Source: Podarcis vaucheri (lineage: Eukaryota). Taken from it: 64,000 nt of DNA. How positions within the stretch are numbered: the first letter of the stretch is position 1; the number at the start of each line of letters is the position of its first letter. The position numbers were made by a program, and so were the translations under genes. Shown piece after piece: positions 1 through 64,000 of this stretch. The notes beneath the pieces are model-generated. The model was not told where the DNA came from. It was given only the letters and a program-made list of their open reading frames with translations, and did no database searches. Location: assembly GCA_965113315.1 (NCBI GenBank), contig OZ220373.1; one strand, given 5' to 3'.

Positions 1-363
1 TCTGTTGCCTCACCTCTGTGCAAGCGAGATCACCAGCATGAGATCAAACCTGGCCCAGCTGGATTTAAATGCCCCTTTATTCTGACATTTTCAAATTGAT
101 TTCCCATCTCTCCCTTTCCCCCACACTCCTGCTCCCTAATATGGCTCCCCCCCCCCCAGTTTGTAATCCTGAACACAAGAACTTGACCTGTCTCCTTTTT
201 TAAAACCTTGAAGTGAACGTCTTTGGGAAGACTATACATTTGTCTGAAAAGCAGAATAAGAAGACTGATAATATTATGACTGGTACTGGTTTCATGCATT
301 TAATAACTGGTAACTGAACTATATATTATCTGTTATGTGATGAATTGTTTTTTCTCTTTGCAG

Positions 364-471
364 CCTTGTCGACTGTTTCCTACTAGATTCAGCAGCAGTA
401 AGCATTACTATGTCTCCTACGGGAGACTTCTTAGCTTCTTCCCATGTAGATGATCTTGGAATTTACCTGTG
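364..471 (+). CDS. WDR36: WDR36 internal coding exon (7th from last)
   Basis: tttgcag|CCTTGTC...CTGTG|gtaagt. Encodes LVDCFLLDSAAVSITMSPTGDFLASSHVDDLGIYLW, closely matching recalled vertebrate WDR36 (CLIDCFLLDSAPLNVSMSPTGDFLATSHVDHLGIYLW). 108 bp. Confidence 0.95.
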
Positions 472-1311
472 GTAAGTCTTCCAGTGGTCTTCTGAGCATG
501 TCCATGTTTAAAGCAGATCTATAAGACATCAGACTGCCCATTCCTATTGCTGCATTGTTCCATGGCACTTTAGTAAAAGGTGCAAGTTCTGCCCTTTGGA
601 AAATTCCTCTGTAACTGCCCCCGCCTCCCAATCAGTTAGGTTTACTGGGACTGTTTTCCTAATATAATGAAATTCCAGACGCGTTTGCTTGGAAGCAAGT
701 TCTGTTTATGTCAGTTGAAACTTGCTTTACATCAAGTAAGATTTTCACTCCTCCACGTTTTGACTGTAATCTTTTATCCTGTGTCAAAAATGACTTCTGA
801 AATTGTATTTATCTTCAAAACCAGCTTGCCTTATGACATGGTGGGGCTCTGCTGTCCAGAAAGTAAGCTCAAAACGTTATTAGGGGCATCGGGGTAGTTG
901 TTGTTCTTTGGAACCCAGTCAATATTCTTAGGACTGCAAACAATTTAGTTCTAGCAAAAACAAAAAAAACCTTTAAACTACATTAAATCGAAAACAGTAA
1001 TCATACCAAATAGCTAAATACATAATAAATACAGTATAAATACATTAAAATTTTACAACATAGAAAAAGCTGCTGTATTAATCAACATTTGCATTATATT
1101 CTACATAAATAGCAGTATGAGGATTGCATTTAACTTCAAAATGTTCTCTTTCTGGTCTACCATCTCTCACTCTTAACAACTTAGTCCTATAGCTTACATT
1201 AATCGCTCATGGTTATAGCAGATAGATCCACAAAGAACATAACGTGCTTTCTTTCTCCTCTGCCCCCACCCCAAGCCAAAATAACAATGTCTTCCATCTT
1301 GGATTTTACAG

Positions 1312-1409
1312 GTCTAACCGTTCGCTGTATTCGCTTGTCTCTTTGCGTCCGCTTCCACCGGATTATGAGCCTTCTGTAGTAACGCTTCCTGGAACATGTC
1401 CAGCTCAAG
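1312..1409 (+). CDS. WDR36: WDR36 internal coding exon
   Basis: ttttacag|GTCTAAC...CAAG|gtact. Encodes (W)SNRSLYSLVSLRPLPPDYEPSVVTLPGTCPAQ. Phase is compatible with both neighbouring exons. Confidence 0.95.
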
Positions 1410-1579
1410 GTACTAGAGAAGGGAGTTGCTGAGGATTTTTTTGGCCGTTAGTGTACTTTTTCTGAATCTCCTGTTTGTGTAATTGCAAAGTAACGGCTTG
1501 CATACTGTTCCTAGGCCAGTGCAAAGTTGAATTCGTGAAAGATTCTATGCTCCCCTGTGTTCTGAGATATTGTTCAACT

Positions 1580-1711
1580 TGAAAATCCTATGGCTTCCTA
1601 GATGCTGCTAGACTACAACTCCCACCAGTCTTGACCAGCGGCCAGGACTGCAGAGGCTGATGGGACTTGGCATCCAGCAACGTCTGGAGAACCACAGGTT
1701 CCTCACCCCTG
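1580..1711. mobile_element. Degraded palindromic hAT-type MITE
   Basis: Internal inverted repeat (ctacaactccca...tgggacttggc) ending ggttcctcacccctg. Same family as 22877-23005. Confidence 0.55.
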
Positions 1712-1985
1712 CCCTAGAGTGTGTACATTGTCCTTACTAATGACCACATATTTGAAGCCATGGGTGGGATCTAATGTCATGCTATGTTTAACATTCTGTT
1801 TGCAAGCATGTCAGTATATCAAGCCCTCCCCATATGTTCTGTTCGGGGGGGGGGGGTTCCAACCCGCATAGAGCCAATTTCACAGAGTGCCTGACGCGAT
1901 TTGTTTGGTGACTCTCACTCTTTATCTAGAGAGCTTTCACTCCAAATAATGAGTAGCATCATGATCAATAATATTTTTTAAAAAA

Positions 1986-2065
1986 ATTATACCCTGCCCA
2001 TCTGGCTGGGTTGCCCCAGCCACTCTGGGCGGTTTCCAGCACACATAAAAACATGATAAAACATA
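1986..2065 (-). mobile_element. 3' end fragment of L2 LINE
   Basis: Reverse complement of the 3' UTR of the L2 copy at 13480-13535 (gcccagagtggctgggg...ccagccagatggg). Confidence 0.75.
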
Positions 2066-2708
2066 TCAAAAATTAACAGCAACAATCTGATCCAATATTT
2101 TAAAAAACCACAATAACTTGTGAAGTATTATCTGCTTCATTATGCCTTATCTTTCTCCATCAGCTAGGATGGACCAGATAATAATTCGAAACATAAAATG
2201 AGTTGAAAATAGCCAAGTAAAATGTGCTATAAAACTGATTGGTCCACATCCTCTCAGCCTCGACTGTCAAAAGGCCAGCCCGAATATAATATAGCCATCA
2301 GTTGGCACTTCACAGAGTATAGGACAGGCCTACAACCTGAAAATCAACACAGAGAAACAGCAGTATATCTATTTTATGTTAGGCTATATAGGCAACCGTC
2401 TAGAGAAAGGAACTTGTCTTGGAATTGGGCAGAGATGCAGTCAAGGTGGTGCTCTCATTTACTCTTGTCGATTATGATAACAAAGGCATCGTCTGAACCA
2501 TGAAGGTTCCAGCTGTTAGATTAAAACCATGCATGGGATTGTGTTAGGAAGATGATGGAGAGCTGACATCAACACTGATGTACTGTATGTTTGGTGTCCA
2601 TATCCATTCTATGACAGGCAGCCCTGTTGAATCATACCAAAGGCTTATCTGGTTGAACACCCGGATTCCCAAAGCGGCCAGCCGGATGCTTATGGGAAGC
2701 TCATAAGC

Positions 2709-2864
2709 AGAACATAGAATCAGAGACCCATAGAGTTGGATGGGATCCTGAGGATCGTCTAGTCCAACCCCCGCAATGCAGAAATACATAGCTGTCCCAC
2801 CCAGGGATCGAACTTGCAACCTTGCATTGTTAGCACCACGCTCTAACCAACTGAGCTAGCCAGC
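2709..2864 (-). mobile_element. SINE with tRNA-Ile(AAT)-derived head and CR1-type 3' tail
   Basis: Minus strand reads gctggctagctcagttggttagagcgtggtgctaacaatgcaaggttgcaagttcgatccc (A and B boxes, tRNA-Ile-like), then ctgcattgcgggggttggactagacgatcc...ccaactctat...attctatgttct. Confidence 0.8.
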
Positions 2865-4003
2865 TGTACCAGCTCACAGCCACGAAGGCCAGCCTCCTCT
2901 GAGAGTGCATGGCAGTAATCTAGTATTAAGCAGTTATGTGTGTAAGCTTTCAGATCAGATAAAGGAAAACGGCGACACAGTCCTCAGCTGCTGATGTTAG
3001 CAGAGGGTATTTTTGAACCCATCACAGGCTGCTTTTCCAGCCCAGCTGCAGATCCAAGAGCATGCTAAGAGTGCAAACTTAAGGGGCTTCCCTTCCACTA
3101 GTCAGAGGATCTGTCAACTCAGCACTTCAGTCTTGCAGTGATCCAGGCCCTGCTTTTAAGTATATTTCTAACATATGGACAAAATGAGCCACATTTAGAT
3201 ATTTATTTGGTACAAAACACTACAGAAACTACATGCGTTCCCATGCAATAGGGGAGACACTGGTGAGACACTGATGTCTAGAGTCCATGCAGATGTCTGG
3301 CAGTTCTTCCAGTTGCTGATGGTGCAGTCAGCATTCCGATAACTTGGATGATTTCTCCTGAATCATCTGACTTTGTGTAATGGTGAGAAAATGACACAAA
3401 CAAAATATGTAACGAAACTGGAAGCAATCCAGTTTCCTATCCTGCAGATTCAAGTGCAGGCACTACTTTTGATTCATTCCCTGAAGCAGATTGGCAGCTG
3501 TATGTTCTGTGAGTAATACCTTTCAAAAGAGGCATGAAAATGACGTCTTCGTTGCTGCCGATTCTGTGTCGTTCAGAGCACCGAGGGAGCTTCCACAGCT
3601 AAGATTTAGCAGCTAAATCAGATGAGATACCCTTTGCCAGCCCCCACATATGCATTCTAGGTCTTGTAAAATTGAATAACTGTGCCTCTTAAAGAGAGGT
3701 GGTCAACCTTTTCTGACAAGAAGACCAGATCCTTATGTCCTTGACCTCTGAAAGGCCAACTTTGACAGATTGGGGGTAGGAGAAAAGTTAGTTAGACAAA
3801 CAGATACATATTGCAGGTATGGAACCCTTAGCCAAGGGGACACCATCCATTGTGAGGAATTTCAAGCATGGCTTTCCATTCATGCTACAGGAATGTGCCT
3901 CCTTGGCCATCGTCTCTGGCTGTGTTCATCTTGTTATGTTCAACTGCATCTGAATTGTTTCTGTTTTATTGTCTTCACAGATTTAACATAATATCATCCC
4001 AAT

Positions 4004-4255
4004 AGATGTGTGTGTGTGTGTGTGTGTGTCTGTGTGTGTCTATATATATTTGTCCAGTAGCACCTTAGAGACCAACTAAGTTTGTTCTTGGTATAAGCCT
4101 TTGTGTGCATGCACACTTTTTCAGATACACTGCAATTTTGTGCATGCACACGAAAGCTTATACCAAGAACAAACTTAGCTGGTCTCTAAGGTGCTACTGG
4201 ACCATTTTTTCTATATTTCGACTGCGTCAGACCAACACGGCTGCCTACCAGAATC
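4004..4255. mobile_element. Penelope-like element remnant (inverted terminal repeats) with 15-bp TSD
   Basis: Inverted arms ccagtagcaccttagagaccaactaagtttgttcttggtataagc / gcttataccaagaacaaacttagctggtctctaaggtgctactgg. TSD taatatcatcccaat at 3989-4003 and 4256-4270. Confidence 0.8.
4007..4048. repeat. (TG)n/(TA)n microsatellite
   Basis: Directly visible; lies between the two copies of the Penelope TSD. Confidence 0.9.
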
Positions 4256-4386
4256 TAATATCATCCCAATGTGCTTGTGTAATTAACCAGCTGTGTTTAT
4301 CTGAATGTCATTCAGGATCTACTGTCATTGGAATATTTCCCAATGTTGCTAAACGTTTCCCCCCCTGTCTGTTACCATTTTTAAAG

Positions 4387-4529
4387 ATGTAGATGTCACA
4401 GAAGAAGAAGAAATAAGTGATGAGATGATAGAATACGATTCTCCAGAACAGCTGGGAGAAGCATTAGTGACCCTTTCTATGTTGCCAAAATCTAGATGGA
4501 AGAACCTCCTCAATCTTGATATTATAAAG
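4387..4529 (+). CDS. WDR36: WDR36 internal coding exon (start of Utp21 C-terminal region)
   Basis: ttttaaag|ATGTAG...ATAAAG|gtagca. Encodes DVDVTEEEEISDEMIEYDSPEQLGEALVTLSMLPKSRWKNLLNLDIIK. An alternative in-frame acceptor would start the exon at 4393. Confidence 0.93.
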
Positions 4530-4834
4530 GTAGCATGTCCATGTTATTTTTTAAAAGGTTTCTGACCAGGACCTGTTGCTTTCATTTTACATATTACGTG
4601 GTTGTGTTGAATGCAACAAAGACTTGACAAAATGTCTTCATAGTTTGGGATAACATCTAGGTTGTTTTTAGGGTATACAAATATCAGAAGTATTTTACAC
4701 ATAGTCAACCTCGATTTAACACACCAACTAAGATTCTAATGCTATCACAGATGGAAAGTTAATACATTTGGTGTTCTTAGGGTTACAGTGTGAATATGAA
4801 AATTGTCTGATGATATAAAATCTCCCATCCACAG

Positions 4835-4954
4835 CAAAAGAACAAACCCAAAGAGCCACCAAAAGTGCCAAAATCTGCACCGTTCTTCATCCCCACAATT
4901 CCTGGCCTCATACCACAATATGCTTCCATTGAACATGAAAATGGTGGACAACAG
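4835..4954 (+). CDS. WDR36: WDR36 internal coding exon
   Basis: ccacag|CAAAAG...CAACAG|gtaaag. Encodes QKNKPKEPPKVPKSAPFFIPTIPGLIPQYASIEHENGGQQ, which includes the Utp21 NKPKEPPKxPKxAPFF motif. Confidence 0.96.
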
Positions 4955-4994
4955 GTAAAGAGAAAGCTGGTGATACAAAACATCTACATGTAGT

Positions 4995-4997
<3 letters not shown>

Positions 4998-5028
<31 letters not shown>
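4998..5028. repeat. (TC)n microsatellite
   Basis: Directly visible. Confidence 0.95.
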
Positions 5029-5034
<6 letters not shown>

Positions 5035-5039
5035 GTATT

Positions 5040-5289
5040 GTCGTTGAAATCAAACCTTTATTAGGCATTATGCAAATAAAAACCGTAAGAAGGAAAATAA
5101 CATGTAAAAGCCTTGAAATATATATAAAAAGGCAGCAGTTGGCTACAATCATATATATATATATACATATAAAATCAGTGGTTTTCCTTGTTAACCTGCT
5201 CCTTGGAGGACTGCAGCCAAAAACTCGGCTACCCCCGCCGTTACCCTTTGGTCAACGTCGGATAGGCAGAATCCCGCACATTCACCTTG
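5040..5289 (-). mobile_element. 5'-truncated LINE 3' end (RTE-X-like) with 13-bp TSD
   Basis: TSD ctgtctctgtatt at 5027-5039 and 5290-5302. The minus strand ends an ORF (...CLSDVDQRVTAGVAEFLAAVLQGAG*) followed by a UTR ending atgcctaataaaggttt. The clade assignment is tentative. Confidence 0.6.
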
Positions 5290-6023
5290 CTGTCTCTGTA
5301 TTTATGACTGCCTCTTGGAAGTAATTTCTTATGTAATGGGGGCTAAATCACTGGTGAATTGCAGTAACGGATCGTGGTCCTACTGTATTTTTATAGCATT
5401 CCCCCCCCCCTCGATTCTCTATTCCCACTTACAACATCTTTGATAAAAGCACAGAATTTTGGCACCTCAACTGCACAATTACTGTGATGATGTAGATAAT
5501 TATCTGCAATCTAATACTTGAAACTGGTACTTAAATATTGGGCAGCTTCATCATATATAGAAAGAACTTGCTGTTCTGTCATATCTAAGACCGCTTTCTC
5601 AGTGAGGTTTAATCCTAAATACATTGTTAAGTATTACATAGATGAACCTCTGGTCCTCATCTATCTTTAGCTTTCTGAAGAGTCCTTATAGAAATCCTTG
5701 TTTTGATTTCTCCAGATGCCCTTTCTTCCATTGTTTTTATGTGATGCATGTTTTCCCATGTGCTTGCATGTACACATGCATGTCTTCAAAGGAGAAGTGC
5801 CTGTGTAAGGATATTCATCTTACTGGGTGAGATTCCTCCTAATTATGCCATTCTTCTATATGGCATTGTAATTTAAAGAGTACAGAACTAAATTAATTCA
5901 ACATTTCAAATCCCTACCCCCTTTTAATTCTCATAAGGATGTTACATTTAAAATTTCATCTACCTATATTTGTAAAAGTTGTCTTTCATGCAATTCAATT
6001 GACAACCTTTTTTTATATTTCAG

Positions 6024-6105
6024 TCAAAAGTAGTAAACCTTGGAGTACTGGCACAAAAATCTGAGTTCTACCTGAAGCTTGAAGAAGCTCTGATAAACAG
6101 TGACT
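6024..6105 (+). CDS. WDR36: WDR36 internal coding exon
   Basis: atttcag|TCAAAA...GACT|gtgagt. Encodes SKVVNLGVLAQKSEFYLKLEEALINSD(Y). 82 bp. Confidence 0.95.
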
Positions 6106-7489
6106 GTGAGTTATAATATGAAATGAATAAATTTGCATCCCGACAAGGTGGAGGAAGAAGGTGTACTTTATTTCCCTTTTCTCCATATATTATAGTGGTA
6201 GTGAATTGGGCTTCTTAAGGCTGGAATAATGTGTCTTCAGAATAGATATTGCGAGAAAGGATACCTTATCTTGGCTTGTTGGGGGATGCAATTTCAGTAT
6301 GGTCCAGTGTGTGCAGAACACTTTAGCTTCTTTAAAAGAGCATTCCCCTAAGGGGACATCAGCTTTACAAATTCTCCCAATATGTTGAACTCGGTATTAC
6401 ACATTAGGAAAAGGTTAAATGTATCGGGTCCTCTTAATCCCCATTAGTCCCATTAAGTTGTGATGGTGCTGCTACTGTGCTTTTGATCCTTATTAAATCA
6501 TCGGTTCCTGGGATGCCTTGGGAAAGAGTTGACCTGTTAATTGTGGTAACAGTCGGGCTAGTTACAGAAGTCCTTCTTTCAAAGCAATACACACCTAGCA
6601 TACCCCAGAGCCAATTTCACAATAATTCGACTTTTTGAAGCATTCATTCCTTTAGGAAATCCCTTTAGGGCATATCAGAATTCCATTGTATAGATCTGAC
6701 ATTGTTTATGTCAGAACTTCTGCCCTGACGAAAGGTTAGCTGAAGGCCTTTTATAAAAAATGCAGGCAAGCAATAGCAGGGAACTGGAATGTGTAAAGTG
6801 CTCTGGTTTTAAAGGGTTAATCAAGAAAGCCAGATGTGAAGGAAAACCTAGGTTACTATGACATGGCAGAGAATAATTTTTTATTTATTAAATAAATTTT
6901 TATTTAGGGCAGTTTGCAAACCAAGATTCTTTGGTCAGTGATAATTTGGAACTACTCCACTACTACTGTTCTGACCTGTGTTTGAAGTCAGCTTGGTCCT
7001 AGGCTCGTTTTGCACTTGGCTTTTGACCACCAAGAGAAAATGCCTGGGCTATCTCCACCATCTTGAGATCATTGGATCTGGACTGTTTTCACACACTAAT
7101 ACCCCATCCTGTAGAATTGTATCAGATGTATTTTTTTATCTGCACAATCGGAATGGATTTCTGGAACCCAGTTGCTTTTTCTCTGTGCAGCCTGAGCAGG
7201 AGCAGTCACCATTAAGAAAAAGAGGTCAGAATAGGCCAATATATATATGTGGGCTGTCTCTGGATCAAGTGACTTTCCTTCTTTAAGTTCTCAAAGCTCT
7301 TAACCTAGCTCAAGGTTGTCATCTGAACTAGCCAGATGTTTAACTGGCTAGTTTCCATTGTTTTTCCATATTGCTGTAGCAACAGCCAATCAATGCCAGC
7401 CCTTGCCATAGCCACCAGTGACACGCCAAATAGCCACTGACAATCTCCGATTCGCGGCAGCAACCAATCCCACGTCACCGCTATGCAAT

Positions 7490-7569
7490 ATCCATGTATA
7501 AGACGAACCCTGATTTTAAAGGAAATTTTCAGGAAACCATCCTAGTCTTATACAGGGAAAAGTACGGTA
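7490..7569. mobile_element. TcMar/pogo (Tc2-like) MITE right end
   Basis: gtataagacgaaccc...tagtcttatacagggaaaagtacgg|ta, similar to 34897-35046. The left boundary is uncertain and may extend to about 7355. Confidence 0.55.
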
Positions 7570-7916
7570 AGTGGAGGGGTCCATATGTACAGCTGGAGCC
7601 TCCCGCTACCAAAGAGGCAAGGTTTCAAATGGCATGACTTTGGGAAATAGGGATCTTCTTTTCGCCACAAAATAAGGGTCAAATAAAATTCCACCAGCTT
7701 GTGCTGTTCTCTTAATTGCATAAAACGAACAATTTGGGTTATGACCAAATTGTTGAATGGTGCAGGGTATAGGATAACTATTTAAAATGCTGAGATATAT
7801 ATATAGAGAGAGAGATATAGATACACACACACACATATACATATACATATACCCACAACACCCCATTTCTGTAACACTTTCTAGAACTTGTAGCCATATT
7901 CTTCCTGTTTTGACAG

Positions 7917-8104
7917 ATAAATCTCCGCTCCGTATTCTGAAGGACATGGGACCATCTAACACAGAGGCAGAACTGAGAGGCTTGTCCCCCGATGGCGGTG
8001 GCTCTGTTAGGGTGATGCAAAGCTTCCTAAGAATGATTGAGGCCACGCTGGCCACGAAATGCGACTTTGAACTGGCTCAGGCATACCTTGCGTTGTTTCT
8101 GAAG
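7917..8104 (+). CDS. WDR36: WDR36 penultimate coding exon
   Basis: ttttgacag|ATAAA...CTGAAG|gtaagt. Encodes (Y)KSPLRILKDMGPSNTEAELRGLSPDGGGSVRVMQSFLRMIEATLATKCDFELAQAYLALFLK. Confidence 0.96.
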
Positions 8105-8361
8105 GTAAGTGTATCATCTGATACAATTGCTAGTGACATTCTGTGCAGCACAGTTTGCTTACCGTAGAAGCCCCCCATCTGAATGCGCTGGGGGTGAGGG
8201 AGACACTTGGCAATGAATAAAGAATGACTGACAGCATCCGTTCCTTTTTGCAATAGCATTTCCCCCTACTGAAACTTTCATTATTGCTGTGTGATAGCAC
8301 TGCTTGGCCTTACAGTGCTCATCTGAGGGGAGTTATTAATATGAGTTACTTACTTTGATCA

Positions 8362-8582
8362 CAGGTAGGTAGCCATGGTGGTCTGCCATAGTTGAAACAA
8401 ACAAACAAAATTCCTTCCAGTAGCACCTTAGAGACCAACTAAGTTTGTTATTGGTATGAGCTTTCATGTGCATGGTATGAGCTTTCGTCTGAAGAAGTGT
8501 GCGTGCACACGAAAGCTCATACCGATAACAAACTTAGTTGGTCTCTAAGGTGCTACTGGAAGGAATTTTATTTATTTTGTTT
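8362..8582. mobile_element. Penelope-like element remnant (inverted terminal repeats) with 12-bp TSD
   Basis: Near-perfect inverted arms at 8408-8465 and 8511-8568. TSD ttactttgatca at 8350-8361 and 8583-8594. Same family as 4004-4255. Confidence 0.85.
8489..8523 (+). ncRNA. Minimal hammerhead-ribozyme-like motif of Penelope terminal repeat (helix I 5' arm truncated)
   Basis: CUGAAGA-A-GUGUG(CGUG)CACAC-GAAA-GCUC-AUACC gives core CUGANGA, helix II, GAAA, a palindromic AGCU helix III and a UC cleavage site. Penelope-like elements are known to carry such minimal motifs. Confidence 0.55.
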
Positions 8583-8753
8583 TTACTTTGATCAGTTTGT
8601 GAAACATTGGCATCGTGTTAAGGAGGACATTTACCAACTTTTATAAATAATAATAATAAAGTGATGTAGTGGTTTAACACAGTAATAAAGAAATTTAAGA
8701 AATGTGTTCCTTAAAATTTGCTTTATGTAATTAATTTCATGCTTCCATTTCAG

Positions 8754-8903
8754 TTGCACTTAAAAATCCTTTCATCAGAACCAGATCTGCTGGCAGAACT
8801 ATCCAGACTGTCACCCCAGCTTGAAGAAATTTGGGTGCATTTACAGACTCTCTTCAACCAAAGCCTTTGCATTTTAAATTACATGAAGACTGCTTTGTTG
8901 TAA
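8754..8903 (+). CDS. WDR36: WDR36 last coding exon
   Basis: catttcag|TTGCAC... Encodes LHLKILSSEPDLLAELSRLSPQLEEIWVHLQTLFNQSLCILNYMKTALL then TAA, matching the WDR36 C-terminus. Confidence 0.95.
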   Translation: MHLKILSSEPDLLAELSRLSPQLEEIWVHLQTLFNQSLCILNYMKTALL

Positions 8904-9172
8904 CATTCCCTTTGTTCTATAAGAATGCCCAGTTTAATGTACAAATCAAGTTTAATAATGGATATTTTCTCTCTTAAGTTTCAGAAAAGGTAACTGTACA
9001 GCTTGACTTGGTAACTTTATTTTGTACAAATTTAAACATGAATCTGTGCTACCTTGACAGATAAAGTGTGCTTTTATTATTGTGTAAATGACTGCTGAAA
9101 CAGTAAAGTTCCCTGTCAAAAATTACGATATATTCAATATGGTAAAACACTCAATATGCAGTTATAAATCTA

Positions 9173-9178
9173 AATAAA
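9173..9178 (+). terminator. Probable WDR36 polyadenylation signal (AATAAA)
   Basis: First canonical AATAAA seen, about 270 nt after the stop codon, followed by G/T-rich sequence. Confidence 0.55.
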
Positions 9179-9512
9179 TTTTAAGAGGTGAGGTCTGATG
9201 AATTATTTGGGTACATTGATGCTGGACAGGTGTGGTCCTAGTCACTACCTAGCGGTAGACCATGTAAGAGTAGGATAATAAAAATGGTAAAGATGCAGAA
9301 TTCTGTGTGCTGAAAAACACTTTTTGTATATTGAACAGATGTCTGCAAGAGCTGCAAAATTTAAATTTCTTTAATGACTAACAAATATAATGTTGTGCAT
9401 CACCTTAAACCAATTTGGATGTTTCATAAATTCTAGACATCACAGAATGCAGCATAAACTTGCCATATAAGATATATTATGCAAGTTTCAATTAAATGTT
9501 ACATAACTGCAA

Positions 9513-9765
9513 GAAGTGAAGTTACTGGGAACCAGGCAGAGGGCCTTCTCGGTAGTGGCACCCACCCTGTGGAACGCCCTCCCAACAGATGTCGGGGAGC
9601 TAAATAACTATGCAACTTTTAAAAGACATCTGAAGGCAGCCCTGTATAGGGAGGTTTTTAATGTTGGATGTTTTGTTTTGCTTTTATATTTGTTGGAAGC
9701 CACCCAGAGGGGCTGAGGCAACCCATTCTGATGGGCAGGGTACGAATAATAAAATAATTATTCTT
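9513..9765 (+). mobile_element. L2 LINE 3' fragment
   Basis: Closely similar to 13294-13535 (GTRQRAFSVVAPTLWNALP...RHLKAALYREVF plus UTR). Confidence 0.9.
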
Positions 9766-10414
9766 ATTATTCTTGTGTGTTTACTAATTCAGTCCATTAT
9801 TCCTAAACTAAAAAGGCCATTAGAATTTCAACCATGGAAGGTACTTTGCCTTTTTAAACTTTTCACTGGATATTGATTTAGAAATACAAAAATACTGTTT
9901 GGACAGAATATTGAAAACCCAGCTCTAGAATTACACAGAATTCCATTTACAGTGGAAAGACAACTTTTGCTGCATTTAAAATTTAATGGCAAGGCAGACA
10001 GGATTTTGTGCAAGATTTGGGGGGTCCTTAAAAGTGTGGAGCCCAGGGTTTTCCCCCTAAATTTAAGTCAAAGCACTGTAATCCAGACACCATGGGAAGA
10101 GCTTTCTCAGGCAGGGCCAATACTAACCAGATTTAGAGTAGCCACAAACTTTGATCAAATGTCTTTAGATCTTTTTGTACCTAACAGATTGGATTGCCAT
10201 GCTTGTGAGTAGAACCCTTGAAATAAATGGGTCTTGTTAGTCAAGGCTTAATTTCAAGGGCTCTTTTCTAAGTTGGACCAAGTTTGGATCTAAGCCAATA
10301 GTTACAAATTATAGCAAGCTGATAAGACGATTGTTGAATAAAGTAAGAAGATAAACTTTTGCATAATTCTTTTAATAAACTTTAATAATATTTAGGCACT
10401 TGTTCTAGGAAGTA

Positions 10415-10610
10415 CAGTGGTACCTCGGGTTACAGATGCTTCAGGTTACAGACACCACTAACCCAGAAATAGTACCTTGGGGTAGGAACTTTGCTTCAGG
10501 ATGAAAACAGAAATGCCCCATTAGCTAAAGTGGTACCTCAGGTTAAGAACAGTTTCAGGTTAAGAACGGACCTCCAGAACGAATTAAGTTCTTAACCCAA
10601 GGTACCACTG
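10415..10610 (+). mobile_element. Tigger/pogo-type MITE, family A
   Basis: TA|cagtggtacctcgggtta...taacccaaggtaccactg|TA. Confidence 0.9.
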
Positions 10611-12094
10611 TACTTGATGAGGCCCATTATTTTAATACTTTACCTGCAGAACAGTAACTTGGAAATAGGCCTTTGTGTAACTTGTGACTAGAAATTGTTA
10701 CATTTTGTGCCATTTTGTTACAGTTGAAGGTACAAGGCTTTCTTAGACTATCCTTTTAGCTACAATTTTGGTTCAGTGTCCTGTGTTCAACTATATGTCA
10801 GTGATAAACATCAAGAGCACAGCAGCTTCAGTGCTCAACGTGTGTTGGTGGTCCTCCTCAACATTTTGTGAAGAAATATGTGAAATCTTGTCTGAGGGAT
10901 GAATGGCTCGGGGAAATGATATTTTGGTTTTTTAATTTTATATTCTTCATTGAAAAATAAAAAGTACAAAATTGCAAGTGCACAGAGTAAGATAAGAGAC
11001 AGAAATAAGAAGAAACAAGAAATAGTAACCAGGTAGAAAACAAACTAGAACAAATGAAAGGATACTGTGTACATTACAAAAGGGGAGAAATTGCTATTGC
11101 AGTTAACCAGACCTGAACCTAATATGGTATTTATAAATACCATAATATGGTATTTATTTCCCTTCAGGGAAATTTTATTTTGGTTGTTGTTTTTTCACTT
11201 GGTTGCAAGTTCATAATACTGTGTCTAGGCAGGGATGCAAAAACATTTGTTATTCTTGAGAGCCAGGCTGATCATCTTAAGGCATAGGTTGGCATGCCCA
11301 GAGTGACTTTTGAACATAAAAATAACATGTTTTGGGGGGTGGGGATGGAGAGCCCCGCAATACTTGGTTTGGCTTAGTGTTTCACCCTAGCCCAACCTTG
11401 TGGTTCAGCTCTCTCCAGACTAATCATGAGCTGTAGCCAAGGTTTGTCCTGTGGTTTATGACTCACAATTTGCGAAAACTAAACTGTGAACCCAGATTTA
11501 GTCCACACACTAAGCCATACTTTGATTTAGTGCAGCACATCAGTAGCACAATTGAGAAAGGAGCAAAGTGGCCACAGTGGTCTCGCTTGGAGCCTGCATG
11601 CTTAGCGATGGTTTGGTATTGCAAAAAATCTGAAAACTCCACCGACCACATAGAAAATGAAATTATTTGTGATTTGGTTTTACCTAGCAATTGATTTGGG
11701 CATTTTAAATGGCTGCTTTCTCTGGGCTTCACTTTCTTCCTGCTCTTTAGCCACAATGTGTAATGGAGGGTTCTAAAATATGATTGGCATCATCTTTGGC
11801 CTTCTTTTGATGCCAGTTAAAAACATCTTTATTGTTGTGGGGAGTAATGTTGCTGGAGATCCTTTTGACATTTGCTGCTGTATTATTTTATGTCTCTTAA
11901 TGGTAAATTATTTTGTTTAGCTATAGCTTTTTAAATGGTTACCCACTCTGGGATCACAAAAGATGAAAGGTGGAATATATATCTAAACAATACATTGCCC
12001 TGAATCCCAGAATGCATCGCCATCGAACAAAAGGAATCTTTGAAGTGTTGTCAATTAAAGACTAGAGAAAGCAGAAAAGCCTGCTCATCGAGGG

Positions 12095-13533
12095 AAAAAC
12101 CATCTTTAGATGCGGCCACGATAGCCAACTATCGCCCAGTCTCAAATCTTCCATTCTTGGGCAAGGTGATTGAGCGTGTGGTTGCTGAACAACTCCAGGC
12201 ACGCCTGGAAGAAGCGGACCATTTGGATCCCTTCCAGTCAGGATTCAGGCCTCATCATGGGACTGAAACTGCCTTGGTCGCACTGGTTGATGATCTCCGG
12301 CAGGCTAGGGACAAAGCTGAGAGCTGTTTCCTAGTTCTGCTGGATCTCTCAGCGGCGTTTGATACCATCGACCATAGCATCCTTCTGGACCGTCTTGAGG
12401 GGCTGGGAGCTGGGGGCACTGTTATACAGTGGTTCCGCTCCTTCCTCCTGGGCCGTGTTCAGAAAGTGGTGGGGGGGGATGAGTGTTCAGACCCCTGGGC
12501 TCTCACTTGTGGGGTGCCTCAGGGTTCTGTCCTCTCCCCCATGCTTTTCAACATCTACATGCAGCCGCTGGGAGAGATCATCAGGGGGTTTGGGCTGGGT
12601 GTTCATCAGTATGCAGATGATACGCAGCTCTACCTCTCTTTTAAATCAGAACCAGTGAAGGTCCTGTGTGAGTGTCTGGAGGCGGTTGGAGGATGGATGG
12701 CAGCTAACCGATTGAGGTTGAATCCTGACAAGACGGAAGTACTGTTTTTGGGGGACAGGAGGCGGGCAGGTGTGGAGGATTCCCTGGTCCTGAATGGGGT
12801 AACTGTGCCCCTGAAGGACCAGGTGCGCAGCCTGGGAGTCATTTTGGACTCACAGCTGTCCATGGAGGCACAGGTCAAATCTGTGTCCAGGGCAGCTATT
12901 TACCAGCTCCATCTGGTACGTAGGCTGAGACCCTATCTGCCTGTGGACTGTCTCGCCAGAGTGGTGCATGCTCTGGTTATCTCCCACTTGGACTACTGCA
13001 ATGCGCTCTACGTAGGGCTACCTTTGAAGGTGACTCGGAAACTACAACTAATCCAGAATGCGTCAGTTAGACTGGTGACTGGGGGCGGCCGCCGAGACCA
13101 TATAACACCGGTCTTGAAAGACCTACATTGGCTCCCAGTACGTTTCCGAGCACAATTCAAAGTGTTGGTGCTGACCTTTAAAGCCCTAAACGGCCTCGGT
13201 CCAGTATACCTGAAGGAGCGTCTCCACCCCCATCGTTCTGCCCGGACGCTGAGGTCCAGCGCTGAGGGCCTTCTGGCGGTTCCCTCATTGTGAGAAGCAA
13301 AGCTACAGGGAACCAGGCAGAGGGCCTTCTCGGTAGTGGCGCCCGCCCTGTGGAACGCCCTTCCAGCAGATGTCAAAGCGGTAAACAACTACCTGACATT
13401 CAGAAGACATCTTAAGGCAGCCCTGTTCAGGGAAGTTTTTAACGTGTGATATTTTACTGTATTTTTGGTTTCTATGGAAGCTGCCCAGAGTGGCTGGGGA
13501 GGCCCAGCCAGATGGGTGGGATATAAATAATAA

Positions 13534-13581
<48 letters not shown>
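12095..13581 (+). mobile_element. 5'-truncated young L2-clade LINE with reverse transcriptase domain
   Basis: ORF motifs NYRPVSNLPFLGK, QSGFR, LDLSAAFDT, GVPQGSVLSP, YADDTQLY, LNPDKTE, LDYCN and LHWLPV (L2 signatures). One premature TGA at 13291-13293; the frame continues to a stop at 13447-13449, then 3' UTR and (ATT)n tail. Confidence 0.93.
13534..13581. repeat. (ATT)n tail microsatellite of the L2 copy
   Basis: Directly visible. Confidence 0.95.
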
Positions 13582-13583
<2 letters not shown>

Positions 13584-14632
13584 AGCAAAGTATTAGCATA
13601 CTTCATATGTCAACCCCCTGAGCAGTTTCTTTCCAAACTGAATGATTTGAGTCTCTTCCACTGCGGCTAATAAGAATTTCTAACCCTTGTGTACTGTTAG
13701 CTCTCCTTTGTCTTTTTCCTTGGCTCTGGAAAGGTGCCCGCTATTCTGCAATAAAAGTACAAATTGAGCGGTACAGAAGTGCAGAGTTGAGAATAAGAGC
13801 TTTAAGAGCTCTTCCCTCAGGACATAAAAAAATACTTTTATGAGTAGTCTTTAGGGAAAGGCCACACACTAAATGGATATGGAAATTAAATTTCCATTAT
13901 ATCCTAAAAGTGAAGGCTGACTATAGTGCTCTCATCGCTGAGTGAAAATGAGTATCATGGTGACAAGATCTTTATCTGGGCTTCAAAGGAATCTCTTTGC
14001 GAATGCCATTATGGAACTGAATAGGCAATTATGAGGGGAAGGGAATGTTCCAAACAGTGCTTTTTAAAATGGGTACTAATTTGTGAATAAAGTGATAACC
14101 CATCTCGCCAAATATGACAGCAAGTAGTATCTTTGTTAAAATAGCGGGGTCATGTGCTGAATTTGAAGTTGGTTGCATTTGGTATCCAAGTAGCTTTCCT
14201 TGAATGCGGCTGCTAGGGCCAGGTGCGTTCCACAGTAATGTGGTTGGACCATGAAAGCACAGAAGGGGTGTCTGGCACTCTTGGAATCAGTCCTTTAACA
14301 AAACCAAACAAAAACTTGAAAGGTGTGGTCAGGACCTGATGAATCAGAAGGAAGGAGGGCCGAACAGGCTGTCCATTCATTGCTCAAGAGAGTGTAGCCA
14401 GTGGGCAAATGCAAAAAGGGCACAATTTGTTTAAATGAGTTGAGATGTATGTTCTTAAGGCATGTGGTACACACATAGACCCGATCTTCCATTTTGACTT
14501 GATTCCGTAAATTGACTTTGTTCCCATTCCCAGTTGATTGAGCAAGGTAGGGGTTGATTAACATCCTTTACTGCATGGGCGTAACCAGGATTTGGGGGGG
14601 GGGCAGAACCAACGTGAATGGTTAGTTAAGTA

Positions 14633-14858
14633 CAGTGGTACCTCGGGTTACATACGCTTCAGGTTACAGACTCCCCTAACTTAGAAATAGTGCTTCAGGT
14701 TAAGAACTTTGCTTCAGGATGAGAACAGAAATCGTGCTCCGGCTGCGCGGCGGCAGCAGGATGCCCCATTAGCTAAAATAGTGCTTCAAGTTAAGAACAG
14801 TTTCAGGTTAAGAACGGACCTCCTGAACGAATTAAGCATTTAACCCGAGGTACTACTG
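14633..14858 (+). mobile_element. Tigger/pogo-type MITE, family A
   Basis: TA|cagtggtacctcgggtta...taacccgaggtactactg|TA. Confidence 0.9.
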
Positions 14859-14860
14859 TA

Positions 14861-15099
14861 CAGACGTACCTCAGAAGTTGAACAGAATCCGTTCCGGAAG
14901 TCCATTCGTCTTCTGAAAAGTTCGGAAACCAAGGCGCAGCTTCCAATTGCGCAGGCGTGCCGGAAACAATAGCGGAAGCCGTGTCGGACATTTGGCTTCC
15001 AAAAAAAGTTCGGAAACCGGAACACTCACTTCCCGTTTCCAATTGTTTGGGAGCCGAAATGTTCGACTTCCAAGGCGTTCGGGAGCCGAGCTACGATTA
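14861..15099 (+). mobile_element. Tigger/pogo-type MITE, family B
   Basis: Starts TA|cagacgtacctcagaagttgaac with a degenerate right TIR gagctacgatta. Homologous to 36099-36328. Confidence 0.8.
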
Positions 15100-15232
15100 T
15101 TACTATTGTTTATTTGACTGCATCTTTTATGGATTTCGTTCTTCCTGCTGACACAATGTGAGAGTGCCAGTCAAGATGTCAAAATGAAAACAAACATTAA
15201 AGGAACATAGATTGAAATAGGCTTTTAACATA

Positions 15233-15401
15233 CCGTATTTTTTGCACCATAACACTCACTTTTTTCCTCCTAAAAAGTAAGGGGAAATGTCTGTGCGTGT
15301 TATGGAGGGAATGCCTACGGGTGGCATGCCTACGGATTTTCCTCCTCTAAAAACTATGTGCGTGTTATGGTCGGGTGCGTGTTATAGAGCGAAAAATACA
15401 G
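15233..15401. mobile_element. TcMar (Tc2/pogo-like) MITE
   Basis: TA|ccgtatttttt...gaaaaatacag|TA, with internal direct repeats (tgcgtgttatgg, atgcctacgg). Confidence 0.8.
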
Positions 15402-15580
15402 TATTTTCATTAAACACCGTCGTCTGCATTTCTATGATGTGCTAAAACCATAGTTTAGTGCTACAGGAATGGACCTGGTTGAGCCTCTGGCTTGTACACT
15501 CCTTTTTCCAGTGTAGCGGGCAGGAGGAAGTCAGGAGGCCAGAATGATAATAATTTACCAAAAGGTTTAATCGCAACATA

Positions 15581-15833
15581 CTCGGTCCCTGCTCCTGCCA
15601 ACCTAGCAGTCTGAAAGCACGTCAAAGTGCAAGTAGATAAATAGGTACCGTTCTGGTGGGAAGATAAACAGTGTTTCCATGTGCTGCTCTGGTTCGCCAG
15701 AAGCGGCTTAGTCATGCTGGCCACATGACCCAGAAGCTGTACGCTGGCTCCCTCGGCCAATAAAGAGAGATGAGCGCCGCAACCCCAGAGTCAGCCACGA
15801 CTGGACCTAATGGTCAAGGGTCCCTTTACCTTT
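15581..15833 (+). mobile_element. Sauria SINE, 5'-truncated
   Basis: ctcggtccctgctcctgccaacctagcag...gtcatgctggccacatgacc...gggtccctttaccttt tail. Confidence 0.9.
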
Positions 15834-16381
15834 TTATAGAATATTACTGTGCAAATTAATATGGAGCTGTTATGTGAATAGCAGTATTTTTTTTCATTCC
15901 CACCATTTCTGACTTTGAAATATTTTTGGTTACCACTTGTACATACATTGATAATACATTCCCCACTATTACATGGCTCTCCCCTCTTTAATAATCAGTA
16001 TCAATAACTCAGTTTCAGGAGCCTGAAAATGACTTTTTAATGGAAAAGCCAGATCTGCCTGTACTTCAAATATTTGAACTATTCTTGCTTCTTCATATAT
16101 GTATTTAATTTATTAGGTTTGACCTGAATGAATAAATCTTGTTCGGAAGACGGCCTAGCAAGCAAACAACCCAGCGGTTAGTAAATGCTGTTCTTGGATT
16201 CTCCCCTATTCTCTATTTACTCTCTGTCCAAGCCAAGATTTTAAAACCCAGCGTTTATTAATATGTGTGGTTCAGAAAGGCAGAACATGCAGGGCTTAGC
16301 CAAATGAGGGTTCTGCCAAAGCTAGTTGTTCAAGAAAAGAGAATATTCTTCTGATTTTAGTTTTAAATAAAGATGATTCTG

Positions 16382-17243
16382 TTGTTTTTTTTAATATTTT
16401 TTATTGGTTTTACAAAAAAAAAATTATAGACAATACAAACAAATAAAGAAACAAACATGTATAATTTCATATCCTTTTTTTCATAAACCTCACTTCTCCG
16501 ACTCCCCCAAACCTCCCCTTTCTACATCCCAATTTCCAAACTTATTTCAGCAAATCCTAATCTTATTTTTGTCAAATTTGTCCCTATTATTCTTTTCTTT
16601 TACTTAATCTTATGTCGCTGTAATCTCCTTTTTTTCCCTAAAAACTTCAACATTTTAGCATTCATCAATTTTATAATATTTCTTGAGATAAATCTTAAAT
16701 TTTTTCCAATCTTCATCCGCCGTCTCTTTCCCCTGATCACGGATTCTGCCGGTCATTTCAGCCAATGCCATATAGTCTATCACCTTCATCTGCCATTCTT
16801 TCAGAGTGGGTAGATCTTGAGTCTCCCAATGCTTTGTGATGAGTATTCTTGCTGCTGTAGTAGCATACATAAAAAAAGTTCTATCTTTCTTTGGCACCAA
16901 TTGGCCGACAATGCCCAAGAGAAAGGCCTCTGGTTTCTTATGGAAAGTACATTTAAGTACCTTTTTCATTTCATTATATATCATTTCCCAGAAAGCCTTA
17001 ATCTTCGGGCACGTCCACCAAAGGTGAAAAAAAGTACCTTCAGTCTCTTTACACTTCCAACACTTATTATCAGGCAAATAGTAGATTTTTGCTAGCTTGA
17101 CTGGGGTCATGTACCACCTGTAGATCATTTTCATAATATTTTCTTCTAAGGCATTACATGCCGTAAATTTTAAACTGGTGGTCCATAACTGTTCCCAGTC
17201 AGCAAACATAATGTTATGAACAATATCCTGTGCCCACTTAATC
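16382..17243 (-). mobile_element. 5'-truncated L1-clade LINE (ORF2 C-terminus, 3' UTR, A-rich tail) with 18-bp TSD
   Basis: ORF 16655-17209 with CCHC-type motif CWKC...FHLWWTCPKIKAFW. TSD taaataaagatgattctg at 16364-16381 and 17244-17261. Confidence 0.92.
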
Positions 17244-17645
17244 TAAATAAAGATGATTCTGACTTGGAAAGGCTGTTTTGCAATAAATTTGAAACAGAAA
17301 TGTGCAGCTATCCATTTAAAAAGAAAAAATCAAATGAAACAGGACAGATGGGGAAATTGGCTAGAAATCTTGAGTTGTTGAAGTTCGGGTCAGTTTTCCT
17401 TGGCGTTCCTTTGACTGGTATGAGGTGTTCATTCAGCAAAATAGTTCAGCTCGCCACTGCTCAACAACAACATAACCAACTCTTCCTTTGCTGCCATCAG
17501 CTGACTTCCCCCCACCCCATGCCTTTCCCCAACGTTTTTTGTCATACCCTTCTCCCTAAAGTCATATTTTCTAGATCATGGCCTGTGTTGTTATCCTCAA
17601 CCCTATCTGGCGACTGAATTGCTGTTGCTCCACATATGCCATTGC

Positions 17646-17993
17646 AAGGTAAAGGTAAAGGGACCCCTGACCATTAGGTCCAGTCGTGGCCGACTCTGGG
17701 GTTGCGGTGCTCATCTCGCTTTATTGGCTGAGGGAGCCGGTGTACAGCTTCCAGGTCATGTGGCCAGCATGACTAAGCCACTTCTGGCAAACCAGAGCAG
17801 CGCACGGAAACGCTGTTTACCTTCCCGCTGGAGCAGTACCTACTTATCTACTTGCACTTTGAGGTGCTTTTGAACTGCTAGGTTGGCAGGAGCAGGGACC
17901 GAGCAACAGGAGCTCACCCCGTTGCGGGAATTCGAACTGCCGACCTTCTGATCAGCAAGTCCTAGGTTTAACCCACAGCACCACCCGCATCCC
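17646..17993 (-). mobile_element. Sauria SINE, near full length
   Basis: (aaggta)n tail on the left and 5' head ...ttaacccacagcaccacccgcatccc on the right. Degenerate TSD atatgYcattgYa. Confidence 0.92.
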
Positions 17994-18086
17994 TATATGT
18001 CATTGTAGTAGCATGCAAAACAGTGCTCACAGCTGTGTGTTCTGACCATGTGATACAAGCACTGAAACTAAGGATTCAGTTCACTT

Positions 18087-18142
18087 TCTTCTTCTTCTTC
18101 TTCTTCTTCTTCTTCTTCTTCTTCTTCTTCTTCTTCTTCTTC
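18087..18142. repeat. (TTC)n microsatellite
   Basis: Directly visible. Confidence 0.95.
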
Positions 18143-18211
18143 AAAAAGTTAATTTTGTATGTGCACTAGAAAGGAAGATAAGAAGCAAACCATACACCAC
18201 TGCCCCCAAGT

Positions 18212-18474
18212 GGGAGCCGGCGTAGAGCTTCTGGGTCATGTGGCCAGCATGACTGCTTCTGGCGAACCAAAGCAGCGCACGGAAACGGTGTTTACCTTCC
18301 TGACGGAGCGGTACCTGTTTATCTACTTGCACTTTGACGTGCAAGTCCTGCTAGGTTGGCAGGAGCAGGGACCGAGCAACGGGAGCTCACTCCGTCACAG
18401 GGATTCGAACCGCTGACCTTCTGATTGGCAAGCCCTAGGCTCTGTGGTTTAACCCACAGCGCCACCCGTGTCCC
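18212..18474 (-). mobile_element. Sauria SINE lacking its 3' tail
   Basis: Homologous to 17730-17993. Confidence 0.9.
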
Positions 18475-20733
18475 TTTCCTCAAAACATACAAACAATTAT
18501 CTCATGCAACAAAATAACTAATTCTTTGGGGGGGTGCACATATGAGATTTGTATTTTGTTGTTGTACACCACCCTGATATGTTATCATGTGACTGTATAG
18601 AAATATTTTTATCAATTAACCCCCCCCCCTTTATAAAAATAGATTCCTTTAAAACTGAAGAAAGACAGGGAAGAAATGGAAGAAATAAATATTGGCTTGA
18701 TGTAATATATATTTAAGTGGCTTTTAGCAATGGTTTTCGATTACACAAATACAATTAAAGTCATTTACCAAAATCATTAGAAGCCAACACTAAAAATTGC
18801 AGTATTTTTATCTGTTCTCTGCCATTATGCAAAATAAGCCCAGGAAAAGATACTGCATATTTTATAAGCTCTGGTTTTGAAAAAGAAATAATTTGCATTT
18901 AAATTATTTAAAAGTAGTCTATTTTGAAAATAAATGGGTGGGTTTTGTTTCACTGATAAGCCAGAAAAAAAATTTCCCCCATCTTTTCAGTAGTGCAAGA
19001 TCACAAGAATGATGAGGATTTTAAAAGGAAGAAAGTATGGATAATTGTATATTCTCCCCAAAGGGGGGATCAGGACTTTCAACAGGAAAATAACAGGGCA
19101 GGTGCAAGATGGAAGTGGTTTACCTCTCGATCCACAGTCAGTTGTTAAGCTATTGGCGCAAGAACCAAACATGACTTCTGCATAAATCAACGGAAGTGGT
19201 GATTATTCTTTGTAGCCCAAGCTACGAAAGGGTGAAAGCTGCAACTCTAAGCTGACCAAGCTGCAAGCTTCATTGTACACAGTGGGACTGAATTCTGGGC
19301 AAATGAGCCCAGGATTGTGTGGCCGGAAGCTCTTTTGCCCTGCGCCAGTCTTGTCCTTTCAAAAATCTCTTTGAACAACTGCTGAATGACATGCATTGAG
19401 GATTCCCCGGTTGGATAAGCCAATAGTCTTCCATCCTGCTTGAGGAATTGCTTTAGATCACTGTACTGGCTCAGGTTCTGCAAGGATCGATGAGCTATGG
19501 GTATTTAGCCAAGGTAGCGCCATTCTGAGGTTTTCATACAGGACGAAACATTTCATTTTCCTTTCCAGGCACAAATGCATTGTTTTATTTGTTTAGGCCA
19601 TTTCTACACCATGTCTCTCAGCAGTGTACATAAAATTAGAACAGCAGCAAATATCACAAAAATAGACAATAAATCCATTAATACAAATTACTAATAAATG
19701 TATACATATAGTATTTCCTTCTCCGTCTAACATACGTCCCACAAAAAAAAAAACTTATCCAGAGGTTTTTCTTCTCTGCAGCAGAGTTTGAGGACTGAAA
19801 GGGAAAGAAAAGGAAAATTTGGTTCTATTAGCCCGTGTGTCTTGCACTAGCAGAATGGGAGTGTTGGTTGCAGCCCATTACTTGGAAGTTTGTCCCAATG
19901 AAACTCATGCTTCCAAGTTATATATTTAAGTTTGCAATGCAAGGCAATGAATAATAATAATAATAAATGAGTAGGGTCACAGGCAGTGGGGGAGAAAATC
20001 CAGACAAATAGTTGCTGCGCATGAAGACACAGTAATAGTTTCTTTAGCTTGGCTGTGCTTGAAAATTCAACTGGAATGAGACATTTGCCTTTTGCGAATG
20101 ACGATTTTATGTCTGTATCAGCATGGGGAAGATAGCCTTCCTGCTAATGTGTTTGACACCTCTGCTTTATATAATTTCTAAAGAGCTGAAGTATCTATTA
20201 GCTACTGCATGCTTATATTCCAGCTTGACCTCAATGTGTCAAAACACAAACAATACCATTTCATGGTTTATAAAAGCAGTTTGTTATTTGTCCCTTACAC
20301 ACCAGGCTAGCCACAACTGATAGCATACTCCATTTGCCAGTATTTAAGCCATTGGTGTGATGCTATTACCAGGAAATGTTTAATCTCTTTTAATCGCTCT
20401 AATTCCTTTGTTGTGATTGTGATTATATAGGAAGTAAACATTGGACCTTTGAGAAAGCTGGTCTCCTCACAGCTTTATTTCATACTGCCTTCAGTTCAGG
20501 GACATAATAGTGGAGAACAAGGCCATTCTGTTGCTGGCGGTGAATAGGTGATGCAGTTTAAAGATGGCAAATTTGGGAAAACTTCTGTCCAAAGTTCACT
20601 GCTCCTGAGTAATCATACAGAGAAGACAGGTGACAATGGCTGCTACTGCTTGGGGTGAGTGGTAGGCTCTCGCATAGCCATTAAGCCTACAGTGTTGCCA
20701 CCATAGGGAGTCGTTCAACGACCAATGGCCTCT

Positions 20734-20855
20734 GCATGAGACTCTTAAATCTCAGGGTTGTGGGTTTAAGCCCCACGTTGAGCAAAAGATTCCTGCATTG
20801 CAGGAGGTTGGAACAGACGACCCGTGTGGTCCACTTCCAACTCTACAATTCTGAT
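20734..20855 (+). mobile_element. SINE with tRNA-Lys(CTT)-derived head and CR1-type tail, 5'-truncated
   Basis: gcatgagactcttaaatctcagggttgtgggtttaagccccacgttg (tRNA-Lys-like) followed by cctgcattgcaggaggttgg...cttccaactctacaattct. Confidence 0.8.
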
Positions 20856-22146
20856 ATTTCAGGTAACAGAACCAACCATTTCCTAGAATGCCTTTTGTTT
20901 TGCCACTGCCTCCATCCCATCAACTTCACATTTGTTTCATTTGGGGGGGGGGTTGTTGTTGTTGTTAGTATCAGTTTGATTAATGTAGACCTGTGCTTGG
21001 TTTAATACACCAGCAGTAGCCGAGAGTCAGTGAGCTATGGTCCCTTGCCCCAACTTTGCTTGTTCCTCATGGCAAAGCCATGGGCAACATGCAGACGTCA
21101 AGCTCTGATGGGTTATTGTGGCAGCGACACAGGACCGAGTGTGAGAAGAATGGAAAATAAAGAGTTGCGATTGGGTGCTTATTCACTATGTGAATAGGTG
21201 CCACCATCCATATACTCCTCCATTCTGTATGCCTTTGTCAGTTCTCCACTCTCTTAAAAATACTCCACATGGGCTATTGGAGATTCACCTGCAACGCTCC
21301 CACTGCTCACTTCTTACTGATTGTGCTGATATTGCTGCACCAGTGATAGGTAAGTACTGGTGGCACTGCCAGTTCAGTAGCACGGGTTTCTTCTGGTGGT
21401 GTATCTTTGTCTTCTTATTCCTATCCAGTGTGCGTAACGCGGATTAGTATCACTGAACCAGCCCCGCTGTTTGTTGTTGTTCTGTGGTTTTAAAGTGTGA
21501 AACCATAAGAGGGATTTGGAGCGGGTTAGAAATAATTTGTTGTTGTTTTTTTAAATGAAATGAAAATAGAGTCCGAGGCAATTCCCTCTGCACCCTCCAG
21601 GACCACTTCTTATGGGTGTCTTGGAGATTCACCAGAGCAGCTTTTCGGGTGGAACAATCGGCTATGGGGTGGAGAAGCTATTGGCAAAGCTCTCCTGCTT
21701 CTCTTCAGCCAGCATATGGAAGTGTCTCACTCCAAACAAACTACAAGCTGTAATGTGGTTTGTGCTTATTGCTCGTGGTTTGTCTGGGAATGCAAAAACA
21801 CGAGTCCAGATTCAGGTGATATAGTAAGCCAAACTATGTCTCAGCTCAGTGCAGTAGGAAAAGTGGCCATAATCTATCCAGAAGCCCACATTTCCTCACA
21901 CTTACTAAACTAAGTTTTGGCTTAGTTTTGGCTTAGCAAACCAGACTTAATATGCCACTTTTAAACCTGAAAGCTTTTTTTCTGCAGTTTTGGTTTGAAA
22001 GTTGGAGGAAGCATGGAGGAAACTCAGGTTCATGATCTGTGACTGCCCATTTATATATATGATGGATTTATCAGCACTGTGGTCACTGTTGCCTTTAATC
22101 TCACAGCAGATTGTGGGCACCATTTAAATTCAGAACCCTCTCCCTA

Positions 22147-22488
22147 TTTGATTTTGTGACACGTGGCTCTGTATGTCTACGATGTACAAGGTGACAGCAC
22201 CTCACATAGGGGATGGCAGCTGACCTCTCCAACATGTCTCACCATATCTGGAATTCTGGGGCTATAACGATAAATCGCCTCATCAATACAAAGGAATGCC
22301 TAAATACCAGTAACGGAATATTAATGTTGCCTTGCTGAAACTATACAGCGAACTACAATGTTACGAGTGCTGGGTTTTTTTATTTATTTATAGAGCATGC
22401 AGTTTGCTAATGCATTGCAGTCATTGGCGACTGTTTGATATTTCTTTATCTCTGCTCTCACAAAATAACTACGTGTCACAAAATCAAG
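22147..22488. mobile_element. Possible old MITE defined by terminal inverted repeats
   Basis: ctatttgattttgtgacacgtgg (22144-22166) is a 21/23 inverted match to ctacgtgtcacaaaatcaagtag (22469-22491), with TA at both outer edges. Confidence 0.45.
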
Positions 22489-22493
22489 TAGAT

Positions 22494-22514
22494 GTCACCT
22501 AGCAACAGGAAGTG
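22494..22514. promoter_or_regulatory. Adjacent RFX X-box and ETS motifs (candidate upstream enhancer)
   Basis: GTCACCTAGCAAC immediately followed by AGGAAGTG. Motif match only. Confidence 0.35.
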
Positions 22515-22876
22515 CAGTGCAGGAGCCAAGAAAAGTTCCAGGTTGGGCAGAAAGAAACAGCAAGCGGGGCATCAAGGAGGAGGCATGCATGCGTAAACTG
22601 GGTGTCTTAAGAGAATAAAGGCCTCGCAATCCAACAACACCGATGAAAACAACACCGTGGTGAGTATACAGGAAACTTTTAACAAGTGATGGGTGAGCTT
22701 TCCCAGGCTTGCTTAAAATTAGGACTTGGTTTAGACCGAGCCCAAATTAGCTCATTTTAAGAGCAAGTCCATTTGGAACTCTCTTAAGCCACCCCCTTCT
22801 CATCCTCTCCACAAACCTATGCTACTGACAATGAAAAATGAAGATTTGCAGTAGCAGCAGTGACTAAGACCTAGGA

Positions 22877-23005
22877 CAGGTATGAGAAACCTGTCGCCCT
22901 CCAGATATTGTTGGATTCCAACCATCAGCCCCAAGCCAATGTTTCTGGGGTGATAGAATTTGTAATCCAACAGCATTGGGAGAGCTGCAGGTTCCCCCAT
23001 CCCTT
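22877..23005. mobile_element. Palindromic hAT-type MITE
   Basis: caggtatgagaaacctgtcgccctccagatattgttgga...tccaacagcattgggagagctgcaggttcccccatccct. Confidence 0.6.
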
Positions 23006-24755
23006 ACCCTAGAATGTTGGAGGAACAGTGGATTGGACACCAGGATCCATGAGAATTATTATTTCCCAGGGCTTATTGCCCCTTTGTAAGGTCTTGGTGC
23101 TCAAATGCTGATGGAAGTGATGGAAGAAAGCCACAGCTGCAGCCTATTCCATTCTTGCTGCCTTCACCAGGTACCTTTCAGCAGGAAAGAAAGGGAGTTG
23201 GCTCTGGCAGCAGGGATGGAACAGATCACAGCTAAGCAATTTGGCCTTTGGGCTAAAAAAATGTCCCGCGTGGCACGTGTAATGCCCCAATCAAAGTTAT
23301 ACTAGACCTGCAGCAGAACTACACACATTTGGCATACAAGATTGCAGTTAATGCTTTTTGGTAATGTCAGATACAATCTTCACTGACTATAGAGAGAGCT
23401 TGATAATCTGTTCAAATCCTTAAAAAGCAAGGAACCCTCTGTGGTGTGGCCAGCAAACCTGTATTATTTAAACCTGCACCACCTTATTCTACTCCCCCCC
23501 TCCAGATTTTTACACTATAATTTCAATAGTTCATAATTGTGGATATCAATCTACAGATAAAATTCTGAGTACTGTACAGCAGTTCCATGCCACCAATAGA
23601 ATGCATCACTTCTCAGGTGTTTGACATCATGTTTTACCCTTTTATTTCCAACCTACCTTACTCCAAAGGTCACCTGGGCTAGCTTTTGCATTACACTCTT
23701 CTTCACTTAAATTTCATTATTTCTAATGCTTACTGGCAATGTATTACTGGTAATCTATGTAAGAACCCTATATATGGTTTATATGTTTTAATTGTACACC
23801 TAAATATGTCAAAGTGTACTTACCTTCCAAGTATTTTCAGCATGCAGCTTTCTACATAGGACCATCAGGTCAGTTGCTGTGCAAACAAATAGATGGACAC
23901 ATGTCTAGTATCAGAAATGGCAACATTAAGAAACCAAAGGAAGATAATTTTGGTCTCCTGGGATATTCCACTGTTCTCCAACTAAGTGATTTCAAAGGGG
24001 ACTGCAGCATGAAATTGCTGAACTGGAACTCATCAGGAAATATTGAATATATCAAGTTCATTATCTTGAACTAAGATAATGGTTTCCTGTCCCACCAGAG
24101 GTGTCAATTCATCCATCAATCCAAGGGATGACAGTCTCACCAGCCCCTGCTCTCGTGCATAGTCACTTTGTATGAATTTTACTTACAATTGCCATATCCT
24201 GTATTATTTACATTTCATTGTCCTTAGACCCCACTGTTTCCATCCCTACTTCTCTACACGTGTGTAGACATGTATATGCATATACATGTATTAGAGGTGA
24301 CGTGAGTTCAAGAGCTAAGGTGTGTAACAACTGGTAATTCATTATAAGCATGGTCAGACTGTGTGCACATAATCCACAAGGCACAGTAAATGGGTGCAAT
24401 GGCTGGTTGTTATGCACATGAGCCATTCAGCTCATATTACCCCTGAGATATATGTCTGCACGTTCTCCAATGGAGGATAACACTCCTTGCATGTGAAGCA
24501 GACTCTAGCCTACAAAAGCTTTGATTTGCTTTGAATATGATAGGACAAATGCACATTTGCAAATATGTGCATCATATCACACGGCACACTCCTTAGGGAG
24601 TTGTGATGGGTTCCGTGGAAGTTTTGTGGGCAACCTGGGTTGGCCTTTGCCTAGTGTGTGAAACTGCCCATGCTGAGCCTCGCGAAAGCATGTGATACTC
24701 GACCAATGGGGTTGATTGATACTTAGGTCCAGAACCCCAAATCATCCTCTTGTAT

Positions 24756-24864
24756 CATAGGAGCCAACTCCTAGGGGCCAAGATCCCTTCGCCTCCCCCT
24801 CAATAAAATATTTGAGGGGGCCCGCGCCCCATTTTTATGGGCATCGCCATTCAAAAGCGGTGTC

Positions 24865-24913
<49 letters not shown>

Positions 24914-24992
24914 GATCTTGTGATCGATTATGCAGGGCGGAGCTTCCTTGACACCCACCCACCCCAATATTTCATTCATGTTCGCACCCCTG
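24756..24992 (+). mobile_element. hAT-type MITE containing a (TG)n tract, at the upstream edge of the CAMK4 CpG island
   Basis: cataggagccaactcctaggggcc...atgttcgcacccctg, homologous to 26724-27064. Degenerate 8-bp TSD tcttgtat/tttcgaat. Confidence 0.75.
24868..24910. repeat. (TG)n microsatellite
   Basis: Directly visible, about 21 units. Confidence 0.95.
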
Positions 24993-25089
24993 TTTCGAAT
25001 CCAAAGGAAATCGCCTTTTGCGCGGGACTGGTGGCTTTGCAACCCGACCCTCGTAGAGAAAGGAGTTACGAGGATGGCGAGGGGTCTCT

Positions 25090-26720
25090 CTCTAATTTGC
25101 TCCCATTGCTGAAGCGCCCAAGAGTGGAGCGGAGTGTGGAGCGCGAGCCGCCTCCCACCACCGGGGCGAGGAAGGCGGGGCGCATTAGGGCCCTGCGGGA
25201 AAGCGCCCCAAGCGGGGTCCCTCTGCCCGGCTTGTCTGGGTCTCGCATACACACCCCGCCCGCCCGCGCGCGCCGAGAGTGGCTGGCAGGCAGGCAGGCA
25301 GGCAGGGCAGTGGCTGCGCTGAGCCGAGCCCGGGACGGCTTCCAGCCGCCGCTGCCTTCGTGTGTTGCGATGGCAGCGGCGGCGGCAACCCCCTCATTCG
25401 ACGAAAGGAACCTCTGAAGCCCGCCCGGCTCCCTCCACCATCCGTCCACTTGGCACACACGCGCGCGCATTCACTCATACACGCAGGGGTAGAGAGAGAG
25501 AGAGAGGCGCGCGCCCTCTCGCCTTCCCTCACGTTACGCGCTGCGCCCAACCTCAACTTGCCCTCCTCGTTAGGCAGCTGCCAAGAAGACGCGAAAGGTG
25601 GGCTTCTGCTCGGCCAGAGCCGCTTCTCTTCGGGGCGACGCCCCCCCCTCCACACACACACACACACACTTTCGGTGTGTCCGGGCGCGCGCGCGCTAGA
25701 GGTGGCGCGCGCGCGCTCCTCCCGCAGCCTCCTCCCCAGCTCCCTTTCCGTTCCGCCAGTCTCCGAGCGCCTCTCTTGCTGCTGCTGCTGCGCCCGCCTC
25801 GAAGTTTGGCCGGCAGCTCCGGCTCCTCAGGCAGCCGCCGCCGGCAGCGCCAGCAAGCAGCGCCGCTCTCTCGGAGCCACCGCCGAGTCCGCCTCTCTCG
25901 CTTAGCCGCCGCTTTGTTCCTCTCGCTCCCCCTCAGCCCCTGAGGAGCCGGACGCCCGCGCCGCTGCCGCGCGCCGCAGCATGCTGAAAGTCACCATGCC
26001 CTCGTCGTCGTCGTCTTCGTCGTCGCCCTCCTCCGCCCCCACCTCGTCCACCGCCGCCCCCGCCCCGACCTCGGGCCGGCCCGGGGGCGCCCCTGCCGCC
26101 GCCGCCGCCGGCCCCACCGTCGTCCCGGACTACTGGATCGACGGCTCCAACAGAGACACCTTGGCCGACTATTACGACCTGGAGTCGGAGCTGGGACGGT
26201 GAGGAGGCGGGAGATTGGCGCGGGCGCCGCCGGGGAAGAGGAGGTGGCGGGGCGTGAGGGGAGGAAAGCTGTGCAGGGCTCTCGGGAGGGCAACATCCTG
26301 GGTGCTGCTGCTGCCTCTTGCTGGCGCGTCAGGGTGGCGGCAGCGGCGGCGGCTGCCCCCTTATCACTAGGCAGGGTGGCGCTGGGGTGCCCAGGCTGAG
26401 GGAGGCGTTCCTGGACAAAGCGGGGCGGGGGGCGGCCAAGGGAGGGGAGGGGAGGAGGAGCTGTTGGTGCAGCAGCAGCAGCAGCCGGGGCGCTTGTCGC
26501 CAGGCGAGGCAATGCAGGGGGCACAGCAGGGCCGGCGAAGTCCCGCGCGGTGCAAGGGATTGTGGGGGTGCGCGGAGCGGTCCAGGCAGAGACCGAGAGA
26601 TCGTGGTTCCGCAGAGAGGAGACATTCCTAGACAGCCGTGTGGGCGGCCAGCAGTCTCGCTTGAGAGCGGGGGTGGGGAGGGGAAAGACGGCCAGGTGGC
26701 GCTGGCGACTGGAGAGTTAG
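25090..26720 (+). promoter_or_regulatory. CAMK4: CpG island / promoter and 5' region of CAMK4
   Basis: Very GC- and CpG-rich block surrounding the CAMK4 ATG, with GC boxes and an RFX-like GTTGCGATGGCAGC at 25364-25377. Confidence 0.85.
25981..26198 (+). CDS. CAMK4: CAMK4 (calcium/calmodulin-dependent protein kinase IV) first coding exon
   Basis: MLKVTMPSSSSSSSSPSSAPTSSTAAPAPTSGRPGGAPAAAAAGPTVVPDYWIDGSNRDTLADYYDLESELG(R) with donor CG|gtgagg. Matches CAMK4 MLKVT...VPDYWIDGSNRD...ESELGR and lies downstream of WDR36 as expected. Confidence 0.96.
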
Positions 26721-26723
26721 GAC

Positions 26724-27064
26724 CACAGGAGCCAACTCCTAGGGGCCGAGGATCCCTTCGATCCTCCCGATAAATGAAGGGTCCGCGCACCCTCCCCCCA
26801 GTTGATGAGCATTGCTATTCAAATGGTATGTGTCTTGTGATCAGTTATGCAGGGTGGGGTTTATCCAGTGGCGTAGCGTGGGTTGTCAGCACCCGGGGCA
26901 AGGCAAGTAATTTGCGCCCCCTAACCCGTGGATTTGCGCCCCCTAAACCTAACCCCCAGATGTTGCGCCCGGTGCGGACGGCCCCTCCTGCACCCCCCAC
27001 GCTACGCCACTGGGTTTATCTCTCCCCCACCCCAGTTTTTTTTATTCAAGTTGGCACACCCCTG
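26724..27064 (+). mobile_element. hAT-type MITE (same family as 24756-24992) interrupted by a nested MITE
   Basis: cacaggagccaactcctaggggcc...agttggcacacccctg. TSD gttaggac/gttaggaa. Confidence 0.8.
26866..27012. mobile_element. Young 147-bp hAT MITE nested in the previous element
   Basis: Perfect 17-bp TIR cagtggcgtagcgtggg and perfect 8-bp TSD ggtttatc (26858-26865 and 27013-27020). Confidence 0.92.
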
Positions 27065-28677
27065 GTTAGGAAGGAGAAAGTGGTGTGGCAGTTTCAGGGC
27101 TTGATCCTGGAAGGCAGAGGGGTATCCCGTCCCTCTGCGGGAGAAGTGGCAAATTGGAGTGGAGAGAGTGGCCACTTATGGCAGAGCGGCAACTGCTTGG
27201 CGTCTTTCTCTTGCTGGTGTTGGGGAGCAGGGGTCAGACTGGGGCGAGTGTGCTGGGCTGGTGTCTCAGCGCTTCTGCTCAGCAGCCACACACCGCCAAA
27301 GATTTCTTCCTCTTCCCCACAAGTCTCCCCTCCTTCCTTCCCTCCCGCCCACCAACCCTCTTATATTGAGGGAAGAAAGCTGTAAACGGATCGAGCTGTT
27401 GCCCCTTGTTTCACATGTGTAGGAGGCAGTATTGAAAGATGCGCCATCTGTAGCGCTCTAATAGGAGATGGAAAATCTATTCTCTCTCTTTTTTTAACCC
27501 ACATACAGATTTGGGTAAGCAGCATCATTATTTTATCCACGTTAAACTTATTGTTATCGTATGGAGGCAAGTGACACTGAAAATGGAATTTAAATACTGG
27601 TTTGGATTTGCGGTTCTGTCAGTAGGTGCTAGAGAGTGGGAATGAATCATTTAAAGCAGTTGAAAGGAAGAATAATAAAGTGATGCCCTAGTTCAAAGAA
27701 ATGAACAGCCTAGCACTAATTATCTGGGAAGAGGCTAAGCTTGCAGCGTCGTTTTCTGAAACATGAAGAAATGTTTTGCAAATACCATCTCAAGAGCATT
27801 ATTATTCTGGATAATTATTTAACGGTAACAGCTGTTGCATACTTATGACTTGACAGAACATTTGTGTTTGCGTGGATCAAGCATTTCCAAAAATCCTGTG
27901 TTCCTCGTGAATTGAGGGGGTATGCGTGTCAACCTGCAATCTAAACAGGATGGGAGAAAGGTAGAAACCCACAGGGTTTTCTTTTGGAAAACAGTATTCG
28001 TTTTAAGTAGAAAGATTCAAGTTTAATTTTTTTACAGGCGAAAAATGTTTAGAACATTTCTCTAACCTTCTCCATCTCATCTGAAAGTAGCTTCCTCCTG
28101 AAGCAATATTTTATTTAATTGTGGAGAGTTTGTGAAAACACCAACCTTTGGTTTAGCTGGTGGGCCAGTATTTTAGTTGGCTAATGGTGGGGCGATAAGT
28201 GAGTGCAGCAGCTTCCCACTCAGAACTCTGAGGAAGACGGTGCTGTCATGTGACATCCCTTTCCACACGCATTGATACAAGTGTAAAAGGAGTTTTCAGC
28301 GCCTTGTCTGTAAAGGCCAAATAAGGTGGGGTAAGAACATCAGGGAAGTCAATGAAGGGAAAAAGAAAAAATATCAATTAATAGCCTGTTCCAGTGCTGA
28401 ATAATCCAGGGGTCGCTTTAGTGATATGCAACTGGAAATCTCAGCTGAAAACATTTATGTATTTTACTATTAAAATATTTTAAAACTACCCACCATCTTT
28501 TCAGACCCCAGGGTGGTATACAATCGGCATTGTTATAATACAGCTGTATGCCATTGGTACCTGACACTTCACAATCATCACGAAATCAAGTTGCCAAAAC
28601 TCTATTAACCCTGTGTATGTTTACTCAGAAATAAGCTCCACTGTGTGCAGTGAAACTTACTTCCTGATAAGTTTATA

Positions 28678-28926
28678 CAGTCATACCTCGGGTTACAGAT
28701 GCTTCGGGTTGCACATTTTCGGGTTGCGCACCGCGTTTTCGGGTTGCGCACCGCGCCAAACCCGGAAGTACCAGAATAGGTTACTTCTGGGTTTTGGCAC
28801 CCGCGCATGCACAGAAGCACTAAATCGAATCACAACGTGCGCAGAAGCGGTGCTGCAGGTTGCGAACGCTGAGGGTTGCGAATGTGCCTCCTGCACAGAT
28901 CACGTTCACAACCTGAGCATCCACTG
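28678..28926. mobile_element. Tigger/pogo-type MITE, family C
   Basis: TA|cagtcatacctcgggtt...aacctgagcatccactg|TA, with an internal duplication of ttttcgggttgcgcaccgcg. Confidence 0.8.
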
Positions 28927-29037
28927 TATAGGATTGCAGCGTAAGTCATTCATGCAGTTTCTAACTTTCTTATTCAATATGGGATGAAGAGCAAAGACCC
29001 TCCAGTGAGTTGCCATTTGACAAACTGCACCTATATC

Positions 29038-29509
29038 CATAGCTGTCAACTTACAGATTTGAAAATAAGGGACCAGTAGCCTCAAAAATAAGGGATCAGC
29101 AGCAAAAATAAGGGATTTTAGTCAACCAGCAGCCAAATGAAGCCTCAAGCAGTGGTTCCCACAGCGCAGCAACCCGACAAAGGGGATGCAGCAGGGGAAA
29201 CCACTGCCACCTCTCCGCTGGGAAGCTCTGAGCAAAGGCGAGTCCCCAGGCAACGCGGTCGATTTGATTGGCACAAGGCATGCAAGCTCCACCCCCCCAG
29301 TCATTCTTAGACTCCTTATTGGGTGAGCAACGCAGCCAAGCAACACAGTTGGAGCCTCCCTCCTCCCTGTCCAGCAGGGAGGGAGGGAGAGGAGCTGCTT
29401 CCTTTGAAACCCGGGAAATTTAAGGGACATCATCAATAAGGGACAGCAACGGGACACAGTGCTGGGATAAGGGACTGTCCCACCAAATAAGGGATGCTTG
29501 ACAGCTATG
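29038..29509. mobile_element. Non-autonomous hAT element
   Basis: TIR catagctgtcaa/ttgacagctatg, perfect 8-bp TSD cctatatc (29030-29037 and 29510-29517), and repeated subterminal ataaggga motifs. Confidence 0.9.
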
Positions 29510-30479
29510 CCTATATCCCATTCCATCCGTACTCCTGAAACGTGTCTCATGGCATCTCAGTGCTATGAAACACTGCCTTCCTCTTTTTGCTGCAGAATTA
29601 GATTGTAATGAAAGTAGCACTATGATGGCTGCCTGGCATCTGCAGAGAGAGGGAAGTAGGAGCAATGGCAGAAGCAGAGCTGGGAGAACAGAAGTCACTG
29701 GGTAGGAGCCAGTGGAGTTGAACTAGGTAGAAAAAGCCTGGATGAGCAGAGTGGGGGGGGGGGGAATAGGTAAGCATCCACATATATATATATATATTAA
29801 CTAGACTTTGTTAAAGCATAAAGTCAATCATATCTAAATACAAAACCACGTCATGGGGCAATTCCCATTCTCAGTGGCTTATATTGACAGGTGCCTTTTT
29901 ATAACCTATTTTAGAAGTGCATGAAATAGTTACATTATGATATTGGGACTATGTGTAGGTTAAAATACACTTTAAGCATCCCTTCTTATGTGGGAGAGAG
30001 GACATACCTGCAAACATGCATCATTTTATTTAAAACCATGCTCTAGGAGGCTTACAAGATAAAAACAAAACAATTCAAACACAACAAAAGTAGTTGTAAA
30101 CAATAAATAAAACATCAAAAAAGCACACAGCCAAACTGAACACTTTCCATATGAATCATAATAAAGATACAAAATAAACACACAAATTTAATATCAATAG
30201 CAGCAATAAAATTCTCTAAACAATACCCCCAACCTGAATCTGTTCAGCAGCCTCAGCGTTTGTAGCTGGAGTCAGTCACAGTCCCACCCTCCCAGGCCAG
30301 GAATCACAGCCAAGATGGAGAACAAGAGCAGAAACACACTTTGATTCCATATAAACTGTTAAAAACATGGAATAAAATAAATTTAAGACCAGATATTTGG
30401 TCATATCTGTATTAAAGTCTTGTAATATGGGAAACTCATTATAAATTGTTGCTATGGTAGTATCTAACACCAGATAGAC

Positions 30480-31520
30480 TTAATAAAATCTATTCCAACA
30501 TACAGTTTGAACGTTGAAAGTTTTCTGGCACCAGTGCGCACTAACCTCATTTGTGGCAGAAGTTTAAGAAGGCATATGATTTTTGGAGGCAAATAATATG
30601 TACCATGAAATAAGTGGTGTGGATTGCACTGGGACTTTGTCCAATGTTGCTTTTGTTTAAATACATTTTCCCACTGTCTGGGTGATAATGAAAGTTCTAA
30701 CTCTTTATTCCAATCATCCCTTACTGTCTGTGTATTGAACTTTTGTATTGTTAATATATATCTATAAAAAGCAATTGCTGGCTTTTTTTTTTTTTTTTGA
30801 ATGAGTTGTCCAATTGCTCCAATATCTCAGGTATCTTGGAAGCTGAAAGGGCTGATGGACCAAACACACTTGGTTAGGAGATGTTGTAATTTAAGATATT
30901 GCCATTGGGCTGCATCTGATAGATGATATACTTGTCTTAAAATAGCAAAAGTATAAAATTCATCTTCCCCATCTATCAGTTGGTCCAATGTCAAAACACC
31001 TGCTTTCATCCAATTTTTCCATATCATCATCTTTTTTTGCAATTCTTAGTGTGGGGTTTCCCAACAGAGTAAGTTTAACATGTAAAAATGAGTCAAATTT
31101 GTTTTTATTAGCCAATATATTCCATTTTTTTTTCCAGAGTCACTTGAGACTTCAATTTTTTCAATCCTAGTATTGTCCAACCAACCAAAGGTGCTATGTA
31201 CATATATTGTAGGGTTGTCCGCATCAGAAAATTAGGGCCAACAGTGGGATTCCAATATTTAGTACTTGACTGTATGTAAGCTTAGTGATATAATTCCAAA
31301 TTTGGGATTCCAAAACCACCTTTTAAAATTTGTAGCTGCATTCTCTGCAAGGATATTCTTGGTGTTGCTGAGCCCCAAAGGCATTTCCTAAACAACGAGT
31401 TTATCTTTTGAAAATATGATTCAGATATAAAAACTGGAAGTCCTTTCAGGATGTAAATGAATCTGGGAATAATATTCATTTTGAGAGCATTCACTCTTCC
31501 CCAAAGGGAATTTGTTTTTG
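30480..31520 (-). mobile_element. Old, disrupted L1-clade LINE ORF2 fragment
   Basis: Minus-strand peptides WGRVNALKMNIIPRFIYILKGLPV...LWGSATPRI...GGFGIPNLELY and WMKAGVLTLDQL...QWQYLKLQH. Boundaries are approximate. Confidence 0.8.
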
Positions 31521-32846
31521 TAAATAATGAATTATCCCCTTCTTGTTTTGTAATTAACATAATCATTCTCTTAAAATAATAATAAAAAATAAAAAATGCC
31601 TACGTATGAAAATATAAAAGTGTTCCATATCAAGGAGCGTGCTTATAAAACAGTTCTACTCTTTCTCCCTATAAACAATTTGACAGTAAAAATTTTGTGC
31701 CATACTAAATCTGAACTGGCACAGTTACTTGACTTATTCATTCCAGAAGGTATTAAACTTTCATGGGTGAAGTTTCAAAGCTCTATAGCTCATATTTTAA
31801 TGTTTTACATGGATTCATAATTTAGTCGTATATATCTGTAATATGGTGTTAATATTTAAAGCACACAGAGTTCTGGGAATAGTGGTGAAGACATTAGAGT
31901 GTACATCTATCTTACACAGTTATGATGAAGTTATTTCTTGCTAGCAAAATCTCCTTTTGCAAAACACTTTAGCAATATATTCTAGAAACGCCAGATACTG
32001 TACATAAAAAGTTCTGATTTATTTTGCTTTGGAGCTTATTGTTAAGCCAGTCATTATCAGTTGAACAATCCCAAGCAAGGTTTTGTTAAAATGTAAGTTG
32101 TTTTATACATGAGAATGCAATTTGCTTCTAAAGAAACCTACATTTCTGGAATGCCCATTTGTTTTTCCTTCTGTTCCCCCCCCTCCCATTTTAACCCTAC
32201 TGACTGAGAGTGAGTGTTGTATTTGAGTCCTGTTTCCTGTGGATATTTGGGTGGTTACTATGAGAATAGGGTGCTGGCCTGATGCAACTATTCTCATGAT
32301 CATGGTAGAAGCTCAAGTATGGTTTATTATTGGTGTCACCAGTTGTGTTTGAAGGACCAAAATGCTATCCCGCCCCCCCCCCGCCCCAACTCTGGTCACA
32401 AAACATGACCATCAACACATCAATGCTGCACACATCAGATCACAAAGTAGCAAAATAGGCAATAACAACAACAACATTGTGTTCTCCTGTAAGAATATTT
32501 GCCTGAAAACAAATTTTAAAAAGCTGCAATTGACTCAGGAAGTAATTTAGAAATCTTATTCACATGTAAGGATGCATAACATTTACCTGGGATGAAGTGA
32601 GGATTACCTCTGACATGTACAAGATTGCACTATAATTCACTTTCATCCTACCATTGTGATCTCTGATGCCCCAGAAAGATAAGAGCATATGTGAGAGAGT
32701 GAAAGAGATAATGAGAACTTTCCCAGGATCTCAGCCAGGCAAAAGCTTTCATTTACTAGATATTCAGCTGGAGTTAAGCTAGAAGGTATGTGAGTTATCT
32801 GGGTAGATTTTGTTCTCTTTCATGGATAAAGCAAGATATAATGGAT

Positions 32847-32890
32847 CAGGTGGCGCTGTGGGTTAAACCACAGAGCCTAGGACTTGCTGA
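32847..32890 (+). mobile_element. Sauria SINE 5' head fragment
   Basis: caggtggcgctgtgggttaaaccacagagcctaggacttgctga. Confidence 0.7.
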
Positions 32891-34129
32891 ACCACATGAG
32901 AAGGCTGGGTTACAATATCTAATGTAGAGCCTACCACTTTAGGATTCCACAACTTCATTCTGCTACTTGTGTAGATCCAGGCTCAGTCTTGTCTTAATAT
33001 AAGCAATAGCAATGGACAGTAGTCTACTGTTTAGGCAAACCACGGTGCTTCTGCAGTTGATTATGAAATGGCAAAGAGCTGCTTTCAAATGGCACATGTA
33101 AATCATGATTCAAACACTCAGTCTTTTGGATCATGGCCAAAGCTAACACCATCCACTTCAGAGAAGGTCTCTACCTTTTTCTAGACATAATGCAAATTCT
33201 CAGGATTAGAAGATTTCCCTGTAAACTAGGATACCTCCGGTGCCATCATTGCAGCAATTCAACAACTAATTAATTTCCTTTTAGTTATCAGGTATTCATT
33301 CCCTTTCGTGTGTTACCTCTGAGTATTTGGGTCTCTAATCTGGGTTTCTAAAAATGAAGCAGCACTGAACAGTTTGTAAAAAGTATTAGCAGGAAAATGG
33401 AAGGCGAAGTACAATTGTTCCAAGACACCATTAGTATATCAGAGGCGGTTCTCTCACTTCCATGTGAGTTACTGCCTGTTTTTCTGCTGAGTTCAACTTA
33501 GATATCTTCCATGCATATCTTTCAATACCTTGGTGGGTGTCATAGTTAAAAATTTCTTGATTTTTCCTACCCATGGTGCACAGTACAGCTATAAAAGAAA
33601 GAATTTGAATGGCCATAAGATAAGAATAGCTGTAGTCATTGTCGCTGTTTTATCATACTGTGCTTCCAGCTTGTACAAGATCTCCAGTACCTCTTGAAGG
33701 AGACTGTGAAACTGGGCCAGTGCTATCTGGGGAACCATAAAACTTGCAATATATTAAAAAGTGAATGAACAAGCCCTTAGAGATTGATCAGCATGAAATG
33801 CAATGCTAAATGGATGTTAATGGGCTATCCTTAACTCTCATTAGATTGAGCAACAATCTGCAGTGCAACAATTTAGTCTTTATGGTGCCACAAGACTCTT
33901 ATTTGCTCAGCCTAAATGTGCATTGTGTACCTTTGTGCATATGGTTCAGAACTTTGCTACCTGCTGAGAAAACCTTTCTTTTGAAGTGGAGAGGGACCAT
34001 AGAAGTTGAGCATATGCTGTACATGCAGTAGGGTCCTGTTTGCACATCACCCCCAATCTCTGAGCAGTGAGAGATTCCAGGGGGTTCCAGGTGCTTTACG
34101 CAAGGTTCATGCTCTCTTTTGGAAATGAG

Positions 34130-34430
34130 GCAAGGTGGAGATTGTGGTGTATTTATGACCTATGGTTTATGCCTTGTGTGCCTCTTTCTGGCAACTCCTG
34201 GCCACTAAGCTGGTACCAAACGTATTGTTCTGCTCTCCTTTGGACCACATCAGTGAGGCCAAGAGGGGGGTCTTGTCATCTGGGCAGCACAGGATCTCCA
34301 TACACGCTGCTCAGACTTGTGCCCCAGGGAAGTCATTTTGGTGCTGCTAACACAGTGGTTTGACTTTACCACTGGAGGAGGTGCACTCCATTGTCTCTCG
34401 AGACAGATGGAAGCCAACAACAGCAACACA
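34130..34430 (+). mobile_element. Probable non-LTR retroelement 3' end with (CAA)n-like tail
   Basis: Ends ...gcactccattgtctctcgagacagatggaagccaacaacagcaac and resembles a recalled squamate interspersed repeat. Family not determined. Confidence 0.4.
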
Positions 34431-34896
34431 CAGATATAATCTGAGCCTATAGTGTAGTTCACAGCATTGGCACCCCAAGAGGGACTTGTTTCTCCCATAG
34501 CCACAGCCTTGGATCCAAACAGACCTCAACCATTGCTCTCAAACATCTCTCTGACTCTCCTGCTTGCTGCTTTGCTTCTCCTAGTCACATAACTTCCAAC
34601 TCTAAAACCCTTCTTCCAACTCTGCCTTTGTCTTCAAAAACTAACCATGAATTGAGGGGGCAATTGCTGTCTGGCACAGAGCCCCTCCCCACCTTCACCC
34701 CAGGTCATTTCCTCATCAGGAAACTGGCCTGGCTTATGTTTTAACATTTGCTGAATCCAGGGGTTCAGTGTGTGGCACCCAGAAACTCGTGACACGGGGG
34801 AGACTGGCACCCACAAACTCAGCCCGAAGTTCAGTCCCTCTCCTCCCCAATTAACAAAAAGGTAACAAAAAGACAGGAAAGACTCAAATGAACGTA

Positions 34897-35046
34897 CCAT
34901 ATTTTTCCGTCTATAAGACTCCCCCTATTTTGGGGGTCTCAGATTTAAGAAGATGGCCTCGGCACTATCTGTGTATAAGAAGCCCCCTAATTTTTGACAT
35001 TATTTATTAGGGGGGGGAACCTAGTCTTATACACAGAAAAATACAC
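34897..35046. mobile_element. TcMar (Tc2-like) MITE
   Basis: TA|ccatatttttccgtctataagact...agtcttatacacagaaaaatacac|TA. Confidence 0.75.
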
Positions 35047-36098
35047 TACTTTCAGTCATTATGTTATTTGTTTAAATATTTATAGACCACACTTTCATAT
35101 GAAACATTGCAAGGTAGTATACTACCTAAATAGGCAATACTACAGTAAACATAATAAAAATGTCTGACTGCTGAAAATGCCCCATTGGAAGACCTCAGCA
35201 ATAGAGGTGAAGCATAAGAAGTCAGGTGGTCCTTAGACAATACTAGGCCGGGCTAGATGAACATGTAGCATAAGGCAGCTTCTTCTGAACTGACTTCCCC
35301 TCTGAATCCTTGCAGTGCATGATAAAACATAATTGACTCAAAGCACATATGTTATTGAAGAGTCCTGCTGAAGTTCTGAGGTTCTAAACAATTACTCAAG
35401 GAAACCCACATTCCAGCACAATGCTCTCCACCAGATGTCCAGCTCTACAATTAATGCACTTCGTTTTTCTTACGCACATGCTCATTTATAAAGCACGAAC
35501 CTTCAGCCCAGCTTTCCATAGGAAAGAGGTCTTTCTTAACAGCAGCTGTAGCTAGAAAGGATACTACAAAGTCTTCTTCTGCTCTGTTGATCAAGGAGAA
35601 AGCCACATGCTATCAAAGGCTGCATAGATGATGCAGACACCAAGTGATCCTGTGGCTTCTGACTGTGCCCACTCATTAAAGCCAGTGTCTGGACTCTCTG
35701 AAAGGGAAACTCCTATGTGAGCAATGTTAAGGAATTGCTCATGTGGAAGGAAGCCCTTTCAAATGGGATGGCAACCTGAAAACACAGGTGTTTTGTCGGA
35801 AGGATTTTAGTTCAAGTGCAGTGAAATCTCTGAGAGTTTTCCCCCCTAACACCCCCCTTCCCCATTGAATGGCAGTCTTCATTCCCGAATCGGGGGTGGG
35901 GGCTGTGAAGGCAAGTGTGCATAGCTATTAGTATCGTGAAAGAAAGCTACATAAGCAAAAGGTAAATGTAGCACGATTTGTCCCAGTTGTGGGGAATAAA
36001 ATCTTGGAATGTTTGAATATTTAAATACTGAAAAAGTTGGGTATGTGCAATCTGGAGAGGAGATGATTAAGAGGTGATATGATGACCATTTTCAAATA

Positions 36099-36328
36099 CA
36101 GTCATACCTTGGAAGTTGAACGGAATCTGTTCTGGAAGCCAGTTTGACTTTCAAAATGTTCAGAAACCAAAGCATGGCTTCTGATTGGCTACAGGAAGCT
36201 GTGGAAGCCCAGTCTGACATTCGGGTTACAAAGAACGTTCTCAAACCGGAACACTCACTTCTGGGTTTGCGGCGTTTGGAAGCCAAAACGTCCGAGTACC
36301 AAGGTGTTCGGGATCCAAGGTACGACTG
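36099..36328 (+). mobile_element. Tigger/pogo-type MITE, family B
   Basis: TA|cagtcataccttgg...ccaaggtacgactg. Homologous to 14861-15099. Confidence 0.85.
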
Positions 36329-37660
36329 CATTTGAAGAACTGTCACATAGATGTTGGAACACATTTGCTTTCTGCTGCCCCAGTGGGTTGAGCTATAACT
36401 CAACACTCTTACCCAACTCTTGAACTCAGCACACTTACCCCCCAAAATACTTTTTTGGTGATACACACGTAGCCACCTTATGATACACAGCAATATTTTG
36501 TTGCAAGTGATATTGTAACAATATAATTGTGAAATGTCTAAAGAATCTAGGCCTGATGCAGTGCGTATAAATAGACAGACCTTGTCCATTGGGCTTGCAT
36601 TCTAATTAGGCAAAACTAAAACTATAAGTATAACCAAGAGACTGAAAACTGGAGGAGGAACAGATGAACAGAAATAATTAGGCATAAGCTAGCTGACATA
36701 AAGATATCTCTTCCATTAAGGAATGATAAGGAACATTTAAAGAAATGTTAAGAGACTAATTAAGTGAGGAAATTAGCTGGTAAAAGCATTCCATAGATGT
36801 GAGGAAGGAAGAAGCATGAAGTGGTGGGAAGGATACAGCATTTAGCAAAGTGAAACTAAAAATAAAAGTTAAGTCAGAACTAGAGAATGAAAGTGAATAC
36901 ATGATCATTATATAAAAAAGGGTAGGTAATGGAATGCAAAACACAAACAAAAAGCTTAAGGTGCGCATAAGGAAAAAGCAACTAAAAGAGCATAACAATT
37001 ATCCAATCAGGATAAAATAAGAGAATGAGCCAAAGTGTGGGCAGAATAAACAGAAAGAAAAGAGCAAATGTTAGCAATATTTGACAAGTGAACACAGTGA
37101 AAGTTAGGAAATGATGAAATCCGAGAAGAAGAAAATATAACAAAATAAGACGAAGTTCTCTTGGTTGAAGAAAATAAAAGGGGAGGTAGACTTCGGAAAT
37201 ACAGCCCAAACTAGAAAAAATAGAAATGAACAGACAGTGGAAAAGGAATGCAAACAAGGAGCAAGTGTGAGTGGGGGATACCGCTAGATTCAAAGCACGG
37301 CGTGCAAAAGTGAATAAAAGACAGGAAAGTTTAAAAGAATCAAGAAGAGCAAGAAAATATTGAAGTGACAAACGTGAGACTGGTTGACGTGGATGTTTTT
37401 GTTTTTCAAGAATGGATTTTTCCTTTTTCCATATAATATGCAACTAGGAGAATAAGTTAGGTTTCCAAAGTTATTCATAAGATTTAATGACAGTTCGGTC
37501 TTACTGTTTTATTGCACTCATGGTTAAAAAACATATACACTTGTTGTATCTGTGAGGATGAAGGGCAGCCTAAAAGCATTCTTATTAAATGAATAAATGA
37601 AATAAAAATGTGTCTAAACCATTGTACTATGTGGCCTAAAAATTATCGCAATAAACAGTA

Positions 37661-37841
37661 GAAAACATAGGAAAATGCCTTGTGCTGAGGAGGAGCATTG
37701 GTCTAGTCTAGCTCATTATTGCGTACACTGACTGGCAGCAACTGCCCAGGGTTTCATGAAGGAGTCTTTTCCGACTGGGGATTGAACTGGGAACCTTCTG
37801 CATTCAAGGCAGATGTTCTGTCTTTGAGCTATGGGCCTTCC
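37661..37841 (-). mobile_element. Old tRNA-derived SINE with a different CR1-type tail (Squam3-like)
   Basis: ggggattgaactgggaaccttctgcattcaaggcagatgttctgtctttgagctatggg (reverse complement of a tRNA head), preceded by a cataggaaaatgccttgtgctgag...cattggtctagtctagctc tail. Confidence 0.65.
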
Positions 37842-38794
37842 TACTATGCACCTTGACTTGCAAAGGGAGTCTTCATCTGTTGCTCTGCCTCAGTCAGCAA
37901 AATATATTGGTCAGACATGATAGTACCAAAACCTAGACGGGCATTTGTGCACCATAAGGTCCTACTGAAGCAAATGGGTCTTCAAGAGATGCTGAAAGCT
38001 TATCACCATGCCAGTGGTAAATTATGGGAGAGGACATTCCACATACCCCCGCAGAATAGGCCTTTTGGTTGCTGAATTTCAGATTTCCCTATGTTGTGGG
38101 ACAACCAGAATTCAGTGCATCAGCCGCTGAACTTAGCACATGGACAGATTCATGCTGGAGGAATGCTCCTTCAAAAATGCAGGTGACAAGTTGTTTAGGG
38201 CTTTGTAAGTCATTGCTGGTGTACCCTGAGTATACTTGAAGGACGTTACATGTACTGAAATCAGAAGGTTCAAAACACCATACAACCACATCCAAAATAT
38301 GGCACAATTCAAGAACCCAGTTAAATGGATTGATTCTATGGTATGAAGTTGATTTTTGACGATGACATGAACTATGGTAAGTCTCTGTCAGTACCTATCT
38401 ACTAAGAAGTCAATCCCAATTGGACTTCCAGGTAAGTCTGTATAAGATTGCAAATGCAGCCTATTTTTCCTGCATTATTTAAGATTTAAGATGCAAGATT
38501 TAAGATTTTGTATGTAGTCTTTGATACCTGATAAACTCATTTAAAAATGTTTCTACTTTCCCCCTATCTTTTATATTTAACTTATAACTAAAATAAGAGA
38601 GAGAGAATAGTGGATGTGTCTAACATGGTGTACTTTTTCAAGGCACATTCCAATAACCCTTGTAGCACACTATGGTCCATGAGACTATCTCTATTGTGCA
38701 ATCTTTGTAAGCTTCCCTGGGGCATCTCAATGGCCATGTGAGATATTTAGTGCTGGCTCACATTATCCTTTTTTGTGTGGTCCAGCATGATACT

Positions 38795-38936
38795 TAGAAT
38801 CATAGAGCTGGAAGGGACCACAAGGGTCATCTAGTCCAACCCCCTGCAATGCAGGGATCTTTTGCCCAACATGGGCAACCCTCAAACCCATGACTCTGAG
38901 ATTAAGAATCTCATGCTCTACTGACTGGCCTATCCC
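38795..38936 (-). mobile_element. SINE with tRNA-Lys-derived head and CR1-type tail
   Basis: Same family as 20734-20855, in reverse orientation. Confidence 0.8.
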
Positions 38937-40865
38937 AGTCAGTGTCTTCTTCTAGTGTCTTTTTGTTTTAACTTCTATTTCTATGTGTGTTTCCAAAAAA
39001 CTGAAAATACACTTTTGTTAGCATCCTCTTTTATGCTGGTGAGTTAAATGGGTATCTCTTGTAATTGCTACTGTTGGTATTATTATTATTTGTATATAAC
39101 ATGCTATATTTAAATCAGAACAAACCCTTCTGTGCCCAGCATTGCAACTGTTAGGTAGACCATATGTTAATAAAAACATTTCATTGTAAGTAAACAGTTT
39201 ATTGCATTTGAAAATAACCAGTCAGGCTCAAAAAGACTTTCACCAACAGCACAGGCTTGTATGATGCGTAGAAATTATTATCACCACTCAATTGCATTTA
39301 TTTTGTGTATTATATTTTTTAAGTAATTGACACAATGGCCACATTCACACATAAAGCTAAGCAAAGTTGTGTGGTTTGTTTAACCCACAATGTGCACAAT
39401 CACACAGCTCAAATGCTCTTATTTTGCTCTTTCTTTTGTCTTGCAAGGAGCAACAAACTATGAGCCTTGACGTAGTGTGATGTCCAAACCATTGCACTTT
39501 GTTTTTTATTAATCACTGCCCATCTCAAAACCACATGTCATTAAAAATATAGTAGTGCTAACAGCATTTATACCAATGGAGACTGCAAAACTCTTCCATC
39601 CTTCTAAAAAAATGTCAGAGTTTCTGTGGTCTGAGAGAAGATAGAAGAACCACAGAGGAAATTCAGAAAGGCTGTAATTGCATGATGGTGTTGTATGGAT
39701 GTCTTGCAAAAAGTGAGTGAACAAACCACAGCAATTTCTCGGTGAGCTTCTATTGTGGAAGCACCGTTTCAGCCTTGAAAGTAATGTGTACTAAGAAAAC
39801 GATATTATACTAATGGATGGTTTTGATTTCTGAATATGCACAAGCCTCACGTGAAAAGAGAGCCAACTGCAATTTTCAGTAGTGTTTATCAGTGCTTTTG
39901 CTGATTTTAAAGTTCTGCTGTGTGCTTCTGCTTTTATTTTTCTAAGATGAAAGATAAATCGGTAAGAATTGCTATTTAAACACAAGCATTTTTAAATAGG
40001 CAGTGAAGTTAGAGGACCTGCAGGTGTGTGGTGCAGAAAGCAGATAAATTCTTTAAAATAGTTTCATGGAGGTGGTTTTGAGTAGGCTGGATAGCAATAA
40101 AGGTCTAGGAATTGTATACCGTGAAGTGTAGCAGTATTTATTTACCTGTCATTCAAAACCCCCATCCTTCTGCTATACTTAGAAACATGCCCATGTAGCC
40201 CACTGGTGGGCATGCCCACATCTTTCTTTTAATAAAGAATGACTACATAAGGTGTTTGAACTTTTAAATCTTCTCATTCCTGAGATAATCTTCAAAACAC
40301 ATCTCCAATTGCCAATGCAGATTACATAAACCTGGTACAGGAGCCTTGCAGTACTGTTTAGGGCTCATGAGATGGTGGGAACAGGGAGGTTATAGGATGG
40401 GGTAGGTAAGGGAATATATTTTTTCCTCTTTCCCACTAGCCTTGAAACCTTCGTCAGCCAAGCAGATGTTTATGAAGTGATGCTAACTGGTGGGATAGAT
40501 ATGTCAGTTTGCATTTTTTAGTGCAGAAAATACACATCCGATATGTAGAGATCTTTCCTATTCTAATTAATTCAAGAGGGTTCTGGAAGCTTCTCTTGGT
40601 GTTTGGGTTATTCCTTCAGAGAAGCTGAGTACAGCTGGCTTAAACTGGCTCTCTTATCTCTTTCTGTCAAGGCCATGCCGACTATAGAAGTAGGGCCAGA
40701 AGGAGCCTGGGTTCCAGTTTCTTTTTCTATCTCTTTTCCTTCTGGTGTGGTGTTCTGTACATAGTATGCTTTGTGTTAAGGTTTGGACTTATTATAAGTT
40801 ATTGTAAGTTTAAGTTAAGTCTGCTGCAACTGGATTTTTTTTGGACTGTGCCAGTTGTGAATGTA

Positions 40866-41093
40866 CAGTGGTACCTCGTATTAAGAACTTAATTCATTCT
40901 GGAGGTCCGTTCTTAACCTGAAACTGTTCTTAACCCGAGGTACCACTTTAGCTAATGGGGCCTCCCGCCACCATGCAATTTCTGTTCTCATCCTGAAGCA
41001 AAATTCTTAACCTGAGGTAGTATTTCTGGGTTAGCGGAGTCTGTAACCTGAAGCGTCTGTAACCTGAAGCGTCTGTAACTCGAGGTACCATTG
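40866..41093 (-). mobile_element. Tigger/pogo-type MITE, family A (reverse orientation)
   Basis: TA|cagtggtacctcg...cgaggtaccattg|TA. Confidence 0.9.
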
Positions 41094-41574
41094 TATTGGA
41101 TTTGTGACCATTTGCCTCTGTAGCCGTAAAGCTCTGCTGGATGAAATATAATTGCCCCTGGTCTATTTTTTGGGAATCCCGCAACACATTTAAGTTGTTA
41201 CTCTGCTAACTATATGTTGGAATCTACTCTGGATCAACACTGAGTAGAATATCAATGACAGGATAAGCACCAGGGCAACAGTTCTTGATAAAGTAGAGGC
41301 TAGGTGATGAAATGTAAAAGTTTAAGCCACCTAGCTCTCTACAACGTCACTAGCCAATTTAATTTGAGGAAGATGAACTGACTAGGAGTATATTCACATA
41401 ACCGTGGACTATGCTTTCAGTGCACTCGCACATGACATTAGCCAAATTCCATATTGATTCTCCCATTTCTTGACCAGCACTGCTTCAATCCAACTGGAAA
41501 ACTGGATTTGAAGTTAGAGGTAATGTGAACATACCTTAACAGCCGCTGTGCATGTGCAGATGAGCACCCATGCA

Positions 41575-41825
41575 CAGTGGCGAAGCTGCATGCTCTGGCA
41601 CCAGGGGTGGAGAGCAGGCGTGGGCGTGAGTGGTGCACGTCCCGGGGCTATGGTGCGCATCCTGGGGGCGTGGCACGTCGCCCCGTGGGGTGTGGCATGC
41701 ATCCTGCGGGCCTGGCTCCCGGCATGGTGAGGGCGTGTGTGGTGCCTGTCCGGGGGCAGCTGCGATGGTACCCCCCTCCCCGATGGTGCCAGGGGCGGTG
41801 TGCTCTCCCCGTTCCTCTGCCAGTG
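41575..41825 (+). mobile_element. GC-rich hAT-type MITE
   Basis: cagtggcgaagctgcatgctctggcacc...cctctgccagtg. TSD cccatgca/gccatgca. Homologous to 57237-57464. Confidence 0.8.
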
Positions 41826-42554
41826 GCCATGCACAGATGACAGCTTCATGAATAGAACTTCTAAGGAGGTTGCATGATTGGGAAACCCAAAGCACCCTGT
41901 GCGTCAGGTGAAGGCCTCCTCACCCCTTATCTGATGTGAGCACCGTGCAAATGGGGTTCAAAATATGGGGGTGACCATGCCGCATTTTAAGCTGCTAATG
42001 TGAACAAATGCTAAGCAGGAGTTAAACCCATCCCAAGTTATCCAAGAACCTTTTATCTTCAAGTCAGGATGTGACCATTTTAAAGTTTAAAAAGGTTTCT
42101 GTTCTTGAAGGAGTGGCAGTGTATATACATCACTACAGTGGTACCTCGGGTTACATACGCTTCAGATTACATATGCTTCAGGTTACAGACTCCGCTAACC
42201 CTAAAATATTACCTCGGCTTAAGAACTTTGCTTCAGGATGAGAACAGAAATCGCGCGGTGGCGGCACAGCGGCAGTGGGAGGCCCCATGAGCTAAAGCAG
42301 TGTTTCCCAACCTTTTTTGGGCAAAGGCACACTTGTTTCATGAAAAAAATCTCGAGGCACACCACCATTACAGCCCGGTGACATCAGCACGCAGCGTCAC
42401 GCCGGGAGGGACATGAATTGCTAGCAATTACATAATCACCTCCTTGAGGGCCGGCTCATCTTCTCCGAAGGCAGAACCCCATTAATTAACAGGACAGACT
42501 CACACCATAGCCAAGACGAGGGGGGAAAACCTCAGTCATGCACAGTCATGCACA

Positions 42555-42765
42555 TGTGGGGGCTAAATGAGGACGAAGACCGGGCAGAGAGCAGGGTTCA
42601 AATCACCCCACCTGGCCAGGACAATCCCTGGGTGCTCCCTTGGGCCACTCGCCTGACCCACCTCGCAGGGCTGTTGTTGCGAGGATAACACGGGGAGAAC
42701 CACGCGCGCCCCCGGGAGCTCCTTGGAGGAGAAAGCGGGCGATGAATGCAATGCACGAAATATAT
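42555..42765 (+). mobile_element. Degenerate tRNA-derived SINE carried inside the hAT cargo
   Basis: gggttcaaatcacccc...ccttgggcca...cctcgcagggctgttgttgcgaggataa...ggagaacc...gagctccttggagga. Same family as 52773-53290. Confidence 0.65.
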
Positions 42766-43330
42766 GAGAGGCGACCAGGTTTTGCAGGTGAGGGCCCCCC
42801 GCCAACCTCCGCTTCCAACACCCGGCGCAACGACGCCGAAGTTTCCCCCGGGCTCGGCTCAGGGAGCAGCGCTGCTCCCCCCCGGCTCCCCTTCGCCCTC
42901 CCGGCTCTCTCTGCCGCCCACTGGGGACCCCCCTCACCTGCCAAGTCCGGAGCGCCGGTGGAAGTTGCATGCATGCATGCAGGGCGCCGCGTTGCCATTG
43001 CATTGCACTGCACTCCATGCAATGCCTGCACGCATACATTGCCTTGCACGCCCGCCAAGGGGTCTCCCCGCGGTCCGATGCGTCCCCTCCGGTGCGGATG
43101 CAGCATTGCAAAAATAAAAACCCCCTGACGCAGCCCTACCTGGGGGGCAGCCTCCGCCGCTCCGCCTCCGCGGGGATCCCCGGGCTCCATCCTGCCGCCC
43201 GATCTCCGCGGGGGCGCAGGCAGGCTGCGCGGGGTCTGCGCGGAAGAGCCCCTGCCCGCCCAGCCGCCGCCGCCGCGCTCATTCCATGGCCGGGAGAAGA
43301 GCGCTTCAAACAAAACGCCCGGCCCGCCAG

Positions 43331-43351
43331 GCCACGCTGGGAAACGTAGTT
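43331..43351 (-). promoter_or_regulatory. ZNF143/Staf (GFY-Staf) motif inside the hAT cargo
   Basis: Minus strand AACTACGTTTCCCAGCGTGGC versus consensus RACTACAATTCCCAGMATGC, within CpG-rich DNA. Confidence 0.6.
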
Positions 43352-44594
43352 CGCGCACCCCGCGTGGGCGCAGAGCCCAAGGGCGAGGGGACTACGGATC
43401 CCGGCAGCCCCCGCGCCGGGGACGGAGGGGGAGAGGCCGGGTGCAGGGATGGAGGGACGGGTGGGCGAGCGAGTGAGTGAGTGGCAGCCGCCAAGCCTTG
43501 GCTGAGAGCCAGGAAGGGCCTCCCCGGAGGAGGAGGAGGAGGGAGGCGCAGAGCGGGAGGGAGGGAGGGAACCCCAGGGGTCATCTAGTGACGGCGCCCC
43601 AATCGAAAATTTGACTTTAAAAAAAAATCTTTCAAATTTTTTAATTTTTCCCGCGGCACACCAGGCAACATCTCGCGGCACACTAGTGTGCCGCGGAACA
43701 GTGGTTGGGAAACACTGAGCTAAAGTGCTTCAGGTTAAGAACAGTTTCAGGTTAAGAACGGACCTCCAGAATGAATTAAGTACTTAACCCGAGGTACCAG
43801 CGTAGTGCTTTAGAACTTGAGCTCCAAAAAGAAGAAAAAGAAAAAAAGACCATCTGTCCCAGTATTACAACACCACCCCTTGTAAAACCTGGCAATAATT
43901 CTTGGCAAAGGGATATTGTTTAAAATATTTTATTTTCCAGGAGGAATAACAAGCATTAGGGAACATTCAGAACTGTGGAAGGAACAGTGGTTTGTAGCAG
44001 GTAGCCACTCAGTTTTGCCATTTAGCATTTTAGTTTCTGGTTTGATTAATTATTTACTCATTTGTTTTATCTCTATGGCACTTCATATTCATGTGAGTCC
44101 CCAAAGGGTTTACAACCAATCAGAAGCAACAGCATAAAACATCATTGTTACAGCACGCATGCACACACACACACACGCACACACACAATCACAATTACAA
44201 TGCCTGGGTCAGTTAAAGCTGACCAAACAAATCACATACTGTAATATTAATAAAGTGATGCAATGGGAATTTATGCCTGTAAACATGACATGGTGAGAAT
44301 TTTGTTGAACATGCACGTGGCACAGAGACTAAAATTTAATATGCAAGGAAATCCATTTTGATCATGAAACACAAGCAGAAAGGGGTACCAGGAAATCACA
44401 TGCATTAAATAAAGGCCATGGTAACCATCTGTTCATAATAATTGAATTGCTACTGAATATAAACTAAAAAGGAAGGGAAGAAATTGAGTATAATAGACAG
44501 CATTTCCAGTTAAACAAATACCTGTTTCAGAAATACAAACGGAATCTTCTCCAGATTTAATCCTTTTGTCTTTTATGTCTAAAGAGTATAAATC

Positions 44595-44825
44595 ATTTGT
44601 TGTGCATATTTTCTATTAAAATTTCTGTTTTACAGTTTAGAATATTCATTTAAACAACCTTAAAATGTCAATGACTTTCCTTCTTCTCTTGCCATGGTTC
44701 ATTTTGCATGTATAAATCCCTGCATATTTTACATAAACTAAACCATTCAGTAATCCATTATTGCATCTGTCAAAACTTGTTTACACTGCTGAATTTATCT
44801 TAATGCTTCCAATGTTAAGAGTATA
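44595..44825 (-). mobile_element. Probable LINE 3' UTR fragment
   Basis: T-rich block resembling the reverse complement of a recalled lizard L1 3' end. Not verifiable here. Confidence 0.35.
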
Positions 44826-45716
44826 AGTCATTTTTCTTCCTCAAAGATTTTGCTTAAGCCCAAGAACAAAAGCTGTGAAGAAGATACACTTCTTGACAGA
44901 AAGTCATCTGATGTAATCCCAGACTATTTGTATTAAAGTGGATTTTCATGGAACGTTTAAATGTTACAAAACAAAAAAAAGATATTTATTTTAAAAATAA
45001 TGCTAATAATGTTATAATGTTGGAAGGCTATGTGAGTTTACTCACCTAACCTTTTTATACTTCTTACAGTATAGTTATTAAGATTCTAACATACAAATTA
45101 GGGAGAATGTGATGAACCCTAAAACCCACAAAACATCATTGATGTGGCTCCACAATGAGATATGCGCAATTCTTACCACATGGCTAATTCTAGTCACTAA
45201 CAGGCATAGTCCTATGCAAACTTACCTAAGATTGAATTCCACATAATAAAATGGAACTGACTTCTGAGTAGACACACATAGGATTTTGCTGCAAGCTGAT
45301 ATGTCAAAAGCTGACCCATATAATATCACTAATTACCTTAAATCTCAGCTCTTTGAGTCATAGTAAGATTCATAACCTCACTTTTCAAAGTAATATATGA
45401 ATTGCACACTGGAATCAATAGATAAAGCATGCGTGAGTTCTTGAAAATTATAATCTAGGTCATGGTACTATGAGCATAACTCTGCCCTCACTAGCATATT
45501 TTGAAATGCTTGGGGTCAAAAGTCTGTGGCGGGTGGTGGTGGGGGAACTAGAGTGCTCTAATATTTGATTGAGTTAAAGAAGAACAGGCACTGCTCCACT
45601 GCAGCACTTTGCACTAATGTAGCTCTGGCATAAAGATGGACAGTTAAACAAGCCATATTTATTGGCTGCTGGCTTTATTTGAAGCTTCGAAGGAATATAT
45701 AGGAAAGAGAGCATTA

Positions 45717-45880
45717 CAGTGGTACCTCGGGTTAAGTACTTAATTCATTCCGGAGGTCCGTACTTAACCAGAAACTGTTCTTAACCTGAAGCACCACTTT
45801 AGCTCATGGGGCCTCCCACTGCTGCCGCACTGCCGGAGCACGATTTCTGTTCTCATCCTGAAGCAAAGTTCTTAACCTGA
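45717..45880 (-). mobile_element. Tigger/pogo-type MITE, family A, truncated
   Basis: TA|cagtggtacctcgggttaagtacttaattc...; one end is missing. Confidence 0.85.
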
Positions 45881-47776
45881 AGGCACAAGTGGCTACAACA
45901 CTTTTGTCATTTGACACCATATGAAAACTCTTGTGTTCACCTCGGCTTTTTATAACTAATTAGGAGTTTTGACACTGCTGCAAGCTAGGAGTTTGGTTTG
46001 TGGCTCCTTGTATGCTTTTAAGAACATGTGGGATTTTATCTGCTTTTATAAATGGTACTAAATTCAGTTTTCTTGCAACACCGTTCTTCTGTTTTACGGT
46101 ATTGCAACCTGCTGTGGAATCTTATGGTGAAAGGTGAGCTAGAAATTGCCTTACGAGTATATTTAATATTATTTACTAGCAGTAAATATTACTATTATTA
46201 AAAATTAAATACTATTTTTAAAATATAAATAAATAATTTATGGGACAAGCGTTTGACACCTAAAAAGCGGCTGTGTGTGTGTGTGTGTATAATGCAGAAC
46301 ATGCCAATTATCTCTTGTTTTATCTCCCCCGTTACTGAAAGTCCATACAACAATAGCTTTCCTAACCTTTCTATGGCAATTCAAAGCAAAATTATTAACT
46401 TTGACCATCCCTCGCTCTCTTGGGCTATTCCTTTCCATGTGCAGATGTATACCTGCCGGCATTCACACCTGCTTGCCCACTGAGAGCAATCAAACAATAC
46501 AAGCCAGCAGCTGTTTTATGACCCAGATAAATCAGATGGAGACACGCCGCTGTTCTGTGTCAAAGTAACCTTTTTGGATGTTGTCTTCCAACTTTTTCCT
46601 CTATGGAGACTGCTTCCATATGGCAAGGTCACTTCACTCGCCCGCCCCCGCATGTGGCCTTCTCCATATGCCCAGGTTACTTATGAAAAAGCTATTGGGC
46701 AGTCAATGGCGAAAGCTTTTTTCTTGGCGCAACCTTGACTCCTCTACAGTAATTTGTTTCTTTTCAGAGAGTTCTCCTTCTCTCCCATCCGAGAGAAAAT
46801 AACACTCGGGAGTCACTCTTCTCCTTGCTAATCATATCACTTGTCTAAGGGAAGCTACTGCTGTCACAAAAATCGTATTTGCAACACGGAATGGGTTTCT
46901 CACGGCTGGCAATTATCCGGGTTAAGTCATTCATTTTTGACAATTTCTGTTACTTGAATCAGTCTGAAAAACACACACAAAAATTATGTTATCTCCAAAT
47001 ATGTTTTAATTAAAATCCTTTGCATAAGATTTTTCCTAAATAGAGAAGGAAAAAAGATATACAGCTCATTATGATGTGTGAAAATCATGGCATAGTTTAT
47101 TTTGTTATGTGTACATGGGATTAAGAAACCAGTACATGAAGTTCCTTCTAGGTGTTTGTATGCATCAAAATATAACAGCCTGCAGTTTTCACACATCTTG
47201 TTGTATACATTTTTTCCTACATGGAAATTAATGCAGTGCAGTGTTGTATTAAACAGCCTTAATATTTATTCAATTCATGCTGGGGGGGAAAGTGTTTATA
47301 CCTTAATAATGAATATTTTCTCTTTCCCAATATTTTTACTGTTAGAACTAACATCTGCTATGTGAAGGATGCCTAACAAGACACTCCTTTGCATGTTTAC
47401 TCAGACGTAAGTCCCACTGTGTTCAGTGGGACTTATTCATTGTGAACATGTCTGAGGACGTGGCACAACACAATGAAAGGATAGTCAAATTAATTATCAG
47501 TACACACATTGTGACAAAAACGGGAGCAAAATAATTCAGTGATAAAGATGAAAAACTTTGTACTAGACATGAGATAGATGTGACTGATGCCAATCTTTTC
47601 GTACTTCTGTTTCGCCATTGCCATGGTTTTTGTAACATGCTTCCATAATCTGATTTTTTTTAAAGAAAAAAATTTGATTATAGGACTGTGTGACACAGAC
47701 ACAGTTGTGCAGAATGAGAGGCAAAAGTGTCCTTTGAACAATCCAAACCACCCAGTTATATGCATATTCCATAGTA

Positions 47777-47985
47777 CAGTGGTACCTCGGGTTACATATG
47801 CTTCAGGTTACAGACTCTGCTAACCCAGAAATAGTACCTCGGGTTAAGAACTTTGCTTCAGGATGAGAACAGAAATCGCGCGGCGGCTGCACAGTGGCAG
47901 CGGGAGGCCCCATTAGCTAAAGTGGTGCTTCAGGTTAAGAACGGACCTCCGGAACGAATTAAGTACTTAACCCGAGGTACCACTG
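47777..47985 (+). mobile_element. Tigger/pogo-type MITE, family A
   Basis: TA|cagtggtacctcgggtta...taacccgaggtaccactg|TA. Confidence 0.92.
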
Positions 47986-48884
47986 TATATCTGTCAGTGC
48001 AGGAAAGCCCCATGCAGTGATGGTTTTGCCCCCTTCTCTCATAGGATATGAGCAGTAGCATCATTTCAGGACAAGGGAGCAAATATGCTTTAAACTTCTC
48101 TGGCATTGTCTTTGCTGCAGCCAACAGGCATAGGGAAATCACAGAAGTACCACCATTGATCAGAAAGCACTGCCCCATCCCTAAGCCATGACTTGACAGG
48201 ACAAAGGGATGGGCAACAGATGCTGGGAGGCAGTGTTATTGCAGATATTCCACAGCAGCTGTAGGGTGCCTCCTCATTCTTCTGGAAGCTGGTAGAGGCG
48301 AACACAACCTTTTCGATACAAAGTACTCCAGACATCAAAAGATGGGGGAAACTGTTCTGTTTGTCTGTGTCTATCCTTTTGTAGCTTTTGGAAAGTTTCC
48401 TGATAGACAAATCAAATTGTTGCAGGCTTTGGCAAGTTTTGCAACTATCTTGCACCAGTCATTTTGGTTTTGTACCACCCCCCCCTTTTATATATAAAAA
48501 AGCGAGTGTGTTCCATTTCTGTAATGAAGGATGTAAAATCATGAGATTGTAGCATAAATATTATGAATGCTGTGGAATATCTGTCTGCCTGCGATCAAAC
48601 AGAAGCTGAAGTTTGTTACTACCTTAAGAAATGAAACTGACTACACTAGTTTGATTACAGATCTGTTTCTCAGTTGTTACACATTTACAGCATTTGTCAC
48701 TGCCACCACCCTGGAATTGGATCAAGTTTTGTTCCTCGCTTTCAGTCAAATGCAGATATACAGCTGATACAGATATAGATACACATATTCATATACAGAG
48801 AGACATAGGGACCTTGTGCAGTCCTCATTATTTAATTAGGCTTTTAACCCCTAAATAAACATTTGGCTGGCAGTGAACGCGAAA

Positions 48885-49022
48885 GTAGAAGGCAGAGGGC
48901 CTTTTTGGGGGTGGTGGCCTTCCTGTGAAATGCAAGGAGATGGCAAGGAGATAAAGAACTACACACTTTTAGAAGACATCTGAAGGCAGCCCTGTATTGG
49001 GACGTTTTTTAATGTTTGATGT
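48885..49022 (+). mobile_element. L2 LINE 3' fragment
   Basis: aggcagagggcc...ttttagaagacatctgaaggcagccctgtattggga, matching 13315-13445. Confidence 0.75.
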
Positions 49023-49560
49023 GTCCATCTCCTTCTCCCTGCACCTGATTACATGTTTAATCAAGGATTTAAACCCTAATTAAACATCCAGTTGGCAGTG
49101 AAGAGGGGAAGAAGGAAGGAGGGACAAGAGAGAGTGTTTGCCTATGTCATCTTCCCCCCTCCGCCAACCCTATTTTTAATTAGTGTTTTAAATCCTGATT
49201 AAACATGTGGTTGCCTGAGCACCCTGCTTTTAGCAGTCCTGTACTGCTCTGGGCAGACCCAACAAGAAGCAGACCTGGAGCTGCCTTGACGTGCTCTGGG
49301 CAAATCCCAGGTTGACCCAAATTGCCTGGTTTGGATTGACAATGAGTTTTTAGAAATGAAAACGTCTCCACATCATGGAATGCAAGAATATGAGATGGTC
49401 GAAGAGATACCAAACTCAGATGTGTGAGAGGTTTTATGGGGCTGGGGGGGGGGGGCTGGCAGCTTTGCCAATTTTCTGCACAATCCAAATCTCAGCTCCA
49501 CCTGAGTGGAGAAGTTTGTATGCAGCAGATCTTGGGCTGTGCCAGCTGAGCTGGGGCAAA

Positions 49561-49830
49561 GAGGAAGAGGAGGAAGAAGAAGAAGAAGAGGAGGAGGAGG
49601 AGTTTGGATTTGATATCCCACTTTATCACTACCCTAAGGAGTCTCAAAGTGACTAACAATCTCCTTTCCCTTCGTCCCCCACAACAAACAGGTGAGGTGA
49701 GTGGGGCTGAGAGACTTCAAATAAGTGTGACTAGCCCAAGGTCACCCAGCAGCTGCATGTGGAGGAGTGGGGAAGCGAACCCGGTTCACCAGATTACGAG
49801 TCCACCGCTCTTAACCACTACACCACACTG
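49561..49830 (-). mobile_element. tRNA-derived SINE with (CTC/CTT)n tail
   Basis: Minus strand ccagtgtggtgtagtggttaagagcggtggactcgtaatctggtgaaccgggttcgcttcccc (A and B boxes) ...gatatcaaatccaaac, with the tail read as GAG/GAA repeats at 49561-49602 on the + strand. Confidence 0.85.
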
Positions 49831-51001
49831 GATCTTCAGTACTAAGCCAGTATAAATCCCCCCTCCTGGCTCAGCTGGCATAAATCCCAGCCCTGACTCT
49901 AGCATAAGTTCTGCTGGCTTCCTATTGTTTGAATTGCTCTATTTTGCCAAATCTCTGACTTTATCTGTAGGGGTGCGTGTGCGCGCGTGCATGCATATGC
50001 TCACTTTATGTTACTCATGTTTACTATAGACCCGTTTTGTCCTTTGTCACAGTAAGTGTTGCTACTTGTGTAGTTCTACGGAACATCCCCCCACCCCCCG
50101 CTGGTGAAATATGATTCATTGGAGGATTGTGGAAGTGTGATTTAGAATACAGCGCTTACATCTATAGCCAGAGGCCCATATTCATAACTCTCATAATTTG
50201 CATATGTAGACTTGACATTACCCTTCTGTTCAATGCTTGCTCCGTTATTATCTGAGAATTGTGCAGATGACCTCTGTTCATTTTTACAAATGACCACATC
50301 TGCCTGATCTGCACTTTTATTATTCCACCATGTGATTTTTTTTCAATTAAATATTATTAATTAGATGCTATTGTTCCATATCTAGTTTTTTCAATATGTT
50401 AAAGATTCTGCAGAAAAGTGGGGAGGGGGAGAGTAAAAGGAAGCAAGCCACCCAACAGGAATAGCTTTTCTTTTTCCTTGTGATTATATATTCGCAGCCA
50501 TGTATATACTTCTATATCTATATTGACCCATGTGAATTGCTAAGCAGCTGGCTCTCATTTCGTATGCAGCACCACAGCCTTATGCACAATGATTGTCATA
50601 TAGACTCCCTTGCCACAAGGAATTGAAAGCCCAACTGGATCAGAATGTGCCACAGGGAGAGAGGGTCACAAAGTGAGGAAGGGATATTGATAAAGTGCCC
50701 CTTTTAAAGCTGTACTACCAAAATGATTAAGGTTTTAAATGACAATTTTAGTTTATATTTTAGTGATCAAGATTTAATATATATTTTTAACTGCCACTAT
50801 ATCTGAATTGTCTCTGTTACACCCAACTGCAATTCAATGTATTCCTGTTGTGTTTTATGATTTTCCTGATATTGTAAGTGAGCTGGAACTGGTCTGTGAC
50901 CGTAATAATAAAATTCATTCATTCAAGTGCCCCTTTCTCATCCCCCCCCCGCATTGCCTCAATTTTCAAACAGCAAGTGTCTGCTTTCCTCATTTGCGGT
51001 A

Positions 51002-51230
51002 CAGTGGTGCCTCGGGTTATGAACTTAATGCATTCCAGAAGTCAGTTCTTAACCCGAAGTGTTCTTAACATAAGGTACGCATTCCCTACATAGGCCTCCA
51101 CAGCCCTGGAAGCAGATTATGTTCGTATCCCGGGCAAAGTTCGTAACCCAGAGCACCTACTTCTGGGTTTGTGGAGTTCATAACATGAAGTGTTCGTAAG
51201 TAGGACGGTTTGTAACCCGAGGTACCACTG
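51002..51230. mobile_element. Tigger/pogo-type MITE related to family A
   Basis: TA|cagtggtgcctcgggtta...taacccgaggtaccactg|TA, with a different internal sequence. Confidence 0.85.
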
Positions 51231-51400
51231 TAGTGGGCTTCTTGGCAATATGTGCAAAAGTAGACATAAATGCATTTGTCAGCATTTCCATGTGAATTTT
51301 TCCTAATGCATGCAAATTTACCTAATATACACAATTTTTAAAAAACAATTGCAAAAAACAAAAATAATATTTTTGTATGTTGTTTTCAGTAAAATATCAT

Positions 51401-51530
51401 TTAATTATAATTATAATTATAATTATAATTATACCCTGCCCATCTGGGCGGCTTCCAACAAAATATTAAAATACAATGGTCTGTTAAACATTAAAAGCTT
51501 TCCTAAACAAGGCTGCCTTCAGATGTCTTA
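51401..51530 (-). mobile_element. L2 3' end with (AATTAT)n tail
   Basis: ataccctgcccatctgggcggcttccaaca...aggctgccttcagatgtctt is the reverse complement of the L2 3' end. Confidence 0.75.
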
Positions 51531-52926
51531 TGCACACTTTACCCTAGTCTGTGCATTATTATTACTATTATTATTATTATTATTTACATATTTCTTGTCT
51601 GGAGAACTGCACTGCAAAATTTGGAGAAGTGCAAATTTTGAGGGATGATTGTCAGGGACTGGTGGGGCTCTGATGAGTGAGTTGTGGAGGCAGGGGGTGG
51701 GGGGCTGTTGACACAGGAGAGCAGACCAATGATTTATGGGGTTTGGTGTCCGCGTGAGGCAAGAGTCAGGGAGGGGGAAAGAAGACAGGTCAGAGCAGTC
51801 CCAGGCAGAGGGGCGAGTGCAGGACATGTCAGAAGCAGAGGAAGAGGCTGTCCTGGCGAGGGACTACCTATGCTGTATGGCAAACAAATACTGAAACAGC
51901 ATTTCAAAAGCAGTTCACAATGTGGCACAGTGGCAGCAAGTAGGGTAGGAAGCGATTCAAGGCAGAAAAATAAACAAACTTTCCACTGGGCTGGGAAAAG
52001 CCTGGATACTCTTTAGAGCCTGGCAATAAATTTGCTGTCATTAGGCTAATGGTGAAATAACTGGCTTGGTGAAGTATTTGATTTGCAGAAGTAAAGAAAA
52101 AAATGAACTATGCCAATTTGGTTATATTTTGTGACATGTTTTAGAGATGATGCTGTCTTAATTGCAAGGAGATAGACAGGAGAAGTGGGAAGTGAGTGTT
52201 TTGCTCAACAGTTTTGTATGTTTTGCTTTCCAGCCATGGTTTCTTTGATGTGCAGACAATTCAGAACATTTTCCCCTTATTGTTTGTAAGCCTACACAGA
52301 TTTTAATTATGGTGAGCTCATTTGGGCATGGCTTATGATGGAAAAGTAGTGCACAATAAACCAGTGTTGATGATAGGTTCACTTGTCAGACCCAATAGTA
52401 AAACAAGCCAACAAACAAAAATCCATTTGGGAGCTAAAAGACATAGATCCAAAATCTAGAAGTGCACAGATGTTCTTTCTTGGCAAAATGAAAGCAGAAA
52501 AAAACCGCTAGCAAAATTTTATTTGCAGGGTTTTGAAGATGTTAGCAGGGTGTGTGATTTCAATCAGCCAAATGGCATGTGGGAAAGATTAACTCCTCCC
52601 TCCCTCCTGCATTCACATTCTTTATTTTCTGCCATCCTTTTGGGGGAGACACTGTCTTGTCCTTTGCTTCAGTCAGCCAAATGTCTTGGGTTGGCCCTGT
52701 TCCTGCACAGCTGCTATCAACAGAACAAACATGCAGGAGATAATTTTCCTGGATCTCTCACGTCATTGAGCTGATGTGGTATAGTGGCCAGTGTGTTGGG
52801 CTAGGACCTATGAGATGGGGGTTCAAATCCCCCCCCCAAAAGTCATGAAGTTCACTAGGTGACTTTGGGCTACTAACCTACCTCAGAGCTTTGTTGTTGG
52901 GATCAAACAGGAGGCGGAGAACTATG

Positions 52927-53240
52927 CAGGTGCCAGTACTCACCACAAAGTTATTACAGTGAGTGCCACACTTTTAACATCTGAAAAAAGGTGTCAGTAC
53001 TGTGTACAGTGGTACCTTGGGTTACATACACTTCAGGTTACATAACGCTTCAGGTTACAGACTCTGCTAACCCAGAAATAGTACCTCAGGATGAGAACAG
53101 AAATTGTACTCCAGTGGCGCAGCGGCAGCAGGAGGCCCCATTAGCTAAAGTTTCAGGTTAAGAACGGACCTCCGGAATGAATTAAGTACTTAACCCGAGG
53201 TACCACTGTACCCTTGAGTACCCCCAGGAAAAAAGCACTG
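52927..53240. mobile_element. hAT MITE (left end partly deleted) inserted in the SINE
   Basis: 8-bp TSD gaactatg at 52919-52926 and 53241-53248. Right end aaaaaagcactg. Confidence 0.75.
53007..53208 (+). mobile_element. Tigger/pogo-type MITE, family A, nested in the hAT MITE
   Basis: TA|cagtggtaccttgggtta...taacccgaggtaccactg|TA. Confidence 0.9.
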
Positions 53241-54453
53241 GAACTATGCCACCTTGGAGGAAATGTGAGATATGGATGTAATATTAAATGATAAAATAAA
53301 TCATCTACTTTGTCCTGAGAAGAAATAGGGGAAATGGAACGTATAATAATTAAAGGCAGGGAAGGGGATGGATCAAAACGGGGAAAGGAGCAGAGTCAAA
53401 TTCTGAAACAATAACCAGAAATAAGTGTGCCCAAAGCCAGATTTTCCAACTTGCCAAGGATTCTTAAGTGATGGGGGACCTTGCTGCCTTCCCCACAAAT
53501 TATTTCTGGACAGGGACATTAAATAAATGGAAGGGGGAGTTGCACGTGCACACACAAGGTTTCTGAGACTACAACATTCTCTGTATCGCTACCTATACAA
53601 AATTTTGACTACTGTGGAGTGTAGACTACCACTTTTGTATGGTCCTACAAAGTTACACACCTAATCTCTTATGCATGTAGAAAAAGTTAGCTTTTATAGT
53701 ATCGGATCCAGTACCTTATTAGGACCGTTTCATGCAAAGCATTTACCCGTGTTCATTTCATCATTTTACATCCTTTTATTTTGATTTGGGTAGCAATTCT
53801 CCGATTAGATAAAATAGAAATTGGATTTTGAAAATATACTTGCACAAATCTGTTTAAGACTTGAATAATTTATCCAGTTGAAATTTAGGCAGGATTGGAT
53901 TTGTGGTGGTGGTGATTATTGTATTTGAAATGCCGTACAGGGTTGATCTGATTCTTTTTTAAAAGATGCATAGTGCAATTGTAGCTTTATTAAGCAAAAC
54001 ACTTCTTTTCCTTCTGAATGTGCTGCAGCTGCTTTGTGAAACATAGAGCAAAGACAAATGTGACATTTTGGAACAGTGGAGCAACTCTGGAAACTCCTTT
54101 ACTACATTTGATCCACATTTCCCTTCCGTTGTTGAACTGGAACAAAAGAGGTTCTGCAAATCTTTGCAAATCTTTCATTGACTGGCTTCATACCAAGAAG
54201 AACAACTTCTCTGGTTCCTCAAACTTTGGAGCAGTCTTGCACTTAAATAAATAAATAAAAAGCGTATAAAATATTAATAACGAATGAGCACAGCAATGCA
54301 TCATGCGGTGCTTTTAAAAATAAAAATGTATACAGCCTGACTGAAGGATGGAGAGGGGGAAATGATGGGCAGCCGAGTTGCCATTTTATTTAGCATTATG
54401 CATGCATGCATGCATTGTGGTTGCATACTGTTTTGCAAATGGTTCATGCAGGC

Positions 54454-54702
54454 CAGGGGTCAGCAAACCTTTTCAGCAGAGGGCCGGTCCACTGTCCCTC
54501 AGACTAAGGAGTGGGTAGACGGACTATATTTTGAAGAAAATATAAATGAATGAATTCCTATGCCCCGCAAATAACCCAGAGATGCATTTTAAATAAAAGC
54601 ACACATTCTACTCATGTAAAAACAAGCTGATTCCCAGACCATCCGGATTTAGAAGGCGATTGGGCTGGATCCAGCCCCCGAGCCTTAGCTGGCCTACCCA
54701 TG
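54454..54702. mobile_element. hAT (Charlie-like) MITE
   Basis: caggggtcagcaaacc...ggcctacccatg. Degenerate TSD atgcaggc/atgtagac. Confidence 0.75.
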
Positions 54703-55970
54703 ATGTAGACCTTGCATGTACTATAGTTTCCAAATCCATTCCATTTTTAAATCTGGCACCACCTGACTCCACTCCCTGCTCACCCTTCTCAGAGAATCTG
54801 AAAAAAGTGAACAAAGAGACAGTTATGTCCCATGGAAACATTTGAGGCAAGAATTTTGTCTGCCAAGCAATGCCCAGAAGAAGGAAGGGTTGCTGATGGG
54901 AATGGAAGAAAGTTCAGCCATAATAACAGGATTCTTCTCAACTGCAATTCTGACAGTTTCTTGAGCGGCCCCAGAATTATTGGCTCTTTCATCTTTATTG
55001 AAAGGACCATTACTCAGAGATCCTTTTTTCTTTCTCATTTTGTGTCTTCCACATCTGCCTTGTGCCACAAGTTCCTTTAAAATGTTCTGAGTATGCTGCT
55101 GGGTCAGGTCTACTTGACATTAATTGCATTTTCTATTATTTTAACTTCCCTTCCTTCTCTAGAATATATACTACAAATATATTAATTAGAAATGGATGCT
55201 CTTCATTCAGTGAAGATGTGCTCAGGATAGATGCAAATTCACACATCACTTTCCCTCACTTCTTAACATGTAGATTAGAAGTTTGTGTGAACACACAAAT
55301 GGCAACTGGAAGGTCTTGCTAATATATTTTTCAAAGTAACACATTTTGCATTAGGGAAATGGTGGATGCATCTGATTTTTTAAAATTAATGTTCAAAGAG
55401 TTCTACCAAACAACACTTCTAGAACTGCAGTATAAATATTCCATATAAGAAAACACATCACCTACCTAATTCTGTCGTTGTTGGTTTTTGTTTGTTTTTA
55501 AAAAGGAATTGGGGATGTATGAAAAGTTGAATACAGTACTGAAAAGAGCAAAGAAATTTTCGAGACTGACAGCTGAAGATTGCATTTTCCAATGTGCCAA
55601 AGTCATTCCAGCAGTGAAATAACAACTCTCCTGTGGAACAGAAAGAGCTACAAATGAAACAGTTTTCTGTTCTGCAGGAGTGTTACAATGTCGGTAGCAC
55701 TGGATTTTATTTATTTGTTTATTCTTCACGATTCCCTAGTACTGTACTGTAGTTAAATATCCCTGGGCAATGGGAATGGAATAATGAACAGAATTACTTT
55801 GTTGTAGGTGTTACATTGCTGAGGAATATAGCCAAAATAAATTCCGAGCAAGTACTTGATCAAAACTGAAAATCAAAACCGTACAGTGAAAAATCATAAC
55901 TTATTTTAATTTCCAAGAATTAAATTTCAAATTTTAAAGCAAGCTCAGTTTTCAGAGAAATTACGTTTTA

Positions 55971-56020
55971 TAGAATAGAATAGAATAGAATAGAATAGAA
56001 TAGAATAGAATAGAATAGAA
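55971..56020. repeat. (TAGAA)10 pentanucleotide repeat
   Basis: Directly visible; ends 46 nt upstream of CAMK4 exon 2. Confidence 0.95.
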
Positions 56021-56066
56021 TATATTCTACATATCTGAACATAACTTTATATTCTATTTTTTTCAG

Positions 56067-56145
56067 GGGTGCAACATCTATTGTCTACAGATGCAGGCAG
56101 AAAGGAACACAAAAGCCATTTGCTGTCAAAATCTTGAAGAAAACT
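56067..56145 (+). CDS. CAMK4: CAMK4 second coding exon (kinase subdomains I-II)
   Basis: tttttcag|GGGT...AAAACT|gtaagt. Encodes (R)GATSIVYRCRQKGTQKPFAVKILKKT. 79 bp, and its phase matches exon 1. Confidence 0.96.
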
Positions 56146-57236
56146 GTAAGTTTCATTCCACCACCACCACCCCTTCTCAAATTTTTCTTACAGAGGTTTT
56201 CTTCAGAGGATCCATTGCAAATGCGTTTAGGCTTTAATTGCACAGTCTGACCAATGAGGATGTTCCAGCTTGGTTTGATTTAAATTCATGATGTGCACAC
56301 CAGCAGCCTTTGGAGGAAATTATTCCCGAAGACATGCTATGCATTTACTCATCTTTTTGTATATTACTATTCTATCTGCATATTGTAAAATGGTTAGTAG
56401 AAAATGTATACTTAGAAAACACCAAGTGCATGAATTCCTGATGAGAACAAAGCAGCAGGAAGCCATGGAAAGGACATAAAAAAATACAAGAGGTTCTGCA
56501 AACTAACCCATATATCATGTATGACTTCGTGATTTGAACTCAGCCTTCTATGGAAAGCAGAATCTTCTGCACAGGCGTATGGGTGTGGGAAGAAGAAAGA
56601 GATTATCACCCCCAAGACTACATGCCAGAAAGAATACAACAGTTCTTGTTTTTGCGAAGGAAGCAACCTTACCTTTTGTTTCATGCTGCAGTTGTACCTG
56701 AGCAATAGTTCTGACTCAGGGGGTGGCCAGCCCTCAATGCAGCCCTCAGAAGAGGGATGGGGGGAGAGAGAAAGGTTTAAAACAAGAGTAAAACTGTTTA
56801 TGTGTTCCTAGAGAATTGCTAATTTCTTCTGTAAGTAGGTTAATGGCAGGTGCTGCTTCAACTTTGCTAGCATGCCGTACTTTGAGAACTCTGCATTGTG
56901 GCATGTTCTCTGAGTGCTGAAGGTTTCATGGTATTATAAAAATAGCATTAGGATTAAAAAATTCAAAAGAGAAGTGCAGTCAGGAGATTCATCTAAGAGG
57001 TGGTTATTACATAAGCACCTGCAACTCTCTCAAAAGAGTTGCTATTATTCGAGCATCATATTTAGCTTTGAGGCCGAAATTCATATAAGTTATGGATTTT
57101 TCAATCCATAAGCAGAATGTAAGCAGAATTTTGGGGTGAGGGGAGAGAATTTGGATACAGGAGTGCGGGAGACGGCGGGGACGGCCAAGCTAGATGCATT
57201 TCCTTTACAACAACAGTTTTATGATCCAGCCATATT

Positions 57237-57464
57237 CAATGGCGGAGCTTCATGCTCTGGCACCGGGGGCGCCGCCCAAGGGGGCAGGGCGTGCATCCTG
57301 GGGGCGGGGCAGGTCACCCACAGGGCCGTGGTGTGCATTCTGGGGGTGTGGTGTGCTGCCTGCGGGAGCAGGGCACCCAGCAAGAACGGGGGGGGGGCAG
57401 CTGTGATGGAACCCCACGGGATTGTGCTGCTGGGGCGGCACGCTCCCCACTTCCTCCTCCAGTG
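57237..57464 (+). mobile_element. GC-rich hAT-type MITE
   Basis: Perfect 8-bp TSD gccatatt (57229-57236 and 57465-57472). Same family as 41575-41825. Confidence 0.85.
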
Positions 57465-60457
57465 GCCATATTGACAGTGAAAACCTTTTCAGGTTTCAGT
57501 AGGTAAGTGAGGGGAGGCATTCAGTAGAGAAGAATGAGATTTGTATCAGTGGAGATCCAACTCAGTTCTGCAAATGGAAAGAGCTCTTCTGTAGGTGGAA
57601 TAGCACGTTTGTACCAACTGTATCACTGTAGGTCGCTTATTCCACCAAATAAGAGGACTGTTCTTTCTGTTCCTCTTATTTCACCAGGGGAGGTTCAAGC
57701 ACATCTTCCATGGAGTTTAGACTTACCTTCAACAGTAGCTCCTCCACATTTTAAAATGTTCTGACAATAATTTTAATAATTTTAAGACTGTTTTATTGTT
57801 TTCTCGCCGAAGGGGCTTGAAATACTAGAGTTGCAAGCTGAAAATTTAGTACAGTGCAGATGTTCTTATCTGAGACCTAATTCTCATTTTCAGCCCCAGA
57901 TGTAGTTCGTCGCTCTACAGTAAAATATCTTGACACCACTGTTGAAAGAGTAAACACAGTGCAATGGAGCTATGTGACCATGTTGCAACTATCTGTCTGT
58001 CTGGAGTGAATATGCATAGTTCTAGCCCCCTCATCTTTAAAAGATGGGCAAATTGGTTAATATGCAAAAAAGCAGCAAATTAATAATCAGGGATATGGGA
58101 CGTTTTCTATATGGAAAAAAATCCAGATTAAGGCCCATCATCTTGGGAAAGTAAGTGCTTTCGGATGGGTGCTTTCTTGAATGACAGGCATGGTCATTCA
58201 GCATATCCAACCAACAGCTACAGGAAACATTGGTTAAATCAATTTATAACGGTCTCTTCCATTTTGAGAGTTTTGTTTAAGGGGACCAAGTAGAACATTA
58301 TGAAAGAAATAGATTAATGCAAAATTTGGCATACGCGGCTCTGCAGGCCCATTTATGTTAACAATTATTTTTCAGTGGATCCTGTGGAATTTCATTGATG
58401 ATCAAGGTATACACAGGTCACAAAGCTTGCTTACCCTTCTGAAAAAGGGAGTTCATTGATAGGTGACTTTTATTTGAAAACAGCTTGTCCTTAATCCCCA
58501 TGTTTTGTTTAGAGTCCTCAATAAGCTAAAGAAATGAAGATGGGGCTGCTAAGATGGACACTCTGGAAGGAAATAGATTAAAGGTGTCTTGTTATCAAAA
58601 AATTAAAAAGGGCAATATAAAAAATGGCTCCCCTCCCCTAGTTGTTGGTTGACTCCAACTTCCTCTCTTGAAACTCGAATGAAAAGTGTGTTGTGATAGA
58701 GAGCACCTTTGGGATAAACTGATGACATTTATAAATTAAAACAGATCCCCTGAGGGACATGGAAGCATTCTAGTCATGTTAAAGGGAGTCCCTCAGGGAT
58801 GATTTTTGAGAAAATCATTGCCCTAATCTTCCCAGAGAAGAGGAAAAAGATATGTTTTATTCCTGATCACGACCCAAACTGGCAACAGTTTTTACAGCAA
58901 CTGTTATTGTGGGACTTGAGGCAATTTTAGGTTACATCCCAGCAGATAAAATATCCAGAGATGGAGCCAAGTCTACTTGTCTCTAAAAAATAAATCTTCC
59001 CTACCAACAGCAGTTGAGGTTTACGTGAGGCACTTTTAACTGAATGTCTTTAAAGACTGAGGGATCTGCTCAGGCTTTAGAGACACTAAAGTGAAATTGC
59101 ACTGGGCTGCAGTCCTGCACCCATTTACCTGAAAGTAAGCACAATAGAACTAAATAGGAAAAAGTAAGTCCTCCTCAAAAGTGAGTGGACATACATAGGA
59201 TTGTGTGCTGTCACAAATCTGAGCCCCCAGGAAGAACCATTTAACTGTCATGTCAACTTTCATTCCAATTCAGCCAACTTGTTCACCCCTCTTTGATCAA
59301 ATCTTCTGCTCATTTACAGTCAACTACTGCTTCCATGTGCATACCAGCAAACTTATAGCTAGTCCAGCCATCAGTCTTGCTCTCCACATTCTGTTTGGCC
59401 TTTGTTGCTTAAACTTGAAATGCGAGAAAGTTTCTGCATTTATCTGTTCATTCACCACCTAATTAATTACACAACAGAGCTTTTTAATAATAATAATAAT
59501 ATCTTTATTGTGTAAAACCGCTTCAAAGATCAAGGAGGGAGCATTACTGGGTTGTTTCTACAGTCAAGCCTTTTAGTAGCGCTGAGGCATTGCTTTCCCA
59601 CTGTCCACTGTAAGCAAAATCAAAGCAGTAATTCCATGCAGTGCTGCATATATCATAACCATTCCCGCAATGTTCATCACAATGGGCAACAGCCTATGCT
59701 TTCTTGGAAGTCCCAAGTGATTCTGCAGGATTTGTTTAAAAGAATAGGTGCATGACTATGCAGCCTCTGCCTGGGAGCAGGAGGAGGAGCGGAAAGATAA
59801 AGAAGAGAAATTCAGATGTCAGAAGTTCTCGCACCACGCAAGAGGCAGAGTTGAACTGGGCCCTGAAATTAATGTAATTCATTGACCTATTGATTACAGA
59901 AAATCCAGATGACAAAGCTGCTAAAACATTTGCATTCCTATGTTTTCATGTTGTCATACTTTTGAACGCTGAATTACACTGGCTTATTTCACTTCCTGTG
60001 AAACTTCAGCATAATGTTGTTGAATTCGGGCTGGCATAGCAGGTTGAGGGAGAGGGAGATAACATTTTCAGTGGTTGCCTGTCTGGATGGCTACTTCAGT
60101 GCTTTTCGCTGTCCATTCTTTGTCCTTCAAAGGAGAAGGCTTAGCTGAAAGGGGGTTCTTTACATGAAAGTGACTGTGAGGCATTCATTACACACATTTG
60201 AATGTAATATAGAGTCTGGCTCTGATAAAGTGATAACCTGAAGCTTGAATGTCAAACGTAGCATAGTTTAACTATGAGAACTTTTTAAAAAATCATTTAA
60301 AAACTTGTTTGCTTCTGTAAAGAACAGCCGTCTTCATTATTACTCTAGTTTCTAGACTTGGCATGATTATTTTTCGGCTAAGTAAAGCTGGCAGTGCTGT
60401 GATTCCATTTTTCCAGTTAGCTGCTGTTCTAAAGCCAGATGTTTAATTTACGGTAAG

Positions 60458-60826
60458 TAAGGTAAAGGTAAAAGTCCCTGGACGGTTAAATCCAGTCAAA
60501 GGTGACTATGGGGTTGCAGTGCTCAAATTGCTTTCAGGCTGAGGGAACCGGCATTTGTCCACAGACAGCTTTCTAGGTCATGTGGCCAGCATGACCAAAC
60601 CGCATCTGATGCAACGGGACACTGTGACAAGTGCAGAGCGCACGAAAACACCATTTACCTTCCCACCACAGTGGTACCTATTTATCTACTTGTACTGGCA
60701 TGCTTTCGAACTGCTAGGGTGGCAGGAGCTGGGACACAGCAACAAGAGCTCACCCCGTCATGGGGATTCGAACCGCCGACCTTCCGATCGGCAAGCCCAA
60801 GAGGCTCAGTGGTTTTGACCACAGCA
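60458..60826 (-). mobile_element. Sauria SINE (divergent subfamily)
   Basis: (aaggta)n tail, ggtcatgtggccagcatgac core, and ggggattcgaaccgccgaccttc B-box region. Confidence 0.9.
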
Positions 60827-60847
60827 ACTTAGCACTGACCCTTTGGA

Positions 60848-60922
60848 CTGGAGATGATGGGGTCTGAACCAGACACCTTCTGTATGCCAAGCAGCGGCTG
60901 AACTACTGAGATGCAGACCCTC
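60848..60922 (-). mobile_element. tRNA-derived SINE head fragment (family of 37661-37841)
   Basis: ggagatgatggggtctgaaccagacaccttctgtatgccaagcagcggctgaactactgag. Confidence 0.5.
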
Positions 60923-61655
60923 TATTTTTGGCAGGGCTAACTACCCATCTTGCAAAAATGCATGCAAAGAAGCTGTTGCACCAGCTCTCTTTCTAAATAA
61001 CAGCAGTTTTAGTGGAGAGCAGAGTTATTTAACCCTTTCCTGTGCTGCAAATTGCTACTTCCCTCATATATAAGCTGCACTCACTCCGTAGGGTTCCAAA
61101 CACAGCTTGAATCCTGAAGCTCAAGGTTAGTAAAGCAAGAAACAGCCAGCAGTATTTCGCTGCACCATCTGTTGACCAGACTGTTGGAACTAAGCCAGGT
61201 AATGTGCAGCTGAGTCTTGTTTCTATGAACACCAAACTAGTGCCAGAGCAGGGCTTGGTAATAGGTTTGTAAACAGTAGAATGGATTTCACTTTATCCAG
61301 ATTATTGGTTTGCCCACCCCCCGCCCCCCGCAAGGTTTTATCCTAAACATTTGGACTGTTAATGATGATGCATACTTTATCATTTATAAATTATATAACA
61401 AATGATAAGTATCAAATAAATGTGGTCTTCAGTGTTGAGACACAGAAACTCTGCAGTGCGAGATACCAGTGAACATCCTCATAAACATTTACCTGTTGTT
61501 GTCATGACATGAAAAGCTCACTAATGCCATGGTAGTGCCTGCTAAAACATTTTGATGGTAAGCATAGGTAGTATGTTTCACAAACATTAATTCACACATG
61601 TATTCAGAGCAAAGTTTAGAGATTGGGAACATTTTTAGCAAGACCTAGGGAAGAC

Positions 61656-61791
61656 GGGGTTTTCCCCCCAGCTAGAACTCGGCAGAACACAGTTCCGGCA
61701 ACTCTCACCTGGGCGCCATTGCCGTTATAAGAGAACAAGGGAGGCGTTCATGGTGAGTTCCGGCACCTCTTTTTCCAGAAAAATAGCACTG
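61656..61791. mobile_element. hAT MITE remnant
   Basis: Repeated gttccggca motifs and right end ttttccagaaaaatagcactg. Confidence 0.55.
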
Positions 61792-61964
61792 TATAAGGAT
61801 ATACTATTTTTTGTACCATGAGCTCCAATGTATCCATTGGGCCAAGGCTAAACTGGGCGTAAAGCTGTTATAGTAATCTGTAAACAAACATGTTATTTCA
61901 GATGTTGCCTGCTGAAGAGCTCTGTGCAACTCTAAAGAAGTTGTTTCAAGAAAAGGTATTGCGA

Positions 61965-61995
<31 letters not shown>

Positions 61996-63716
61996 GATAA
62001 TAGGAAGAGTATTAAGTGGCTTCAGAAAAACTAGAACTGCAAAAATATACCCACCCAGTTTAGTAATCCCATGCAACAAAAGATCTGCTTGCAGAGGAAA
62101 TTCTCTAAGTATTTTTCCATTCTTTTCATTGATGTTGGGCTGCCTGCTCCATGGGAAGTGAAAGGCTAATTCATGCAGGAATTCAATGTCTGTACACACA
62201 CTGAGTCGCACATTCGAAGCCTTGTGTTTAAAGCAGCCTTAGGTAAATGCCATTCATGTAAATAAATTATTACTAATCAGTCAGTAGCCTTATTACTTTG
62301 ACTACAAAGCAGGGAGGAGCAGTAAGAAGAACATTGTGCCTTGAACCTGGACGGCAGCCTGTTTGTTGTTATGGTAAAGAGTGCGTTTCGCCTAGTATTT
62401 ATGCTACACATTCAGCTAAATGCGCAGCATTCATTCTGCAAGGAAATAAGTAACATGTGTGCAGCAGCTGTTGCTTGGTAGATGGCATTTACTGCAACTA
62501 TTGGTCATGAATTCTATGCAACGATTTTGAACAAACATTAAGGACGGGATTCACCTAATGAACCCTGCCAGCAGAAGCTTTGTGCAAGGGAACTTCCTCA
62601 TTTCTTCCCTCCCCCTCCCCCCCCCAAACATGCCCCCTTGCCCTGAAATTGCATCTGAGGGGGTCAGGAAAACCCCCAGAACAGCACATACAGAGGGGGG
62701 AATGTTCCATCTGGCAAGCAAATATCCTTGCAGATGGAACCTTGTAATTCCATCCTGAGACTTCAAAATGTTAAAGTAGGACAATAATAAACGCCAACTA
62801 TTACTCTCTGGTATGAACATGTGTAGATATCATACTGGCAAATCAGGGATGGAAACTGCCAAATGGAATTTCTGAGCATTGTATGAGCTGGAAACTGGAA
62901 ACAAACAAAAACAAAAATCTGCTGGGTGCGCAGAGTGCACTGAAGGACTGAGTAATTAATGTTTTATTTCATAAAACTGAGTGATGAGTTCTGCTGAAAC
63001 ATGCAACATTCATCTTAAGTGGAGAGGCAGTCAGAAAAACTACTGGAGCTTACAAAACAGTAAGATTCTCCCCCCCCCCCTTGTTCCTTTCTTCCGTTCT
63101 TGTTTACCCTCTAGGCACTTATTCCTTACCCTCTTGTTTCAGCTAGCTTGCTGGGTCTTTTCAGAGCACAGAGGAAACCTTTCCCCTCTCCCAAATGTGT
63201 AAACAAGTGATATAAAATTCTGTCTTTGAGCACATTTCTAAAATTAACTTTGTAGTGTTGTAAAAAGAGAGTCCTCTGTGATATGTTGGCACTAGAGGGT
63301 CACTGCTGCCTCACACAGAAGCAGCTTGGGGGCACAGATATTCGCCAGCAGGGAGTGCTTACTAACCTAATAAAACAAAGGGAAGTCTTGCTTCGTGTAC
63401 ACCTTGCTTCTGTTTCTTGAACATATTTCTCTCCCCCCCCCCAGACTTAGTGTAAACTTACTTCTCTTGTCTCCTCAGTATCTTGAGATATTCTCAAATC
63501 TGTCTAAAACAGCTGATCATCTTTGTTTCAGACTTCAGACCTCTTTGCGCCCCTGATCACATCTACTATTAATTTTATTTTTATGATTTCTTTTCATTAT
63601 ATAGGTTTCAGTGATGTTGACCTGGGTGCCTAGAGCATTTTCTCCTCTCACTGGTATTAGCAAGATTCCCTCCACCACCCCCTCCACCCCCTGAGACTTC
63701 TTGCCTTCCACTTCGC

Positions 63717-63835
63717 AGAATTATAGAGTTGGGACACTAAGGGTCATTTAGCCCAAACCCCCTGCAATGCAGGCATCTCAACACATGGTCTCCCATCCAC
63801 TTTGAAACCATGCCAGACCCTGCTTAGCTTTGCAA
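63717..63835 (-). mobile_element. SINE with 5S rRNA-derived segment and CR1-type tail
   Basis: Minus strand aagctaagcagggtctggcatggtttcaaagtggatgggagacc resembles the 5S internal control region (aagctaagcagggtcgggcctggttagtacttggatgggagacc). It is followed by cctgcattgcagggggtttgggctaaatgaccc...ccaactctataattct. Confidence 0.7.
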
Positions 63836-64000
63836 ATGTGCTAACAGTTTTATTGCTACACCTCTAGTCTTTGAACAACATACTGTCTTTTTATGTAGAC
63901 ATTAAACTCAAGAAAGGAAGGCATATTTTCTTATATTGGTTTTTGCAGTCACACTGATGTCATTGGAACTGTGCTCAGAAGGTAGTTGGGCACAAGGCAG

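Follow-up and report, generated by a model that had tools for sequence, protein, structure and literature searches.

A CpG-rich hAT element in intron 1 of lizard CAMK4 is probably an ordinary copy of a high-copy non-autonomous family

The DNA analyzed here is a 64-kb stretch from the lizard Podarcis vaucheri (contig OZ220373.1, assembly GCA_965113315.1), which we call the window and which contains exons 1 and 2 of CAMK4. Exon 1 lies at about 25980–26197 on the plus strand, where the frame passes through DYWIDGSNRD to ESELGR and is followed by GTGAGG, and exon 2, encoding GATSIVYRCRQKGTQKPFAVKILKKT, lies at about 56071. These positions put a 1420-bp element at 42298–43717 inside CAMK4 intron 1, where a sequence-only reading made earlier had also placed it. 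The ends of the element form a perfect 15-bp inverted repeat, 100% complementary in an inverted-repeat search, with the left terminal inverted repeat (TIR), CAGTGTTTCCCAACC, at 42298–42312 on the plus strand and the right TIR at 43703–43717 on the minus strand; these two TIRs are the only perfect matches to CAGTGTTTCCCAACC in the 64-kb window. Immediately outside them stands a perfect 8-bp direct repeat, AGCTAAAG, at 42290–42297 on the left and 43718–43725 on the right. The element interrupts a Tc1/mariner-type MITE of about 230 bp whose left part (42131–42297) and right part (43718–43812) could both be aligned with paralogous copies, the left part with intact ones, and which has at least eight further copies in the window by BLASTN. 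Among six aligned MITE paralogues, the 8-mer AGCTAAAG occurs once, at the joint between the two MITE halves, and one paralogue reads AGCTAAAA. A single 8-mer in the paralogous MITEs is the picture expected of an empty site, and AGCTAAAG is therefore the target-site duplication (TSD). We conclude that a real hAT-type cut-and-paste insertion occurred into AGCTAAAG within a Tc1/mariner-type MITE; the perfect TIRs and the perfect TSD inside a MITE had been noticed before, and the empty site in the paralogues now joins them. No contig bridging the flanks, as an empty site in another species would, was present in the runs compared, and the flanks themselves are MITE with a summed depth in the millions. 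When the element was compared with the window by BLASTN, neither the arms nor the interior had another copy there; the only copies were those of the host MITE.

The two arms carry the marks of hAT elements. The left arm (42298–42420, plus strand) has subterminal GGCACAC motifs at 42326 and 42356, and the right arm (43589–43717, plus strand) has them at 43655, 43677, and 43686, so that half of the 10 GGCACAC heptamers in the window fall in the two arms. The inverted-repeat search also returned a perfect palindrome, CGCGGCACACT/AGTGTGCCGCG, at 43674–43695 in the right arm. An 8-bp TSD, here AGCTAAAG on both sides, and short TIRs with a YARNG terminus (here a perfect 15-bp TIR beginning CAGTG) are hAT features, the YARNG terminus being a criterion taken from PMC3014272. 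Compared with the target consensus nTnTAnAn / NYYTARRN, AGCTAAAG fits at T4, A5, and A7 and has a G at position 2. The letters that follow the related ends of contigs L002, L013, and L007 are TCTAGA, TCTAAA, and TGTAAA, respectively.

Scanning metagenome contigs with the right-arm palindrome returned 14 unrelated eukaryote-like contigs, which share only the terminal 46–90 bp (about 67 bp in most) with the element, at 78–89% identity. As candidate relatives of the interior these contigs were rejected, their likeness being limited to the element ends. One of the 14, L004, has at positions 349–2987 a TIR-bounded element whose left and right ends align with the left and right arms described here, with GGCACACT invariant, and which encodes a 631-aa protein. 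This protein and its homologue in L001 matched Dimer_Tnp_hAT at 17.6 and 21.0 bits, respectively (cut-off 21.4), and both also gave concordant matches, just under threshold, to DUF4371 and to the Spin-doc zinc finger. A PDB sequence search with the L004 protein returned nothing, and a literature search for the TIR string returned no match. The end alignments, joined by domain matches that are weak but consistent, indicate that the ends of the element are homologous to the ends of elements encoding a hAT transposase. The end homology seen in the 14 contigs, L004 among them, places the arms in a widespread hAT lineage; the interior is private to the lizard family.

Between the arms lies DNA of a different composition. 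The interior (42421–43588) has a GC content of 0.667 and a CpG observed/expected ratio of 0.73 (whole window 0.39, right flank 0.28), and a CpG-island-like core at 42770–43590 reaches 0.71 and 0.76; the composition is thus that of a CpG island (GC 0.67–0.71, observed/expected 0.73–0.76) for a length exceeding 800 bp. The large CpG island of the window, at about 24950–26900, is that of the CAMK4 promoter. No Pfam domain was found in six scanned interior ORFs of at least 123 aa, and composition and Pfam scan together bear out the earlier description of a CpG-rich interior devoid of transposase. A word search against proteins of 138–439 aa gave no relative, at E ≤ 0.001, for a minus-strand frame of 251 aa in which the 17-codon peptide discussed below lies, and an exact interior 26-mer was unmatched in collections of genome contigs and viral contigs. 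Over 41000–45000, Rfam gave only a chance miRNA-like match (E 0.81), which argues that no snRNA or other RNA gene underlies the Staf-type motif described below, and ARAGORN found no tRNA in 38000–44500.

Two stretches of the interior resemble SINEs. One is a putative SINE-like segment, read from the letters themselves, at 42555–42765 on the plus strand; it is GC-enriched, has a B-box-like GGTTCAAATC, and has no second copy within the window. The other is a fragment at 43563–43588 on the minus strand, which matches 38813–38838, the end of a SINE-like repeat at 38790–38940, at 22 of 26 bases. Its likeness ends at 43588, directly before the first base of the right arm, which partly bears out the cut-off SINE tail reported earlier; the junction recurs across the family, as shown below.

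The ZNF143/Staf motif reported on the minus strand is also present. It is an M4 or ZNF143–THAP11 type motif, ACTACGTTTCCCA, at 43338–43350, and it fits the consensus ACTAYRNNNCCCR exactly. There is, in addition, a second exact M4 motif, ACTACGGATCCCG, on the plus strand at 43391–43403, divergent from the first and 40 bp from it. PMC5006282 and PMC3627581 describe both the M4 consensus ACTAYRNNNCCCR and the ACTACA-extended ZNF143 site. The interior holds two M4 motifs where 0.015 would be expected, a count that was not attained in any of 5000 block shuffles; the whole window holds four versus 0.48 expected. Two such motifs are unusual for a non-autonomous DNA transposon.

A first-exon cassette had been proposed downstream of the minus-strand motif. 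Its parts are where they were said to be, with an ATG at 43190, 17 codons, and a donor-like CAG|GTAGGG at 43140/43139 (43140–43190, minus strand), but at least one such series of ATG, open frame, and donor appeared in 27% of composition-matched shuffles. The series is therefore no more than chance would give and carries no weight as evidence for an exon. Only one feature is left that chance does not explain, the pair of M4 motifs within CpG-island DNA.

To place this copy among its relatives, four public runs were compared with 41300–44700 at 90% likeness. The whole-genome contigs of organism A (X1) gave a depth of about 83–114 (around 95) over the unique flanks, 514,771–1,034,226 in the interior bins, 1,069,991 and 1,833,974 in the left and right arm bins, and 8.7–15 million over the host MITE. 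For DNA from organism D (X4), depth was 0–1.4 in most bins of the unique flanks, 21,333–44,647 in the interior bins, 225,003 and 84,629 in the left and right arm bins, and 1.05–1.93 million over the host MITE; the left arm is about five times more abundant than the interior in this run. Interior depth in X1 exceeds that of the unique flanks by three to four orders of magnitude and is 0.5–1 times that of the arms, and, because summed contig depth is not copy number, we restrict the claim to an interior that is orders of magnitude above single-copy sequence and about equal to the arms, "thousands" of copies being an order of magnitude only. The SINE-like segment at 42555–42765 has the same depth as the remaining interior and is thus part of the family body.

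Individual contigs led to the same picture. At each variable site inside the element, X1 contributed 26–128 distinct contigs, and it also contained an internally deleted variant in which 42476 is joined to 43554. A further run from organism D (X15, about 91 million letters of contigs) lacked the flanks and contained the element: a 788-nt contig covers 42384–43158 with 11 differences and two gaps, a 423-nt contig covers 43139–43555, and a 140-nt contig covers 43526–43664, the first two being about 98–99% identical to the element. The junction of the left arm with the interior is crossed in X15, and the 43588/43589 junction is crossed by organism D contigs of both X15 and X4 (the latter at 43529–43603), which makes it a family-wide feature. 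A 1016-nt contig of X15 matches only 42298–42376, with the match bounded at the first TIR base and a different flank beyond it. Twenty runs, from 11 studies and under seven organism labels, contained over half of the 31-mers sampled along the stretch.

An interior as abundant as the arms, together with foreign contigs that run across both junctions, shows that the interior is the ordinary body of the family; the interior and both arm junctions are common to several related lizards. The element is a non-autonomous hAT, having no transposase of its own and many copies at different places. A Pack-type capture had been put forward as a special or recent event, in which a captured piece was added to a known transposon. 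The X1 depth and the shared junctions contradict this. Read depth identifies the interior as the standard consensus of a non-autonomous hAT with high copy number, an outcome which the sequence-only reading had itself named as fatal to its proposal.

Compared with the family majority, the copy in the CAMK4 intron has decayed. It departs from the majority at no fewer than 18 sites, a divergence of at least 1.3%, counted over the best-supported differences listed; the majority letter has a share of at least 87% at 16 of these 18 sites and of 63–65% at the other two. At 10 of the 18 listed differences, a CpG of the majority reads TpG or CpA in the CAMK4 intron copy. About 17% of the element consists of CpG positions, yet these account for 56% of the listed changes, about six times the per-site rate elsewhere, and the family consensus is accordingly richer in CpG than this copy. 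Excess CpG loss is a signature of germline methylation, so this copy is probably methylated; the decay pattern speaks, indirectly, against any protection from germline methylation.

Transcription was judged from one RNA run (X23), of whose raw reads 12% were covered. Apart from a single bin, depth across the interior was 0.7–20 in either first-mate direction, and neither strand was consistently favored. There was no peak over the putative exon at 43140–43250 in this run (7.4 versus 8.5 in the bin 43124–43237), and a splice at 43140 was absent among the RNA joints listed. The exceptional bin, 43466–43579, is a purine-rich (GGA)n stretch and gave 26.4 versus 0.7. The ratio of MITE to interior was roughly 80–300 in RNA and roughly 25–90 in the X4 DNA of the same organism; scaled by the MITE, the interior is therefore not enriched in RNA over DNA, which fits passive read-through from transcribed regions. 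An antisense start within CAMK4, as had been suggested, finds no support in cover that is low for either strand. The pattern of substitutions and the absence of an RNA signal both point to a CAMK4 intron copy that is probably methylated and inert. The interior may nonetheless have regulatory activity that one RNA run does not reveal.

We consider it likely that the element is an ordinary and moderately young member of a non-autonomous hAT family with high copy number. Such a copy would have been mobilized in trans by a hAT transposase that recognizes the 15-bp TIRs and the GGCACAC subterminal repeats; it was cut and pasted into the AGCTAAAG of a MITE in CAMK4 intron 1, giving the 8-bp duplication. 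Its CpG-rich 1.1-kb interior is the family body and not cargo gained at or near the CAMK4 insertion. That body appears to be a composite of SINE-like pieces and a CpG-island-like stretch with two divergent M4 motifs. We infer that host DNA was most likely taken up once, in an ancestor that had yet to amplify, through gap repair or template switching; such an origin would explain both the SINE-like pieces and the cut-off at 43588. Since its insertion the CAMK4 intron copy has lost CpGs by deamination, in keeping with its probable methylation and inertness.

The M4 pair and the SINE-like fragments make it conceivable that promoter DNA of the host was captured once, long ago, ahead of the amplification. 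The founder could, on this reading, have captured a bidirectional M4/ZNF143–THAP11 housekeeping promoter, perhaps with its first exon, and then given rise to thousands of copies as a Pack-hAT family. Such a reading concerns the origin of the family and does not conflict with an ordinary copy at CAMK4. It accounts for two divergent M4 motifs 40 bp apart where 0.015 are expected and for a CpG-island composition that is even CpG-richer in the family majority, and the SINE-like fragment cut at the arm boundary and the internal SINE-like segment suggest host DNA. We hold it to be possible and somewhat doubtful, because no donor was found and the 251-aa frame containing the 17-codon peptide was without a relative, the ATG plus donor is within chance, X23 showed no strand-specific RNA peak over the putative exon, and such a family would be an extreme outlier among animal Pack-TIRs, nearly all of which are single-copy (PMC8277862). 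Far less probable is a recent, low-copy Pack-type capture of a promoter and exon 1 that would have one TIR-less donor and would act as an antisense promoter in CAMK4. The perfect TIRs and TSD and the promoter-like motifs are what such an event would leave behind, but depth over the interior matches that over the arms and greatly exceeds that of single-copy DNA, the junctions are common to several organisms, the copy has at least 18 differences from the family majority with CpG decay, and RNA is low on both strands with no joint at 43140 among those listed. We regard this reading as very improbable.

The interior could also be the remnant of the lizard's own autonomous hAT, retaining its 5′ regulatory region and first exon in a deletion derivative. 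The polarity of L004 agrees with this: this complete relative has a transposase gene that begins 433 bp in from its right end, the one with the palindrome, and is read on the minus strand, which is also the polarity of the M4 motif, the donor-like site, and the ATG of our element, the ATG lying 527 bp from the right end. In L001 and L013, however, the gene has the opposite polarity relative to the palindrome end, which weakens the argument from position. The L004 protein has no sequence likeness to any frame of the element, and the SINE-like fragments in the interior also count against a transposase gene as its source, so that we find a remnant of this kind improbable. With these readings weighed, the interpretation of the CAMK4 locus as a promoter and exon capture is largely refuted, and the ordinary family copy is the reading that we carry forward.

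Such a copy has counterparts in other lizards. Anolis carolinensis has eight "orphan" non-autonomous hAT families that share only their TIRs with autonomous elements (Novick et al. 2010, PMC3014272), and our element is, by its sequence features, of this kind. Two of the orphans, hAT-N3_AC and hAT-N4_AC (PMC3014272), have an 8-bp TSD and a YARNG terminus like the element, and the TIR of hAT-N3_AC, CAGTGGTTCCCAACCT, differs from the element TIR at one of 15 positions. The Anolis orphans exist in hundreds to thousands of copies and, as here, their interiors are unrelated to autonomous elements. The element is longer than they are (1420 bp versus 600–732 bp) and, unlike them, has a CpG-island-like body with two M4 motifs.

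The element also shares features with Pack-type elements. Tan et al. (2021, PMC8277862) reported 370 animal Pack-TIRs, only four of them multicopy; their example, the frog hAT-N8_XT, is a Pack-hAT that carries a piece of the CAPSL 5′UTR and has three copies. Like these, the element has a TIR-bounded hAT shell around DNA that does not look like a transposon and that may include the 5′ end of a gene. Pack-TIRs are, however, almost always single-copy with a parental gene, and their definition requires that this gene be identified (PMC8277862), whereas the composite described here is highly repeated and no parent was found. With no parent found and a copy number of a different order, we do not file the element as a Pack-TIR. 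The interior also resembles the M4/SBS2 promoter elements bound by ZNF143, THAP11, and HCFC1 (PMC5006282, PMC3627581), which likewise have exact consensus motifs in CpG-island-like DNA, and the divergent orientation of its two M4 sites is that of bidirectional promoters. It differs from M4/SBS2 promoters in that its motifs sit in a transposon body and not in a single-copy promoter, and they are known here from sequence alone.

For the CAMK4 locus itself the element has little import, being a decaying copy of a common intronic repeat with no sign of antisense CAMK4 transcripts. At the level of the family, an M4-bearing CpG-island body with a copy number roughly in the thousands could have dispersed ZNF143/THAP11 sites across the genomes of lizards. 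We think it unlikely, yet worth stating, that the family is a Pack-hAT carrying a genuine bidirectional housekeeping promoter, with paired M4 motifs and a CpG island, in thousands of copies across a clade of lizards, where it would have seeded portable promoter or looping-factor sites. If that is true, the open-chromatin cargo may have helped the Pack-hAT family to escape silencing and to be mobilized, and its amplification would go far beyond that of any Pack-TIR known in animals; were a donor promoter found, this would be by far the most amplified animal Pack-type element known.

In the RNA reads of run X23, the interval 43466-43579 inside the hAT element displayed a strong strand skew (first mate, 26.4 on the plus strand versus 0.7 on the minus strand), and no such skew was seen in the adjoining bins. 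This interval is a purine-rich (GGA)n stretch; on the minus strand it becomes an extended run of pyrimidines with an AG directly after it. At position 43503, 23 of 25 X23 RNA reads carried the C found in the majority of the family. The one-sided signal could represent cross-mapping, or it could come from an exonised copy at another place. Variants of the hAT family were present in the reads and contigs. In organism D, many copies have 6 extra bp (GCCTCC) inserted after 43149, as seen in 8 of 15 RNA reads and in one contig of the X15 set, and the whole-genome contigs of organism A (X1) hold an internally deleted form in which 42476 is joined to 43554. Along the unique right flank (43771-44142), 5 of the 372 bases in the X1 contig disagreed with the window, and no alternative allele was seen; therefore, X1 derives either from an individual other than the assembled animal or from one of its close relatives.

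The surrounding sequence contains other repeats. Immediately left of the MITE that hosts the hAT element lies a GC-rich patch (41528-41830; up to 72.5% GC) made of loose repeats of GGTGC/GGGGC-type units. Because summed X1 depth reached 20,316 in the bin 41528-41641 versus about 100 nearby, we conclude that this patch is a further multi-copy repeat. The left end of a SINE-like repeat at 38790-38940, GGAAGGGACCACAAGGGTCATCTAGT, is found again, cut off, at 43563-43588 within the hAT element, and an open frame on the plus strand around 12400 with a LLDLSAAFDTIDH-type reverse-transcriptase motif is probably a LINE fragment. Exact matches to the ZNF143/THAP11-type promoter motif M4 (ACTAYRNNNCCCR) also occur outside the hAT element, at 1612-1624 (plus strand) and 33534-33546 (minus strand). 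The CAMK4 promoter CpG island spans about 24950-26900; exon 1 (plus strand, about 25980-26197) encodes a long serine run after MLKVTMP, and exon 2, at about 56071, encodes the kinase glycine loop.

Among metagenome contigs that contain hAT ends resembling the terminal part of the right arm, L004 (Ga0307474_10052559), which is AT-rich and eukaryote-like, contains an apparently complete hAT element at 349-2987 with the TIR CAGTGGTCCGCAAAC at both ends. The element carries an intact 631-aa ORF running from 2554 to 659 on the minus strand, and homologous ORFs or fragments were found in L001, L002, L005, L007-L011, and L013.
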